Source: an uncultured Planctomycetota bacterium (GTDB lineage: Bacteria > Planctomycetota > Phycisphaerae > Tepidisphaerales > Tepidisphaeraceae). Taken from it: 64,000 nucleotides of DNA. Made by a program: the position numbers and the translations under genes. Where the stretch lies: positions 864,001 to 928,000 of the forward strand of contig CAWJEN010000005.1 of assembly GCA_963841915.1 (NCBI GenBank). The letters run 5' to 3'. Shown in pieces: positions 1-64,000 of this stretch. The notes beneath the pieces are model-generated. The model had not been told where the DNA came from, made no database searches, and saw only the letters and a list, made by a program, of their open reading frames with translations. The stretch's first letter is position 1. Each line of letters starts with the position of its first letter.

Positions 1-1
1 A

Positions 2-655
2 AGCCTGTTCGACCACCTCGACACGGGCCGCTACACCATCCTGCCCAACACCGCCGGCTGCTTCAGCGCCGACGACGCCGTCCGCGTCAGCCTGCTCGGC
101 CGCGAACTGCTCGAAAAACAAGGCAACGCCGGCGCGGGCTGGGTCAAACTCGAGGTGCTCGGAGACAAGAAGACCCTCCTGCCCGACCCGCACGGCACGC
201 TCGAAGCCACGAAGGAACTGGTGAAGGAGGGCTTCACCGTCCTGGCCTACACGAGCGACGACCCGATCGCGGCCCTTCGCCTCAAGGAGGCCGGGGCCGC
301 CAGCGTGATGCCCGCCGGCAGCCCGATCGGCAGCGGCCAGGGCGTGCTCAACCCGCTCAACATCAGCCTCTGCCTCGAACTGCTCAAGGAGGGCGACGCG
401 AGCTACCCCGTGATCGTCGATGCCGGCGTCGGCACGCCCAGCGACGTCGCGATCGCCATGGAGTGCGGCGCCGACGGCGTCCTGCTCAACACCGGCATCG
501 CCCACGCGACCGACCCGGTCACGATGGCCACCGCCATGCGCCACGCGCTGCTCGCCGGCTACCACGGCGCCCGCGCCGGCCGCATCCCGAAGAAGCGCTA
601 CGCGACGGCCAGCAGCCCGATGCAGGGGACGATCGGGTACATTCCGGGGGAATGA
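2..655 (+). CDS. thiG: Thiazole synthase, 5' truncated by the window edge
   Basis: Frame open from the window start: [76 protein letters not shown]. Confidence 0.97.
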
Positions 656-723
656 GTGCGGTGTTGAGCGCGACCATCTTTGTCGCAGCGTCAAAGGCTG
701 GAACGTGATGTGCGGAGAAAGCG

Positions 724-1203
724 GTGTTCCAAATTGGCTACATCCTCAACGGTTCCGGATGGGCGACTGCTTCCGTCAGCGACGGAGACGCCTCGATCGA
801 CATGAATGTCTCGTATCTGAGTGATGGTCTTGGTGACTTTGCACGCGCCGCGCGAGGGACCCTCCGCGGCATGAACGAGACGACGTTCAACTTTGAACAG
901 GAACCGGGGGAACATCGGTTCATCGTGACGCGGGAAGGCGGCAATGTGCAAGTTGAGATCTATCGGTTTGCCGACACCTTCTCGCGTTCGCGAGCGGGTG
1001 AGCTGGTCATGGTCGCCAGATGCACGCTTCGGGAGTTCGCGAACACGTGCATTAACTGCCTACGCCACGTCTTGGATGAGCACGGGGAAGCGGGCTACCG
1101 CCAAATGTGGAAGAGTCACGACTTTCCGATCCGGGAGTACCGTGATCTGCTGTCGCTCCGACGCGAATTGCCATCGGTGGAGGATGAGGTGAGTTCGGGA
1201 TAG
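724..1203 (+). CDS. Hypothetical protein, 159 aa (array cargo 1)
   Basis: Clean ORF with GGAG upstream of GTG; globular-looking sequence (GSGWA...SYLSDGLGDF...FEQEPGEHRF); composition less GC-rich than thiG. Confidence 0.8.
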   Translation: MFQIGYILNGSGWATASVSDGDASIDMNVSYLSDGLGDFARAARGTLRGMNETTFNFEQEPGEHRFIVTREGGNVQVEIYRFADTFSRSRAGELVMVARCTLREFANTCINCLRHVLDEHGEAGYRQMWKSHDFPIREYRDLLSLRRELPSVEDEVSSG

Positions 1204-1210
1204 GCCTCAG

Positions 1211-1557
1211 CCCAGCTTACAACTGATGGCGGACGCCGAAGGCGGCGAAGCGGGTCCGCTGCCCCGCATGACGACCACCCCCACCACCCCCACCACCCCG
1301 GAGCACGACGCCCGCATCGCGGGGATGACGTTCGCCGCCGCCGATCCGCACGACGTCGCGAAGGTCGAGACGAAGGGCCGGACGGTCGCGGAGCGGCGCG
1401 AGGTTCTCGCCCGGCCGAACGGCCACGCCGAGGCCGACCTGCGGCGGCTGAAACGCAGCGAGGCCACGCCGCCCGCGCCGGCCGCATCCCGAAGAAGCGC
1501 TACGCAACGGCCAGCAGCCCGATGCAGGGGACGATCGGGTACATTCCGGGGGAGTAG
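1211..1557 (+). repeat. Spacer unit 1: REP arm remnant + DUF2200 5' remnant + copy of thiG 3' end (1464-1557)
   Basis: 1464-1557 matches thiG 562-655 with 5 mismatches by manual alignment; 1268-1450 translates to MTTTPTTPTTPEHDARIAGMTFAAADPHDVAKVETKGRTVAE, resembling the DUF2200 N-terminus. Confidence 0.9.
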
Positions 1558-1559
1558 CA

Positions 1560-1916
1560 ATGACATCGCTCCAAAATGCTTCAGCTTCAGAAGAAGGCGT
1601 CATTGGTTCCGATGCGGCGCGGCGTATGTTTCTGATCGCGGTCGTGACCATTGTGGCGACACCAATATGGCTTTTCCTTTACCCGTCGCTCGTGAGTAGC
1701 CTGCCGCGTCCCATGCAAGGTGAGGCGGTACGCGTCCCATTCATTCTTTGCGCTGCCGCGTACCTGCTTGTTCCCGTTTTGCTTCCAGCACTCACATTGC
1801 GTCGCCCCTCATCACGCGTGCTCTGCCTGATCGTCCTCACTGTACTTGCTCTCATCTGGTACTTTGGCCTTGGCTTCGATGATCTGTTGTCAAAAGCTTG
1901 GCGACGAGGTTTATGA
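1560..1916 (+). CDS. Hypothetical membrane protein, 118 aa (array cargo 2)
   Basis: ATG 2 nt after the stop of the thiG-tail copy; about three hydrophobic helices; visibly lower GC. Confidence 0.75.
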   Translation: MTSLQNASASEEGVIGSDAARRMFLIAVVTIVATPIWLFLYPSLVSSLPRPMQGEAVRVPFILCAAAYLLVPVLLPALTLRRPSSRVLCLIVLTVLALIWYFGLGFDDLLSKAWRRGL

Positions 1917-1921
1917 GTGAA

Positions 1922-1983
1922 GTAGGGTGGGCCCCGGCCCACCATCTGGCGCGAGCGACGAGGTGGGCCGGGGCCCAACCTAC
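1922..1983. repeat. REP doublet (REPIN-like inverted pair of GTAG-type palindromes)
   Basis: GTAGGGTGGGCCCCGGCCCACC (1922-1943) and its inverted copy GGTGGGCCGGGGCCCAACCTAC (1962-1983), 1 mismatch. Confidence 0.85.
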
Positions 1984-2320
1984 AGCGGACGGCAGACGCC
2001 GGACGCGGCGGCGATGCTAATCTGCCCCGCGTGTCGACCACCCCCGCCACCCCGGAGCGCGGCGTCCGCGTCGCGGGGATAACATTCGCCGCCGTCGATC
2101 CGCGCGATGCGCGCGAAGGTCGAGACGAAGGGCCGGACGGTCGCGGAGCGGCGCGAGATCCTCGCCCGGCCGACCGGCCACGCCAAGGCCGACCTGCGGC
2201 GGCGGATCCGCAGCGTGGCCACGGCGCCCGCGCCGGCCGCATCCCGAAGCAGCGTTACGCGACGGCCAGCAGCCCGATGCAGGGTGGTGGGGGGACGATC
2301 GGGTGCATTCCGGGGAGTAA
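1974..2320 (+). repeat. Spacer unit 2: REP arm + DUF2200 5' remnant + copy of thiG 3' end (2219-2320)
   Basis: Collinear with unit 1; thiG-tail copy has several substitutions, a 9-nt insertion and a 1-nt deletion. Confidence 0.9.
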
Positions 2321-2380
2321 ATTCAGACACTTTATGTGTTCGAGGATGACACCTGATGGCTGAAATCAAGGCAGGTAACC

Positions 2381-2701
2381 ATGAAAGGCACCAACTTACT
2401 TCTGTCTTTTGGCGGAGCTTTCGCCCTCGGTTCTATAATTGCGACGGCCATCGGCCTTACGCTTGTTCTTCCTGCAGCACGTGAGGCGTGGCAAGTCAAT
2501 ATTGACAGCGACGCGTATAGAGGCATCCAAGGTGCAATGGTAGAGGTGGAGCAGTCCGCAGTAGAGGGCGACTGCGAAAAGGCCGCCGCTCAGCTCAAGG
2601 TGTTCAACGACCGCTTCGCAGAGTACCGTGAGGGTGGCCCAATCCCCGCAGACTGGTATCAGGACGTCATCTCTGCGCAACCGGCGAGATCCGAGCAGTG
2701 A
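2381..2701 (+). CDS. Hypothetical membrane-anchored or exported protein, 106 aa (array cargo 3)
   Basis: ATG start, N-terminal hydrophobic segment, lower GC; its stop codon overlaps the GTGAAGTAGGG REP boundary. Confidence 0.75.
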   Translation: MKGTNLLLSFGGAFALGSIIATAIGLTLVLPAAREAWQVNIDSDAYRGIQGAMVEVEQSAVEGDCEKAAAQLKVFNDRFAEYREGGPIPADWYQDVISAQPARSEQ

Positions 2702-2702
2702 A

Positions 2703-2724
2703 GTAGGGTGGGCCCCGGCCCACC
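2703..2724 (+). repeat. Single GTAG-type REP palindrome
   Basis: Identical to 1922-1943, including flanks (GTGAA... ...ATC). Confidence 0.85.
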
Positions 2725-2839
2725 ATCGGTGGCGGGCGACGTGGTGGGGGTGTCGGGGTCGGGGCGTCACAGACACGGGTTGTCCGCATCAGAATGCGGC
2801 TCAATCCGTGACACCAGGCGAGAGGCCGAGGGACTCGGC

Positions 2840-3085
2840 CGTTCGAACGTGATTCGTGCTCAATCGACAACGGAAGGAGGACCTTCGACAACGGCTTTCG
2901 ATCGTTGAATGTTTGCGGTCCAGCCTTAGATAAACGTTGTCGCACGTTGGAACACGCCGTTCGAGCCTTTGAAACCGGCGGTCGCACGTTGGAAAGCGAC
3001 GGTCGAACCTTCGAACGAGCTTTTCGCACGTTGGAACGTTTCTTTCGAAGGTTGGAAACTCACGTTCGGAGGTTCGAAAGTGCGA
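2840..3085. repeat. Degenerate tandem repeat, 21-nt period, about 11 units
   Basis: Recurrent CGCACGTTGGAA / GAACCTTCGAA cores every 21 nt; + frame reads heptads TLEHAVR AFETGGR TLESDGR TFERAFR TLERFFR RLETHVR. Confidence 0.75.
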
Positions 3086-3459
3086 GTTCTCGGACCCCGC
3101 ATCGCGTTGGCGCTGCGTCAGGGCGGTTTCGAGCAAAATCACGCCTCGACTTAAGCGGTCCGGTGGCGGGGTCGATGGCTCGGTTGGGGTGGGTCGGCGA
3201 CGATTCAACGTCCGCTTCGGCATGGCCCCCCCCACCCCCACCAACTCCACGCTCCGCGGGACGACCGCAGCCGTGACCGACCACGTGCAGCCCGTGAAGC
3301 TCGCGGCGTAGTGGTCGGGGATGAGCGCAGCTGAAACCTCATTCACTCGGCCGACCGTTGCAGGCCTGATCAGGCGTTCGACGCACGGTCGAGAGTGAGG
3401 CAAGGCCAGGCTATTCCCTGCAACATGCACGGCGGCGGCGGTTGCGGTAACGTGAACCC

Positions 3460-5631
3460 ATGGGCTTTCCGCAGTTGCTCAACCCGACAGCCGCTCTTAT
3501 CGCTGCGGCGATTGCGGTGCCCCTGCTTCTGTTGCTCTACTTCCTGAAGCTCAGGCGGTCGCCGGCTCCGGTGTCATCGACGCTTCTGTGGAAGCGCAGC
3601 GTCGAAGACCTGCAGGTCAACGCGCCGTTCCAGTGGATCCGCCGGAACCTTTTGCTGTTGTTGCAGCTTCTGGTTCTGCTGGCGTTGTTGCTGGCGCTCG
3701 CACGGCCGGTCGGTGATGCGGCTCAACAGGCGGGGGAGCGATCGATCCTGCTCATCGACCGCAGTGCCAGCATGAACGCCGATGACGGTAACGGCGGCAC
3801 GCGGCTCGACGAAGCCAAGGAGCGGGCCAAGGGCGTCGTTGACACGATGCGTCGCGGCGACCAGGCGATGGTCATTGCCTTCAGCGACGACACCGGCACC
3901 AGCCCGGTCCAGAAGTTCACCGAGTCGGCCGGCCAGATCAAGGACGCCATCGACGGCATCGAGCCGAGCGATCGCCTCACGAAGCCGGCTGCCGCCTACA
4001 AGCAGGCCAACGCGTCGTCTTCCTTCATGGACGTGCGGCTGCGGCCCGACGAGTTGCAGGCGGCGACGGTCTTCCTGTTCAGCGACGGCCGCGTGAGCGA
4101 GGCTGACATCGGCGAATTGTCGATCCGCGGCGAACTGCGGTACGAGCGGCTCGGCACGCCGACAGCGAAGAACCTGGCCGTCGTCGCGGCGAGCGTTAAA
4201 CGCAACTACGAGCGGCCCGACGAGGCGCAAGTCTTCGCCCGCGTCGCCAACTTCGGCGACACGTACGAGAAGGCGAACCTGCGGGTCAGCGTCGCAGCGA
4301 TCAACGAGGACGGGACGCTCGGCGACTTCGAACCGACGGCCAGCGGGCCGGTGCGTGTCTCGCTGCCGCCCAAGCGGTGGACGGACGCGGCGTGGCGGGA
4401 GGCGGCGGAGGAAACCAACGCCGAGGCACTCGCCGCCGCCGACCGTCAGCTCGCCGAAGACCCGCCGCGCGAAGGCGTTGATGTCCGTTTGTCGCTGCCG
4501 GTGGCGAGCGTGGTGCGGGTCGAGATCGTCGACGACCAGGGTCGTCCCGTGGAGGATGCGCTCAAGGCTGATGACGAGGCCTACGTCGTCGTTCCGCCGC
4601 CCGAGCCGTTGCGGGTGTTGCTGGTCACGCGTGGCACGTACTGGCTTCGGCTGCTCGTCGAGACGCAACGTCTTGACGACCCGAAGATCGTTTCGCCCGC
4701 CGAGTACGAAGCACTGCTCGCCGACGGCGGCGACGACGGGGCGGCCACGTACGACGTGACGATCTTCGACAACTATCAGCCGACGGCGTTGCCCGAGGCC
4801 GGCACGTTCGTCTTCAGCGGGCAGCTTCCACCGGAGGGGGCAACGGAAATCGAGGCGATCACGGGTGACGACGGCGTTGCACTCTTCTACGAAGGCAGCG
4901 GCGTCCTCGACTGGGACCGCGACCACCCGATGCTGGCAGGGCTCAACCTCAACCGTTTGTGGGCGGCAGAGGGGCGTCGGGTCCCGGTCCCGACGGCTGC
5001 TGAAATGCTCATCGAAGGTGTCGACGGTCCGATGGCCATCCTGGAGCGTCTTGGCCGCCGAACGAACCTTGTCTTCACCTTTGATCTGGCTCAAAGCAAC
5101 TGGCCACGGCACCGGACCTTTCCGATCTTCTTTTACCTGGCCTTTGAGTACTTCACACAGAGCGGCGACGTCGGGACACGCGAGTCGTTCCGCCCGGGCG
5201 AAGTCGTGGCGGTGCCTCCCGTAGCCCTGGAGCGGGCGGACGTTGAGGACGGTGTGGCGTTGCTGGGGCCGAACGGCTCGCGGCTGACGGCCCGTGTCGA
5301 TTCAACGGGGGGCCTGACGCTGGGGCCGCTGCCGACGGTCGGTTTGTACCGCACGCAGCCGCCGGTGCCGGGCTTCGAGCAGATTGCCGTCAGCCTGCTC
5401 GACGCGAACGAGAGCAACCTGCTGCCGGGCGCAACGGATCCTGGGAACCTGTCTGCCAGCGACGAGACGACCGGAGCCGCCGCCTACGCCTCGGCAGCCG
5501 GCCTGGCGGAGGACGCGTCACCCGATGATTCGGCCGTCGGCTACGCCGAATGGTGGTGGTGGCTCGTCGCCGCAGGCGTGGGAATGTTGATGATCGAGTG
5601 GTTCGTGTACACGCGGCGGGTCGGCGGGTGA
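3460..5631 (+). CDS. BatA and vWA domain membrane protein
   Basis: N-terminal BatA motif (LLLLYFLKLRR...SSTLLW), MIDAS DRSASM, C-terminal SLLDANESNL plus TM helix. Confidence 0.9.
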   Translation: MGFPQLLNPTAALIAAAIAVPLLLLLYFLKLRRSPAPVSSTLLWKRSVEDLQVNAPFQWIRRNLLLLLQLLVLLALLLALARPVGDAAQQAGERSILLIDRSASMNADDGNGGTRLDEAKERAKGVVDTMRRGDQAMVIAFSDDTGTSPVQKFTESAGQIKDAIDGIEPSDRLTKPAAAYKQANASSSFMDVRLRPDELQAATVFLFSDGRVSEADIGELSIRGELRYERLGTPTAKNLAVVAASVKRNYERPDEAQVFARVANFGDTYEKANLRVSVAAINEDGTLGDFEPTASGPVRVSLPPKRWTDAAWREAAEETNAEALAAADRQLAEDPPREGVDVRLSLPVASVVRVEIVDDQGRPVEDALKADDEAYVVVPPPEPLRVLLVTRGTYWLRLLVETQRLDDPKIVSPAEYEALLADGGDDGAATYDVTIFDNYQPTALPEAGTFVFSGQLPPEGATEIEAITGDDGVALFYEGSGVLDWDRDHPMLAGLNLNRLWAAEGRRVPVPTAAEMLIEGVDGPMAILERLGRRTNLVFTFDLAQSNWPRHRTFPIFFYLAFEYFTQSGDVGTRESFRPGEVVAVPPVALERADVEDGVALLGPNGSRLTARVDSTGGLTLGPLPTVGLYRTQPPVPGFEQIAVSLLDANESNLLPGATDPGNLSASDETTGAAAYASAAGLAEDASPDDSAVGYAEWWWWLVAAGVGMLMIEWFVYTRRVGG

Positions 5632-5636
5632 GGGGT

Positions 5637-7364
5637 TTAGTCCGCAGCGGATAATCCTGCCTCCTGCCGGTACTCTGCCAGCTCCGCCGGGTCGCTGATC
5701 GTTCGCAAGCTGCCGTCGCCGAAGCCGACGAAGACGGGGGTGCCCTGGCTGGTCTCGGACATGTCGGCGCTGAAGAGGACCGGCCCGAAGGTCGCCCGCG
5801 GCGACTTCGGGTCGAAGGGTGGCGGCGGGACATACACCATCGTCGGCGGCAGGTTTTTCAACTTCCGCAGTGATGGGGCGGAGGCGTAGATCGTCTCAAG
5901 ATCCGCCGGAAGCTCGTCGTTGTGGTCGATTTCGTACTGCCGAAACACCATCAATACCTGCCGCATGGCCGAGGCGATTGCCTGACGATCGGGATCGGCC
6001 CACGGAGTGCCGTTCATCTGTTTCTGATCGACTCTTTCTGCGACCGATTGGCCTTCGCCGCGGGTCAGAATGCGATAGCGCAGCCGGACGCCCATCACCT
6101 CGCGTCCCTCGTCCCCCTCGCCCACGTCGGTCGGGATCGCCTCGACGATTTGCAACACGCCACCCGCGCCGTGCGTCGTGCGGAACAGGTACGTCTGCGG
6201 CAAATGGTCGGCCAGCAGCGTGAAGCCCTGCAGATCGAAGCCACGTTGCCGCCAAAGCTCGGCCACCGCCTCGGCACCCGGTTCGAGATCGAACGCGGCG
6301 GCAACGGCAGGCTTGAACTCCGGACCAAATCCCCAAAGGCCCGGCGACAGTGCCTCCCAATTGATCCAGAGGTCGGTCGCCTCTCCCGTCACATCAAAAG
6401 CATCGTTGGTCAGACGATTCCGCCCAAAGGTAAGGCCCGTGTCGAGGTCGAGCTGCTCGGCATCGCCCGACTGTGGCAACAGCGTCCGCTCGATGACGAA
6501 GCCGTCTGCAGGCAGGTTTTGGGCATCCAACGCCGCGGCGCGTTCGAGGAGCGTCGGCTCTGCCGCGACCGCCTCCGCCGATTGCGTTGCGGGCTGCGTC
6601 GTCGGCTCGCCGTGCACGGCGTCGCCGACGGCCGTCAGCATCAGGCCGCCGCACGCGAGGGTCATGGTCAGTTTCAAGGTCATCGAGGCTCCGGTGGTCA
6701 GTGGAAGAGACGACGCGCTGCCGAGCGTCATCGCCCGGCAGGCGGCGAGGGTTGCAGGCGACGCGGCGGTCGAGGCGTGACGCAGCAGGGCAGACGCCAA
6801 TATCACGGCGGGCAGTTCGACGCCGCGCGACGCCAGCTTGCGACGCAGGCTCTCCAGCGCCCGCGACACCCGCTGCCTCGCAGCAGGGGAGGAGCAGTCA
6901 AGTTCCCGCGCTACCTCGACCGTCGGCATCTGCTCGAAGTATCGCAGCACCAACACCCGACGGTGAGCCGCCGGCAGCGTCGCCAGTGCGTCATCGAGAA
7001 CACCTTTGAGTTCCTGCCACGCGAGTGCTTCTGCCGGGTCGCTGCCGACGAAATCGATCGTGGCCCGATGCTCGTGGTACGTGCGACGCCTTTGCCGCTT
7101 CTGATGGTTTCGCGCCAGGTTCCGCACGGTCGCCAGCAGCCACGCAGACAAGCCACCTGGCCGCGAGGCTGCCCGATCCGCTGCCGACGGGCGCCGAAGC
7201 AGAACGAGAAAGGTCGCCTGCGTCAGGTCGTCCGCCGCGTCCGGTGCCAGCCGCATCGCGGCCGCGTGGACGAGGTGCACGTGCCGTTCAACACGCTCGG
7301 TGAAGTTGGTCTCGCACGCGGTTGCCACAACCTCCCAATGCACGGTCGGCCTGTTGTGTGACAT
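5637..7364 (-). CDS. ECF RNA polymerase sigma factor with long C-terminal extension
   Basis: Sigma region 2 (ADDLTQATFLVL...WLLATVRN) and region 4 (LVLRYFEQ...RVSRALESLRRKL), TM segment, extracytoplasmic extension. Confidence 0.88.
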   Translation of the reverse strand: MSHNRPTVHWEVVATACETNFTERVERHVHLVHAAAMRLAPDAADDLTQATFLVLLRRPSAADRAASRPGGLSAWLLATVRNLARNHQKRQRRRTYHEHRATIDFVGSDPAEALAWQELKGVLDDALATLPAAHRRVLVLRYFEQMPTVEVARELDCSSPAARQRVSRALESLRRKLASRGVELPAVILASALLRHASTAASPATLAACRAMTLGSASSLPLTTGASMTLKLTMTLACGGLMLTAVGDAVHGEPTTQPATQSAEAVAAEPTLLERAAALDAQNLPADGFVIERTLLPQSGDAEQLDLDTGLTFGRNRLTNDAFDVTGEATDLWINWEALSPGLWGFGPEFKPAVAAAFDLEPGAEAVAELWRQRGFDLQGFTLLADHLPQTYLFRTTHGAGGVLQIVEAIPTDVGEGDEGREVMGVRLRYRILTRGEGQSVAERVDQKQMNGTPWADPDRQAIASAMRQVLMVFRQYEIDHNDELPADLETIYASAPSLRKLKNLPPTMVYVPPPPFDPKSPRATFGPVLFSADMSETSQGTPVFVGFGDGSLRTISDPAELAEYRQEAGLSAAD

Positions 7365-7451
7365 TCGCTCGGCTGGAGGCGCGTGAATCCTGCCGGGCTT
7401 GATTTTCCGCCAAATGTTCGACCGGGGGCTGAATTCGTTCGAGGCTGCCCG

Positions 7452-8720
7452 TCAGAACCGCGTCGGCGAAAACGCCTCGACTGGCACGTGCGTCGGCTCG
7501 TCGCTCAAGATCTCCCGGACCAGGCGACCCGTGCCGGTGGCGAGCGAGAGGCCGAGCATGTTGTGACCGGCGGCCAGGACCACGTTCTTCAGGCCCGGCA
7601 CGCGGCCGATCATCGGCAGGCTGTCCGGCGTCATTGGTCGCCAGCCGAACCAACGCTCTGCCACCGGCGCTTCGGCCGACGGCTTAAGGTACTTGTCGCT
7701 GGCACGCTTCAAGTTCGCCAGCCGACGCTCGTTCATCGTCGTGTCATAGCCGGCAAACTCCATCGTGCTACCGACGCGGTAGCCGCTCTTCCACGGCGTG
7801 ACAGCGACATGATCCTCCTCGAAGATCATCGGCAATCGCGGGCAGTACGTCGGCCGCTTCGTCGTATAGCTGTAGCCCTTGCCCGGCTGAATCGGCAGAT
7901 TCAGCTCGAGCTTGAGCGTCTTCTTCAGCAGCGGCGTCATGGCACCGGTCGCCACCACAAACGCGTCCGCCCGTAAGTCGCCTTCGGTCGTTTCTGCGGT
8001 CGTCCACGCGCCACCGTCATGACGCATGCCGCTCAATTCGCGTCGCTCGAGAAGCACGACGCCCTTGGCTTCCAGCACGCGCCGCAGAGCAACCATCAGC
8101 TTGTCGGGTCGCAGGTGCGCGTTGCGCGGGAACGTCCACGCGCCGGAGATGGCCTCGGGTTTGAGTGCCGGCTCGGAGGCGACGAGTGCGTCGCGGTCGA
8201 GTCGCTCGGTGACCAAGCCGTACCGTTCGAGCAACAGGTCCGCCGTTTTCGAGAAGCTGTCGTGGGCGGCCTCGGTCTCGTAGATGTATTGCAGGCCACC
8301 TTGCTCGAAGTCGCAGTCGATGCCGTACGTCTCGATGATCTGCGTGTACAGATCGCGCGAGCTTTCGAGCAGCGGGTGCAGGGCGCTCGCTGCGGCCAGC
8401 ATGTCGCGCTTATTGCACCGCCGCATGAACCGCCATAGCCACGCGATCAGCGTCGGATCGAGGCGTGGTTTGATGTAGAGCGCGTTTGACGGGAACAGCG
8501 ACTTGAGCGCGTTCTGCCGAATCGCGCCGGGCCTGGCCAGCGGCAGGGCGTGGCTGGGGCAGACGTAGCCGCAGTTGCCGTGACTGCAGGCGGCGCCGAA
8601 GGTGCTGCGGTCGAGGATGGCGACGCTTTGGCCGGTCTGTGCGAGTTCCAGCGCGCAACACGCACCTATCACACCACCGCCGATGATGCAGACGTCGAAG
8701 CGGTCATGGGCGTCATTCAT
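7452..8720 (-). CDS. FAD-dependent D-amino acid dehydrogenase (probable D-hydroxyproline dehydrogenase)
   Basis: GGGVIG Rossmann motif, CSHGNCG, GKGYS, WFGWRPMTPDSLPMIG, AAGHNMLGLSL; operon context. Confidence 0.88.
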   Translation of the reverse strand: MNDAHDRFDVCIIGGGVIGACCALELAQTGQSVAILDRSTFGAACSHGNCGYVCPSHALPLARPGAIRQNALKSLFPSNALYIKPRLDPTLIAWLWRFMRRCNKRDMLAAASALHPLLESSRDLYTQIIETYGIDCDFEQGGLQYIYETEAAHDSFSKTADLLLERYGLVTERLDRDALVASEPALKPEAISGAWTFPRNAHLRPDKLMVALRRVLEAKGVVLLERRELSGMRHDGGAWTTAETTEGDLRADAFVVATGAMTPLLKKTLKLELNLPIQPGKGYSYTTKRPTYCPRLPMIFEEDHVAVTPWKSGYRVGSTMEFAGYDTTMNERRLANLKRASDKYLKPSAEAPVAERWFGWRPMTPDSLPMIGRVPGLKNVVLAAGHNMLGLSLATGTGRLVREILSDEPTHVPVEAFSPTRF

Positions 8721-8904
8721 AGATGCAGTCTGCTGGCTGGTGCTCTGGAACACGAACGCCGATCGGGCTCAGACGATACGCCTGCGTCATGACTGCGTGG
8801 GTGCGTTGCCGGCCACCCTCATTTCGCGTCGTTGCCTACAGGCGACGGTGGCCGACCAAGTGCCGGATGGCGACCGAGATGCCACCTTGGCTGCGGATGC
8901 TGTC

Positions 8905-9831
8905 TTAGAAGCCTCTGCCGAGCTCGTCGTCGGGATCGACGACGACGGTGGTTTCACCGGTGATGAAAGCGCGGCCTGTGATGGTCGGGATGACGCCGCC
9001 GTCGGCGCGTTCGTATCTCGCCTCGAAGACGCTGCCGACAGGTGACATCGTCCGCCACGTCTGGCCGGGCTGCAACATTCCGTCTGCGGCAAGGCACGCG
9101 ATCTTGGCGCTGCAGCCTGTGCCGCAGGGCGAGCGATCCCAGGCGCCGCCGGGGCACATGACGAAGTTGCGTGCGTCGGCGTCGCCCGATCCACCGCCGA
9201 CGAATTCGATGTGATCGATCCGCCCGCCGTCGCTGCCGGTGATGCCGCTTGCTTCAAGGGCGGCCATAATTGCTACGGATTCGCGTGCACGCTCATCGAC
9301 ACACTGCAGCGTCAGGTCGCGTTGCGTCGCGACCAGGAAGAACCAGTTGCCGCCCCACGCGATGTCGCCGACAACGCGGCCAAGATTCGGCACGTGGACC
9401 TCGACGCCCTTGGCATGTCGGTAGGCCAACACATTGCGAACGCTCGCCCGCAGGTCGTCATGCAGGGTGGCTTCGACGATGCCGACCGGTGTCTCAACGC
9501 GCAGCCGCCCGGGCGAGAGGCGGCCGAGGTGGCGGAGGGTCTCAACAAGGCCGATGGTCCCGTGCCCGCACATCCCGAGCGTGCCGACGTTGTTGAAGAA
9601 GATGACGCCCGTGTCGCACGTCGGGTCGTGCGGCTCGACGAGCAAGCCACCGACCATGACGTCACTGCCGCGCGGTTCGTTGCACAGGCAACGTCGGTAG
9701 TCGTCGAAGTCGCGAGAGAAGCGTGTTTGACGCTCTGCAAGCGGACCCGTGCCGAGGTCCGGGCCGCCGTCGATGATGAGTCGCGTCGCTTCGCCGCCGG
9801 TGTGGGAGTCGATGACCTTGAACGGCTTCAT
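8905..9831 (-). CDS. 4-hydroxyproline 2-epimerase (proline racemase family)
   Basis: IDSHTGGEATR, EPRG, catalytic MCGHG and DRSPCGTG (Cys/Cys pair). Confidence 0.92.
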   Translation of the reverse strand: MKPFKVIDSHTGGEATRLIIDGGPDLGTGPLAERQTRFSRDFDDYRRCLCNEPRGSDVMVGGLLVEPHDPTCDTGVIFFNNVGTLGMCGHGTIGLVETLRHLGRLSPGRLRVETPVGIVEATLHDDLRASVRNVLAYRHAKGVEVHVPNLGRVVGDIAWGGNWFFLVATQRDLTLQCVDERARESVAIMAALEASGITGSDGGRIDHIEFVGGGSGDADARNFVMCPGGAWDRSPCGTGCSAKIACLAADGMLQPGQTWRTMSPVGSVFEARYERADGGVIPTITGRAFITGETTVVVDPDDELGRGF

Positions 9832-11219
9832 GAGACGTCAACCTTTGGAAACTGCTGCAGCATGCCACCGTCTGGGGCTTTAGCCATGCCCGCTTCGATG
9901 TCGTCGATCGTCAGCGGGCAGTTCGTCAGCACCTCGCAGCCGTCTTTAGTGACGGCGACGGTGTCTTCGCTTCGGACGTAGCGACGCTGCTTGCGGTCGA
10001 AGAGTTCGGGGTCGACGCTGAAAACGTCGCCGACCTGCAGCTCGCGGTTGGCGGTGCGCTGATTACCGGGATCGTGAATGGCCATGCCGACCGGATGGCT
10101 CAGCGGCCGCGGGCTGTCGACAAGGTCATGTCCCGCCTGCTTCGCTTCGTCGTCGGGGAAGTCCCAATCGTCGACGATGCTCTTAAAGCGTGGTCGCGCT
10201 GCTGCGTAAACGTCATCAATCGTTCGGCCAGCTCGAATTTCTTCCAGCAGGATCACGTGGTAAGCCACAGCCAGTCCGTACATCGATCGCTGCACGCGGT
10301 CGTACTTGCCGTCGACGGGCCACATGCGACCGATGTCGCTTGTGTAGTACCGGTAGTCGGGGGCGTAGTCCATCAGGACGAAGTCACCGGCGTTGAGCTT
10401 GCCCGTGAGTCGCCAGTAATGCATGGCGTAGATGTTGGTCCAGCCACTGGCGATGATCGGGTTGTGCGAGCCACCGAAGCTGTGGCCGCGGCGAAACACG
10501 TACTCAGCAACGGCCGCAAGATCACTCTCACTGACGCCTTGCCGCGTCGACCGCATGGCCTCGACGACGGCCGCGCCCGACAGCTTGCCGGCGACGCGCA
10601 TCAGATCCAGCTCTGCGGGGCTCTTCGTCAGCCGCACGTCGTGCAACGGCACCGACAGATCGTTCAGCGAGCACGCCGGCGCCAGTGCCGACAGCACGGC
10701 ATGCAGGTGAGGCTCGGGCCAGACGTAGCCGCTCATCAACGGATCTGCCGCGACGGTTCGGCGGCGGGCGGTGTGCACGTCGACGTAGGTTCGCAACCCC
10801 TCTGCCCCGCGACGCGGTACGTGCAGAAGCTGCTCGTTCTTCAGATCGTCGGGCAATTCCGCGAGCGGTCGAACGTGCTCTATACCGGCCACGTCATGGA
10901 TGAAGCTGTCGTCCTCGTGGCTCAGTTCCGGGCCGTCGACATCCTCGCGCCTGGCATCGCGCGGCCCAAGGTAGATCGTCGTTTCGCCACCGCGTTCGCA
11001 ATCGACGAGCAGGTAGGCCGTCGCCGGGTCGAGTCCGGCGAGGTAGTAGAAGTCGTTGGACTGTCGCGGCAGTGGCGAGCCTTCGAGTGCGACGGTGCCG
11101 GGCACGAGTGCCTTGCCACGCCCCGCAAGCTTGTCGGCGAGCTTCTGTCGACGCCGTTGCAGCTCGTCAACGGTGAAGTCACGGAACGCAAAGAGCTGCG
11201 AAGCGCGGTCGTCGGTCAT
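9828..11219 (-). CDS. Xaa-Pro aminopeptidase (M24B)
   Basis: RQSNDFYYLAG, RLTKSPAE, MDYAPDYRYYTSDIGR, SHPVGMAIHD, VRSEDTV. Confidence 0.88.
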   Translation of the reverse strand: MTDDRASQLFAFRDFTVDELQRRRQKLADKLAGRGKALVPGTVALEGSPLPRQSNDFYYLAGLDPATAYLLVDCERGGETTIYLGPRDARREDVDGPELSHEDDSFIHDVAGIEHVRPLAELPDDLKNEQLLHVPRRGAEGLRTYVDVHTARRRTVAADPLMSGYVWPEPHLHAVLSALAPACSLNDLSVPLHDVRLTKSPAELDLMRVAGKLSGAAVVEAMRSTRQGVSESDLAAVAEYVFRRGHSFGGSHNPIIASGWTNIYAMHYWRLTGKLNAGDFVLMDYAPDYRYYTSDIGRMWPVDGKYDRVQRSMYGLAVAYHVILLEEIRAGRTIDDVYAAARPRFKSIVDDWDFPDDEAKQAGHDLVDSPRPLSHPVGMAIHDPGNQRTANRELQVGDVFSVDPELFDRKQRRYVRSEDTVAVTKDGCEVLTNCPLTIDDIEAGMAKAPDGGMLQQFPKVDVS

Positions 11220-11250
11220 GGCACTTGAGCAGAGTTGAAGGCGAGACGGC

Positions 11251-12750
11251 TCAAACGCGAAGTACGGCCGGCAGGCGGTCGCCCTTGACGTTGTCGTAAC
11301 AGCGAAGCTGGCTGAACCGTCGAAGCGTTGCCGGCGGACCGACAGCGGTGAAGCCGCCGTGACCGGTGCTCGGGAAGGGCCCGCCGTGGACCATGGCCGG
11401 GCTGACCGCGACGCCGGTCGGCATCTTGTCGTTCAGCAGCCGGCCTACGCGGCCGCGCAGGATGCGTTCGACGAGGTCGTAGTCGTCGCTGTCGTCGGCA
11501 TAGATACTGCCGGTCAGGTTGCCCTCGACGTGCTTCAGGCACGCAGCCAGCTCGGCGACGCCGTTGCAGAGCACGATCAAACCCGCCGGGCCAAAGGCCT
11601 CGGTCTGCATCGCCTCGGGGTTGTCGAGGAAGGTCTTGCCGTTTGTTTGGAGAAGCGTGTTGGCAATCTGCGTGTCGCCAAGACGATTGCCTCCGGTGAC
11701 AATTGTCGCGCCCGATGAGGTCAGCTTGTCGATGGCCGCAGCGAGTCCGTCTGCCGGTGCCTTGCCGAACAAGGTGCCGACCGGCGCTTCTTCGAACTTG
11801 GTCGCGACGGTCTTGATAAAGGCATCTGCGTCGTCACCTGCGACGGCGAAGACGAGGCCAGGGTTGGTGCAGAACTGCCCGACGCCCAGCAGGCATGAAT
11901 TGGCGTACGCCTCGGCAATGGCGTCGCCACGACTCGCCATCGCGCCCGGCATGAAGACCACAGGATTGACGCTGCTCATCTCGAGGTAGATGGGCGTGCC
12001 GACTTTGTCGGCGGCGGTCTTGAGAGCGAGGCCGCCCGCCTTGCTGCCGGTGAAACCGACGGCCTTGAGCCGTGTGTCGCTGACGAGGCGGGTACCGTCC
12101 TCCTTCGACAGGCCATAGAGCAGCTGCACGGTCGCGGCCGGAAGCTTGCTTCCTTCGAGCGCCTGCTTGGCGAGAAGGGCAAGGTGTCGCGTCGTCTCCG
12201 GGTGCAGCGGGTGCGCTTTGGCGAGAACCGGATTGCCCGCTGCGATGGCGGCCGCAAAGTCACCGCCGGCAATCGGGTTGTACGCGAACGGGAAGTTGTT
12301 CGGCCCGAACACCGCGACCGGCCCAACGGGCACGTGCATTGACGCGACGCCCGCCTCGGCATCAACCGTCGGAAGAGCCCAGCCGCCGTCGCGGGCGGCC
12401 TTGGCTGACAGCCGCATCTGGTTGCTCGTCCGCGGAATCTCGATCGACTTCAGTCGCGTCGGTGCAGGCAACGCCGTCTCCTCGGCAGCGACAGTTGCCA
12501 GGTCGTCGACATTGGCATCGATCAGGTCGGCGTAAGCCTCGAGGAAGTCGGCAACGTCTGCCGCATCGCTACCGTCCATCTGCTCGAACGCGGTTGCCGC
12601 TGCCTCAAGTGCCGCGTCGGCGTCGGCCCACGTGCTCACCGGGAACATCGAGCCGATCGCCTCGTTCGTCACCGGATTGCGTGCCTGATAGGTTCCACTG
12701 GCGTCGGCTACACGCCACTCGCCATTAATAAGGATTTGAGCCGGCTTCAA
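11251..12750 (-). CDS. Alpha-ketoglutarate semialdehyde dehydrogenase (NADP-dependent ALDH)
   Basis: VFGPNNFPFAY, GGDFAAA, GFTGS, EMSSVNP, GQFCTNPG, PTGVAVSPAMVHGGPFP. Confidence 0.9.
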   Translation of the reverse strand: MKPAQILINGEWRVADASGTYQARNPVTNEAIGSMFPVSTWADADAALEAAATAFEQMDGSDAADVADFLEAYADLIDANVDDLATVAAEETALPAPTRLKSIEIPRTSNQMRLSAKAARDGGWALPTVDAEAGVASMHVPVGPVAVFGPNNFPFAYNPIAGGDFAAAIAAGNPVLAKAHPLHPETTRHLALLAKQALEGSKLPAATVQLLYGLSKEDGTRLVSDTRLKAVGFTGSKAGGLALKTAADKVGTPIYLEMSSVNPVVFMPGAMASRGDAIAEAYANSCLLGVGQFCTNPGLVFAVAGDDADAFIKTVATKFEEAPVGTLFGKAPADGLAAAIDKLTSSGATIVTGGNRLGDTQIANTLLQTNGKTFLDNPEAMQTEAFGPAGLIVLCNGVAELAACLKHVEGNLTGSIYADDSDDYDLVERILRGRVGRLLNDKMPTGVAVSPAMVHGGPFPSTGHGGFTAVGPPATLRRFSQLRCYDNVKGDRLPAVLRV

Positions 12751-13658
12751 AGGGTCACCTCCGGTCGATTGCTGATGGCGTGGTGGATCATGTCGAGCAC
12801 TTCTTTACGTTCGTCGCCTTCGATGTTGAGCCGCGGTGCGCGGCACCGCTCGTTGCCGTAGCCGCACTCCTGGGCCGCGAGCTTGATGTACTGCACGAGC
12901 TTGGGCAGCGTGTCGAGGTGCAGAAGGGGCGTGTACCAGCGATACACCTGCCGCGCCTCTTCCCATTTGCCGGCCCCCATGAGGTCCCAAAGCAGTCGGT
13001 TCTCCTTGGGAAACGCATTGACGAGGCCGCTGATCCAGCCGTCGATGCCGAGCACGAAGCTTTCCATGATAAGGTCGTCCACGCCGCACAGCAGCCTGAA
13101 GCGGTTTCCGTGTGCGTTGTGCAGATCAGTGATCCGGCGTGGATCGCTACTGCTTTCCTTGATCGCGACGATGTTGTCGACCTCAGCCAGGTGATCAAAG
13201 TCGCGCGGTTTAAGGTCAACGCGGTAGCTCACCGGGTTGTTGTAGATCATGACGCCCTTACCCCCGGCGGCTTGAGCGACAGCCTTGAAGTGGTGCACGT
13301 TCTCGCGGACATCACTGACGTACACCAAGGCCGGCATGACCATGAAACCGTCGATGCCGAGGTCTACAGACGCTTTGGTGAAGTCGGTTGCGAGCTTCGT
13401 CGTCGTCTCTGCAACGCCCGTGACGACCGGCACACGCCCATTGACGTGCTCGACCGTGCGACGCAGCAAAGCCAGCTTTTCGTCGGCATCAAGGGCGTAG
13501 TTCTCACCGACCGTGCCGAGCATGACGAGGGCGTGGATGCCCCCGTCGATCATGACGTCGAGGTGTGCCATCGTGGCGTCATGATCAACGGACTCGTCAG
13601 CCTTGAACTGTGTACAAGCCGCCGGCAGGACGCCGGCGAACGGATTGTGACGCGACAT
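12747..13658 (-). CDS. DapA-family protein, probable 1-pyrroline-4-hydroxy-2-carboxylate deaminase
   Basis: LGTVGEN, MIYNNPVSY, AIKESS, GVDDL, KLVQYIKL; operon context. Confidence 0.88.
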   Translation of the reverse strand: MSRHNPFAGVLPAACTQFKADESVDHDATMAHLDVMIDGGIHALVMLGTVGENYALDADEKLALLRRTVEHVNGRVPVVTGVAETTTKLATDFTKASVDLGIDGFMVMPALVYVSDVRENVHHFKAVAQAAGGKGVMIYNNPVSYRVDLKPRDFDHLAEVDNIVAIKESSSDPRRITDLHNAHGNRFRLLCGVDDLIMESFVLGIDGWISGLVNAFPKENRLLWDLMGAGKWEEARQVYRWYTPLLHLDTLPKLVQYIKLAAQECGYGNERCRAPRLNIEGDERKEVLDMIHHAISNRPEVTL

Positions 13659-13757
13659 GATCGCACGATACGACGCGACAAGTTGTTGTCGAACAACCAG
13701 TCACGGTGCCGCAAATGAGAAGGAGTTTGGAAAAACCGTTACCAGTTCGCGGCGATG

Positions 13758-14618
13758 CTACTCGTTGATCGTCCAGTAGTTGACGCGGTCGAGGTCGGCC
13801 AGCTCGTACGTCTGCCCATCGACGCCGTCGTAGCTGATCATGACGTGCCTGCGGTCGGTGGCGAAGACGAAGCTGCCGTAGAGCTTGCCGTCGACAACGA
13901 GGTCGAGCTGATGTCCTTCGTCCGTTGCGGCGGCATACTCAATGACGGCGTCGACCGGCTGCGGGTCGGTCGCTCGGTTGCTGCGTTGTTCGGGAAGCAT
14001 CTGGAATCTGAAGTCCTGCTTCGCCTCAAAGTCATAGCCGCGCAAGGCTAGCGGCAGGCTGTTAAATGGCAACGTCTTAAGCGAAACGGACTCGACCGTT
14101 GCCGACTGACGCCCGGCCTCTGGCATGTAGCTGAAGCCGAAGAAGTCCCAGCCGGTCCGCCCGCGGGTCTCGGGGAGCTTTATGAATTGGTGGAAGCTCG
14201 TGCCGCACCACTCCTGGCTGGTCGCGTCGAGCCGGGTCAGCGTCAGGTCGTCGGCCGTTAAGTGACTGGTCGTGACGTGCTTGTAGTCGTAATTGGGCGT
14301 GGGCATGACTTCGATCTGGTTGTGCTTCCAGACGAGCGTCCCGGTGCCGCTCAGCGACTTGGTCCAGGTGTCAGGGTCGTGCGTCTCGCGATTGGTGAGA
14401 AATGTTGCCTCGTACTCGCGGGACCGGCCGTAGATGACACGGGTCGCGTCGTACGTCGCCTTTTCGACAAGTCCGTCACCCCAGGCCGAGTCCTCGGCCC
14501 ACTCGCCGGCGGGCAGCAGGGGGTCGTCCGCCGCCGACGCTGCTGCGTCAGAAAAGGCGACGAGGGCGGTGGTGCCGACGAAGGCGGTCAGTACGGCAGC
14601 AGCAAGAATTGTCTTCAT
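13758..14618 (-). CDS. Hypothetical secreted protein
   Basis: Signal peptide MKTILAAAVLTAF..., conserved-looking WGDG/QEWCG motifs, typical codon usage. Confidence 0.75.
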   Translation of the reverse strand: MKTILAAAVLTAFVGTTALVAFSDAAASAADDPLLPAGEWAEDSAWGDGLVEKATYDATRVIYGRSREYEATFLTNRETHDPDTWTKSLSGTGTLVWKHNQIEVMPTPNYDYKHVTTSHLTADDLTLTRLDATSQEWCGTSFHQFIKLPETRGRTGWDFFGFSYMPEAGRQSATVESVSLKTLPFNSLPLALRGYDFEAKQDFRFQMLPEQRSNRATDPQPVDAVIEYAAATDEGHQLDLVVDGKLYGSFVFATDRRHVMISYDGVDGQTYELADLDRVNYWTINE

Positions 14619-14684
14619 GGTGTCTCCTATCGAGGATAGGTTGATACGCCGTCGAAGCAGCAAGGTTGCTTCCTCGCCGCCGGT

Positions 14685-15371
14685 TCACCACCGCGTCCCG
14701 CAGGTTCGGCAGTGACGTCTGGCCACCGTCGCCGCCAACCATCCGCGGAGTCGACCCGCGTCGCCGCGCGGGCCGTGGGCCAATGCGCGGCGCCAGTCGG
14801 TGCGCGACCGGTTGCCGCCGCACGACAGGCACGGCTGCCGCGCGAGCAGGTGAAAGCCGATGTCGCTGAGCCCGCCACCGAACGGCGAATCCGCCAATGC
14901 CCGAGCCGCGGCAACTTCGCCTTCTGCCTCCACGCGGAGCGACCACGACGCCCCACAGTCGCTCAACGTCACGACGCCACCCACGGCCTCGGCCACGCAC
15001 GCGGCCATCGTCGCCAACTTCCGCGTTCGGTACGACGCCAACGGCGGCACCATCTCGGGCATGAAACGGCGGAGCAAGATCCCCGCCCGCTCGGCATCGG
15101 CGGCAGGCACTTGCAACTTCACGCCCCCGATCGCAAGCGCCAGGCAATTGGTGGCCGCCATCATCTCGTCGAGCAGCACACACGCCACACCCGCCGCTTC
15201 GAGGCGGAGTCGCGCAATGTGCGCCTCTGCCGGGTGCAGGAACGAAGCGAGCGTGACCCACCTGCCACGGTCACCGGGCGACGGGTCTCCGTCGCCGCCG
15301 TCACCGGTGGGTGTTTCGGGCGGGTGTCCGCCGCGACGAACGTCCGACGGCGGCTCGGCGGTTGCGGCCAT
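14685..15371 (-). CDS. DUF2007-like domain protein with C-terminal CxxC...CxxC zinc ribbon
   Basis: WVTLASF...EAHIARLRLEAAGV...GGVKLQVP; CLSC...CRTC. Confidence 0.7.
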   Translation of the reverse strand: MAATAEPPSDVRRGGHPPETPTGDGGDGDPSPGDRGRWVTLASFLHPAEAHIARLRLEAAGVACVLLDEMMAATNCLALAIGGVKLQVPAADAERAGILLRRFMPEMVPPLASYRTRKLATMAACVAEAVGGVVTLSDCGASWSLRVEAEGEVAAARALADSPFGGGLSDIGFHLLARQPCLSCGGNRSRTDWRRALAHGPRGDAGRLRGWLAATVARRHCRTCGTRW

Positions 15372-15440
15372 GGGGCAAGCGTAATCAAATCGCCTCTGCC
15401 GCGGAACGCTTGCGGGCATTGTGGTTCTACCGTCACCTCC

Positions 15441-15911
15441 ATGCCGGGTGACGATGCCTTCGAGCCCGCTGTGGCACTTGCCGACTACCTGGCACAACAT
15501 CTGCCACTGGTCAAGGCACTTGGCGTGCGGGTGGCAGAGGCGTCCGACGCGACCGTCCGCCTGGAGGTGCCGCTCGAACCGAACCTCAACCACGAGCAGA
15601 CGGCGTTCGGTGGATCCATCGCGGCCGTCGGCATGCTCGGCGGTTGGGGACTCATCTGGGTGCGGGCACGATCGCTCGGTGTCATGCCGCGACTCGTCAT
15701 CGCCGAGAGTCAAACGCGATACATCCGGCCGATCGACCAGGACTTCGCGGCCGAATGCACCTGGCCGGGCGACGACGTCTGGCGCCAGTCGGCCGTCGCA
15801 CTGCGGCGGCATGGTCGCGCCCGCATCGAACTCCGCACCGAACTTTCCGTCGACGGTAAGGTCGCAGCCGTCCACGACGGCACGTTCGCCGTCCTGCGAC
15901 CGCAAATCTGA
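15441..15911 (+). CDS. YiiD C-terminal-like hotdog thioesterase
   Basis: HLPLVKALGV...PLEPNLNHEQTAFGGS. Confidence 0.85.
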   Translation: MPGDDAFEPAVALADYLAQHLPLVKALGVRVAEASDATVRLEVPLEPNLNHEQTAFGGSIAAVGMLGGWGLIWVRARSLGVMPRLVIAESQTRYIRPIDQDFAAECTWPGDDVWRQSAVALRRHGRARIELRTELSVDGKVAAVHDGTFAVLRPQI

Positions 15912-16663
15912 TGACGCACGAGCAGGCGGAGAAAACATGCGTCGCTGCGCATGGAAACGGATCGTCTCCACTTCGTGACGCATTACATTCTCCTGCAGTG
16001 AGCGACGACGTGACATCCGAGGCGACGCAGCGGGCTCGGCAGCGGGTGCGGGAGGCGTTTGCGTCGCTAAACGCTCATGCTCCGACAGGCGGCATCGACC
16101 CGGGCGGCAGCGCGCAGATGCCGTCGCCCGTGACGCAGCAGCAGGCGATGCGGCCGATCAACTTCAATGCCGCCATGGTCAGAGCGCTGATCGCCGGGCA
16201 CAAGACGCAGACGCGTCGGCCGATCCGACCGATGCCGACGGGCGAGGCAAAGGGCCATCCCATCGGGCCGGATGGTGAACCCGCACGATGCACGCTTGCC
16301 GCGACAGGTGACGCGCTGTTTGTCCGCGAGCCGTGGGCGCTGGAAGGTTCGACCCGCGTGTTCGAGGCCGATCTGGGTCCGGCGGTGGCGAAAAAGCGGG
16401 CCTGGCAGCCCGGTCGTCTGCTACCGGCCGACGCGTCTCGAATAACGCTGAAGGTCACGGGTGTCAAAGCCGAGAAGTTGTCGGCCTTGCGGGACGGGGA
16501 CGCGCGGGCAGAGGGCATGCCGCCGGGCCTGTTCGACGAAGTGCCGACGATGTGGTTCCGCTCGCTTTGGGACTCGATCTACGGCAGCAACGAGTTTGCA
16601 TGGGACGCCGATCCGTGGGTGTGGGTCATCTCGTTCCGTGCGCTGCCGAAGGGCAAGCGGTGA
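15911..16663 (+). CDS. ASCH/PUA-like protein of a family usually found in phages (start uncertain)
   Basis: RPINFNAAMVRALIAGHKTQTRR...LFVREPW...ASRITLKVTGVKAEKL...WDADPWVWVISF. Confidence 0.75.
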   Translation: MTHEQAEKTCVAAHGNGSSPLRDALHSPAVSDDVTSEATQRARQRVREAFASLNAHAPTGGIDPGGSAQMPSPVTQQQAMRPINFNAAMVRALIAGHKTQTRRPIRPMPTGEAKGHPIGPDGEPARCTLAATGDALFVREPWALEGSTRVFEADLGPAVAKKRAWQPGRLLPADASRITLKVTGVKAEKLSALRDGDARAEGMPPGLFDEVPTMWFRSLWDSIYGSNEFAWDADPWVWVISFRALPKGKR

Positions 16664-17358
16664 GTGTGCCGCGTGTGCTGGTCGAGCTGCCGCCGGACGC
16701 CGGTGCGGCGACGCGCGTGGCGCTGCCGGAGGCGTCGCGACGGCACGTGCTGAAGGCGCTGCGGCTCGGTGACGGCGACAACGTCGTCGCCTTCGACGGC
16801 AGCGGCCGATCGGCGATGGGGCGGCTCGTGCGAACTGGCCAACACTGGCAAATCGAGCTGACCGAAGCACCCACGTCGGTATCGGCGTTGCCCGCCTTGA
16901 CCATCTGCTGTGCAGTGCCCAAGGGCCAGCGGGCCGACTGGCTGGCGGAGAAGCTCGGCGAACTCGGCGTCACGCGGTTGGTGCCGTTGCTGACGGATCG
17001 CGGCGTCGTCGAGCCGGGAGCGGGCAAAATCGAGCGGTGGCGTCGATTGGCCGAGTCGGCCGCAAGGCAGAGTCGTGCACCGACGGTGCTGGACGTGGCC
17101 CAGCCGGTGAAGCTCGCCACCGCGATCGAGAGCGAAGGGCAGGGCGTGGTGCTGACGACGGAGCGACCGGCGGCCCGTTGGGCTGGCGAGGCCACGGTGC
17201 TTTACGTCGGCCCTGAAGGCGGTTGGTCGCCCGTGGAGCTGGAGGCCTTCGACGCCGCGGGAAGCGGGTTTGCGACGCTGGGCTCGACGGTGCTCCGCGT
17301 CGAGACGGCTGCGGTCGTGGCAGCGGGGCTGGCCCGGGCGCTGGGCAAAGCCGTTTAG
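16660..17358 (+). CDS. rsmE: 16S rRNA m3U1498 methyltransferase
   Basis: HVLKALRL, KLGELGV, AARQSR, VGPEGGWS, LGSTVLRVETAA; GTG overlaps upstream TGA. Confidence 0.93.
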   Translation: MSVPRVLVELPPDAGAATRVALPEASRRHVLKALRLGDGDNVVAFDGSGRSAMGRLVRTGQHWQIELTEAPTSVSALPALTICCAVPKGQRADWLAEKLGELGVTRLVPLLTDRGVVEPGAGKIERWRRLAESAARQSRAPTVLDVAQPVKLATAIESEGQGVVLTTERPAARWAGEATVLYVGPEGGWSPVELEAFDAAGSGFATLGSTVLRVETAAVVAAGLARALGKAV

Positions 17359-17402
17359 GAGGGTTTGCCCCAGAGGCTCGATGTCGCACGTAACGGCCGT
17401 GC

Positions 17403-18245
17403 TCACACGCCGATGGTGTAGAACACCCACGTGAACCCGAGGTCGACGATCGCGATCGCGACGATGGTCAGGACAACGGTCCGGGTGGTCGCGTCGCCGA
17501 CGCCTTGAGCGCCGCCGCGGACGCCGAGACCGAGATAGCAGGCCAGGCCGCTGATGATCGTGCCGAAGACGAAGGCCTTGAACAGGCCGGTCAGGAAGTC
17601 ACGGACGACGATCGCCTCGATCGTGCGGGAGAGGTACAGCTCTGGCGACAGATCCTGCACCGTGACGGCCACGACCATGCCGCCCGCGACGCCAACGAGG
17701 TTGGCGATGATGGCCAAACACGTTGTCATCAGGGCCGTCGCAATCATGCGTGGCACGACGAGGAAGCCGGTGGGGTCGATCGCGTGCGTCTCCATGGCCT
17801 CGATTTCTTCGCCGACGACCATGGTGCCGAGCTCTGCGGCGATGCTGGCACCTGCAAAGCCTGTCAGCACGATGGCCCCGACGAGCGGGCCGAGCTCGCG
17901 GAACATGGCGATCGAGATGATGCGGGCGACCTCGTCCTGTGCGCCGTACTGCCGAAGAATCGGAACGATTTGCAGCGAGAGGATCGCACCGATGGCAAAG
18001 ACGACGAGCGAGACGACCGGAATCGCCCGCACGCCGACGCGGACCATCTGGTAGGTCAGGTTGCGGTAGGCCAGCGACTTACCGCGTCCGCCCAGGAAGT
18101 AGACGAAGCCGATGCGGCTGACGGCCTTGTAGACGAGGAGGCCGACACCACCGGTCGAGATGATGGCAGAGCGGGCCAGTTCACCGATTGATTCGAGCGG
18201 GGCGGCGATGAAGCCGGGTACCTTTTGGTAAGCCTCGTCGCGCAC
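17403..18245 (-). CDS. mlaE: MlaE-family ABC transporter permease (start approximate)
   Basis: RELGPLVGAIVLTGFAGASIAAELGTM...EEIEAM...LVVPR...GAQGVGDATTRTVV. Confidence 0.9.
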   Translation of the reverse strand: MRDEAYQKVPGFIAAPLESIGELARSAIISTGGVGLLVYKAVSRIGFVYFLGGRGKSLAYRNLTYQMVRVGVRAIPVVSLVVFAIGAILSLQIVPILRQYGAQDEVARIISIAMFRELGPLVGAIVLTGFAGASIAAELGTMVVGEEIEAMETHAIDPTGFLVVPRMIATALMTTCLAIIANLVGVAGGMVVAVTVQDLSPELYLSRTIEAIVVRDFLTGLFKAFVFGTIISGLACYLGLGVRGGAQGVGDATTRTVVLTIVAIAIVDLGFTWVFYTIGV

Positions 18246-18315
18246 GGAGCGACTGTAGCTTGATGAGTCGCAAAGCACATCATGGTGCGGATCGGGTGAA
18301 ACTTCGATGCAGCTA

Positions 18316-18344
18316 TTGACAACGGTGTCGCGGCCTGACAGAGT
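18316..18344 (+). promoter_or_regulatory. Putative sigma70 promoter for the ilvB leader
   Basis: Perfect TTGACA at 18316-18321, 17-nt spacer, TG-n-CAGAGT as a weak extended -10. Confidence 0.4.
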
Positions 18345-18352
18345 TATCGGTC

Positions 18353-18460
18353 TTGACGCATCGCCTCGCGATTGTTCTTCCGCGTACCACCGTTGTTGCA
18401 ACGGCTGGTGTGTCGGATGTTCTGGTCGGTGTGTCTGACGTTCTGGTTATTGTTAGCTAG
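18353..18460 (+). CDS. Putative ilvB leader (attenuator) peptide, 35 aa
   Basis: TTG...TAG: MTHRLAIVLPRTTVVATAGVSDVLVGVSDVLVIVS, 16 of 35 residues Val/Leu/Ile, followed by a GC hairpin, upstream of ilvB. Confidence 0.7.
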   Translation: MTHRLAIVLPRTTVVATAGVSDVLVGVSDVLVIVS

Positions 18461-18597
18461 CCGGCGAGGAGTGTTCTCCCCGCCGGCCGCACCGACGACC
18501 TGCCCCCGGCAGGCCGCCCGCTCGACCACCGCCCGTCACTCGACCCCTGCCTGCCACATCGCCGACAAAGACTTTTCAGCGACCTCCAGCCCCCGCC

Positions 18598-20355
18598 ATG
18601 CACGCCGCCTCCACCGCTACCGACACCATCAAGCCGAAATCGACCAACGGCCCCAGCCCCGTCTTCAAAGGCCGTAGCGGTGCGCAGATCCTGTGCGACA
18701 TGCTCGTCGATCAGCACGGCGTTGACACGATGTTCGGCTACCCGGGCGGGGCGATCCTGCCCGTCTTCGACGCGCTGTACGACACGAAGGCCAACTTCAT
18801 TCTCAACCGCCACGAGCAAGCCAGCGGCCACGCGGCTGACGGTTACGCACGCGTCACCGGCAAGTGCGGCGTCGCCATCGTCACCAGCGGTCCGGGCGCG
18901 ACCAACACCGTCACGCCGCTGGCGACGGCACAAATGGATTCGATCCCGATGATCGTCTTCAGCGGTCAGGTCGCCACCGCCGTCATCGGTAACGACGCCT
19001 TCCAGGAGGCGGACGTCACCGGCATCACGCGGCCCTGCACGAAGTGGAACTACCTCGTCAAGGACGTCCGCGAGCTGCCTCGCGTCATCAACGAGGCGTT
19101 TCTGATTGCCACCAGCGGTCGGCCGGGTCCGGTGCTGATCGACCTGCCCAAGGACGTGACGACGGCCGTGCTGAAGGAAGAGGTCGATGACACGCCGCGG
19201 AATCACATTCTGGCCCGGCAGTTCTTTGGTGCGGCAGGCGGTGACGAGTCGAGCCTGAACACCGCCGCGGAGCTGATCAACAACGCCGAGCGGCCCGTGC
19301 TCTACGTCGGCGGTGGCGCGATCATCGCCAACGCGTGGAAGGAAGTTCGAGCCTGCAGCGACAAGGGCAACATCCCGTGCACCACGACGCTGCTGGGCAT
19401 GGGCGCGTACGACGAGCACGACCCCAAGAGCCTGCACATGCTCGGCATGCACGGCAGCGCCTACGCCAACTACGCCGTCCAGGAGAGCGACGTGCTCATT
19501 GCCGTCGGTGCTCGTTTCGACGACCGCGTCACGGGCAACCTGGCCAGCTTCGCGCCCAACGCCAAGATCATCCACATCGACATCGATCCGTCGAGCATCA
19601 GCAAGAACGTGGATGTCGACTGTGCCGTCATCGGCGACGCCAAGGCGTCGATGGCCGCGCTGGCCGAGCGTCTCGAGTTCCGCGAGCGTGGGACGTGGTT
19701 CGACAAGATCAACACCTGGAAGCAGAAGCACCCGTTCGCGTTCGTCGACGACACTGACCACGCCAAGCCGCAGTACGTGATCGAAGAGCTGCACCGCCAG
19801 ACCAACGGCGAGGCGATCATCACGACGGGCGTCGGTCAGCACCAGATGTGGGCCGCCCAGCATTACCGCTGGCGGTTCCCACGGCAGATGATCACGTCAG
19901 GCGGGCTCGGCACGATGGGCTTTGGCCTGCCATCGGCGCTGGGTGCACAGCTCGGTGCGCCGGACAAGGTCGTCGTCGACATCGACGGCGACGCCAGCTA
20001 CCTCATGACGTGCTACGAGCTGGCGACGCTTGCCGAGTACAACATCCCGGCCAAGATCATGATCCTGAACAACGACTTCCAGGGCATGGTCAAGCAGTGG
20101 CAGGACCTGTTCTACGACAAGCGGTACAGCAACACCCGCATGAAGAACCCGGACTTTGCCGCGATGGCCGAGAGCTTCGGCGTCAAGGGCGTCAAGTGCC
20201 GGGACAAGAAGGAAGTGCCCGCCGCCATCGACGCGATGTTGAGCCACGACGGCCCGGTGGTGGCCGACATTTTCGTCGACCCCGAGGAGCACGTCTACCC
20301 GATGGTGCCCGCCGGTAAGGGTCTGCACGAGATGAAGCTCGGCTCGCTGGCGTGA
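18598..20355 (+). CDS. ilvB: Acetolactate synthase large subunit, biosynthetic type
   Basis: FGYPGGAILP, RHEQ, TSGPGATN, GRPGPVLIDLPKD, GMHG, SGGLGTMGFGLP, DGDAS...NN. Confidence 0.96.
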   Translation: MHAASTATDTIKPKSTNGPSPVFKGRSGAQILCDMLVDQHGVDTMFGYPGGAILPVFDALYDTKANFILNRHEQASGHAADGYARVTGKCGVAIVTSGPGATNTVTPLATAQMDSIPMIVFSGQVATAVIGNDAFQEADVTGITRPCTKWNYLVKDVRELPRVINEAFLIATSGRPGPVLIDLPKDVTTAVLKEEVDDTPRNHILARQFFGAAGGDESSLNTAAELINNAERPVLYVGGGAIIANAWKEVRACSDKGNIPCTTTLLGMGAYDEHDPKSLHMLGMHGSAYANYAVQESDVLIAVGARFDDRVTGNLASFAPNAKIIHIDIDPSSISKNVDVDCAVIGDAKASMAALAERLEFRERGTWFDKINTWKQKHPFAFVDDTDHAKPQYVIEELHRQTNGEAIITTGVGQHQMWAAQHYRWRFPRQMITSGGLGTMGFGLPSALGAQLGAPDKVVVDIDGDASYLMTCYELATLAEYNIPAKIMILNNDFQGMVKQWQDLFYDKRYSNTRMKNPDFAAMAESFGVKGVKCRDKKEVPAAIDAMLSHDGPVVADIFVDPEEHVYPMVPAGKGLHEMKLGSLA

Positions 20356-20382
20356 GCCGGCTGAGGCCTTATTGAGCACGAA

Positions 20383-20409
20383 GCCGCGTCCTCGGACGCG
20401 GCCTTTTTT
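20383..20409 (+). terminator. Intrinsic terminator after ilvB
   Basis: GCCGCGTCC-TC-GGACGCGGC hairpin followed by CTTTTTT. Confidence 0.85.
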
Positions 20410-20423
20410 GCTGGACGCAAGAT

Positions 20424-20831
20424 CTACTCCTGCGATGGCGTGTGACTCTGCAGGAATCGCAACAGCATGTCCGCATCGCCAAAGCCGCCACGGGCGACGA
20501 CGTCGGCATCTTGCACGACGATGATTGTGGGTATCGACTCGACGCCGTACTTCGCCGCGAGTTCAGGCTGTTGATCGATGTCGATGTAGACTGGAATGTA
20601 CTGCTCGCGGATGACCGCTTCCACGCGATCGTCCGGCCAGGCGTTGGCCTTCATCGTCTTGCAAGGCGGGCACCAGTCGGCGGTGAAATACAGCAGCGAC
20701 GGCTTGGCCATGTTGACCGGGATCGACGTCTGCCACTCAATGTCGGCCGGGCCCTTGCTCGCACCGCGGATGGCCGAGCCGACCGCCAGCAGGGCCACGA
20801 CGGACCCGACGATGATGAGCGGCTTGTTCAT
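20424..20831 (-). CDS. Exported thioredoxin-family protein
   Basis: N-terminal TM/signal, FTADWCPPCK, YGVESIPT. Confidence 0.88.
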   Translation of the reverse strand: MNKPLIIVGSVVALLAVGSAIRGASKGPADIEWQTSIPVNMAKPSLLYFTADWCPPCKTMKANAWPDDRVEAVIREQYIPVYIDIDQQPELAAKYGVESIPTIIVVQDADVVARGGFGDADMLLRFLQSHTPSQE

Positions 20832-20855
20832 AGTTGTTACGTTACGCCGCCTCTC

Positions 20856-21863
20856 TCACGCCGCGTCGAGCAGGGCCCGCACCCGTGGCACGTAGCGGCG
20901 CACCGCTTCGTACACGCCGTCGTTGTCGTTGCTCGGGGCAACCCATTTTGCAATCGCTTTGCACTCGTCGCAGCCGTTGCTCATGGCAACAGGCGTGCCG
21001 GCACTCTTGAGCATGTCGAGATCGTTGATCGCGTCTCCGACAGCCATCGCGTTGCGTGGGTCGACGCCATACCGGTCGCATACGAGTCGAAGCGCCACAT
21101 CTTTACCGGCCTCGAAGCTCATGACCTGCACGAGGTCTGGGTCCGCGTGCACGACCTTGGCCACATCGCCGAACTTGGCCCGCAGTGCCTCACGCACGCG
21201 TGCCACTTTCCGCGGCTCGGCCAGGAACATCAGCTTCGTCGTCGGCTGGCGGCCCCAACTGCTCAGCGGCGCGACCACGTCAGGCCGAAACAATCGCCCG
21301 GTCACCGTCGTGCGATAAGGGTCGTGACGGTCGGTGTACCAGCGATCGACCACCTCGGCGGCGACCTGCACGTTTGGCACGACATCACGCGCCAGCTTCG
21401 CCATCTCCCACACGAGCGGCCCCTGCATCGGCCAGTGGTGCACGGGCCTGCCTGCCTTGGGATCCCACAGCAACGCACCGTTATAATTGATCTGCCACGT
21501 GTCGAGGCCAAGCCCTTCGTAGATTGCCCGGCAGCTCCGCGGCGGCCTGGCGCTGGCGAGCACGACCTTAATGCCGTGCCGCTCGAGCAGTCGCAACGCC
21601 TTGACCGTCGGACCGCTGATGCGCTTCTTGCTGTCGAGCAACGTGCCGTCGAGATCCAGCGCGACGAGCTCGACCGGCCGATTGACGAGACCGAGCCGTA
21701 GCCCGAGCCAGCCCAGTCCTCGCCGCAGGGCTGTCTGCTTCGGCGAACTGCTGTGCCGCGGCGGCGTGTTCGGGGCGACGATGGGCGGCGGATCGCGACG
21801 CACCGGCCGTGCCGGGGGCACGGGGGTGGCAGGTCGGGCTGGTGCGGTGGCCGTCTTGATCAC
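20856..21863 (-). CDS. Cof-type HAD-IIB hydrolase (start uncertain)
   Basis: DLDGTLL, ASARP, YNGA, GDAINDLDML, NDNDGV. Confidence 0.9.
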   Translation of the reverse strand: MIKTATAPARPATPVPPARPVRRDPPPIVAPNTPPRHSSSPKQTALRRGLGWLGLRLGLVNRPVELVALDLDGTLLDSKKRISGPTVKALRLLERHGIKVVLASARPPRSCRAIYEGLGLDTWQINYNGALLWDPKAGRPVHHWPMQGPLVWEMAKLARDVVPNVQVAAEVVDRWYTDRHDPYRTTVTGRLFRPDVVAPLSSWGRQPTTKLMFLAEPRKVARVREALRAKFGDVAKVVHADPDLVQVMSFEAGKDVALRLVCDRYGVDPRNAMAVGDAINDLDMLKSAGTPVAMSNGCDECKAIAKWVAPSNDNDGVYEAVRRYVPRVRALLDAA

Positions 21864-21938
21864 GGGGTTGCGTTCCGTTCGCGGGATAAGCGGGCGCCTC
21901 CTTGGCCCGCTGACAGTCTCCGACCCTCCGTGGCGGCA

Positions 21939-24900
21939 TCATCCGCCTTCGACGGTTGCCGCGTCAAGTACGACGCGTTGGCAGTGCCGATCCTGAACGC
22001 GAATCAGCCACGCCTCCACCGCCCGGCCTGTGCCGGCCGCGCAGGCCATGGCCAATGCCGCAGCCCGACCGACCGTTGCCGAGGGCTCTGCCCACACGAC
22101 ATCGACCATCACGAGCGGCCGCTTGACGTCGTTTGTCTCGATGAGCAACCCTGCCCGCCCACGCACCATCGGCCGGTCCCACGTCTCGCCATCGCCCGCC
22201 AGCAATAGCGGCACGTCCACCAATGCCCGCGCTCCCTGCTCCAACGCCCGCAACGGCTCCGTCGCCGCGAGCCAGTCGGCCGCCTCCCGGTCCTTGTCGT
22301 CGATATCCAAAGCTTCACCCGTCTCGGCAGCGACGATCAGCTTCCGCACCCAGTCGAGCACGATCTGCTCATTCGTTGACGCCACTCGCGGCGATAGATC
22401 GACCGCCGCCTCGCGGCGCGTTGCTTCTACGAATCTGTACGACGCTGCGAGCCGACGAACCGTTGAAGCCGTTTCATCATCAACATCACCCTCGGCCTCG
22501 ACGGCTTCGAGACGCTTCACGCTAAGCGGGACCGCTTCTCGATCGCTCGCGTCGACGATCACATCATGATCAACCGCCGCCTCGACGCGGATGGCCAGGT
22601 GCTCCGCCCGGCCCGCCGCCGCCCAAACGAGCCACTCGAGGAATGATCGCCCCTTGAGCACGTCGCTGCCGTCGAGGCGATCGACCGCCGCGTAGGCCTC
22701 GGCCACCTCGAGTAGTTTCACCGCCGACCGTGCGTGCCCGATGCACACGAGGTGCTCCCGGGCCCGCGTCATGGCCACGTACAGAAGTCGAAGCTCCTCA
22801 GCCAGCGCCGCCTTCGTCAACAACCGGCCGGCAATGAACGACTGCGGTGACTCGAAGCGCACTTGTTTAGCACGGTCGACGGCCGGCACCGCCAACGCCA
22901 CGTCGGCGTGGACCCGCACCTTTGCCTGCACCGACCGCATGTTGTGCGCTTTGCCACACCCGGCGACGAACACAATCGGGAACTCCAGCCCCTTGGCCGC
23001 GTGGATGCTCATGAGGCGAACCACGTTGTCTGCCGCCTCGCCACTCGTCGCCTGACCGACCTCGCCCGCTTCGTCGATCGCCGCGAGGTAGCTGACGAAG
23101 TCACCCACACCCGCGCCACGGCGACCGGCATCAAAGGCGATCGCCCGCTCGTGCAGATCAATCAGGTTTGCATGTCTCTGGCTTCCGTCCCGTAACCCCG
23201 TGACGTACGCGAGGTAGCCGCTGTGGGTCAGCACACGCCACACCGTGTCGGCCACCGGTCGCGACTGCCCATACGCCGCCCACTCGTCCAGCTGACCAAG
23301 CGCTTGCTGCACAGCGGGATCGGTTGCCGCATACGCATCAACAGCGTCGGCGAAATGTCGCGCCTCCGGCCCGGCGACGCGACAACGACCTAGCACGTCG
23401 GCCCCGTCCGTCAGCCCCGCGATCGGCGACCGCAGGTAGGCCGCAAGCTCCACGTCGCGTCTGCGGTTGTCGAGCAGACGCAGCACGCTGACGACATCAA
23501 GCACCTCGGTCGTCGAGAAGAAACCGGTACCGACCTCTGAGGTGCATGGAACGCCGCTGCGCCGCATGGCGGCCGTGAAGCGACGACTACCGAAACGCGG
23601 TGACCGCATGAGCACCGCGACGTGCCGCCAGTCAAGCGCGACCACCACGCCGTCAACTACGACCTGTCTACCTTCGTCTTGCCAGGCGTGCAACTGCTTC
23701 GCAATGGCGACGGCTTCGCGCTCGACCTGTTCGAGCTCGAGCGTCTGGTCGTCGGCCTCTTCGTCCGGTGCGCCGTCGAGTACCAGCACATCGATTGGCG
23801 ATCCGGCGAATCCTTGAGCCGGAGGGGCGTCATGCGTGCCGCCCGGTCGAAGCGCGTGGCCGTCGGCGTAGTCAATCCCGACGTCGCGCTCGCTCGTCAT
23901 CAAGCGAGACATCGCGACGTTGATCGCGCTCAACAGCGGCGGACGGCTGCGGAAGTTCGACTGCAGGTTGATCCGCAATCGGCCTTCCGTTGCGTCGGCA
24001 GCGTGCAGCCGATCAAGAAACCGTCGCGGCTCTGCGTGCCGAAAGCCGTAGACGCTCTGCTTGACATCGCCGACCGAGAACAGGTTTGCGTTGCCCGCAT
24101 CGGCGGGGCGGCTGATGAGCGACAACAAGGCATCCTGCAACGCGTTGAGGTCCTGCGACTCGTCAACGAGCACGTGGGCATACCGCTGTCGGAGTTCGCG
24201 GGCAACGGCCGTCGCCTTGCCTGTCTCATCCCGCAGCAGGTCGAGCGCGAGGTGCGAGACATCGGCAAAGTCGAGCGAGCGCAGCCGCCGCTTCTCGGCC
24301 GCGTACCGGTCGGCAAAGCTGTCGAGCAACGCCAGCAGCGTTCGCGTCGGCTGCACCGTCGACGCAAGCCCGCTCTGCCAAGCGTCACCGACCGACAGCA
24401 CCGCAGCGAGGTCGCTCTTGGTGATGGCCTCGCGCAGCGGCTCGAGGGCTTGCTTGATCGCCTCCTTCTCCGGCCCCTTCTTACCGAGCGCGAGTGTGCC
24501 GGTCGGTGTGACGACCGCCGCCGACGCGGCGGCAAGGTCACCCGCATCGAGTGCGGCCGCGACGGCATCGGCCACGTCGGACCAACCCTCGGCAAACGCG
24601 ATCAGCCTCGCCAGCTTCGGTTCAGATCGTCCCGCGTCGCAAGCCCAGCGCACGCGTCGGGCCATCATCGGCAGATCGGGTGTCGACTCCCGAACGGCCT
24701 CGAGAAACGCGCGGCCCAGCGTCGTCGTAAACAGGTCGCCCGACTCGGCCGCTTCTTCAACGTCACGCAGCGCCCGCGTCTTGCGATCGGCCGGATCGGG
24801 TAGGGCGGCCAGCGTCTCGTGCAGCGACACGATCGTCTGCGCCATCGCACGCAGGTTGCCGTCGAACAAGTCATCGGCAAGCTCGGCAACGGCCTCATCC

Positions 24901-25349
24901 TCGCCCAGCGCGATGTCGATCGTCTCACCCGCCGCTTGCCGTCGCAGCACCGCGGCCTGCTCGGCATCGAGTGTCGCAAATGCCGGATCCACCCCGGCCG
25001 CCTGATCATTGCGGCGTACCAGGTTTCCGCAGAAACCATCAATCGTCCCGATAAAGCCCCCGCTGAGTCGTTCGAGCTCATGGGCGAGATGGTCACGCAA
25101 AGACTCGTCGATCTGCGACTCGACGGACTCCGTCAGACGGCCGGCGATTCGACCCCGCATCTCATCGGCTGCAGCGTTGGTGAACGTGACGACGAGCAAA
25201 TCACCCACGCTGCAACCCGTCGACAGCAAGTGCACGTAGCGCTCGGCGAGCGTTGCCGTCTTGCCGCTACCGGCGGCAGCGCTGACGGCTAGCTCGACGC
25301 CCGTCGTCTCGATCGCTCGACGTTGATCGCTCGTCCAGTCGACGCTCAT
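21939..25349 (-). CDS. addA: AddA-like UvrD helicase with degenerate C-terminal nuclease domain
   Basis: SAAAGSGKT, VTFTNAAA, VDESQD, VGDVKQSVYGFR, NFRS, MSIHAAKGLEF, EELRLLYVAMTRA; adjacent to addB. Confidence 0.88.
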   Translation of the reverse strand: MSVDWTSDQRRAIETTGVELAVSAAAGSGKTATLAERYVHLLSTGCSVGDLLVVTFTNAAADEMRGRIAGRLTESVESQIDESLRDHLAHELERLSGGFIGTIDGFCGNLVRRNDQAAGVDPAFATLDAEQAAVLRRQAAGETIDIALGEDEAVAELADDLFDGNLRAMAQTIVSLHETLAALPDPADRKTRALRDVEEAAESGDLFTTTLGRAFLEAVRESTPDLPMMARRVRWACDAGRSEPKLARLIAFAEGWSDVADAVAAALDAGDLAAASAAVVTPTGTLALGKKGPEKEAIKQALEPLREAITKSDLAAVLSVGDAWQSGLASTVQPTRTLLALLDSFADRYAAEKRRLRSLDFADVSHLALDLLRDETGKATAVARELRQRYAHVLVDESQDLNALQDALLSLISRPADAGNANLFSVGDVKQSVYGFRHAEPRRFLDRLHAADATEGRLRINLQSNFRSRPPLLSAINVAMSRLMTSERDVGIDYADGHALRPGGTHDAPPAQGFAGSPIDVLVLDGAPDEEADDQTLELEQVEREAVAIAKQLHAWQDEGRQVVVDGVVVALDWRHVAVLMRSPRFGSRRFTAAMRRSGVPCTSEVGTGFFSTTEVLDVVSVLRLLDNRRRDVELAAYLRSPIAGLTDGADVLGRCRVAGPEARHFADAVDAYAATDPAVQQALGQLDEWAAYGQSRPVADTVWRVLTHSGYLAYVTGLRDGSQRHANLIDLHERAIAFDAGRRGAGVGDFVSYLAAIDEAGEVGQATSGEAADNVVRLMSIHAAKGLEFPIVFVAGCGKAHNMRSVQAKVRVHADVALAVPAVDRAKQVRFESPQSFIAGRLLTKAALAEELRLLYVAMTRAREHLVCIGHARSAVKLLEVAEAYAAVDRLDGSDVLKGRSFLEWLVWAAAGRAEHLAIRVEAAVDHDVIVDASDREAVPLSVKRLEAVEAEGDVDDETASTVRRLAASYRFVEATRREAAVDLSPRVASTNEQIVLDWVRKLIVAAETGEALDIDDKDREAADWLAATEPLRALEQGARALVDVPLLLAGDGETWDRPMVRGRAGLLIETNDVKRPLVMVDVVWAEPSATVGRAAALAMACAAGTGRAVEAWLIRVQDRHCQRVVLDAATVEGG

Positions 25350-28300
25350 GCTTCTGCTTCCGGTAGAATCAGCTCAGGTCGGCGGTACTGATCGTCGGGC
25401 GGATCGAAGCGACAGACCGCCAGATACCCGCATCGGCCGCAGGGCGTCTCGTTGCCGAGCCGGTACGGATTCGGTCGGATGTCTCCGTCGAGGATGCCGT
25501 CGGCGAGCTTACCGATAAGGTCAGCGATCGCCTTCAGCACGTCGTCGAGACGACCCTCGGCCAGCAGGTCGCCGCCTTTGTAGGGTTCGCCTGACTTCTT
25601 CACCTGTGCGGAGAAGACGTCGCTTTTGCCTTGGTTGTGATGCTCTGCGTCGGGACGATCGTTGGCAAAGAAGCCGTCGAGTAACGGCAGGCCGTCGTAG
25701 GCGATGAGGCCGCGAGGCTTTTCTCTGAGGAAGAACGCATCTTCGGGCGGTGCGGGCTCGTCGGCCGGGTCGTCGACCGTGCGGAAGACGCGCCCGACGC
25801 CGACCTCCAACGCGGCGATGGGGTTGCCCCCGCCATCACCGAGTGCTTCGCCCTGATCTGTCAGAACCAGCAGGTTTGCCACGAGCTGCAGGGCCAGGCC
25901 GTACTCGACGCGTCGGGTGATCGCCTGGGCCGAGCCGCGATAATCGATCGCAGCCGCTCCGACGCCAGGTGCAATGTCGACGCGATCGATGTGCCCGCTG
26001 AGGTGCACGACGCGACCCTTGGGCGTGCTGATGGCGAGCGGTTTAAGCGCCGCGTCGTCGTGGTCGGCAAAGCTGACGCCTGTCGCCGCCGGACGCGTCA
26101 TGCCGCGAGACCATGCCGCCCGTTGTGCCTCCAGCACCTCGGCAAGCGTTTGCTCGACGCGAGCCAGCAGGTACCGCCCGCGACCGCTTTCGCCGAAGAT
26201 GTTGCCGCGAAGTTCCTTGGCCACTTCGCGTGCGACGGCTGGAAGTCGCTGCTTGAGCTGCTCGGCTCCGCCGGCAGTTGAAACGTCGACGCCTTCCTCG
26301 ATGGCATTGGAGACGAGTCGCTCGAGCACGCCGTGCGCGGCAAGGCCGACGTCGCGGGGCGTTGCTTCACCACCCATGGGTTCGGCAAGGCCCAGCGTGT
26401 CCTTGGCGAAGCCGCGAAACGGGCAGTGGGCGAATCGCTCAACCCGCGCGACGGTTGCCGACAGCTCGCCTGCGAAGAGCGCGTCACGCGTCGCCGGCTG
26501 CAACCGCGGGTCGTTCTCATAGGTGAGCGACCGCCACGCCTTGATGACGTTTGCCTGGTCGCGAAGCGCGTTGTACAGGTGCGTCTCAGGTGCCTGTGGA
26601 TTCGCCCCGTCTTTCGCCCACACCAGCAGGCGGCGGGTTGCGTCGCGCGTCGTCACCGTCGGCGAGGTGACCCGTGACGCCGTGACGCCGAGCGTCGTGG
26701 CGACGCGGGTCCAGAACGGCGATGCGACCCGCGACCGACCTGAAGTGTCAGTTGTCGGGCGGGTCAAGGTGAGTCGTGACGACGCGAGTGTCATCGCGCG
26801 GTACGCGTGTCGTCGCTCTTCGACGGCGACGTCGGCCGGATCATCGACGTCGATGCCGAGTTGCCTGAGTCGGCGGCGGTCCTCGTCGCTCAAGACCTCG
26901 ACCGCGCGGTCACCCGGCGGAAAGATGCCGTCACTGAGGCCTACCACCACGCACCGCTGCACACCTGCCGGTAAGACGGCGCGCGTCACATCGGCCAGCA
27001 GCACCGCGTCCACCGTCGGCGGCCGGACGGCGAATTCCAGCCGGTCCAGCGCCGCGTCGAGCATCGTCGCAAACCGCTTGCCCGACATCTCTTCGACGCC
27101 GATGAGGGCCGTCGCCTGGGCCATCGCGTTTGCGATGCCGGCAAACGCCTGTTTCCCTTCGTCGTCCTCTTTGAGCTGCGATGCAAGATCAAACCGCTCG
27201 ATCGTCTCGGTCATCGCCTCGGCGTGCCGTGCAAGTGGCCGGTCGCTGCCGTCGAAGGAGGCGAGGATCGGCTCGAGCATCGACACGAGCCGCCGTCTGG
27301 CCGCGTCGGCCATGTTCGCATCTTCGGGCGTATCAACCGAAAGCGACTGCCAATCCCCCGGCTGCTCCCAGGCACGACGGCCGTGCATGCGTCGGTCGTC
27401 GACAAAGGCTTCGAGCACATCTCGCTCCGCTTGCGTCAGGCCGGCCAGCGGGTTCTTGGCCAGATTCATCGCCTGCCGGTGCGGCCACGCGTCGGCCGCA
27501 CACGCCAAGGCCGCCCGTAGCAGCCGCACCACCGCATGATGCCGAGCCGGCCGACGCCTGTCGGTAAACGTTGCCAATCCCGCCTCGGCAAACAGCGGTT
27601 CGAGCAGCCCGACGTACGGCTCTGCTTTGCGAAACAGCACACAGCAGTCCCGCAGCCGCGCACCTTCGAGCGTCCAGTCCTGAATCTGTGCCACCGCGGC
27701 GGCGACCTCGGCCCGCTCGTCCGTCGCCTCCAGAAGCCGAACCGCACTTACGTTTATGCCAACCGCTCGCGACGGTCGCGGTTGCGGGAAATCCCGCTCG
27801 ATCGTCGCCAGGTCCGCCGTCGCGAACCGCGGCCGATCCTTGAGCAACGTCGGCTGCCCGACCGTCACACCCTCGCTGCGCAGCGCCTGCTGCAGTGCAA
27901 GCCGTTCGATCGTCGCCTTGCCGAAGAGGCTGTTCCGATCGGTCGTGTTGAGCGATGCCGGGTCGTCGGTAAAGGTGACGAGCGTCTGGTCGCAGTACCT
28001 AGCCATGCTGGCGATGAGCTGCCGCTCGAAGCCACGGATCGAGCGAAAGCCGTCGACGAACAACGTCGCACCGGCAAGGCCGGTCGCGTGCGGGATGCGC
28101 TCAAGGGCGTGGCCGAACCGGGCGTTGACATCGAGCCGGTCACCAAGCAGCGTCTCGTACCGGTCGGCGATAAGGGCCAAATCGTGGAGTTTGGCCAGCA
28201 GCTCCGGGTCGCCTTCCGGGTCGCCCGTAAGCCGGTCGGCCACGTTTTTGGCAGATTCGCCCGCCCGCTCAAGGTCAGCCAACGCCGCGTCCACGCGGGC

Positions 28301-28666
28301 GGTGGTTCCTTGCCGATTCGCTGCGTCGCGGAAGTGAAGCAAACGAGCATCAAGCGTGCGCAGTAGGTGGCCGATCAGCAGCTCGCGACCGACGCGGTCA
28401 ATGGTGACATCGCCCTGGCCGCCACTGTCGCGGACGATCCAGCCGGCCAGTGCTTCGGGGTCGACTACACGCACCCGCAACGTCGCAGCGCCTGCCGTCA
28501 AAGCCAGGTGCCGTTCCATCTCGAAGGTCGCCTGCTTCGGTACAAGCACGAAGATCGGCGGCCCCAGTGACGCGGCCTTTGTTGATGCGAGGACCCGATC
28601 GAGAACAAACCGACTCTTACCCGAACCGGCGCGCCCGATCACAAAGCTGGCTCGGGGTGACGGCAC
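25346..28666 (-). CDS. addB: AddB-like helicase/nuclease subunit with Fe-S cysteines
   Basis: GRAGSGKS, VPKQATF, CPF, GHIDRVD, C-terminal CGRCGYLAVCRFD. Confidence 0.88.
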   Translation of the reverse strand: MPSPRASFVIGRAGSGKSRFVLDRVLASTKAASLGPPIFVLVPKQATFEMERHLALTAGAATLRVRVVDPEALAGWIVRDSGGQGDVTIDRVGRELLIGHLLRTLDARLLHFRDAANRQGTTARVDAALADLERAGESAKNVADRLTGDPEGDPELLAKLHDLALIADRYETLLGDRLDVNARFGHALERIPHATGLAGATLFVDGFRSIRGFERQLIASMARYCDQTLVTFTDDPASLNTTDRNSLFGKATIERLALQQALRSEGVTVGQPTLLKDRPRFATADLATIERDFPQPRPSRAVGINVSAVRLLEATDERAEVAAAVAQIQDWTLEGARLRDCCVLFRKAEPYVGLLEPLFAEAGLATFTDRRRPARHHAVVRLLRAALACAADAWPHRQAMNLAKNPLAGLTQAERDVLEAFVDDRRMHGRRAWEQPGDWQSLSVDTPEDANMADAARRRLVSMLEPILASFDGSDRPLARHAEAMTETIERFDLASQLKEDDEGKQAFAGIANAMAQATALIGVEEMSGKRFATMLDAALDRLEFAVRPPTVDAVLLADVTRAVLPAGVQRCVVVGLSDGIFPPGDRAVEVLSDEDRRRLRQLGIDVDDPADVAVEERRHAYRAMTLASSRLTLTRPTTDTSGRSRVASPFWTRVATTLGVTASRVTSPTVTTRDATRRLLVWAKDGANPQAPETHLYNALRDQANVIKAWRSLTYENDPRLQPATRDALFAGELSATVARVERFAHCPFRGFAKDTLGLAEPMGGEATPRDVGLAAHGVLERLVSNAIEEGVDVSTAGGAEQLKQRLPAVAREVAKELRGNIFGESGRGRYLLARVEQTLAEVLEAQRAAWSRGMTRPAATGVSFADHDDAALKPLAISTPKGRVVHLSGHIDRVDIAPGVGAAAIDYRGSAQAITRRVEYGLALQLVANLLVLTDQGEALGDGGGNPIAALEVGVGRVFRTVDDPADEPAPPEDAFFLREKPRGLIAYDGLPLLDGFFANDRPDAEHHNQGKSDVFSAQVKKSGEPYKGGDLLAEGRLDDVLKAIADLIGKLADGILDGDIRPNPYRLGNETPCGRCGYLAVCRFDPPDDQYRRPELILPEAEA

Positions 28667-28708
28667 GTCGCTAAGGCTACGGACGCCCGCGCGGGTGTAC
28701 CATCACGC

Positions 28709-29527
28709 ATGCACGTCGAACGCCTGCTCGATAACCGCTGCAAACTCGCAGAAGGTCCGGTGTGGCACGAGGGTGCGTTCTGGTTTGTCGACATCGAAGG
28801 CAAGGCGATCCATCGCATGGGCGACGGCGCGCATGAGACGTGGGACATGCCCTCGCGGGTCGGTGCCGCCTTGCCGGCACGGGGCGGGCGCTGGCTCGTC
28901 GCGCTCGAAGACGGCCTGCACGCCTGGACGCCCGGGCAGGTGCCGACGCTGCTGGTCGACCCAGAAGCCGACAAGCCGAACAACCGTTTCAACGACGCCA
29001 AAGCCGCGCCGGATGGAACCGTCTTTGCCGGCACGATGGCCATGGGCGACCCGCGCGACGGCCAGGGCACGTTGTGGCGCTACGACGGCCGCGACGCCAC
29101 CGCCGTCGTCGAGCAGGTCACGATCAGCAACGGCCTGGACTGGTCGAATGACCGCCGCACGATGTGGTTCATCGACACACCCACCGGCCGCGTCGACGCC
29201 TTCGACTACGACGCAGGCAACATGTCCAATCGACGCAAAGTCATCGACAACTTCCCGGGCAATCCCGACGGACTCTGCGCAGCGACCGACGACACGCTCT
29301 TCGTCGCCCAATGGGGCGGTGGGTGCGTCGTCCACTGCAACCCGGCCACCGGTGAGCACCTCCGCCGCATCGACCTCCCGGCGGACAACGTGACGAGTTG
29401 CTGCTTCGGGGGGACGAACTTGGACACGCTCTACATCACGACCGCAGCGGGCGGCGTCTTTGCCGTCCACGACGTCGGCTGCGTCGGCCGGCCCGTTACG
29501 CTGGCAACGTTGAACACAAGCAGCTAG
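28709..29527 (+). CDS. SMP-30/gluconolactonase family protein
   Basis: LAEGPVW, NRFNDAK, ISNGLDWS, NPDGL, TSCCFGG. Confidence 0.92.
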   Translation: MHVERLLDNRCKLAEGPVWHEGAFWFVDIEGKAIHRMGDGAHETWDMPSRVGAALPARGGRWLVALEDGLHAWTPGQVPTLLVDPEADKPNNRFNDAKAAPDGTVFAGTMAMGDPRDGQGTLWRYDGRDATAVVEQVTISNGLDWSNDRRTMWFIDTPTGRVDAFDYDAGNMSNRRKVIDNFPGNPDGLCAATDDTLFVAQWGGGCVVHCNPATGEHLRRIDLPADNVTSCCFGGTNLDTLYITTAAGGVFAVHDVGCVGRPVTLATLNTSS

Positions 29528-29536
29528 CGAGGCATT

Positions 29537-29578
29537 CGCCTTACGTGTGGTAGTCGGCGCCTTACGTGTGGTAGTCGG
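29537..29578. repeat. Perfect 21-bp tandem duplication of the argJ 3' end
   Basis: CGCCTTACGTGTGGTAGTCGG occurs twice head-to-tail. Confidence 0.9.
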
Positions 29579-30806
29579 CGTTGATCGTGATGTACTCGCG
29601 TGACAAGTCACACGTGTAAACGTGGGCCGCAGCAGAGCCACTGGCAGCATCGAAGATGATCTCGACGTCACGCGCCTTCATCTGCTCCGACAACGCAGCG
29701 GCATCGAAAGCCAGTGGCAACCCGCCTGCGTAGACGGGTGTGCCGCAGATCGACAGGCGACATGCATCAGGGTCGAGTGCCAAGCTGTCCCGCGCCGCGG
29801 CCTTGCCGGCGATGCTGACGACGCGGCCCCAATTCGGGTCGTTGCCGTGCAATGCCGTCTTGACCAGCGGACTCTCGGCAATGGCCATGGCCATCGCAGC
29901 TGCTTCACCCTCGGTCGCTGCGCCGGCCACGCGGACAGTGACTGCCTTTGTCGCCCCCTCACCGTCTTGGGCGATCTGATACGCCAGTCGGTCGCAGACA
30001 AGCGTCAGCGCCTCTTCAAATTGATCGGCATTGGCATCGTCAACGGTCGCGTCACTGGCGCCGCTGGCGAGAACGAGCAGCGTGTCGTTCGTGCTGGCGT
30101 GCCCATCGATCGTGGTGCGGTTGAACGTGCGATTCGCAGCCCGAGCAACGATCGGGCGAAGAAGGGTTGCGTCGATGGCGGCATCAGTCGTGATGTACGC
30201 GAGCATCGTCGCCTGCGGGCCGGCATGGTCGACGCCGAGCATCGGGCCGATCATGCCGCTGCCTTTGCAGACGCCTGCGATGACGACTTCTTGGTCATCG
30301 AGTTGTAACAACGTCGCCGCCTGTTTGGGGACGAGGTCAGTCGTCAAGATCGCGCGGCCGAACGCGGCCGCGTGATCGGCCGTCGTGCCGAGATGCTCGT
30401 GCGCCAACGCAACGCCGGTTAGGAGCTTGGGCATGTCGAGGTGGTGACCGATGATGCCCGTCGAACTTGGCAGCACCTGGCGCTCGTCGCACCGCACGAG
30501 CTCACTGACGTGACGGCAGGTGTCGCGGGCGTCCCGCTCGCCGCGGTCTCCGGTGCAGGCGTTGGCGTTGCCGCTGTTGACAACCACAGCGCGGAGCAAG
30601 CCGTCGGCAAGGTGGTCGCGACCGACGGTGATGCTGGGCGAGACGATGCGATTTCGACTGAACGCCGCGACGGCGACGGCGGGGCGATCGGTCGTGCAGA
30701 CGAGCAGGCCGACATCGAGCTTGCCGCTCTTCTTGAGCCCGGCGGCCACACCGCTGGCAGTGAACCCGGCGGGGCTGAGCAGGTGCAGGTTCTCATCAGG
30801 ATTCAC
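29562..30806 (-). CDS. argJ: Bifunctional ornithine acetyltransferase / N-acetylglutamate synthase
   Basis: NSGNANACTG, ILTTD, KGSGMI, autocleavage ATML, DGEGATK, DPNWGR, CDLS...INADYHT. Confidence 0.96.
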   Translation of the reverse strand: MNPDENLHLLSPAGFTASGVAAGLKKSGKLDVGLLVCTTDRPAVAVAAFSRNRIVSPSITVGRDHLADGLLRAVVVNSGNANACTGDRGERDARDTCRHVSELVRCDERQVLPSSTGIIGHHLDMPKLLTGVALAHEHLGTTADHAAAFGRAILTTDLVPKQAATLLQLDDQEVVIAGVCKGSGMIGPMLGVDHAGPQATMLAYITTDAAIDATLLRPIVARAANRTFNRTTIDGHASTNDTLLVLASGASDATVDDANADQFEEALTLVCDRLAYQIAQDGEGATKAVTVRVAGAATEGEAAAMAMAIAESPLVKTALHGNDPNWGRVVSIAGKAAARDSLALDPDACRLSICGTPVYAGGLPLAFDAAALSEQMKARDVEIIFDAASGSAAAHVYTCDLSREYITINADYHT

Positions 30807-30907
30807 GCCGAAAGCCTACGACAAGACCGCAACCAGAACTTTGGCCGCCGCGCCCTGGCGTGCGACTTCGAGACATGAAGCAGCCTGTCGGGTCGTACCG
30901 TGTGTCA

Positions 30908-31966
30908 ATGCCGCGTGTGTTGCTGTTTGTGACCGATCTGGAAGTCGGGGGCACCCCCACGGTGGTGCGAGAGCTGGCGCGACGTTTGCCGGGTAACGGG
31001 TTCGAGGTCGGCGTCGCATGCTTGGCGCGGCAGGGGCCGACAGGTACGGCCATCGAAGCCGACGGTGGCGACGTCACCGCATTCGGCACGCGACTGCTGC
31101 AACTGCCCACTGCCGTGAAGCGGCTTCGCCGACTGGTTCTTGACGAGCGGTACGACACCGTGCTCAGCCTGCTCGTGCATGCAAACGTCGTCGCGTCGCT
31201 GGCGCGGCAAGCGGATGACGGTGTGCATTGGTGGCAGTCGATTCAGACCACGCAACCGCGGCCGCGATGGCATTGGCTCGCCCAACGATTCGCAGCAAGG
31301 CGGGCAGCGGGGATCATCGTGCCAAGCTCCAGCGTGGCGGCCGCCGCGGCGCATCGCAGCGGGATCGACATGAGCCAGCTTCACGTCATCGCCAACGGCA
31401 TCGATCAGCGTGACATTGCAACGACGCCGCGACCGGTGACAAGCGGGCCGCTGCGTGTCGTCTTCCTCGGCAGGCTCGACCCGGTGAAGCGGGTTCCAAT
31501 GTTGATGGCTGCGGTGCAAGACACGCAGGGCGTCACGCTCGACATCTTCGGCGACGGATCGGAACGACAACAGATCGAAGCGTCGACAAGCGACCGCATT
31601 CGCCTGCACGGCACGACGCCGCGAGACCAGGCGTTAGCGAGTGCCGACGTGCTCGTGCTGCCGAGCGAGGCTGAGGGATTTGGGCTCGTGCTGATCGAAG
31701 CGATGGCCGCCGGCGTGCCGGTGGCGGGGGCCGACGTGCCTGGCATCTGCGACGTGATCCGCCAAGGCCAAACCGGGCTGCTGTTCACGCCGGCGACACT
31801 GCGGCAGACGCTGGAGACGTTGCGTGATGATCGCGTCGCCTCGCAAGCTCGCGCAGCGATGGCGTTAGCGGATGTTCGCGAGCGGTTCACGTGGCAGGCA
31901 CTCGTGCCTCAGTACCGTCGGATGCTCGGCGGAACGACTTTGCCCTTGCGGGCCACGAAGAAGTAA
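30908..31966 (+). CDS. Glycosyltransferase family 4
   Basis: DLEVGG, IANGID, FLGRLDPVK, PSEAEGFGLVLIEAMAAG. Confidence 0.9.
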   Translation: MPRVLLFVTDLEVGGTPTVVRELARRLPGNGFEVGVACLARQGPTGTAIEADGGDVTAFGTRLLQLPTAVKRLRRLVLDERYDTVLSLLVHANVVASLARQADDGVHWWQSIQTTQPRPRWHWLAQRFAARRAAGIIVPSSSVAAAAAHRSGIDMSQLHVIANGIDQRDIATTPRPVTSGPLRVVFLGRLDPVKRVPMLMAAVQDTQGVTLDIFGDGSERQQIEASTSDRIRLHGTTPRDQALASADVLVLPSEAEGFGLVLIEAMAAGVPVAGADVPGICDVIRQGQTGLLFTPATLRQTLETLRDDRVASQARAAMALADVRERFTWQALVPQYRRMLGGTTLPLRATKK

Positions 31967-32205
31967 ATCACAAAGCCCAGCGGCACGAAGATAATGACCA
32001 GAATCCAGACCAGCTTCATCGTGCTGTCGAGTGCAGCATTAGTCGCCGCATCGATGATCATCCAGATCTGCAGGGCCAACCCCACGATCATCAGCAGGAA
32101 GAAGAAGATGATGCAGCCGCCGCCGAACAGGGCAGCACCAGCCCCGGCCGCGCCTCCGCTGTTGCCAGATTGTGAAGAATATTGAGCAAGCGACTGCAGG
32201 ATCAT
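31909..32205 (-). CDS. Small membrane protein (PLDc N-terminal-like)
   Basis: IWMIIDAA...KLVWILVIIFVPLGFVIYFF. Confidence 0.7.
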   Translation of the reverse strand: MILQSLAQYSSQSGNSGGAAGAGAALFGGGCIIFFFLLMIVGLALQIWMIIDAATNAALDSTMKLVWILVIIFVPLGFVIYFFVARKGKVVPPSIRRY

Positions 32206-32263
32206 GGCAAGGACGGTACCGGATCATTGCCTGTTCGTCACGAAGCGGTTGCTACCGTTCGAC

Positions 32264-32662
32264 TCACTTCTCTTCTGCCGCGTGCTCGTCGCGCTGCTCC
32301 TGAGCCCGTTCGAGCAGTCCTGCGTCGCCGACCTTCGCAGGTGTCAAGTCGAATGTCAGCTTCGGCGAGTGCGTCAGCCGAATCGGCAACAGCTCAGTGA
32401 CCAGGTCCAAAGGCACCCACTGCCACCACGGTGCAACGACCCAATGCGACGTGTCGAGCGTCTCGAAACCGTCCTTGCGGACCACGACGTCGTACCGGCC
32501 GTACCACTCCAGCGGGATCGTCGCGGGCGTCCGTGCGACTTCATCACCGTTGAGGTAGACCAGCGCGCCCGGCGGATTCGACTGCAGCACCATGCGACGC
32601 TCCACGCACCCGCCGAGCAGGCAGGCGATCACGAGAGTGAGCATGAACCAGCCGTGACGCAT
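32264..32662 (-). CDS. PEGA-domain lipoprotein
   Basis: Lipobox LGGC then VERRMVLQSNPPGALVYLNG...RTP...KDGFET. Confidence 0.85.
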   Translation of the reverse strand: MRHGWFMLTLVIACLLGGCVERRMVLQSNPPGALVYLNGDEVARTPATIPLEWYGRYDVVVRKDGFETLDTSHWVVAPWWQWVPLDLVTELLPIRLTHSPKLTFDLTPAKVGDAGLLERAQEQRDEHAAEEK

Positions 32663-32673
32663 GATGGCACACG

Positions 32674-33561
32674 CTACGAATGCTTGGCCCACGCTGCGAG
32701 TTCCGGCCGACGTGTGAGTTTCAGCAACGTGATCGGCCACGCCACCGTGAGCACGACGGCGACGGCCACGATTAAGACAGAAGATGACTTTGGGTGAACG
32801 TAGAAGACAAGCGCGTAGGCCACCGCGCCGAGCAGAAGCGCCAGCACGATTCGCGTCCAAGCCCACTGGCGGTGCAGCCTGACGGCACGGCGTCGGCCGG
32901 CAAACGTCGCGACGGCCAGTGCAATGAGTCCAACCGCCGCTGCCGCTGTCAAGACAGCACAGGCGATCAAGCTCTTGAAGAGCAGCACCGCCTTGTCGGC
33001 CTGCGGCGGTGGCGGTTCGCGCGTTAGCCGGACAGCCGCGCCTGAAGGCAGCACCTTCGTCTCACGCGTCAGCCCGTCGGCGTAAAAAGTGCGAACAATC
33101 GTGTTCGCTTCCTCGCCGTTCGGAGCTGCAATCGAGCCAAACAAGAAGAGGCGCTCGTGCGATTGCGCGTCGTCAGCGTCGATGAGGAACGCTTTGACGT
33201 GCTCGACGGTCCACTCGCCACCCGGCGGCGGCGGCAGTGGAAGGTCGTCGGACGTCAAGCTGACAAGCGCCTTCTGGAGAGCTGCCGCGTCACCCGGTGG
33301 TAGCGGTACGTCCGACCCCATCGCTTCGACGAGCACCACGACTTCCTCTGCCAGAAGTTTGCCGCCGCGGTCCGTCGGTGGTGGCAGGTCGCTGTCGCCC
33401 GGCCTCATGCCCGAGCCGGCAAAGGCGACAATAACGGTGACGGCAACAGCAATCGCCACATGAACGGCAAGATCCATGAACCCGACTGCCGCGTCCCCGA
33501 TCGCGATGCCGTTGACCACTGTGGGTCGCTCTGTCACTTGCTGAGGACTGTGCTCCGTCAT
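32674..33561 (-). CDS. Hypothetical membrane protein
   Basis: 295-aa ORF with about four hydrophobic segments, in line with neighbouring minus-strand genes. Confidence 0.65.
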   Translation of the reverse strand: MTEHSPQQVTERPTVVNGIAIGDAAVGFMDLAVHVAIAVAVTVIVAFAGSGMRPGDSDLPPPTDRGGKLLAEEVVVLVEAMGSDVPLPPGDAAALQKALVSLTSDDLPLPPPPGGEWTVEHVKAFLIDADDAQSHERLFLFGSIAAPNGEEANTIVRTFYADGLTRETKVLPSGAAVRLTREPPPPQADKAVLLFKSLIACAVLTAAAAVGLIALAVATFAGRRRAVRLHRQWAWTRIVLALLLGAVAYALVFYVHPKSSSVLIVAVAVVLTVAWPITLLKLTRRPELAAWAKHS

Positions 33562-33624
33562 GAAGCAAGTCTATCGAACACGCGCGTTCACCGTTTGCAC
33601 ATGTCGGGCTTGGTAGGGTTCGAC

Positions 33625-34023
33625 ATGCCAGTTCGCTACCTCGTCCTCTGCACCGGCAACCGCTGTCGCAGCCAGATGGCCCACGGCTTCCTGCAGTCCG
33701 CCCTTCCCGACGCCGAAGTCTTCAGCGCCGGCACGCACCCGAAGGGCGTTCACCCGACGGCCGTCGAGGTCATGAAGGAGAAGGGTATCGACCTGTCGGG
33801 CTACACGAGTGATCACGTCGACGCCTACGCCGGCCAGGATTTTGACGTCGTCATCACCGTCTGCGACGCGGCGAAGGACGCCTGCCCCGTCTTCCCCGGT
33901 GCCAGGCGAACGATCCACCACAGCTTCGACGATCCCGATGGTCACGACCTCGACACCTTCCGCCGCGTGCGGGATGAGATCGGTGCGTGGGCGAACCATT
34001 TTGCGACGCAGCAGGACGGCTGA
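33625..34023 (+). CDS. arsC: Thioredoxin-dependent arsenate reductase (LMW-PTP fold)
   Basis: LCTGNRCRSQMA, ITVCD...ACPVFP, FDDP, FRRVRDEI. Confidence 0.88.
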   Translation: MPVRYLVLCTGNRCRSQMAHGFLQSALPDAEVFSAGTHPKGVHPTAVEVMKEKGIDLSGYTSDHVDAYAGQDFDVVITVCDAAKDACPVFPGARRTIHHSFDDPDGHDLDTFRRVRDEIGAWANHFATQQDG

Positions 34024-34108
34024 GCAAGCCGTACCCGCAGCCCGGCCACCGTCTCGTGGTTGAGCGCGAAGGTGTCGGTTACGCACCCAGTCATACACGG
34101 CATCGCGG

Positions 34109-34675
34109 TTAATCGCCCACTCGCCTCGGTAGCGACCGCCGCAAGAGGCTGTGAAGCAGGAGCGGGCCTGCAAAGCCGACGCAGACGCACAACATGAGGC
34201 TTGGAAGCACAATCGCATTGAGGTTCGCCGGTACGCCTCTCATCTGCATCGCGCCCACGACCGACCAACTGCACGCCAAGACGGCAAACAGAAACCGAAG
34301 CACAGCCACGATCCGCATGGCCATGATGCAGCGACGCCACCCGCAACCGACTGGTACCGCAAGAGTGATCAGGATCACGTCGAGCAGGATCACTGTCAGC
34401 GGCAAACCGACGCCAGCGACATAAAGCATCTCGTGAAGATCACGGTTCGGGTTTGGCTTCGGTCCGCCGATGTTGCCCGCACCAGCTCCGGCTGCGGCGA
34501 CGACTGTTCCAATCATCAACAGCCCATTCAGAATGACATCGACAACGCCGAACACAGCCGCACTAATTGCAGCGGGAGCGAAGTTCTCCCGTCGGTCCTT
34601 TCGCGACGCGTAGCCGAGTCCGACCACTTCCGCGTCTACCGCCAGCTCGCCGTCCCTCAACGTCGCATAATTCAT
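34109..34675 (-). CDS. Hypothetical membrane protein
   Basis: 188-aa ORF with four hydrophobic segments, lower GC. Confidence 0.6.
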   Translation of the reverse strand: MNYATLRDGELAVDAEVVGLGYASRKDRRENFAPAAISAAVFGVVDVILNGLLMIGTVVAAAGAGAGNIGGPKPNPNRDLHEMLYVAGVGLPLTVILLDVILITLAVPVGCGWRRCIMAMRIVAVLRFLFAVLACSWSVVGAMQMRGVPANLNAIVLPSLMLCVCVGFAGPLLLHSLLRRSLPRRVGD

Positions 34676-34700
34676 GGAGGTAAACTACTGTGCCTGCCCG

Positions 34701-36410
34701 ATGGCCACCAGTAGCTCGAATACCTTCCCGCGCCCCCACTCCCGTGTCGTCACCGACGGACCCGAACGTGCGCCGCACCGGGCGTTCTTCCGGGCCATGG
34801 GCCTCACTGACGAAGACTTCGACAAACCGTGGGTCGGCGTCGGGGCGGCCTGGAACGAAGCGACGCCCTGCAACACCACCCTCGACCGGCAGGCCATCGC
34901 GGCGGCGGACGGCGTCAAGGTCGCCGGCGGCACGCCGCGTCGGTTTCACACCATCAGCGTCTCCGACGGCATCGGTATGGGGCACCAGGGCATGAAGGCC
35001 TCGCTCGTGTCCCGCGAGGTCATCGCCGACTCGGCAGAGCTCATGTTCCGCGCCCACGGCTACGACGCCTTCATCGGCATCGCCGGCTGCGATAAATCTC
35101 TGCCCGGCATGCTCATGGCCATGGCTCGCCTCAATCGGCCGGCTGTATTCCTCTACGGCGGCACGATCCTGCCCGGCGAACTCGACGGAAAAAAACTCAC
35201 CGTCCAGGACGTCTACGAAGCCGTCGGCGCGCACAGTGCCGGCAAGATCGACGACGAACAACTCCGCCGCGTCGAGTGTGCCGCCTGCCCCAGTGCCGGT
35301 TCGTGCGGCGGGCAGTTCACGGCCAACACCATGGCCACCGTCGCCGAGGCCATCGGCATGGCCTTGCCCATGAGCGGCAGTCCGCCGGCGGTCGACGAGT
35401 CGCGCGACGAGTACGCCCGCCAGTGCGGCGACACGGTGCTTCAGCTCCTCAAGAACGACATCAAGCCGCGCGACATCATGACGATGAAGGCGTTCGAAAA
35501 TGCTGTCGCCGTCGCCGCGGCCACGGGTGGGTCGACGAATGTCGCGCTGCACCTGCCGGCGCTCGCCGCCGAGTGCGGGCTGACGCTGACGCTCGACGAC
35601 ATCGACCGGATCAGCCGTCGCACACCGATCATCGCCGACCTCAAGCCGTTCGGCCGCTACACCGCTTTCGAAGTGTTTCAGGCCGGGGGTATTCCCGCGA
35701 TCCTCAAGGTGCTCCTCGACGCCGACCTGCTCCACGGTGACTGCATCACCGTCACCGGCCGCACGATGGCCGAGAACCTCAAGGATGTCGTGCTCAAGGA
35801 CGATCAGGACGTCATCGTGCCGGTGACGAAGGCGTTCGAGCCGCACGGCGGACTGCATGTGCTCCGCGGCAGCCTCGCGCCCGACGGCTGCGTCATCAAG
35901 ACGGCAGGCGTCAAGCGACTTCAGCACCGCGGCCCGGCCAAGTGCTTCGACTGCGAAGAAGATTGCATGGCCGCGGTGCAAGCCGGCAAGATCGTCGCCG
36001 GCGACACGGTGATCATCCGCTACGAAGGACCCAAGGGCGGGCCAGGCATGCGTGAGATGCTCGGCGTCACGGCCGCCATCGTCGGCCAGGGCCTCGGCTA
36101 CGACGTCTGCATGATCACCGACGGCCGCTTCAGCGGGGCGACCCGCGGCCTGATGATCGGCCACGCCGGTCCCGAGGCCCAGGTTGGCGGCCCGATCGCC
36201 CTCGTCCGCGACGGCGACGTCATCTCCATTGACGCCCAAGCCGGCACGATTGAGCTGGAGGTTGACGACGACGAGCTGGCCAGACGACGTGTTACGTGGA
36301 CGCCGCGCGTCACGGGTTATGACACCGGTGCCATTGCCAAGTATGCCCAACTCGTCGGCCCCGCCAGCGGCGGGGCGGTTACGGGGCAGGCGGCGTCGGC
36401 TACGCCCTGA
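34701..36410 (+). CDS. ilvD: Dihydroxy-acid dehydratase
   Basis: TPCN, SDGIGMG, GCDKSLPG, CGGQFTANTM, GGSTN, RYEGPKGGPGMREML, TDGRFSG. Confidence 0.97.
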   Translation: MATSSSNTFPRPHSRVVTDGPERAPHRAFFRAMGLTDEDFDKPWVGVGAAWNEATPCNTTLDRQAIAAADGVKVAGGTPRRFHTISVSDGIGMGHQGMKASLVSREVIADSAELMFRAHGYDAFIGIAGCDKSLPGMLMAMARLNRPAVFLYGGTILPGELDGKKLTVQDVYEAVGAHSAGKIDDEQLRRVECAACPSAGSCGGQFTANTMATVAEAIGMALPMSGSPPAVDESRDEYARQCGDTVLQLLKNDIKPRDIMTMKAFENAVAVAAATGGSTNVALHLPALAAECGLTLTLDDIDRISRRTPIIADLKPFGRYTAFEVFQAGGIPAILKVLLDADLLHGDCITVTGRTMAENLKDVVLKDDQDVIVPVTKAFEPHGGLHVLRGSLAPDGCVIKTAGVKRLQHRGPAKCFDCEEDCMAAVQAGKIVAGDTVIIRYEGPKGGPGMREMLGVTAAIVGQGLGYDVCMITDGRFSGATRGLMIGHAGPEAQVGGPIALVRDGDVISIDAQAGTIELEVDDDELARRRVTWTPRVTGYDTGAIAKYAQLVGPASGGAVTGQAASATP

Positions 36411-37782
36411 CGCCGTCCCGGCGTAGTTCGGTGCTCGTCGCTTTTCGCACGGACGTGCCCGCCGGTTGCTCGTACCAGCCGGGGTCGGCGTAGCTGCCCA
36501 ACTCGTCGCGGACTTTGACGAGCGTGGCCATGCCGCCGAGGAAGATGGGGCCGTATTTGCCCATACCCTTTTGCATCGGAATGCTGTTGTCGGGCACGGC
36601 CATGTTCATGCCGCCGGGGTAGCCCATGTCGCCCATGCCGTTCTGGCCCATCGTCATGTAGCCGGGCACCAACTTGCGGGCGGCGGCGTCGAAGCCCTGC
36701 GTCTCGACTCCGACCATGTTCGGAAACTCATGGCCCATCTGGTTCATCACGTGGTGCGTCATATGGCAGTGAATCGGCCAATCACCCGGGTTGTCGGTGA
36801 TAAACTCGATGTCGCGCGTCTGGCCGACGCCCATAAGTACCGTCACCTTGCGTAGTTGCTGGGCCTCAGGAATGCAGTAGCCATCGACGGCGGTTTCGAA
36901 GAATTCAAAGCCGTGCATGTGGATCGGGTGGTGATCCATGGCCGACAGATTGCCGAGGCGGATGCGCACGCGTTGGCCGGTGGAGCAGACCAGCGGGTCG
37001 GTGTGCGGCATGACTTTGCCGTTGATCGTGAGGATGTTGAAGTCGCTCATTTCGTTCGTGTCCGGCCGCGATGCGCCGGCATCGATACGCCATTCATGGA
37101 GCATCAGCGCGAAGTCGCGCTCGATCTCAGGGATGTTATTGCCTGTCGGATCACGCGGGTGGACGATGAACAGGCTTGTGAGGCCCATGCCTTCCTGAGT
37201 CATCGTGTCATGATGCGAGTGGAACATGAACGTGCCGTGCTGGACGATCTTCCACTGATACACCCACGTTTCTCCGACAGGAATGGGCGGCTGCTCGAGG
37301 CCGCTGACGCCGTCCATGCCGTGGGGCAGGATGAAGCCGTGCCAGTGGACCGTCGTCTCGACGGGCAGGTTGTTCGGGACGTAGATGCGCACGGTGTCGC
37401 CCTCGACAGCTTCGAGCGTTGTCGCGTTGACAAGGCCGTTGTAGCCCCAACAAGTTGCTGTCAGACCTGGAGCGAAGTCGTGCTGGAACTCGCTGGCTGT
37501 CAGGTGAAACACCTTGACGCCGTCGACGATGGAGAAGGGCACCGTCTGGCCGTTAGGCACGACGACGGGCGTGTAGTCACGGTCAGGCTCGCCCGGCGGG
37601 TACTCGCGGTCGCGTGTCGCCTGCCACTTGCGGCTGTGGGCAAGATCGCGCGGTAGCAGGGCGTCTGCCGATCGCGTCGCGGGTTGAGCGCGGGCTGTGG
37701 TAACAAGTGCACCGGCCCCGGTGACGGCAGCTGCGTTGCCTAGGAACGTGCGGCCATTGATTGACGTGAATTCGTTCCTCAT
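36400..37782 (-). CDS. Two-domain multicopper oxidase (copper resistance)
   Basis: HWHG, FHSHH, HPIHMHG, HCHMTHH; Met-rich C-terminus; eroded Tat-like signal (NGRTFL). Confidence 0.9.
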   Translation of the reverse strand: MRNEFTSINGRTFLGNAAAVTGAGALVTTARAQPATRSADALLPRDLAHSRKWQATRDREYPPGEPDRDYTPVVVPNGQTVPFSIVDGVKVFHLTASEFQHDFAPGLTATCWGYNGLVNATTLEAVEGDTVRIYVPNNLPVETTVHWHGFILPHGMDGVSGLEQPPIPVGETWVYQWKIVQHGTFMFHSHHDTMTQEGMGLTSLFIVHPRDPTGNNIPEIERDFALMLHEWRIDAGASRPDTNEMSDFNILTINGKVMPHTDPLVCSTGQRVRIRLGNLSAMDHHPIHMHGFEFFETAVDGYCIPEAQQLRKVTVLMGVGQTRDIEFITDNPGDWPIHCHMTHHVMNQMGHEFPNMVGVETQGFDAAARKLVPGYMTMGQNGMGDMGYPGGMNMAVPDNSIPMQKGMGKYGPIFLGGMATLVKVRDELGSYADPGWYEQPAGTSVRKATSTELRRDGVRA

Positions 37783-37795
37783 GACGGCTCCATTG

Positions 37796-38281
37796 TTATT
37801 TGGTGGTTTCGAGGTCATTGATGAGCTTCTGCATTTCGGCGATTTCCCGCCGTTGTGCTTCGATGATCTCGTCGGCAAGTTCGCCCACCCGTGGGTCGCT
37901 GAGGCTTGCACGTTCGCTGGTCAGGATGGCGATGCTGTGGTGCGGGATCATCGCTTTCATCCACGAGACGTCGCCGACGGTCGATTGGCTGCGAACGAGC
38001 CAGAGCGACAGGGCAAAGACAACCGCACTGCCGGTAAAGATGCCGATGTTCAGCTTGCGGTTGGGGTGCATGCTCAGCATGAACGTGAGCATGATGATCG
38101 CCATGATCGCCCCCATGTAGAGGGCCATCCAAAGTCGCGTCTGGCTGAAGTAGACGTGGCCGAAGGCGTAGGTGTTGAGGTACATCAGGCGGTACATGAC
38201 GACGGTGGACGTCGCGATCATCAGACCGAAACGGACGTAAGGGTTCAAGCCCTCCTTGTTGTGATTCTTATCGTTCTTCAT
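37796..38281 (-). CDS. DUF305 domain protein
   Basis: MKAMIPHHSIAILTS...LADEIIEAQRREIAEM. Confidence 0.88.
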   Translation of the reverse strand: MKNDKNHNKEGLNPYVRFGLMIATSTVVMYRLMYLNTYAFGHVYFSQTRLWMALYMGAIMAIIMLTFMLSMHPNRKLNIGIFTGSAVVFALSLWLVRSQSTVGDVSWMKAMIPHHSIAILTSERASLSDPRVGELADEIIEAQRREIAEMQKLINDLETTK

Positions 38282-39549
38282 CAGTGTCCTCCTTCGGAAG
38301 CTTCGTTGTTCAGGCCGCTGTTTTCGCCACTAAAGCCGCCGCCGGTGTCGATGCCGAACCGCTGTTGTGGCATACGTCCTAGGATGAGCGTTTCGAGTCG
38401 AATCCGGGCGAGCCAGTGCTGTTCAAGCGTGTCGAGGTATCGCTCCGCCGCTTCAATTTCATCGCGTTTGGCGTCGAGCAGGCGGAAGACGCCGATCTGC
38501 ATGGCGTTGAATTGCAACTGTGTTTGTTGCGTCACGCGGATGCGGGTCGGCAGGATGACTTCCTGCAGATAGCGGCTCGTGTTACCCGTCGTCGCGGCTG
38601 TCGTGTAGGCATCGAGCTCGGCGTCGACGCCTGCTTGCAAATCAGGGAAAAGTGTCTCGAACGATCGGATACCCGCACGCCTGCCGACGACATTGATCTG
38701 CCGACGTTGCGCCTCCAGATCCAGACTCGCCGTCAGCACCGTCGCCGCGAGCGTTGCCGGATCAGCGTCCATCGGCGACGGATCGGGCAGTCGCGCCGGC
38801 ACCGTTTAGCCCGTCGCCGTCTCGCCCCACACGCCGAGCAACGCGTTCAGCGCATCGCGACGACGCATCGCTTCGCCGCGCCCCTCGGCGAGCATCAGTC
38901 GCGCCTCTTCGTACAGCGCCTGCTCTTGCAACACGTCGAGCTCGATGATGTTGCCCGCCTCGCGCAATCGCCTGGCCATGTCGGCCGCGAGGTACGTCGC
39001 GTCGACCACACTCTCGTACAGCTCGACGCGTGCCAGCTGCGCCTGATACTGCCGATACGCCCGGCGTGTTTCGGACGCAAGGTCCAGCACCGCCGACGCG
39101 GCTCGTGCCTCGGCAGCGGCGAGCGTTTCGGCCGCAATGCCGCGATGTCTTGGGAGAAGCAACACATCGAGCATGTTCTGGGCGATGCCGAGTTCGATGA
39201 TCTCACCGCCGCCGGCCTCGACGAAACGGAGACTGGCGTCGAGCACCGGGTTGGGCAGCAGCGACGCCTGCAACAGCTCTGCGCTGGTGATGCCGAGTTC
39301 GTCCAGTTCCGCTTGCAAATCCAAGTTATTTACGAGCGCCAGTCGCACGGCTTCCTCGGCGTCGAGCGTGCCGTCGCCGAGCAAAGCGTCATGCAGCTGC
39401 CCGCGGTCGATCGAGTGGTCAATGGCGTAGCCGCCCCGTTCGGCGAGCGTCGTTTGCACGCGCTTGAAGCTTTCGTCAATCTGGCTCGTCGCGCAATCAC
39501 CAACCACCAGTCCGCTCGAAGCGAGCGCTGTCAAAAGGATACGTCGCAT
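38281..39549 (-). pseudogene. TolC-family outer membrane protein, interrupted
   Basis: EAVRLALVNN...QASLLPNP; in-frame TAA at 38806-38808 splits it; C-terminal half appears internally shortened. Confidence 0.8.
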
Positions 39550-39971
39550 CAACGGCCTCCTTCCGACGCGGCGTCGTCGAGGATCGCCAGATACTTCTGC
39601 GGGTCGGCCTGGACGGTCGCGACGCACCCGCCACAGCAGACCTTCACGACGCGGCCGTCGAGGTCGACATCGATCGGCTCGCCCATGGTGCCAAGCTCGA
39701 CACCGGTGACAGGGCACGTCGTCAGCGGATACGAACTGTTGGCCGCCTGCGTAGCAGGAACGATGTCCGCCATATCATTCCCGGCGTGGTCGTGCATCGA
39801 TTCAGGCTCGGTCTCGATTGGCCGTGCCGCGACGTCGAAAGGGTCGGCCGCCGTGGGCGGACGCGGATCGGTCGCCGACGCATGGGCCGGGTGATCGGTT
39901 GGCGGTTGAAAATCGGCGGAGCTTACACAGCCACCGACCAGAGCGGGAATCATAAAGAGAATCTTCTTCAT
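39549..39971 (-). CDS. Lipoprotein with YHS/TRASH-like metal-binding domain
   Basis: Lipobox VGGC; YPLTTCPVTG...KVCCGGC...DPQKY. Confidence 0.8.
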   Translation of the reverse strand: MKKILFMIPALVGGCVSSADFQPPTDHPAHASATDPRPPTAADPFDVAARPIETEPESMHDHAGNDMADIVPATQAANSSYPLTTCPVTGVELGTMGEPIDVDLDGRVVKVCCGGCVATVQADPQKYLAILDDAASEGGR

Positions 39972-40724
39972 CAGTCTTTTTTGAAGTGAGGAACAGGCAC
40001 ACAGGAACGCCCACGGCACCATCGCCGTGTTCGTGACCGAGTGGGCTGTTCATCACTTCAAGAAGACCGCGTGCCACACGCACCGGTCGCGCCCGGACCA
40101 AGGCGGCGGTTTTCGGTCGCTCAGGACCATGCGCCGCGCCGGTGCGGGCGGCGTCGGGTTGGGGGTCTTGCGTCACGCTTCCGGCGAACGACGGGCAGAC
40201 GTTCAAGCAGGCGGCATGAAGGGCGGCACGGGTCGCCGTCTGCGGAGATCTGTGTCGGATTCTGCGCCGTTGCCACCTCCCACCTCCGACTTGAAGCACG
40301 CGGACGCAAACCATCTTCGGGAGCAGATCCCTTAGGACGACGTAAGGGGTCAGAACCTTGTCGCGGCGGTCATGACGCCACACCGGGTGTCACGATCTGA
40401 GCCGCCTTCTGAGGTGGGCGAATTTTGAAGCTGCCGCGAATCATCGCCGACACGGGTGATCCGCCTCGGAATGGACCTACACCACGGCTGGCCCCATCAC
40501 GACGAAAGTTCGGCGACGGCGACCGTCCGCACATCGCCGAACGGCGGCATGGGCTTCAAACCGTTGACGGCGTACAGCACGTTCCACATGCGGGTCCGCA
40601 CGGTCAGGAGACCGGCGTCGAGAGAAGAGGCGTCGATCACGTCGATGTCGAAGCGATGCGGCGCCCGTTGAACGGTTCGTGTCGTCATCGACGCCACCCT
40701 GCAGCCAACTGTTAAGTTGACCCA

Positions 40725-41609
40725 TCAGGCTTCGAGGCAGCGAGCATCGTCTACAGGGCCAGCCGGCAGTCGACACGCGTCATGAAGCGATCGGATCTCG
40801 TCCGGTGTCAACGCCCGATCGAACACGGCTAACCCTGCCAGGTGACCGTCCAGCGGCTCGGCACCGTGTCTGCCGCGGACACAACGAGCCCCGACGACAA
40901 AGTCGCTTGGACCGTTCGGCTTGGAAGCGGCGTGCTGCTGTAGTTCATACCGAAAGATGCCGCGGCCATGATGGAAGGGATTGATTCCGCGGTGCCCGCC
41001 GTCGGGGCCTTCCTGCGTGAAGTAGCGGTCGTCACGATTGTCCTCTTTCGGGTCGACTTGCCGGGGCTTGGCGACGCCGTCGAGGTAAGCGGTCAGCGTG
41101 ATCCCGTCGTATGTCATCGCCATCGTGCACCAGCGATTGGCCGGGTACTCATCAACCGTTGCAGCGTAGTCGACGCACCAAGGCAGGATCGAGCCGTCTT
41201 TCCTGCGGGTCGCGCCGCCCTCGCTGCTGACGTGCGGCGTGACGCGTTTAGCGCCGCCATAGAGGTTCATGTCGAGTAGCAACGCGTACTGTCGCGTGCC
41301 GGAGTCGTCCCCGGGGCCCGTCCCCTCGTACCACATTCCGCCGACTGTGCCTCCGCGGCCGATTTTATTCATCCGGACGATCGCGAACATGCTTAGCTGC
41401 GCGTCGGTGCCGTGGATGTTGAGTGCCCCTGTTTTCGCGTGGGGCAGGCAGAGGTACGCGCCGTTGTCGAACGAGGCAGCGAAGCCGCCGGCAGGGGCAT
41501 CCTCAATGCGGCCGACCGATCCGTTGATCTCCTGAAGCGGGAAGGATGCCCGACCGATCTTGGCGAGGCGCGGTGCTCCTGGCGGCTCGGCAAAATCCCA
41601 CCAAGCCAC
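40725..41609 (-). CDS. LamG/concanavalin-like domain protein (5' end possibly frameshifted)
   Basis: LVAWWDF, WCTMAMTYDG...AYLDG, LAVFDRALTPDEI. Confidence 0.75.
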   Translation of the reverse strand: MAWWDFAEPPGAPRLAKIGRASFPLQEINGSVGRIEDAPAGGFAASFDNGAYLCLPHAKTGALNIHGTDAQLSMFAIVRMNKIGRGGTVGGMWYEGTGPGDDSGTRQYALLLDMNLYGGAKRVTPHVSSEGGATRRKDGSILPWCVDYAATVDEYPANRWCTMAMTYDGITLTAYLDGVAKPRQVDPKEDNRDDRYFTQEGPDGGHRGINPFHHGRGIFRYELQQHAASKPNGPSDFVVGARCVRGRHGAEPLDGHLAGLAVFDRALTPDEIRSLHDACRLPAGPVDDARCLEA

Positions 41610-41709
41610 AAGGGACTTCTCGCGCCGAGCAGGTCCATGAGATCGTTCATGCCGCGAAGATTACACCTCGCCCTCGACACTGCAATCGACATGGACAAAA
41701 CTGAACGTC

Positions 41710-42552
41710 GTGTTGAGACCTGTCGACTACGCCAGAGCGTTACTAGCCTGTCGCCTGACGGTGATCGAAGCTCGCCGCGCAACCTTTGAGCCCGGGTATA
41801 CGGAAGCGGTTGAAAAGCTGAAGTTTTCGCTTCTCCTCTTCGTGCGGCGTGGCATGTTTCCTTACACGGTCAACGGCCGTGAACACCTGCTGAGTCGGGG
41901 AAGCGCGATTCACGCGCCGGCGGGCGCGTTAAGGCAGTGGACGATTCCCGAGGGACGCGGCGTAGACGCTTCTTGGTTTCGCTACGCATGCCAACCGGAC
42001 GAACCGAACATGGACGAGGCGATGGTCGGACGCGTGGCGTCAATCGACCTCGAAGACGCTGCTATCGCTCGGCTTCGCGGGCTTTTCAGCAGCGTCCATC
42101 CGGCTGACATGGTGGCTGCCGAAGGGGAAGCCAAGGCAATCTTCAGCCGAGTCATTCCGAGGCTCAAGCTCGCCTACAGGCAGGCGGCAGGGGCAAACGA
42201 ACCGTCGCCCCGACGTGGAGACATCGCCGTGAACAGAGCCGTCCGATATCTCGATGTCTCCTACCAGCAGCGAGATGCGCTGGAACGAATGACGCGCCAG
42301 ACGCCGATGAGCCCGAGCTATTTCCGCAAGCTGTTTCGCGCGCAGGTCGGATTGTCGCCCCAAGCTTTCCTGACCCGGAGGCGTTTGCAGCAGGCGCGTT
42401 ACCTTCTGCGGACGGCTGAGCTGAGCGTGAAGGATGTTGCCGACCAAGTGGGGTATGACGACCCGCTCTACTTCAGTCGGGCGTACGCCCGCTTCTGGGG
42501 CCGCCCCCCGTCAGGCGATCAAACGGCAAGTTGGTCAGAAAATGATCGCTAG
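41710..42552 (+). CDS. AraC-family transcriptional regulator
   Basis: SPSYFRKLF...GLSP...ARYLL...SVKDVADQVGYDDPLYFSR. Confidence 0.92.
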   Translation: MLRPVDYARALLACRLTVIEARRATFEPGYTEAVEKLKFSLLLFVRRGMFPYTVNGREHLLSRGSAIHAPAGALRQWTIPEGRGVDASWFRYACQPDEPNMDEAMVGRVASIDLEDAAIARLRGLFSSVHPADMVAAEGEAKAIFSRVIPRLKLAYRQAAGANEPSPRRGDIAVNRAVRYLDVSYQQRDALERMTRQTPMSPSYFRKLFRAQVGLSPQAFLTRRRLQQARYLLRTAELSVKDVADQVGYDDPLYFSRAYARFWGRPPSGDQTASWSENDR

Positions 42553-42687
42553 GGCGACTGAAGGACGCGTTTTGTCCATGAGGTTGTCCGCTCGATCCAT
42601 CGACGGCTTCGATAGATGTGGTAGCTTTGCGGGGATCAAGATCGACTACTGGCCTTGACATCGCGCCACTTCACATCGGAGAAGAGA

Positions 42688-43434
42688 ATGAACCGCCTCA
42701 ACTGCATTGCCGTCGTCCTCGGCCTCGCCGCCGCTTCTTCCGCCACCCAGGCGGCCGTCGTAACGACCGAAGTGTTCAACAACACGTCGCGGACGTTCTT
42801 TCCGGTCCTGAACAACGATCTTATCGACGGCGTCCTGCCGACCGTGACTGACGCAACGATGGACCCGGGGTTTGTCCCCCTCAACTCGAGCTTCACGATC
42901 GACAACATCACCGACGGCAGCAACAGCAATTCCGGCGGCAGCATCGTCGACACTCGCTACGACGCGGGCGAGTCGGCCGTCGGCACGCTCATGTACGAGC
43001 TGACCTTCGACCTCGACACGTCCGTCAATGCACTCGGCTACGACATTTCGTCGATCATCTCGACGACTAACGGTTCCGATGAACGCGTCAATCAGGACAT
43101 TGAAATTTTCTTCAGCTTCGTCGGCGACGGTGGCTTCACCTCGATCGACCGGAACCTCTACGCGCCGCGCGGCAACGATCGCGGAGACGCCAGCGCGCAG
43201 GTGACCTTCACGGACACCACCGGACTGCTGGGCAGCGGCGTTGATGCGGTTCGCTTCCGCACATACCTGGTCAACGACACCCTGCTCGACGGCACGACGA
43301 CGCCAAGCCCGAATGGTGCCACCGTCTTCAGCGAGTTTGACGTCGTTGCTATTGCAACGGTCCCGGAGCCGACCTCGGCACTGGCCGGCCTGGCCGGCCT
43401 GGCCATGCTCGCGATGCGTCAGCGTTCGCGTTGA
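42688..43434 (+). CDS. PEP-CTERM sorting domain protein
   Basis: Signal peptide; C-terminal VPEPTSALAGLAGLAMLAMRQRSR. Confidence 0.92.
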   Translation: MNRLNCIAVVLGLAAASSATQAAVVTTEVFNNTSRTFFPVLNNDLIDGVLPTVTDATMDPGFVPLNSSFTIDNITDGSNSNSGGSIVDTRYDAGESAVGTLMYELTFDLDTSVNALGYDISSIISTTNGSDERVNQDIEIFFSFVGDGGFTSIDRNLYAPRGNDRGDASAQVTFTDTTGLLGSGVDAVRFRTYLVNDTLLDGTTTPSPNGATVFSEFDVVAIATVPEPTSALAGLAGLAMLAMRQRSR

Positions 43435-43650
43435 GCCGATCGTGTCGGGCAGTACGATCTGAGCCGTTCAAGCAGGACGGCGTCAGTGCCTCGCGTGCCG
43501 TGCCGCTCATCAGGCCAACTCTGTGCGACGGAGCTGCCTCGAAGGGCGTGACGACGGGCGCGGTCGGCGAAGAGCGTTGCGTTTCAAATGACCTGGAGCG
43601 GGAGGATCCGCGACACGGGCTGTTATCCCACCTGTTCCGAAGGAGGAACC

Positions 43651-44415
43651 ATGTCTGTTATCGATCATCGCATCCGTGCTCGCCGTCAACGAGGCTTCAC
43701 GCTAGTGGAGCTCTTGGTTGTCATCGGCATCATCGCGCTGCTCATTTCCATTCTGCTGCCGACGCTGAGTTCCGCCCGCAAGTCCGCCAAAGCCGTCGCG
43801 TGCCTCAGTAACCTCAGACAAATGGGAACAGCCCTCGTGCAGTATGCCAACGACGAGAGCCTGTGGCTGCCAGCGCCGTTCGGCGATCAGAATCCGAACA
43901 ATGATCCGGGTGCAGATCCGAAGTGGTACGCGAGCGTTGTCCTTGGCAGGTACACGACCGGTGGAGAGGTGCTTCTCTGTGGCGAGGACGACACGCCGCT
44001 TGATGTTCGGAACAACTTCAACTGGTCTTTGCCTGCCGGAGATCGGGAGCGGGTAGTCAACCTCAGCTACGCCTACAACGGCGGGTGGGACCGAGAGTTT
44101 TCTCATCGCAGACTCAGTTCCATCAAAAATTCCACGGTAGTTCGTGCAGTCGGCGATCAAGGCTTGGGTAAGGAGCACAACGGAACCTTCAACTTCGAGA
44201 ACCTTTCGAATTGGACCGAGCAGTTTCCCTTCACACGCCACGACGGCGACACGAACTTGAATTTCTTCGACGGGCATGCTGAAAAGGTGCCGGGCGCCGA
44301 GGAGCCTTCCGATCGTCCTGAATGGGAATTTCAGGACTTCGCCGACGATACCGAGAGCGAGTTCAAGAGGGCCTGGGACAGCGGGTACTGGTTCAGCACC
44401 GTATGGCGAGGCTGA
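43651..44415 (+). CDS. Prepilin-type N-methylation domain protein with H-X9-DG motif (DUF1559-like)
   Basis: [53 protein letters not shown]. Confidence 0.93.
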
Positions 44416-44468
44416 ACACAACAAAGCATTCACATTGCTTTTCATCAACCGGTCACCAACGTCTCATA

Positions 44469-46442
44469 ATGAAGAAGCTCTCAACGCCATTTCTATCGCT
44501 TCTGACCGTTGCGTTTCTCGCTCATGCTCTGTACGCCGAGTCGGCCGACAAGCAGGAAGAGCAAGGTGACGCGGTCGCGCTGCCTGACGACGCGCAGCAA
44601 CTCATCGAAGCCGAACACGACAAGCCCTCGAGCACCAGCGACGTCGTCGAGGTCGAAGGTGCCTCTGGCGGTAAAGTCGTCCAATCGGAATTAGAATGGG
44701 AACCCGTCTTTCAGACGGATGCACTCGCCGAGGTTGCCGGCCCGGTAACGCTCTGGATACGCTATCGCGGCGGCCCGGTTCAACTCAAGACGGTTGTCGA
44801 TGGTCAACAAATAGCTCGAGACTGGAGTTGGGACAAGCCCGAGGTACTGAAGTGGCGAAAGTTGGGTGTCTACGAAACATCTGAGCTCGGAACCAAGGTG
44901 CTTTTCATTCGCGGCAAGGCGGACGGGCCAGTCGCGATCGACTGCATTGCCTACAAAACGGTCAAGACAGAGGAGGAGGAGGTAGGCGACGTTCCGCAGA
45001 ATCCTGGCGAAGCCGGCATCGATAAAGAAGCGACTCGGGGCGACGCAGGCACTTTGCCATCAGCGTCGCCCGACAGTGGCCTGCCGCTACAGATCGTCCC
45101 GTTGTCAGTGGACTGGTCGACCGTTGAGCACGATCTGCCGCAAGAGCTTTGGGGAGTATCGCTCTTCCGCATTGTCCATCCGGTCGACAGCGGTGATCAA
45201 AACTATGTCGATTGGCTTGCGACACTCAATCCTGTGCTCGTTCGGGTTCACAGTGGCGAGATGACCCGCCGCTGGTGGAATGCGGACGCGGAACAGTGGG
45301 ACAAGGAAGCGATGAGGGCCTCCTTCGAGCCACACCGCCAGTTCCTCGAGAAGCCGAACCTGAAGCTGATGATCTGCGCTCCATATGACTGGCCAGCCAG
45401 CGTTCGGAACGAAGCGCAAGACGGCAAGTATCTCGCACCCGATCGATACGATGCGGGTCGGCAAAACTTCAGAGACCTCTTAACGATTCTTATCGACGAT
45501 CTGAGCCTGCCGGTCACGCACCTTGAACTGACGAATGAATGGGACAATACCTACGACAAGCTCGACAAGCTCGATGAGCTTTGGCCTCTGGTGAGAATGC
45601 TCGCCGACGAGGCTCGCGACATTGCGCCTGGCTTACAGGTCGGCGGTCCGGCCTTTACCTACCCAAAGCCGACGTGGATCCATGATCTGCTCGATGTGGC
45701 GGGCGAGCAGATCGACTTCATAAGCTGGCACAGCTATGCGTCGGGTCAACGCACCACCTCGAACGAGGCAGTGATGGCTCGCGTCGCCGAGATTGCCGAC
45801 GAGGCAACGCTCGTCCTGCAAGAGCTCAACGACCGTGGCTTGACAGGCGTCGAGTCGTACGTGACCGAGTTCAACGTCCAGTGGACCTGGCAGCCTTACG
45901 AACGGCGGCACGCCAACAGCATTGGGGCCGCGTTCCAAGCATCGCTCGTCCTCGAGCTCGCCGAGTCGGGCGTTGACGGAGGCGCTGTATGGCACGCGAT
46001 GGGCAATGCTTATGGCCTCGTCGATGACAGCGGTAGCAGGCGAGCGACGGGCCAGCTCTACCTTTGGGCAAATCGCTACGCCTATGGCCAAGTGGCAGTC
46101 TTTAGACTCACCGGCGAAGTTGATCATGCCGAACCATTTGAGCTCGAGCGAAGATTGGCGGTCGCACCGGTGACTATGCCGGACGGTGAACGCACGCTTT
46201 TTCTGGTCAACCAGACAGCGGGTCCAATGCGACTTTCTCGGACCGCCGAAGACATCATGGACGGCAACTCTAACCTTCGTCGCCTGAGCATCACCGCTGA
46301 AGGGGCCGAGGTCGCAGACATGGCACCAGACGAGGCGGTTGAGCTGCCTGGCTACAGCGTCCTCCTTCTGACGACAGCTGCGATGTCGGAGCCCCTCGGC
46401 CGCGTCGACTTGAATGCCCAGCACACGATGTACGATTTTTAA
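44469..46442 (+). CDS. Secreted glycoside hydrolase, clan GH-A (GH39-like)
   Basis: Signal peptide; ELTNEW acid/base, VGGPA, DFISWHSY, YVTEFN nucleophile. Confidence 0.75.
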   Translation: MKKLSTPFLSLLTVAFLAHALYAESADKQEEQGDAVALPDDAQQLIEAEHDKPSSTSDVVEVEGASGGKVVQSELEWEPVFQTDALAEVAGPVTLWIRYRGGPVQLKTVVDGQQIARDWSWDKPEVLKWRKLGVYETSELGTKVLFIRGKADGPVAIDCIAYKTVKTEEEEVGDVPQNPGEAGIDKEATRGDAGTLPSASPDSGLPLQIVPLSVDWSTVEHDLPQELWGVSLFRIVHPVDSGDQNYVDWLATLNPVLVRVHSGEMTRRWWNADAEQWDKEAMRASFEPHRQFLEKPNLKLMICAPYDWPASVRNEAQDGKYLAPDRYDAGRQNFRDLLTILIDDLSLPVTHLELTNEWDNTYDKLDKLDELWPLVRMLADEARDIAPGLQVGGPAFTYPKPTWIHDLLDVAGEQIDFISWHSYASGQRTTSNEAVMARVAEIADEATLVLQELNDRGLTGVESYVTEFNVQWTWQPYERRHANSIGAAFQASLVLELAESGVDGGAVWHAMGNAYGLVDDSGSRRATGQLYLWANRYAYGQVAVFRLTGEVDHAEPFELERRLAVAPVTMPDGERTLFLVNQTAGPMRLSRTAEDIMDGNSNLRRLSITAEGAEVADMAPDEAVELPGYSVLLLTTAAMSEPLGRVDLNAQHTMYDF

Positions 46443-46529
46443 GGCTCAAGCCGTCTCTGCTGCCTCAGTCGCCTTACGGTAAGACAACGATTCAACGCGA
46501 TCGCCTTTGGGTCCAAGAACGCCGAGCGA

Positions 46530-47552
46530 TCATGAAGTGACCAGCCTCAGCAGGTCATCCACATGAGCTGTCGCCACACACTCGACGGTGTCGGCGGCTC
46601 CATAGTAGACTTTGACTTCGCCATCGGGCTCAAGAATCATGCCGCCAGGGAATATGACGTCGTTGCGAAAGCCCTCGCATTCGTAGCTTTCTTTAGGGAT
46701 CATCAGCGGCTCTTGGCTCATCCCGATGACGCGACTCGGGTCGTCGAGGTCGAGAAGCATCAGTCCGGCAACGTAAGTCTTGTTCCAACTTGCCTCCCAG
46801 CCCCGCTTTGTCGCCTCGGACCTTACCTGGGCGGCGTGGAATGTGGTCAACCAGCCGGCTCGCGTTCGGATCGGCGGCGCAGCCGGCCCGATCTTGTCAT
46901 TACAAAACGGAACCGAGTCCGCTGGAAGCACCAGCCGGTGCTGCCCCCAATCGCGAAGGTCAATCGAGCGACTGAGCCAAATCTCCGGTCGACGCCGAAG
47001 GTAGTAACCCAACATCGGTCTCTCGAGTCGAACGAACCGCCCGCCGATCGTCTCAGGAAACAGCACCATGTTGCGATTGTCCGGAAGACTGAGCGACAGC
47101 ACCTCCCAATTTCCAAAGTCCTCAGTTACCGCGATGCCGCCACGTAATCCGTAGCGGGTATCGACGGCGAAGCACATGTACACGCGACCGTCGATGACAG
47201 TCAAGCGGGGGTCGTAGAAGCGAAACACATCTTCGGGCGTTTCCTGTGGTGACAGATGATCCGCCACCATTTTGCGCGCTGTCTCAAGATTAATGCACGG
47301 CTGCGCATCAACACACCAGTTGAAGCCGTCCTTGCTGGTCGCGAGACCAATATTCGTTCCATCAAACTGTCGCTGCCCCGACGCCTCACGTACAGCAAAA
47401 GCCTCGGCGCCGACGGGCCCAAAATCATTGCGAAACACCATCGCGTACCGCCCAGAGTACTTGCACACGCCAGCATTGAAGATCAGCGACGCCGGAAACG
47501 GAACCATCCCGGCAGAAAGCACAGGATTCAACGGGTGGCGTACTAACGTCAT
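46530..47552 (-). CDS. GH130 family glycosidase/phosphorylase
   Basis: RHPLNPVL, IFNAGV, YDPRLT, NRNMVLFPE, KIGPAAPP, VIFPGG, YYGAAD. Confidence 0.9.
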   Translation of the reverse strand: MTLVRHPLNPVLSAGMVPFPASLIFNAGVCKYSGRYAMVFRNDFGPVGAEAFAVREASGQRQFDGTNIGLATSKDGFNWCVDAQPCINLETARKMVADHLSPQETPEDVFRFYDPRLTVIDGRVYMCFAVDTRYGLRGGIAVTEDFGNWEVLSLSLPDNRNMVLFPETIGGRFVRLERPMLGYYLRRRPEIWLSRSIDLRDWGQHRLVLPADSVPFCNDKIGPAAPPIRTRAGWLTTFHAAQVRSEATKRGWEASWNKTYVAGLMLLDLDDPSRVIGMSQEPLMIPKESYECEGFRNDVIFPGGMILEPDGEVKVYYGAADTVECVATAHVDDLLRLVTS

Positions 47553-47927
47553 TGCTCTTGTTGTAACAGATCGACGCGATCGAGTCATTTCTCTCGCCAC
47601 TTTGCTCAACGTCCTGACTCTCGTTCTGACTCATCCGACCGTCTAGTGGAGTTTAGAGCGCAGTGAGACGTCTACGCTCAGGCTAAAGTGTGAACATCCT
47701 GTCGAAATGCAACGTTTTGATCGGACTCGGTCAGCGGAAAGAGCGTCTGACTCCGAGTCTAGAGCAAAGTCGGGAGCGTCCCGCCCAGACCGCAGCGAGT
47801 TGGTGTCGCAGCGAGCTAGCGAAAATGAGGAGTCTGAGAAGTGAGCAGACGTGAAGAGCAATAGTCGCACCCACTGCGATGACTACATGCCTCAGCTCTA
47901 CCACCTCTGAACGCACCGCGGCCAGTG

Positions 47928-48225
47928 TTCAAAAAAAAAGTATCAAGAGCTGCGTGTCCGCCAATCCCGCCTCGAACGCTGAATCGAAGCCGCCGGTCGA
48001 GGCCATAATGAGAAGGCTAAGCAAGCCCTCAAACTGTTCAAACTTTCACTAAGCCTGCGAGAACGGTGGCTTACGGCCGATTACGCCACGAAGCGAACGA
48101 TCCTCGACCTCCTCTGGTCGAACTTTCGCCTCGGGGCGTAAGACTCGTTCCCGCAGTGAGAGAGCCCTTCGATGTGCTCGTCGAAGGGCTTGAACTCGCC
48201 AAAGGTCGGGCTGACAGGATTCGAT
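47928..48225 (+). pseudogene. C-terminal remnant of a large serine recombinase/integrase
   Basis: Stop- and frameshift-containing ...LSLSLRERWLTADYATKRTILDLLWSNFRL/GVRLVPAVREPFDVLVEGL... running into a tRNA 3' end; resembles tails of planctomycete tRNA-adjacent recombinases (from memory). Confidence 0.6.
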
Positions 48226-48280
48226 TCTGCGACCTCTTGACACCCAGTCAAGCGCACTAACCAAACTGCGCCACAGCCCG
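48206..48280 (-). tRNA. tRNA-Pro(GGG), degenerate and probably a pseudogene
   Basis: Cloverleaf CGGGCTG/CAGCCCG acceptor stem, CTTGA-CTGGGTG-TCAAG anticodon arm; T-arm reads GAATCGAAT instead of GGTTCGAAT and position 37 is T. Confidence 0.85.
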
Positions 48281-48334
48281 TTGAGCCGACAGATGCACTG
48301 CCGCCCCTTGGCAGATGCAGCATTTTGCGGAACT

Positions 48335-48470
48335 ATGAATGTGGCCCTTTTCGGTTCCGGCGGACGGGAGCACGCCCTCGCGTGGAAACTGTGCCAATCG
48401 CCCCGGCTCGGCAAGCTCCACGCGTGGCCAGGCAACCCCGGCATCGCAGCCGTCTCGCACAAAGTCACGT
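48335..48470 (+). pseudogene. purD: 5' fragment (about 45 codons) of phosphoribosylamine-glycine ligase
   Basis: [23 protein letters not shown]...PGNPGI, then similarity stops. Confidence 0.85.
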
Positions 48471-48781
48471 GCCGATTGATCGGACGTCGAACTTCAAAGC
48501 TGACCGATTTGGGGGACCGGACTCAGTCGCTCGACCTCCTCTACGAAGCCGTTCATAAGGGCGAGCGCATCATCGAGGCCGCGGTAGCATGTTGGGGCCT
48601 CCGTTCGCAGCGAGGCATCGTCGACGCGTGCCGTGATGTAGACCTGACGTCGCAGGTTGGCGAAGTCGAAGTTGATGGCGGCTCGCTTGGCGTCTGACCG
48701 GCTCATCGTTAGCCCGGTGCCGTGCCGCAGGCAGCATTCGATTTCTTCAACACGCTCGGTCGCGCGGACCAGCGACATGTC

Positions 48782-49009
48782 ATCGAGCAGGGGCGACTTG
48801 TTCGTGACTTGGGCAAGACTCTCCTCGATGTAATCGATCGAGCCGACGAAGTGAACTGAGACATCATCGTCGCGACCGGCCCGCAGTACGTCATCCCAAA
48901 GCTGTTCGCACTACTTGGCTTCCCATGAGTAAGTCCGCTGATAAATAGGGATGATGAAGTGCGGGGCATTGTCGAGGAAGGCGAGGAGCTTGGCTTCGCT
49001 GGCGTTCAT
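48782..49009 (-). pseudogene. DUF262 (GmrSD-type) N-terminal fragment
   Basis: FIIPIYQRTYSW, internal TAG, CEQLWDDV...HFVGSI; truncated just before the expected DGQQR motif. Confidence 0.8.
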
Positions 49010-49524
49010 ATGAAGGCGGTCATCGTGCCTCTCCACATGAAGTGCTGCAACTTTGGCGGATCCGCCGCAGGAGAAGAGGTGGTTTGCTTTTGTCAGTCCG
49101 CGGGCACGAACCGCACGACCAGCGTGATGTAGTTGCCCGCGTCGCAATCGGCGAGTTGCTTCACGAAGGCGGCGGGGCCGGTGTTGAAGGTGTAAGTGCC
49201 GACGTTGTTCCAGGTGCCGATCTTCTTGCGCTGGTCGACGTTCACCTCTTCGACACCATCGGCGTGACCCGCATTTTGCGTTGATCGACGGGAAGCCAAT
49301 TGCCCTCGAGTTCTAACGTGGCGGCTGCAAATCTGTCGGCGGGCTCGCCCGAGCCCGAGTAGATAAGGATGCCGTTGACGGCGTCGGTGCCGCGCTGAAG
49401 CACCCCGCTGCCGACTGCCTGATTAGCGAGTTTGGCTTCGTACCACTTGCGGTCCACGCGGTGGATGGAATCAGAGTCGACCGTGACGCCGTCGTGTTGG
49501 GGTTGATGACGCGAGTTTTCGCGT

Positions 49525-50215
49525 TCGCCTCGGAGCACGTCGCCCGCCCGCCCGGCGAGCTAAAGGTAGTGGTCGGGCGGCAGATCGCCGTAGGTGAGGA
49601 AGGGGCTTTGGCCAACGGGCGGATTGGCGGTGACTTGGAGATGTTGGTGCCTTCGTCGATCTCGTCGAACATGGCCACGTAAATCATGTCGGCCCCGGCG
49701 TCGATGTTGTGGTGTATCTGCGACCAGAAGAATTCGCCCTGCTGGCGAGGCGTGCTGTCGAGCTTGCCGCCGTGCTGGTTGTGCCGGGAGAAGCCCGGTG
49801 AGATGACGGGAAGTAAGCCAAGGCCGTTGGCTTTGCACCACTGCATGACCGGGACGTGCTTCTCTTGGATGAAGGCTTAGCCTTCGGCGATGGTATTGAA
49901 GCGAACGGGGGTCCATGGCAACACGACGTCGGCTTTCTTAAGGACTTCGCGGAGCTTGTCGTACGTTCCGCCTTGGCTAAAGCGCCAGTCGTTTTCACAG
50001 CCGATGATGACGGTGTAGCCGCCGTACACAGGGTCGTTCTGGAGCAGGTCGATGACACGCTCATAGAAGTCGGGTGTCCAGGCGCGGGCGGCAAACAGAC
50101 CCCACAACGAGATGACCGGCTTGCCCTTGTAGTGTAGATAGGCCTTATCTTTGGGATCTTTACCGATCTGCATGCGGTCGACGAGGCGTGTCCAGTCGTC
50201 ATGAAACATTCGGAG
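49525..50215 (-). pseudogene. GH71/GH99-like glycosidase remnant
   Basis: YLHYKGKPVISLWG, PVISPGFS, MIYVAMFDEIDEGT; stops at 49877 and 49560, frameshift near 49640, N-terminus missing. Confidence 0.75.
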
Positions 50216-50534
50216 GGCGAGCCAGACTACTTCGATGGGCTTGGGAATGGAGACGACCACAGACATGGAACTGACGTTGCAGTCGCTGCAGCTTGCCGCA
50301 TTGGCCTTGGTGGCGGGGGTGGTGCTTCTGACGCTTTCGTTCAGCCGAATCCTTTCGAGCGTGAGTCGGATGGTGGCGAAGACTGAGCTGTCGGCGGCTC
50401 CCGCATGTCAGCCTCAGCGACGCCCAATAGCCGGGCGCGCCGACGTGGGCAGTCGCAGTGTGAAGCCCTCACATCGAGCAGGTTCTGCTTTCGATGAACT
50501 GCCTGACTTGTTAATGTCGTCGGCGGAGCCTCCC

Positions 50535-50915
50535 ATGACCCACAACCCAGTTCCCTGGTTCGAGATCTATGTTCAAGACATGCCAGCCGCTCAGGCATTT
50601 TATGAGCAGGTGCTTGGGCATTCGCTATCGAAGCTGCCGGCACCCGAGGGATCGACTGGTGAGATGATGGCGTTCCCGATGGAGCAAGACGGTCCGGGCG
50701 CAAGTGGTGCATTGGTGAAGATCGAGGGCGTTCCGTCAGGGAGCGGCGGGACGATGGTCTACTTCAACAGCCAGGACGTGACGACGGAACTCGATCGCGT
50801 CGAGGCGGCAGGTGGCAAGGTGCTGCGCACGAAGATGTCGATCGGCCAGTACGGCAACATCGGCATCTTCCAGGATATTGACGGCAACGTCGTCGGGCTG
50901 CACTCGCAGGCCTGA
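50535..50915 (+). CDS. VOC/glyoxalase family protein
   Basis: NPVPWFEIYVQD...FYEQV...VEAAGGKV...DIDGNVVGLHS. Confidence 0.92.
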   Translation: MTHNPVPWFEIYVQDMPAAQAFYEQVLGHSLSKLPAPEGSTGEMMAFPMEQDGPGASGALVKIEGVPSGSGGTMVYFNSQDVTTELDRVEAAGGKVLRTKMSIGQYGNIGIFQDIDGNVVGLHSQA

Positions 50916-50918
50916 GGC

Positions 50919-51575
50919 CTAAACCGCAGTCTCGAGCAGCGACACGTCGCCACCGGTAATGGCAGCGAGGTTGCGCGTGATCTTGTCGGCCGGCCAATCC
51001 CACCACGCGATTGCCAGCAGGCGGTCGATGGTGGCGTCGTCAAATCGCTTGCGGATGAGCGTTGCCGGGTTGCCACCGACGACGGCGTAGGGCGGCACGT
51101 CCCGCGTCACGACGCCCCCGGCGGCGAGGACCGCGCCGTCGCCGATGGTGACGCCAGGCATGAAGGTGACGTCGTACCCGATCCAAACGTCGTTACCGAT
51201 GCGGGTGTCGCCTTTGTGCGGAAAGCTGTCGGGGCGACTCTCCTCCCAGCCGTTGCCGAAGATGAAGAACGGATAGGTCGACAGGCCTCTAGTCGCATGA
51301 TTGCCGCCGTTCATGATGAAGCGAACGTTGCGGGCAATGGCACAGAACTTACCGATGACGAGCTTGTCTCCGACAAAGTCGAAGAGGTACAGGACGTTCT
51401 TCAGAAAGTTGTCGCTGCCAAGCGGGTCGTCGTAGTAGGTGTAATCGCCTACATCGATCTGCGGGTGATCGACGACGTTCTTGAGGTAAGTGACCTGCTC
51501 AAACCCCTGCATCGGGTGCGGGTGTAGCGGGTCTGGGCCGTTTGGCTTTGGCATGTCCGAGTGGCGGGGCGTCAT
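50919..51575 (-). CDS. Vat/CatB-related hexapeptide O-acetyltransferase
   Basis: [51 protein letters not shown]. Confidence 0.9.
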
Positions 51576-51581
51576 CGACCT

Positions 51582-52070
51582 TCACTCGCCGCTTGGCAGG
51601 TCAGTGCCGAGGTCGCGCACCTTCTGGGCCGACTCTTCTGCCGACTGCGCCTTGTCGAGCAACGTCTGCACCTCTGCGATGGGAGCGGCAAAGGCCTCGG
51701 GCAGCTCGGCCTTAACGGCGGCGACGTCTTCCATCACCCGCTCGGCGGCGTCGAAGTTGCCGGCCTCGATGGCGGTGCGGGCATCGGCCAAACGCATGCG
51801 AACCTGCTCGGCAAGCTCAGCACCACTCAGTGTCGACAGGTCAACGTCGGCCGCTGCACGCATTTGGTCGGCGGCTTCGGCGAGATCGCCCTCGGCCTCC
51901 TTGAGCTTGTCAGCCGCCTCGTCGCCATACTCGCTGGCGGCTTCGGCGTACTCACCGGCGGCAGCATCAATACTGGCGGCGGCGTCGTTGACATCGTCGT
52001 CTCCACCGTCGTCGCAGCCGACGAAGAGTAGGGAGGCGGCCAAAAGGGCATGGTGGCTGAAGCGTGTCAT
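51582..52070 (-). CDS. Acidic Ala-rich lipoprotein
   Basis: Lipobox FVGC followed by helical A/E/D-rich sequence. Confidence 0.7.
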   Translation of the reverse strand: MTRFSHHALLAASLLFVGCDDGGDDDVNDAAASIDAAAGEYAEAASEYGDEAADKLKEAEGDLAEAADQMRAAADVDLSTLSGAELAEQVRMRLADARTAIEAGNFDAAERVMEDVAAVKAELPEAFAAPIAEVQTLLDKAQSAEESAQKVRDLGTDLPSGE

Positions 52071-52244
52071 CACAGCATGCTATCGCAGATCGGTCCTGCG
52101 CGAACGCATGCCGTTCTGGAAGACGATGCCGCATTTGTAGAAATCAGATTTTCTTGCGCCAGTTGCGAGTCGGCTTGCGATCTTGCCTTGTTCGGCCGCT
52201 GCAACGTCGCGGCGGCTGGAAGCTTCCACGCAGGTACTATCTCA

Positions 52245-52799
52245 ATGAATCTCACCACCACTGGCCTTGTCACCCTCGCCACCGCCGCCTTCGGCGTCGC
52301 CAGCCTTGCCCAAGCCGGCGACGGCTGCACCTACAGCAAGCAGCAGGCGTCCTGCTACATTTCAGCCGATCTCGAGGCAACGTCAACCATCGTCGACGTT
52401 GCCAAGGCGAGCAAGAGTCCGTCGTTCCAGACGCTCGTCAAGCTCGTCGCCGCAGCAGACTTGGCTGAGGCCTTGTCGAGCGGTGAGTTCACTGTCTTTG
52501 CGCCGACAGACGAGGCCTTTGCGAAGCTGCCGGACGGCACGGCAGAAACGCTTCTGGCTGAGGAAGGCCGCGCGACGCTCAAGACGATTTTGACGTACCA
52601 CGTCGTTCCGTCGAAAATCCTTTCGAAGGACATCCCAGAGGGCACGACCGAAGTCGAAACGCTTGCCGGTCAGATGCTGACCGTTGTGCGTGACGGCGAC
52701 TCAATCATGGTCAATGGCAAGAAGGTCGCTGCGGCAGACGTCATGGCCAGCAACGGTGTGATTCACGTCCTCAGCGACGTGCTGATGCCGAAGTCTTGA
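52245..52799 (+). CDS. Fasciclin domain protein
   Basis: Signal peptide, FTVFAPTDEAF, ILTYHVV, ASNGVIHVLSDVL. Confidence 0.93.
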   Translation: MNLTTTGLVTLATAAFGVASLAQAGDGCTYSKQQASCYISADLEATSTIVDVAKASKSPSFQTLVKLVAAADLAEALSSGEFTVFAPTDEAFAKLPDGTAETLLAEEGRATLKTILTYHVVPSKILSKDIPEGTTEVETLAGQMLTVVRDGDSIMVNGKKVAAADVMASNGVIHVLSDVLMPKS

Positions 52800-52832
52800 A
52801 GCAGAAGCGAGGTAATGATCTTAGCGCTCTAC

Positions 52833-53435
52833 ATGGAGATCGCGAACGACGAGCCTTGCATCGATCCGCCGCCGGTGTTGCCACGCGTTGCCGCGGGTGA
52901 CGCGGCGGCGGTGTCTGCGTGCATCGAGCGGTACGGCGGGCTCGTCTGGTCCGTGACGCGTCAGACGTGCGCCTGCGACGCCGACGCTGAAGACGTGACG
53001 CAGGAGACGTTTCTAAGCCTGTGGCGGTCGGCCGATCAATTCGACGCAAGCCTGGGCAGCGAGGCTGCGTTCGTGGCAACGATCGCGCGGCGGCGCCTGG
53101 CCGATTACCTGCGTCGCAAGCCGAAGGTGACGTTCGATGTGACGGCGACGCTGGACGGCCCGACGTCGGCCGACATGCCGTTGGACGACGAGGCCGACGC
53201 CGCCCGCCAAGCGCTTGCCGGCTTGGGTGATCCGCAGCGGCATGTGGTGAATCTGAGCATTTTCGGCGGGCTCAGTTATGCCGAGATCGGCCGCCGACTT
53301 GGCATGCCGGCCTCGACGGCCAAGAGTCACGCGGCCCGAGCAATGGCGTCGCTTCGGGACCGACTCGACAGGCGGCGCGAGGCGATCCGCGTCCGCCGCC
53401 AGCAGTACCGCCTCCGGATGGAGGATCAGCGATGA
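52833..53435 (+). CDS. ECF sigma factor, SigK-like
   Basis: RVAAGD, DAEDVTQE, LWRSADQFD, IARRR, GLSYAEI; coupled to an RskA-like gene. Confidence 0.88.
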   Translation: MEIANDEPCIDPPPVLPRVAAGDAAAVSACIERYGGLVWSVTRQTCACDADAEDVTQETFLSLWRSADQFDASLGSEAAFVATIARRRLADYLRRKPKVTFDVTATLDGPTSADMPLDDEADAARQALAGLGDPQRHVVNLSIFGGLSYAEIGRRLGMPASTAKSHAARAMASLRDRLDRRREAIRVRRQQYRLRMEDQR

Positions 53436-54079
53436 TGGACCCCCACGACGAGCACGAGACGCAGCCGACTGACGAATCCGTCGTCGCGGCCTGGCGTGCT
53501 GCCGAGTCGCAGACGCTACCGGCGTTGTTGCGTGGGACGCTGCAGCGCGATGCGGACGCCTTCTTCAAGCAGGAATCGGCGCGGCCGACGATGCGGATCG
53601 GTTTGGCGACCTGGTCGGGCTGGCTCGCTGCGGCCGCGGCGGCGCTGGTGGCGGTTGGGCTTTGGGTGACACGCCCGGATGCCGATTCGTCGCCGACGCT
53701 TGACCAACTTAAGGCAACTCGGACAGCTCAAGCCGTTTCTCTACAGCCGGTCGGTTCCGACACCAAGGCGAAGGCTGAAGCGATTTTTGACGGCAATTTG
53801 CAGCAAGGAATCTTGACGCTTCAGGATCTAGCGCCGGCACCGCCTGGAGAGACATATCAGCTTTGGATCATCGACGGCACCAGGGACGAGGCGGACGGCG
53901 GCAATCGGGTTGATGGCGGCACATTTGATGTGGAAGGCAACACTGCAGAGGTGCCGTTCATGCCGCGTCTGCCTGTGGGACGCGCGACGGGCTTTGCGGT
54001 GACGCTCGAACCGTCTAAAGGCAGTGTCGTCAGCCCACTGGGCGACCGATTGATTTTGATCGGAACGACAGCGGGTTGA
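53432..54079 (+). CDS. Anti-sigma factor, RskA-like
   Basis: TM helix, YQLWII, FAVTLEP...G; ATGA overlap with the sigma gene. Confidence 0.88.
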   Translation: MMDPHDEHETQPTDESVVAAWRAAESQTLPALLRGTLQRDADAFFKQESARPTMRIGLATWSGWLAAAAAALVAVGLWVTRPDADSSPTLDQLKATRTAQAVSLQPVGSDTKAKAEAIFDGNLQQGILTLQDLAPAPPGETYQLWIIDGTRDEADGGNRVDGGTFDVEGNTAEVPFMPRLPVGRATGFAVTLEPSKGSVVSPLGDRLILIGTTAG

Positions 54080-54228
54080 TCGATCGGTTCCGGTGCAAGT
54101 CGAACAAGCAGGTGAGGCAGCTTCTTGCTTAATGAGTTTTCCTGACAAAGTGCCTAGCAGTCACATCGGCAACTACTTATGCTGAGGTAGTCGGCTATGG
54201 CCGAGCACCAGGTTCCTTCGGCACTGCC

Positions 54229-54522
54229 ATGAACGCCCAGCGGTTTTACCTCTACATTTCGGGTGATTCAGCCAACAGCCGGCGTGCACGGGCGAACGTG
54301 GACAAGCTCTGCGACATGATTCCTGGTGGATGTGATATAGAGATCGTTGATGTTCGGGCCGATCCCGGTGCGGCAGAGGCGGCACGTGTCATCGCAACAC
54401 CGATGCTCGTCAGCCGAACCGACAAGCGGCCGCGGCGGGTGGTCGGAGATCTGTCTAACCTGCAGCAGGTGATGGCCTATCTTGGTCTCGCCGTCACGGA
54501 TGACCACGGACATTCTGCCTAG
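54229..54522 (+). CDS. kaiB: KaiB-family protein
   Basis: LYISGDSANSRRA...IVDV...VIATPML...RRVVGDLSN. Confidence 0.9.
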   Translation: MNAQRFYLYISGDSANSRRARANVDKLCDMIPGGCDIEIVDVRADPGAAEAARVIATPMLVSRTDKRPRRVVGDLSNLQQVMAYLGLAVTDDHGHSA

Positions 54523-54535
54523 GAAGTGAAAGCGC

Positions 54536-56149
54536 ATGAGCGGCGAAGATACTGAACCCAATCAACCTGGCACAGGCAAGAGTGATGCGACTGCTGGGTC
54601 CATCGAGGAAGCAACCACTGACTTCTACAACGGCCTGCCGACTGACGGTGTCCTGCCACCGTTCGAGAAGGTAGCCACGGGTGTGCATGGACTCGATGCC
54701 TTGTGTCACGGTGGATTTCCGAAGGACCGGGCAACCCTCGTCGCCGGCACCAGTGGCAGCGGCAAGACGATTCTTGCCGTCCAGTTTCTGGCAGAAGCCG
54801 TCAAAAACGGCTCCGGTGGCGTTTTCGTCACCTTCGAAGAGCAACCCGACGATTTGCGTCGCAACGTGCTCGGCCTCGGCTGGGACATCGCCGCTTGGGA
54901 AAAGGCTGGAAAGTTTGCATTCGTCAACGCTTCACCAGTGCCGGATCAGGATGTCGTGGTCGGCGACTACGACCTCGACGCGTTGCTCGACCGTATCTGC
55001 CACGCCGTGTCGACCATCGGCTGTGATCGCGTCGCCCTCGACAGCCTCAGCGGCCTGTACGGCCAAGGCTTTGGCACAGCCGGCAAGCTTCGCTACGAGC
55101 TGTTCCGACTGATCCGCCAACTCAAAGACCGTGGGCTCACGGTGCTCATGACAGTCGAAAGGCCTCGAGACCAGAGCGGTGCCGGCTCGCAAACGGTCGA
55201 TGAATTCGTCAGTGACACGGTGATCCTGCTCCGTAACAACCTCGCACGCGAACGCCGCCGTCGGACCTTGGAGATTCTCAAGTTCCGCGGCAGCGACCAC
55301 CGCGAAGGGGAATCGCCATTTACCATCGATCCACGACGCGGCATCGTCACGACGCCGCTGTCGTCTTTGCAGTTGACGCAGAACAGCAGCAACAACCGCG
55401 TGACCAGTGGTAGTGAAGAGCTCGACAAGATGTGCGGCGGTGGATTCTTCCGCGACAGCGTCATCCTCGTCAGTGGACCGACTGGCACGGGTAAGACGAT
55501 GCTCTGCAGCCACTTTGTTGGCAACGTAGAGCCCGAGGGACGCTCGCTGTTGCTGGCGTTCGAAGAAAGCCGCGAACAGCTGTTCCGCAACGCGGCGAGC
55601 TTCGGCATCAATCTCGAAGAACTCGAGAAGTCGGGTCGTCTCAAGGTCGTGTGTCAGTATCCCGAGGCCCAGGACTTGCAGTCGCACTTGCTGCAGATCA
55701 GTGACCTTGTCCGCGAGTTCAAGCCGACGCGAGTCGCAATCGATTCGCTGTCCGCACTTGAGCGCGTCGGTAGCGACGCCTACTTCCGCGAGTTCCTCAT
55801 CGGCCTGACCAGCTTGATGAAGCGGCACGAAGTGGCCACGCTTTCGACCAGTACCAGCCGAAATCTTGTCGGTGCCCGCAGCGTCAGCGAGCAGCACATC
55901 AGCACGCTGACCGACTCGATCATCCTGCTCCGCTACGTGGAGTACAACGGCAAGATCGAACGAGGCATCATGGTGCTGAAGATGCGTGGCAGCAGTCACG
56001 CACAGAGCATTCGGCGATTTGAGATTGGGGCTGAGGGAATGCGAATTGGCTCCAAATTTGAAGGTCTCGGCGGTATCCTCGCAGGCCAGGCACGCGAGGT
56101 CGATCCCAGGCCTGAAGAAGACGCACCTCAACCAAAGCCGCTCGCATAA
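54536..56149 (+). CDS. kaiC: Double-domain circadian clock ATPase KaiC
   Basis: Two P-loops (GTSGSGKT, GPTGTGKT), TFEE/AFEE, LKFRG/LKMRG, phosphosite motif HISTLTDSII. Confidence 0.95.
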   Translation: MSGEDTEPNQPGTGKSDATAGSIEEATTDFYNGLPTDGVLPPFEKVATGVHGLDALCHGGFPKDRATLVAGTSGSGKTILAVQFLAEAVKNGSGGVFVTFEEQPDDLRRNVLGLGWDIAAWEKAGKFAFVNASPVPDQDVVVGDYDLDALLDRICHAVSTIGCDRVALDSLSGLYGQGFGTAGKLRYELFRLIRQLKDRGLTVLMTVERPRDQSGAGSQTVDEFVSDTVILLRNNLARERRRRTLEILKFRGSDHREGESPFTIDPRRGIVTTPLSSLQLTQNSSNNRVTSGSEELDKMCGGGFFRDSVILVSGPTGTGKTMLCSHFVGNVEPEGRSLLLAFEESREQLFRNAASFGINLEELEKSGRLKVVCQYPEAQDLQSHLLQISDLVREFKPTRVAIDSLSALERVGSDAYFREFLIGLTSLMKRHEVATLSTSTSRNLVGARSVSEQHISTLTDSIILLRYVEYNGKIERGIMVLKMRGSSHAQSIRRFEIGAEGMRIGSKFEGLGGILAGQAREVDPRPEEDAPQPKPLA

Positions 56150-56173
56150 ACGCTTCTCACCTCTCATAAATCG

Positions 56174-58006
56174 TTGGGTAACACGGACGTTTCCAACCTC
56201 CTTCGGCCGCGACTTGGCGAGCTGATCGATCGCAGCGCCGACGGCATGATCCTCGTCGACGGCGAGGGCGTGGTTTCGTTCGCCAACAAGGCTGCGACGG
56301 CCATGTTCGGCCGCAACGACGTTGCCGACATCGTCGGCAGCGAGCTGGGTGTTCCCATGTTCGCTGGAGAAACGACCGAGCTCGAGCTTGTCCGTCCCGA
56401 CGGCAAGCCCATTTGGGTCGAGCTGCGGACCGTCGACGCCCGCGAATTCGGCGAAGGTGCGACGCTGGCCACGCTGCGCGACGTCACCGAACGTCGGGCC
56501 GCCGAAAAGCAGCTGGCTGACAGTGAAGGCCGCTACCGGTTGCTCGCCGACAACACGTCCGATCTCATCAGTCGTCACCGCAGCGGCGGTCGCTTTGCCT
56601 ACGCATCGGCCAGCGCACGACGGCTCATCGGCCGAGACGACGAGATGTTGCGCGACGTCCCGCTGACCGACCTCACGCACGACGACGACCGTGAACGTGT
56701 TGCAGAGCTCTTTTCGGCAACCTCTTCGCAGCCTCGACGAGACACCTACCGCATCCGCCACGCCGAGGGTCACTTCATCTGGGCCGAAACAACATGCCGC
56801 CACGTGCCCGGCACCGATGACGACGGCGAAGCCCAGTGGGTAGCCGTGACCCGCGACGTGACGAAGCAACGTGAGCTCGAGTCGCAGCTGCAGCACGCCC
56901 AGAAGATGGAAGCCGTCGGCCGCCTCGCCGGTGGTGTCGCGCACGATTTCAACAATCTGCTCACGGTCATCACCGGCTACTGCGAGCTCCTGCTTGAACG
57001 TGAACGGCTGTCTCACACAACGCAATCGGGGGAGCTTCGGGAGATCAGGCGCGCAGCCGAAGGAGCGTTCACACTCACGAAGCAGTTGCTGAGCTTTGCC
57101 CGTCAGCACCAGGCCAGGCCCAAGACGCTTGACCTCAACAAGTTGATCGAACGGATGTTCCCACTGCTCAAGGCGCACGTGGGCGAGGCGGTGGAGATCG
57201 ACTTCATTCGCGAGCAGGTTTCGCCGCTGAACGTGCACCTCGACGCGAACCTGTTTGAGCAGGTCGTGGTGAATCTCGTGGTTAACGCACGCGATGCGAT
57301 GGCGGGAGCCGGGCACCTCACGCTGCAAACCAAGGCCGGCGACGGCGTGGCGACGCTCGACGTGTCCGACACCGGAAGCGGCATGGGACACGAGGTTCGC
57401 GACCGCATCTTCGAGCCGTTCTTCACGACCAAAGGTGTCGACGAAGGGACCGGCCTCGGTTTGTCCACCGCCTTCGGCATCATCAAGCAGAGCGGCGGCA
57501 ACATCAGCGTCGAGAGTGAGGTCGGTCAAGGCACGACCTTCAGCGTCGAGTTGCCGCTGGCCAAGACGCCGATCGATGAGAGCGTCGCAAGCTCGATGCC
57601 GTCCGTATGTAATCGCCCGGCGTCTCGCGGCAGGGTGCTGCTGGTTGAGGATCAAGCCATGCTGCGACGTTTGCTGCGTCGTGTCATTTCGGCAGCAGGC
57701 TTCGAAGCCGTTGCCGCCGAGGGGCCGCGTGAGGCACTGTCGCTGGTAGATGATCTGCTGCCAGGTGCATCGTTTGATGTCCTGCTGACCGACGTCGTCA
57801 TGCCGGAAATGAAGGGCCCGGAACTTGCGGCCCGGATCGTCAGCCAACATCCGAAGATGCCGGTGATCTACATGAGCGGCTACACCGATGGCGAGGTCGC
57901 CAGTGCGAAGAATCGACCGAAGGGCGAGTTCCACTTTCTGCAGAAGCCGTTTACGCCTGAGCAGCTCGTCGATCTGCTCATCCGTGTCGCCAACGCTGAT
58001 CAGTAA
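56174..58006 (+). CDS. PAS-PAS hybrid histidine kinase with receiver domain
   Basis: [52 protein letters not shown]. Confidence 0.93.
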
Positions 58007-58032
58007 GTTGGCAAAGGCGGATACGCTGGCCC

Positions 58033-58824
58033 GTGCCACGCCGTCCACAGAACCAAACTTCCCGCAAAACCGACTGGCAGCCCGTAGCCGACTGGTACGA
58101 CGAACTTGTCGGCGACGACGGCGGCGAGTTTCATCGCGAGGTGGTCCTACCAGGCACCGTCCGCCTGCTCGGCGGCGAAGCCATTTGCGACCGAAGCGTG
58201 CTCGACGTCGCCTGCGGGCAGGGCGTGCTGTGTCGACGACTAACGGAGCTAGGCGCCTGCACGCTTGGCGTTGATGCCGCGCCTGCACTGGTCGAGCGGG
58301 CCAGGCAACGCAGTGAGGGAGACTACCGCGTGGCCGACGCGCGTGACCTGAGCTTTCTCGAGCACGCAAGCTTCGACGCAGCCGCGTGCCTCCTGGCGGT
58401 GGCGAACATTCATCCGATTCGACCGGTATTTGAAGGTGTTGCCAACGCACTCGTCGACGGCGGTCAGTTCGTCATGGTCACGAATCACCCGGCGTTCCGC
58501 GGTGCCAAGGAGACGCATTGGGGTTGGGATGATGCGTCTGCCACGCAATACCGCCGCGTCGACCGCTACCTGTCGCCGCGGAAGAGCCCGATCGTGACAC
58601 ACCCCGGCGACATCGACCGGGGCTACACGTGGACCTTCCATCGCCCGATCGGCCACTACGTCAAGGCACTTCGCCAGGCTGGCCTGCTCGTCGACGCACT
58701 CGAAGAATGGCCTAGCCACAAAACCAGCGGCCCGGGCCCGCGGCAAAAGGCAGAAAACATCGCCCGCAAAGAGATCCCGATGTTCCTCGCCATTCGCGCG
58801 ATCAAGATCGCCGGGCTCACCTGA
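58033..58824 (+). CDS. Class I SAM-dependent methyltransferase
   Basis: WQPVADWYD, VLDVACGQG, NHPAF, FHRP. Confidence 0.88.
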   Translation: MPRRPQNQTSRKTDWQPVADWYDELVGDDGGEFHREVVLPGTVRLLGGEAICDRSVLDVACGQGVLCRRLTELGACTLGVDAAPALVERARQRSEGDYRVADARDLSFLEHASFDAAACLLAVANIHPIRPVFEGVANALVDGGQFVMVTNHPAFRGAKETHWGWDDASATQYRRVDRYLSPRKSPIVTHPGDIDRGYTWTFHRPIGHYVKALRQAGLLVDALEEWPSHKTSGPGPRQKAENIARKEIPMFLAIRAIKIAGLT

Positions 58825-58827
58825 GCC

Positions 58828-59769
58828 TTATGCCGCCTGCGGGTGATCGTCCGGCACAATCGACAAGTCGGCCGCGGCGGCGTTGGACTCGACTTGCCCG
58901 ACGTTCTTGACGCCCGGAATGACACACGTGACCGCCGGGTGCTTCAAGCACCATGCAAGCGCCCACGTCGCCATCGAGACCTTTGCAGCGTCGACCTGCT
59001 GTTCGTACTCTTCATGCTTGATCTGCTCGGCCAAGCGAAGCTGCTCGTCGCTCTTCTCCTGCCCGTGGCGGCCGCGGACCTCTTCCTTGTCGAAGTGGTG
59101 GCCAGGCTTGTACTTGCCGGACAAGTAACCGCTGGCCAAAGGCACACGCGCCAGCACACCCAGGTTTTGCTCGCGGCAGACGTCAAACACCTCTTGTTCA
59201 GGCGTCGTGTCGAGCCGGTTGTAGATGATCTGAATCGCCTCGACGTTGCGGTCCTTGCTGGCGGCAACCTGCTTCACGTTTGCGTTGGAGCCGACGGAGT
59301 TGGCGATGTGGCGGAACTTTCCTTCATCCTTGAGTTTGTCCAGCTCAGCCAGCACGTCGTCGTCGAAGAACGTGTCGTCGCCCCACGAGTGGTATTGCTG
59401 CACATCGACGTAATCGGTGCGCAACGCCTTCAGCGAGGCCTCGGTCTGCTCGCGAACGTCGCCCGGCTTTCGCGGCTCCGTGCGGTCGAAGTTGCCGTGG
59501 AACTTGTGGCCGAACTTGGTGGCGATGATCCAGTCGTCGCGTTGGCCGCTCAGGTCGCGAAGGGCGTCGCCGATGAGGCTTTCGCTGAGGTGGTCGCCGT
59601 AACACTCGGCCGTGTCGATGAGGTTGATGCCAAGCTCTTTGCCGCGGCGGAACATGGCGACGACATCGCTGACGGCCGGCGTGTTGCCCCATTCTCCGCC
59701 GAACTGCCAGGTGCCCAGTCCGACAACGCTGACACGCAAGTTCGTAGATCCGAGGGTGCGATACTTCAT
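58828..59769 (-). CDS. Aldo/keto reductase
   Basis: GLGTWQFGG, IDTAECYG, ATKFG, PLASGYLSGKY, VIPGVK. Confidence 0.93.
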   Translation of the reverse strand: MKYRTLGSTNLRVSVVGLGTWQFGGEWGNTPAVSDVVAMFRRGKELGINLIDTAECYGDHLSESLIGDALRDLSGQRDDWIIATKFGHKFHGNFDRTEPRKPGDVREQTEASLKALRTDYVDVQQYHSWGDDTFFDDDVLAELDKLKDEGKFRHIANSVGSNANVKQVAASKDRNVEAIQIIYNRLDTTPEQEVFDVCREQNLGVLARVPLASGYLSGKYKPGHHFDKEEVRGRHGQEKSDEQLRLAEQIKHEEYEQQVDAAKVSMATWALAWCLKHPAVTCVIPGVKNVGQVESNAAAADLSIVPDDHPQAA

Positions 59770-59791
59770 GCACAAGCGTAAGACATGCATT

Positions 59792-60607
59792 ATGTCCAAG
59801 CGCACCCGCGGCGACAAAGCGAGTCGGCGATATCACAATCGTGTCGCCAAAAAGTACGACGACATCTACGACGACGACTACTGGCGCTTCCACGACGCAG
59901 TCACGTGGGAACGCGTCAAGCCGCACCTTCCGACCGATGCGGCCGCTCGCTGCCTCGACCTCGGCTGCGGTACCGGAAAGTGGGGCCTGAAGCTCGCCAA
60001 GAGCGGCTACGACGTCACCTTCGTCGACCATTCACCGGCCATGGTTGGCGAAGTGCGCGGCAAGATCGACGAGTCGGCCAAGCTCGCCGGTTGCGACGCG
60101 CACGAGGCCGACATCATCGACATGCCGATGCTCGAGACGAGTCGCTACGCGCTCACATTGGCGATGGGAGACCCGCTCAGTATCTGCAGCGACCCGCAAC
60201 GCGCGGCTAACGAGATGTTCCGGCTTTGCTCGCCGGGCGGTGTCGTCATTGCAACCGCCGACAATCGACTTGCCGCGGCGGATAGCTACCTGGAGCGCGG
60301 CGACCTCGACGCGATGGAGCACGTGCTCAAGACCGGCCGCACGCAATGGGTAACGGCCCAGAAGTCGGAGCAGTTCGACCTGCACACGTTCACGCCTGAC
60401 GGCCTGCGGCGGCTCTTCGAACGCAGCGGCTTCGTCGTCCGCAGCGTGCAGGGAAAGACGATCCTGCCGATCCGCAAGGTGCGCGAACAGCTGGCCGAAA
60501 CGGAGACATATCGGCGACTGCTCAAGGCTGAGCTCTTGCTGTCGGCCGACCCGTTGCACGCTGCTCGCGCGGGGCACTTGCAGATCATCGCAACGAGGCC
60601 GACATGA
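59792..60607 (+). CDS. Class I SAM-dependent methyltransferase
   Basis: CLDLGCGTG, VDHSPAM, GDPLSIC, PGG. Confidence 0.88.
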   Translation: MSKRTRGDKASRRYHNRVAKKYDDIYDDDYWRFHDAVTWERVKPHLPTDAAARCLDLGCGTGKWGLKLAKSGYDVTFVDHSPAMVGEVRGKIDESAKLAGCDAHEADIIDMPMLETSRYALTLAMGDPLSICSDPQRAANEMFRLCSPGGVVIATADNRLAAADSYLERGDLDAMEHVLKTGRTQWVTAQKSEQFDLHTFTPDGLRRLFERSGFVVRSVQGKTILPIRKVREQLAETETYRRLLKAELLLSADPLHAARAGHLQIIATRPT

Positions 60608-61317
60608 AGAGCGACATCGCGTATTGGGGTGACGATCCGCCGAACGATCATGCAGCCGAGGTGTGTCGGCTGGACCTGTGGGCTCCGCCGGGCGAAGCGT
60701 CGGCAACGATCGTTCACTTCCACGGCGGCGGCATGGAGGGCGGCGAACGGGAAGTGCCCGAATGCCTCAAAGCTGCTGGCTTTGCCGTCGCGACGGCGGA
60801 TTACCGCCTGACGCCACGGGCGACGACGCCGCAGTTCGTCGAAGACGCGGCCGCAGCGACGGCTTGGGTGATGAAGAATGTCTCGCAGCGCGTCGTGCTC
60901 GTAGGCATCTCGGCAGGTGCGTATCTGGCGGCGATGATCACGCTCGACCGCCGATGGCTCACCGCCCACGACGCGACGCCGGACGATATCGTCGGCCTCG
61001 CCTCGCTCAGCGGGCAGATGATCACGCACTTCGCGATCCGCCGCGAACGCGGTATCGCTGGCGAGCAGGCGGTCGTTGACGACCTCGCGCCGCTGTACCA
61101 CGTCCGAGCTGATGCGCCTCCAATGTTGCTGATGACGGGCGACCGTGAGCTTGAACTGCTGGGTCGGTACGAAGAGACGGCTTACATGCGCCGCATGATG
61201 CTCGTCGCCGGCCATCGCGACTGCGAGCTGATCGAGATGCCCGGCTACGACCACGGCGGCATGGTCGAGCCGTCGTGGCCGATGGTGATCCAGAGCATTT
61301 GCCGTTGGACGAGCTGA
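60604..61317 (+). CDS. Alpha/beta hydrolase (esterase/lipase)
   Basis: HFHGGG, DYRL, GISAG nucleophile elbow, GYDHG. Confidence 0.9.
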   Translation: MKSDIAYWGDDPPNDHAAEVCRLDLWAPPGEASATIVHFHGGGMEGGEREVPECLKAAGFAVATADYRLTPRATTPQFVEDAAAATAWVMKNVSQRVVLVGISAGAYLAAMITLDRRWLTAHDATPDDIVGLASLSGQMITHFAIRRERGIAGEQAVVDDLAPLYHVRADAPPMLLMTGDRELELLGRYEETAYMRRMMLVAGHRDCELIEMPGYDHGGMVEPSWPMVIQSICRWTS

Positions 61318-61331
61318 CGTTTACAACGCTG

Positions 61332-62642
61332 TCAGATCATCGGCACGTCGAGAATCTCCCGCAGCTCGTCGAGTGCGGCCTCCGACTCCTCGTACAGCCG
61401 CACGTCGGCCAGCTCCGCTGGCAACAATGAGCCGCGGTAGTGGCGAGATACCCAGTCGATGAGCGTCTCGTGGAGCTGCGGCGTCCAGAAGACGTTGCCG
61501 CGAACGGCTGCCCGTTCGTCGTCGCTGAGGACGACGCGCAGCCGCAGACACGCGGGGCCGCCGCCGTTCTTCATGCTTTGGCGGACATCGACGCGAATGG
61601 CCTGCGTGATCGGGTTGTCCTCGCGGAGGATGCGCTCGATGGCCGCCTTGGCGGTCGGCACAACGTCGCATTCGGCGGGGTAAACGAGAGCCATCGTGTC
61701 GTCGGGCAGCGTCACGAGCTGGCTGTTGAACAAGTAAGATTGCACAGCATCCGCTAGCGGTAGCTCTTCGTCTGTAACCGTGATTCGCGTAAAGCCACTC
61801 ACCGCGTCTGGGAACAGGTTGGCAAACACTTCGTCCCACGGCCACATCGCGTCCCACGCCGCTTCGTGCATGAGAAGTACCGGCCCGTTGCCGACGGCGA
61901 TGACGTCGTTATGAAATGCTCCCGCCTCGCTTGCCTCCGGGCTTTGCTTGACGAGCAGGAACTGTGCGGCCTGCGACGCGGCGTGTAGCCCGACAATCTT
62001 GACGCTTGACGCCTCGAGCTGCCGCGGCTTGAACCTGCGGCCGCTCAGGTCGTCGTAGCTGGTTCGGCCGTAGGTAAAGATTTCGAGTCCCGCCGACGCA
62101 TGGGCGTTGCACAGCCGCGTGTGATTCGCCGCGCCTTCGTCCGGCAGGGTTGCGGGGAGCGGCGGGTGCACCTTGAAGTACCGCTCATCGCCGAAGAGGT
62201 GCTCGAAGACGGTCAGACGCTCGAGCGATTCGAGTGCGCGATGACGCTGGCTGGCGAGGTTGGCGATCGTGAAGTGACAGCGGCCGTCGGCAGTGTCGGG
62301 GCTTGGCGACACCGTTGCGGCGTTGGCGGCCCACATGGCCGCGGCGCTTGAGGCAATGGCCAGGTCACGCGACTGTGCGTTCTTCAATAGCTCGAAAGGC
62401 TCCGACCCGTAGCCGCACGACCGCAGGTAGCCCAGGTGCGGCCGACGTTGGGGCGGCAGGACCGCCTGCGGCACACCAAGCTCGGCAAGCTGCTTCATCT
62501 TCGCCAACCCTTCCAGCGCTGCCGCCTTGGGATGAGAGACATGGTCCTTCGAGGCCATCGACGCAAGGTTGCCGCTGCCGAGACCGGCAAAATTGTGGGT
62601 CGGGCCGACGATGCCGTCGAAGTTGTATTCGCGGTAGGTCAC
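61332..62642 (-). CDS. astB: N-succinylarginine dihydrolase
   Basis: EYNFDGIVGPTHNFAGL, MWAANAATVSPS, DEGAANH, FHNDVI, SYLFNSQ, SMKNGGGPACLRLRV. Confidence 0.96.
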   Translation of the reverse strand: MTYREYNFDGIVGPTHNFAGLGSGNLASMASKDHVSHPKAAALEGLAKMKQLAELGVPQAVLPPQRRPHLGYLRSCGYGSEPFELLKNAQSRDLAIASSAAAMWAANAATVSPSPDTADGRCHFTIANLASQRHRALESLERLTVFEHLFGDERYFKVHPPLPATLPDEGAANHTRLCNAHASAGLEIFTYGRTSYDDLSGRRFKPRQLEASSVKIVGLHAASQAAQFLLVKQSPEASEAGAFHNDVIAVGNGPVLLMHEAAWDAMWPWDEVFANLFPDAVSGFTRITVTDEELPLADAVQSYLFNSQLVTLPDDTMALVYPAECDVVPTAKAAIERILREDNPITQAIRVDVRQSMKNGGGPACLRLRVVLSDDERAAVRGNVFWTPQLHETLIDWVSRHYRGSLLPAELADVRLYEESEAALDELREILDVPMI

Positions 62643-64000
62643 GCTTCAGACTCCAGGCTGGCGACGGGGTAGGTGCAGTAGTCGAGCGCGGTCGCGCCGG
62701 CGGGTCGATAGTTGCCGCTCCGCCCGACGCCGCCGAACGGCAGCTTGCCGCTGGCACCGGTGAGCGGTCGGTTCCAGTTGATGCAGCCGGCGCGGACATG
62801 TGAGACAAAGTACTCGTAGTCGTCACGGCTGCGCGTCACAATCCCGGCGGCCAAACCGAAGCGCGTCGCATTCGCCGCGGCAATGGCATCGCTCAGCGAC
62901 GCCACCCGCACCACCTGCAAGAGTGGGCCGAAGACTTCGCCGTCTCCGACCTCAACCCCCGTCGTGTCGATCAACCCCGGCGTCACGACCGTGGAGTCGA
63001 GTGATTTTGACGGGAGCAGCGATTTCGCTCCCGCTTGCAAAAACGCTTCCTGCGCCGCGAGCACCGCGCTCGCGGCAGCCTTCGAGATGAGCGGACCGAC
63101 CATCGGCTCTGGCTCATCCGTTGGCTTGCCGACATGGATCTGCCGTACCGCCTCGACGAGCTGATCGACAAGTCGGCCCGCCGTCGCGGCCGTAACGATC
63201 AAGCGTCGGGCACACGTGCAGCGCTGGCCGGACGAGATGAACGCCGACTGGATGACGAGCTCTATCGCCGCATCGACGTCGGCAGGTTCGTGGACAACGA
63301 TCGGGTTGTTGCCGCCGAGTTCGAGGGCGAGCATTTGGTCATAACGCAAGCATTTGGCGATGGCATCGCCTGCCTGTTCGCTGCCGGTGAAGAGGACGCC
63401 GTCAATGTTGCTGTCGACGAGCGCCTGGCCCGTCGCTCGCCCGCCTTGAACGACCTGCAGCACGTCCTGCGGTACGCCGGCGTCGTGAAACAAAGCGGCC
63501 AGTGCTTCGCCGCAGGCCGGCGTGTGTTCGCTGGGTTTGAAGACGACGCTGTTGCCCGCCAGCAGGGCCGGCACGAGGTGGCCGTTGGGTAGGTGCAGCG
63601 GAAAATTGAATGGACCGAATACGGCAAGTGTGCCGATCGGACGATGCCGAAGGCGGGCGGTCGTGCCGGGGGCGACCTCGAACGGCTCGACCTGCCTGGC
63701 TGCCCAGGCGGCGAGCGAGGCTGTGACTTTGGCGCCGAGCAGCTTCACCTCGCCGGCGGCGTCGCTGGGCATTTTGCCGGCTTCGTCCACAACGAGCCGT
63801 GTCAGCTCTCCGCCCCGCTCGACGGCGAGCTCGGCGAAACGACGGAGCATTCCGATCCGGGCCTCGACGCCCCTCTGTTCCCAATCGTGCTGTGCCTGCC
63901 TGCCTCGAGCGACGGCCGCGTGAACCGAGTCTGCTTGAGCAGCGTGTCCTTGCCAGACCGATTGACCCGTGGCCGGATTGTGCGACGTCAGTAAGTGGTC
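62639..64000 (-). CDS. astD: Succinylglutamate-semialdehyde dehydrogenase, 5' truncated by the window edge
   Basis: FGPFNFPLHLPNGH, ALELGGNNP, GQRCTCARR, NWNRPLTGAS, DYCTYPVAS; frame open to 64000; overlaps astB. Confidence 0.92.
   Translation of the reverse strand, partial: DHLLTSHNPATGQSVWQGHAAQADSVHAAVARGRQAQHDWEQRGVEARIGMLRRFAELAVERGGELTRLVVDEAGKMPSDAAGEVKLLGAKVTASLAAWAARQVEPFEVAPGTTARLRHRPIGTLAVFGPFNFPLHLPNGHLVPALLAGNSVVFKPSEHTPACGEALAALFHDAGVPQDVLQVVQGGRATGQALVDSNIDGVLFTGSEQAGDAIAKCLRYDQMLALELGGNNPIVVHEPADVDAAIELVIQSAFISSGQRCTCARRLIVTAATAGRLVDQLVEAVRQIHVGKPTDEPEPMVGPLISKAAASAVLAAQEAFLQAGAKSLLPSKSLDSTVVTPGLIDTTGVEVGDGEVFGPLLQVVRVASLSDAIAAANATRFGLAAGIVTRSRDDYEYFVSHVRAGCINWNRPLTGASGKLPFGGVGRSGNYRPAGATALDYCTYPVASLESEA

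Follow-up and report, generated by a model that had tools for sequence, protein, structure and literature searches.

Integrons combine intI with an attI site and attC cassettes. Arrays that grow by sequential displacement are known from the effector–immunity loci of the type VI secretion system (T6SS) of Vibrio cholerae (Kirchberger et al. 2017, PMC5361080); that paper proposes homology-facilitated illegitimate recombination with later spread by homologous recombination, and cites the orphan 3' modules of Rhs/CDI loci as related. During conjugation in Escherichia coli with a laboratory plasmid, circle formation and a single crossover left 56 of 60 clones with a duplicated anchor stretch of 109–950 bp (PMC3240628).

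We analysed a window of 64,000 nt from the genome of an uncultured planctomycete (GCA_963841915.1, here G000), at the start of which thiG is followed by small genes and copies of its own 3' end. This array is best read as working like the orphan arrays of the Vibrio T6SS loci and not like an integron. As at those loci, the upstream anchor is fixed, the new module lies beside it, older genes have been moved downstream and there is no integrase; at thiG we find a conserved anchor and displaced 3' ends from other lineages. In contrast to the Vibrio case, an invariant metabolic gene serves as anchor and is regenerated without change, what is displaced is its invariant tail, and the cargoes are orphans with no relation to one another and not toxin–immunity pairs, apart from a weak hint of an immunity fold in cargo 1. 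Neither toxin–immunity content nor a secretion-system context was found at the array. The E. coli insertion-duplications are similar in that foreign DNA homologous at one end is integrated and the anchor is duplicated; they were single events of scattered lengths, whereas the thiG case is natural, repeated and clustered at 81–102 nt in one clade. Accretion of CIMEs (PMC5704250) likewise yields tandem, integrase-less units, the newest next to the gene, with the target gene's end duplicated behind each unit, as is seen at thiG. However, CIMEs are decayed ICEs or IMEs with integrase attL/attR sites, and no such element, att arm or fixed tail length was found at the thiG array.

With integrons the array shares its polarity, its small, unrelated, low-GC genes and a hairpin past the stop codon, but no intI lies beside it, its units contain host gene fragments, and the hairpin is a GTAG-tagged REP doublet. 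Instead of an attC closing every cassette, we found a genus-wide REP that is absent or worn in several units. A GTAG head-to-head dimer across the genus and the presence of Y1 genes recall REPINs and RAYT (TnpA-REP) systems (PMC3733652, PMC6006769); the excerpts of these papers describe no gene-capture role for REPs, and the REP is dispensable for a thiG unit. A sequence-only reading had taken the locus for an integron-like system, with the REP as a fixed part, and its layout for one without precedent. Neither view is supported: three thiG–cargo–tail cases lack REP and DUF2200, tails range from ~27 to 142 nt and no recombinase lies near, while displacement is known at Vibrio T6SS loci (PMC5361080) and 3'-end accretion has been described (PMC5704250).

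Organization of the array

The features in the window are as follows.

1..655, + strand: 3' part of thiG, the homology anchor (Pfam PF05690 ThiG, E 7e-76); the intact gene encodes 278 aa and starts upstream of the window
562..655, + strand: live thiG tail, the repeated 94 nt; left end very GC-rich, terminal GAA-TGA
724..1203, + strand: cargo 1, 159 aa
1203..1240, + strand: worn right arm of a REP doublet, plus ~15 nt from the first part of the gene found behind this REP in congener G001
1268..1466, + strand: DUF2200 5' stub 1, about codons 1–55, frame open, fused to tail copy 1
1464..1557, + strand: thiG tail copy 1; 5 substitutions, no indel, 97.8% identity over 90 nt, stop TAG
1560..1916, + strand: cargo 2, 118 aa, a hydrophobic membrane-type protein starting 2 nt past the tail stop
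1922..1983, no strand assigned: GTAG-tagged REP doublet (REPIN-type hairpin), near intact, of a genus-wide family
2031..2221, + strand: DUF2200 5' stub 2, frameshifted, with the same tail junction as stub 1
2219..2320, + strand: thiG tail copy 2; 87.6% identity, with substitutions, a 9-nt insertion and a 1-nt deletion, stop TAA
2381..2701, + strand: cargo 3, 106 aa, with a hydrophobic N-terminal segment, from a family without assigned function
2703..2748, no strand assigned: third REP doublet, left arm and inner part, near-identical (inner part included) to the same-place REP in G001
2750..2820, no strand assigned: copy of a second palindromic repeat family in place of the third REP's right arm; ~45 BLAST hits genome-wide
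3460..5631, + strand: BatA/vWA gene, the downstream limit of the array; in relatives it is not adjacent to thiG

The order is thus thiG, cargo 1, DUF2200 stub, thiG tail (98%), cargo 2, REP doublet, stub, tail (88%) and cargo 3, with MreB-like, DUF58-like and other genes upstream of thiG. The units have periods of 902 and 755 nt. Sequence comparison confirmed several earlier observations: the last 94 nt of thiG recur at 1464–1557 and 2219–2320, indels are confined to copy 2, and each tail is trailed by a different, unrelated ORF of lower GC (0.58, 0.55 and 0.57 for cargoes 1, 2 and 3, against 0.70 for thiG). The earlier spacer size of 347 bp did not stand, as this figure describes two alignable segments that include the tail (1210–1556 and 1973–2319, 82.6% identical); the distances from cargo stop to tail are 260 and 302 nt. 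A shared DUF2200 remnant joined at one point to the next tail was found in both spacers; behind cargo 3 there is neither stub nor tail, and only 52 nt of REP doublet are left. Similarly, ORFs 2 and 3 close at a REP, as had been stated for every ORF, but ORF 1 does not. Decay was said to grow with distance from thiG, which holds for tails and stubs and fails for the REP, since ORF 1 keeps only a worn right arm and ORFs 2 and 3 a recognizable REP.

None of the three cargoes belongs to a Pfam, NCBIfam or PADLOC family. Cargo 1 has 21 homologues at 32–69% identity, and its predicted structure (pLDDT 92) bears a faint resemblance to the CdiI immunity protein 4ntq_B (Foldseek E 3.7e-4, TM 0.47), which weakly suggests an immunity-type fold. 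More distant homologues (27–37% identity) occur in 51 named genomes, mostly Streptomyces; flanking direct repeats are rare there (2 of 51). Three homologues of cargo 2 (54–65% identity, conserved at the C-terminus) and seven of cargo 3 (61–68%, nearly full length) were detected; for cargo 3 the ESM Atlas gave low-score unnamed clusters only. Paralogy of the cargoes, which would have undermined the earlier reading, was rejected (best cross-match by blastp E 2.2). A scan for sigma-70 promoters and terminators gave nothing above chance.

The REP doublet folds stably (z -7.7 and -6.0) and its family has the GTAG tag, palindromic dimer and many extragenic copies typical of REP/REPIN elements, with 5–63 matches per congener, mostly without cassettes. 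The only Rfam match of the hairpin, a miRNA, was put down to chance. A short core common to the thiG stop and the pre-REP site is visible by eye in some units and is missing in the REP-less cases.

Tail copies, joints and occurrence in relatives

The codon before the stop is GAA in live thiG and GAG in all tail copies and in four congeners, and the stops themselves vary (TGA, TAG and TAA). Relative to live thiG, tail copy 1 has four changed codons (3 silent, 1 replacement). The same genome contains a fourth tail (3 silent, 3 replacement) at a distance of 291 kb, accompanied by a cargo and REP of its own and surrounded by three repeat families. The tails of two metagenome loci give 16 silent and 5 replacement changes (L177) and 4 and 1 (L154), and the copy in G001 is too worn to be scored. 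Because the differences are mostly silent and the stop codons differ, the tail copies must formerly have been working gene ends. In the relative G090 the tail copy is 97% identical to the thiG end of G000, and its own thiG end 93%. Identity to live thiG is 98% for tail 1, against 83% between the two spacers, a difference that would be expected had tail 1 remained the live end until the last event. Drift in the spacers ignores codon position (counts 5/11/5), and private changes number 6 in stub 1 and 13, plus the frameshift, in stub 2.

The DUF2200 piece matches Pfam at E 0.0013, under the cut-off, and shares 46% identity with intact family members. In G090 the order is thiG, cargo, tail, cargo and REP, followed by an intact DUF2200; the spacer therefore represents the old downstream flank. 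In the close clade, tails start 81–102 nt before the stop next to four different left partners, a clustering with P ~0.002–0.02 under uniform starts, which calls for either a favoured site or common descent. A CAC motif marks the start in G000, G090 and the fourth copy, the G001 start being 4–8 nt off; outside the clade starts lie at -142 and about -27 relative to the stop. Overall, tails measure ~27, 82, 88, 94, 98 and 142 nt, with varied left partners. At the joint a fold test gave z values of +0.8 to +1.6 and hence no stable hairpin, and a fixed hairpin att site there was rejected.

The thiG–cargo–tail pattern is present in 3 of the 7 closest genomes, one genome per species being compared, and at two more distant metagenome loci, and an array-type layout occurs in four other assemblies. 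The first neighbours of thiG fall into 55 clusters over 109 loci. Different cargo behind thiG in relatives supports the proposed serial, polar addition of tail–cargo–flank units at the live thiG end. A strict test flagged 2 of 72 thiG loci, with no true case among 425 other genes. In a class-wide DNA search of 401 genomes a second convincing tail was found only in G000 and G090, a weak negative because two candidates were scored per genome; searching the proteins of 141 family genomes yielded additional tails in the same two and did not recover the worn G001 copy. Another 20 family loci, some of which overlap with those above, had no tail copy, and there were no matches to the strict genus-type tail pattern in metagenome contigs or to a looser one in viral contigs. 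A contig from one small-share DNA run (X1; no RNA run is listed) matched 491–651 with 6 differences and was unlike the window beyond.

The claim that no integrase is in view was borne out. Across 131 thiG loci, 44 of them covering 3 kb or more, the 6 kb downstream contain no tyrosine recombinase or Y1 gene, and no recombinase lies near thiG in G000, G001 and G090; integrase-bearing ICEs, IMEs or prophages at thiG were likewise absent from the 131 loci and from viral contigs. Genome-wide, G000 encodes a Y1/RAYT-like gene and four tyrosine recombinases, two of them non-Xer, none near thiG (the nearest tyrosine recombinase is ~239 kb from the array). The literature searched does not describe thiG as an integration site; thiG in Moraxella phages Mcat1/2 was rejected as an att site, being a whole host gene, the Mcat1 copy at the record's edge. 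ComEC is present with an open reading frame, and DprA is apparently split by a frameshift or stop.

Possible modes of array growth

We consider, with a probability of about 0.6, that sequential displacement, caused by imported DNA, built up the array, through one illegitimate joint and then ordinary crossovers using the tail as second arm. The slot behind thiG holds small genes that vary by lineage, with REP and, ancestrally, DUF2200 next in this clade, and looks like a gene-gain hotspot without a dedicated recombinase. A rare illegitimate event would have fused DUF2200 codon ~55 to a point ~94 nt before the thiG stop, probably via 4–5 nt of microhomology, although the intact DUF2200 of G090 differs from G000 at this place. 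DNA carrying a thiG end, cargo and flank could have integrated with just one of its sides joined to thiG by homology, or have circularized and entered by a single crossover. Once a tail copy existed in the population, a thiG–cargo–spacer–tail donor would offer two thiG homology arms; one crossover within the body of the gene, and another that pairs the donor's copied tail with the live thiG end of the recipient, would bring in a new unit, leave thiG intact and move the resident cargo and old thiG end one place downstream. Displaced tails and stubs then decay, as the pattern shows, and cargo ORFs remain open. REPs would be carried along passively, and a RAYT may have relocated the fourth tail. 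In favour of this displacement stand the intact DUF2200 of G090, the tails' past as gene ends, the closeness of tail 1 to live thiG, the varied tail lengths and left partners, the lack of recombinase genes near thiG, the diversity of first neighbours, the X1 contig and the open ComEC. The very low rate of illegitimate integration in E. coli (3.5e-10; PMC3240628) counts against it, as do the clustered tail starts of the close clade, the apparently split DprA and the equal silent and replacement counts of the fourth tail.

The same tails could instead form a dedicated, reusable capture site, a proposal that we regard as unlikely: an enzyme acting in trans, such as a tyrosine recombinase or an HUH nuclease guided by REPs, would cut at CAC ~94 nt before the stop and build polar single-gene arrays across a planctomycete clade, the tail being an attI-like site that supplies a ribosome-binding signal to the next cargo. 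Tandem accretion of minimal cis-mobilizable islets, with a recombinase in trans or lost, an attB ~94 nt inside thiG, units as decayed elements and tails as att scars, is distinctly doubtful. It would explain the tight grouping of tail starts at the CAC motif and the polarity, CIME accretion at protein-gene 3' ends is established (PMC5704250), and G000 has its two non-Xer recombinases; yet the left partners are host flank pieces that vary by genome, without a conserved att arm, tails elsewhere in the family measure 142 and ~27 nt, and the hairpin-less joint, the 131 integrase-free loci, the viral contigs without the clade's tail motif and the literature on thiG all argue against it. Local tandem duplication of the tail–cargo–REP–DUF2200 head, with cargoes swapped by double crossovers in the flanks, tail 1 gene-converted and no polar addition, accounts for a unit that is an exact slice of the ancestral locus, for the single joint of both spacers and for the paralogous small genes on both sides of the short tail in L154. 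We find it quite improbable, as silent-site divergence and differing stops suggest that the tails came from other lineages and are not in-place copies, the cargoes show no sign of common ancestry, and 98% against 83% identity requires an extra conversion.

Capture driven by REP/RAYT, in which a Y1 (HUH) transposase would cut and rejoin single strands by the REP hairpins and copy flanks with new genes, draws on the Y1 proteins encoded in G000 and all five relatives tested, on a further set of low-GC ORFs arrayed among palindromic repeats beside the G000 RAYT-like gene, with flank and RAYT head copied, on the repeats around the fourth tail, and on the stops of cargoes 2 and 3, which precede the GTAG tag by 5 and 1 nt. 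It is nevertheless very improbable: REP is absent from G090 unit 1, L177 and L154, 20 REP-rich regions of congeners contain no duplicated gene tail, the array REPs are inherited by position with joints 95–235 nt away, the G000 RAYT-like gene is flanked by another repeat family and scores 52 bits against an NCBIfam cut-off of 80, and REPs beside stop codons are commonplace (PMC3733652). Finally, G000 is probably a metagenome assembly, so a chimera of strain variants was considered and is scarcely credible. The array lies in a 1.31 Mb contig of a six-contig genome, its repeats are short, 83–98% alike and carry private indels, tail–stub fusions could not arise from strains each with one intact thiG, and the layout recurs in the four other assemblies.

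If the clustered joint were enzyme-made, it would represent a new capture system. Under sequential displacement, integron-like stacking of genes would be possible without an integrase, a tail copy letting ordinary recombination add genes instead of swapping them. Additive gain by homology-anchored recombination has until now been inferred mostly at toxin loci. The thiG site is unusually clean, with three generations of units, the ancestral arrangement in a relative and repeated origins across the family, and therefore makes such gene gain testable at a plain metabolic gene.

Anatomy and cargo of the array

The thiG gene overlaps the start of the window and ends at 655 (Pfam ThiG, E 7e-76). Copies of its last 94 nt lie at 1464-1557 (97.8% identity over 90 nt; five substitutions and no indels over 94) and at 2219-2320 (87.6%, with 9 nt inserted and 1 nt deleted). 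The live end and both copies are followed by small ORFs, all lower in GC than thiG (0.70).

Features of the array (window positions)
724-1203: cargo 1, small ORF 3' of the live thiG end, GC 0.58
1560-1916: cargo 2, small ORF 3' of tail copy 1, GC 0.55
2381-2701: cargo 3, small ORF 3' of tail copy 2, GC 0.57
1922-1983: REP, a palindromic doublet with GTAG tags, fold z -7.7

In both spacers a DUF2200 gene is represented by its 5' half, 46% identical to intact members of the family and fused to the following tail at an identical point. Thus, the anatomy described in the sequence-only reading, with recurring thiG tails, unrelated lower-GC ORFs and a shared DUF2200 joint, is borne out with small corrections. 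The two spacers had been measured at 347 bp; two alignable segments do exist (1210-1556 and 1973-2319, 82.6% identity), but this length includes the tail, and the distances from cargo stop to next tail are 260 and 302 nt. Each ORF had also been said to end at a REP, which holds near 1922-1983; only a worn right arm remains after cargo 1, and only the left 52 nt after cargo 3, where a second repeat family comes next with one copy. The REP family is genus-wide, with 5-63 matches per congener in four congeners. Beyond the array lie an imperfect repeat with a 42-nt period (2878-3093) and a low-complexity ORF (2905-3276) without a family match.

The three cargoes are mutually dissimilar (best cross blastp E 2.2), and none belongs to a family in Pfam, NCBIfam or PADLOC. 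Homologues elsewhere number 21 for cargo 1 (32-69% identity), three for cargo 2 (54-65%) and seven for cargo 3 (61-68%). The fold of cargo 1 is predicted with confidence (pLDDT 92, from 17 sequences), and the sole match of the model with E <0.001 is the CdiI immunity chain 4ntq_B (E 3.7e-4, TM 0.47, 9% identity), a weak likeness that we treat as a lead only. Hydrophobic segments are present in cargoes 2 and 3. The last codons of the tail supply a GGAG motif 5 nt ahead of the cargo 2 start, so this cargo may be translationally coupled through the tail.

The thiG slot in relatives and metagenomes

The close clade comprises seven genomes (G000, which holds the window, and its relatives G001-G004, G045 and G090), defined by the same clade-specific thiG end sequence. 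To judge by its proteins, G000 is probably a planctomycete of Phycisphaerae type. Three of the seven carry a tail copy, G004 being represented by only 992 nt of downstream DNA. The order in G001 is thiG, a worn cargo, a REP, the head of another gene (presumably SnoaL-like; no Pfam match), a worn tail, a second cargo, a REP and the same gene head. The distal REP of G001 matches the third one in the window almost exactly, inner part included, so the element has been inherited in place. In G090, thiG is followed by an 81-aa ORF, an 88-nt tail beginning directly after the stop of that ORF, a 116-aa ORF, a palindrome, an intact DUF2200 gene and rsmG. Intact DUF2200 occurs in seven of the 101 family genomes searched, and its presence behind the G090 slot indicates that the window spacer is the former downstream flank of the slot.

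The metagenome comparison covered 80 thiG loci (1 kb or more downstream in 40) and gave two cases, neither with a REP. In L177 a 226-aa ORF is followed by a tail of 142 nt; in L154 two paralogous small genes flank a tail of ~27 nt. Two other candidate matches were not tail copies. Applied uniformly to family loci that extend 700 nt or more downstream, with G000 left out, a tail test flagged two of 72 thiG ends (L177 and G090); these loci include kin and are thus not independent. The tails of G001 and L154 fall below its threshold. The same test on other genes flagged one of 425, an adjacent 21-nt repeat that we do not count as a tail copy. Genome G006 enters the comparison as a negative row only.

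Grouping the first 450 nt 3' of thiG at 109 loci gives 55 clusters. The largest takes in 40 loci, and the small gene found in G002, G090 and L154 belongs to it. This cluster represents the commonest thiG neighbour, a family of ~80-aa proteins (metagenome locus L058:592-837 and relatives) without a Pfam match, often present in two or more copies nearby.

Sequencing run X1 contains a 327-nt contig that agrees with 491-651 apart from six differences and is unlike the window beyond that point, and nothing covers cargo 1. X1 represents only a little of the stretch and cannot serve to check the assembly. We regard a chimeric assembly as highly improbable.

Tail copies and the rest of the genome

A fourth thiG tail (82 nt, 93% identity), copy 4, lies 291 kb upstream among three repeat families. 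Behind it come a low-GC ORF of membrane type (117 aa) and then the same REP as in the array. The 117-aa protein has an exact match in one short public contig. A second cassette-like array is present on another contig.

Related features elsewhere in G000
C5:572897-573442 (L001:4898-5443): fourth tail, ORF and REP, between an asnS-pilin-like gene pair and groEL
C6:1459620-1463678 (L035 in part): second cassette-like array, directly upstream of a RAYT-like gene

In the second array the palindromic repeats belong to another family and are accompanied by a copied flank piece of 120-170 nt; this flank piece also occurs beside the fourth thiG tail.

Compared with its own thiG, the L177 tail has 16 silent and five replacement codons, with 18 of 24 changes at third positions; the values are four and one for L154 and three and one for window copy 1. 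The tail copies end in TAG, TAA or TGA, each still a stop, and the G090 copy is closer to the G000 thiG end (97% identity) than the G090 live end is (93%). Mostly silent changes, varied but intact stops and this closer match indicate that the tails once worked as thiG ends, whether in the past or in other lineages. The two DUF2200 stubs differ at five first, 11 second and five third codon positions, a pattern that points to drift without selection; private changes number six in stub 1 and 13 plus a frameshift in stub 2. The disparity between tail 1 (98%) and the spacers (83%) would be expected if tail 1 was live until the last insertion and the spacers aged in separate lineages. However, the three silent and three replacement codons of copy 4, the decay of copy 2 and of the G001 copy, and the REP nearest thiG being the most worn argue against a clean succession.

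When the last 60 nt of 2642 called genes of G000 were searched on the same strand within 3 kb downstream, 10 genes gave matches. On inspection three have long, distant tail copies (thiG, C6:1398398 and C5:414835), and the other seven are repeats next to the gene, ends of paralogues or marginal matches. At C6:1398398-1401905 the last 185-208 nt of a gene recur 2.1 kb downstream at 87% identity, so that the two copies enclose three genes of the opposite strand; this islet has no integrase. At C5:414835-416830 a gene tail (139 nt, 94%) and the next ORF are tandemly duplicated with adjoining repeats, presumably of the toxin-immunity type. Third-family palindromic repeats are inserted three times in one gene at C6:1470989-1472700, apparently breaking it; we take this gene to be putA. 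Within the window, 40133-40465 is a copy of ~330 nt (~90%) of a gene end and downstream repeat region at C6:276231-276968. Surrounded by lower-GC genes, 48204-48475 consists of a worn tRNA-Pro copy and 140 nt from the start of purD (~95% identity to the C6:277600 locus), which is what an island integrated at that tRNA usually leaves behind.

Origin of the array

We consider it most likely (probability about 0.6) that the array was built by sequential displacement through imported DNA. A founding illegitimate joint, plausibly at a 4-5-nt microhomology, would have fused the downstream flank to a point ~94 nt before the thiG stop. Thereafter, a thiG-cargo-spacer-tail donor would carry two homology arms to thiG, and one crossover in the gene body with another between the donor tail and the recipient's live thiG end would add a unit, leave thiG intact and shift older cargo downstream. 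Tail-bearing circles that excise and re-enter would give the same product. As to uptake, the ComEC reading frame of G000 is open; the DprA match (C5:561803-562424) is in two pieces with a stop, which could reflect either genuine decay or an error in the sequence.

Kirchberger et al. propose a process of this kind for immunity arrays of Vibrio T6SS clusters, and remark on their integron likeness and absent integrase (PMC5361080). In E. coli conjugation with one-sided homology, the anchor was duplicated in 56 of 60 recombinants (109-950 bp in 14 sequenced), ascribed to a circle and one crossover (PMC3240628). Unequal crossing-over at repeats is driven by transformation in pneumococcus (PMC3784515), and the unit of staphylococcal lpl clusters is the 3' part of a gene, a spacer and the 5' part of the next (PMC2568036).

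Close-clade tails start 81-102 nt ahead of the stop, three of the tails doing so at or beside one CAC motif, and their left partners are of four different kinds. Under uniform starts this clustering has a P of 0.018 for a span of 150 nt, 0.002 for 300 nt and less for 800 nt. The four starts need not be independent, however: an array tail could be the source of copy 4, and the DUF2200 context is common to G090 and the window array. One idea is a survivor effect on tail length, long tails looping out and short ones failing to recombine. Folding revealed no stable hairpin at the tail joint. An enzyme-made joint between flank and tail is, in our view, unlikely. The clustered starts keep alive a site-specific recombinase acting in trans, which we find unlikely; G000 encodes four tyrosine recombinases, the nearest ~239 kb from thiG, and two Y1 proteins, and no gene of either kind lies within 6 kb downstream of thiG at any of 131 loci (44 with at least 3 kb). 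Local duplication followed by exchange of the cargoes is quite unlikely. Capture by REP and RAYT elements may account for the fourth tail and finds a parallel in the second array, with its three low-GC ORFs between palindromic repeats beside a RAYT-like gene whose 5' end is copied as stubs; three units without REP and the absence of gene-tail copies in 20 REP-rich congener regions make it very unlikely.

Neither a thiG insertion site nor a planctomycete example of this layout appears in the open-licence main texts consulted (including PMC6006769, PMC3733652 and PMC4619438). The array is not an integron and, by the tests applied, is unlikely to be a series of CIMEs, integrase-less elements whose accretion is reviewed in PMC5704250. 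The thiG array is nevertheless real and recurrent, and would work in the same way as the sequential displacement arrays at toxin loci.
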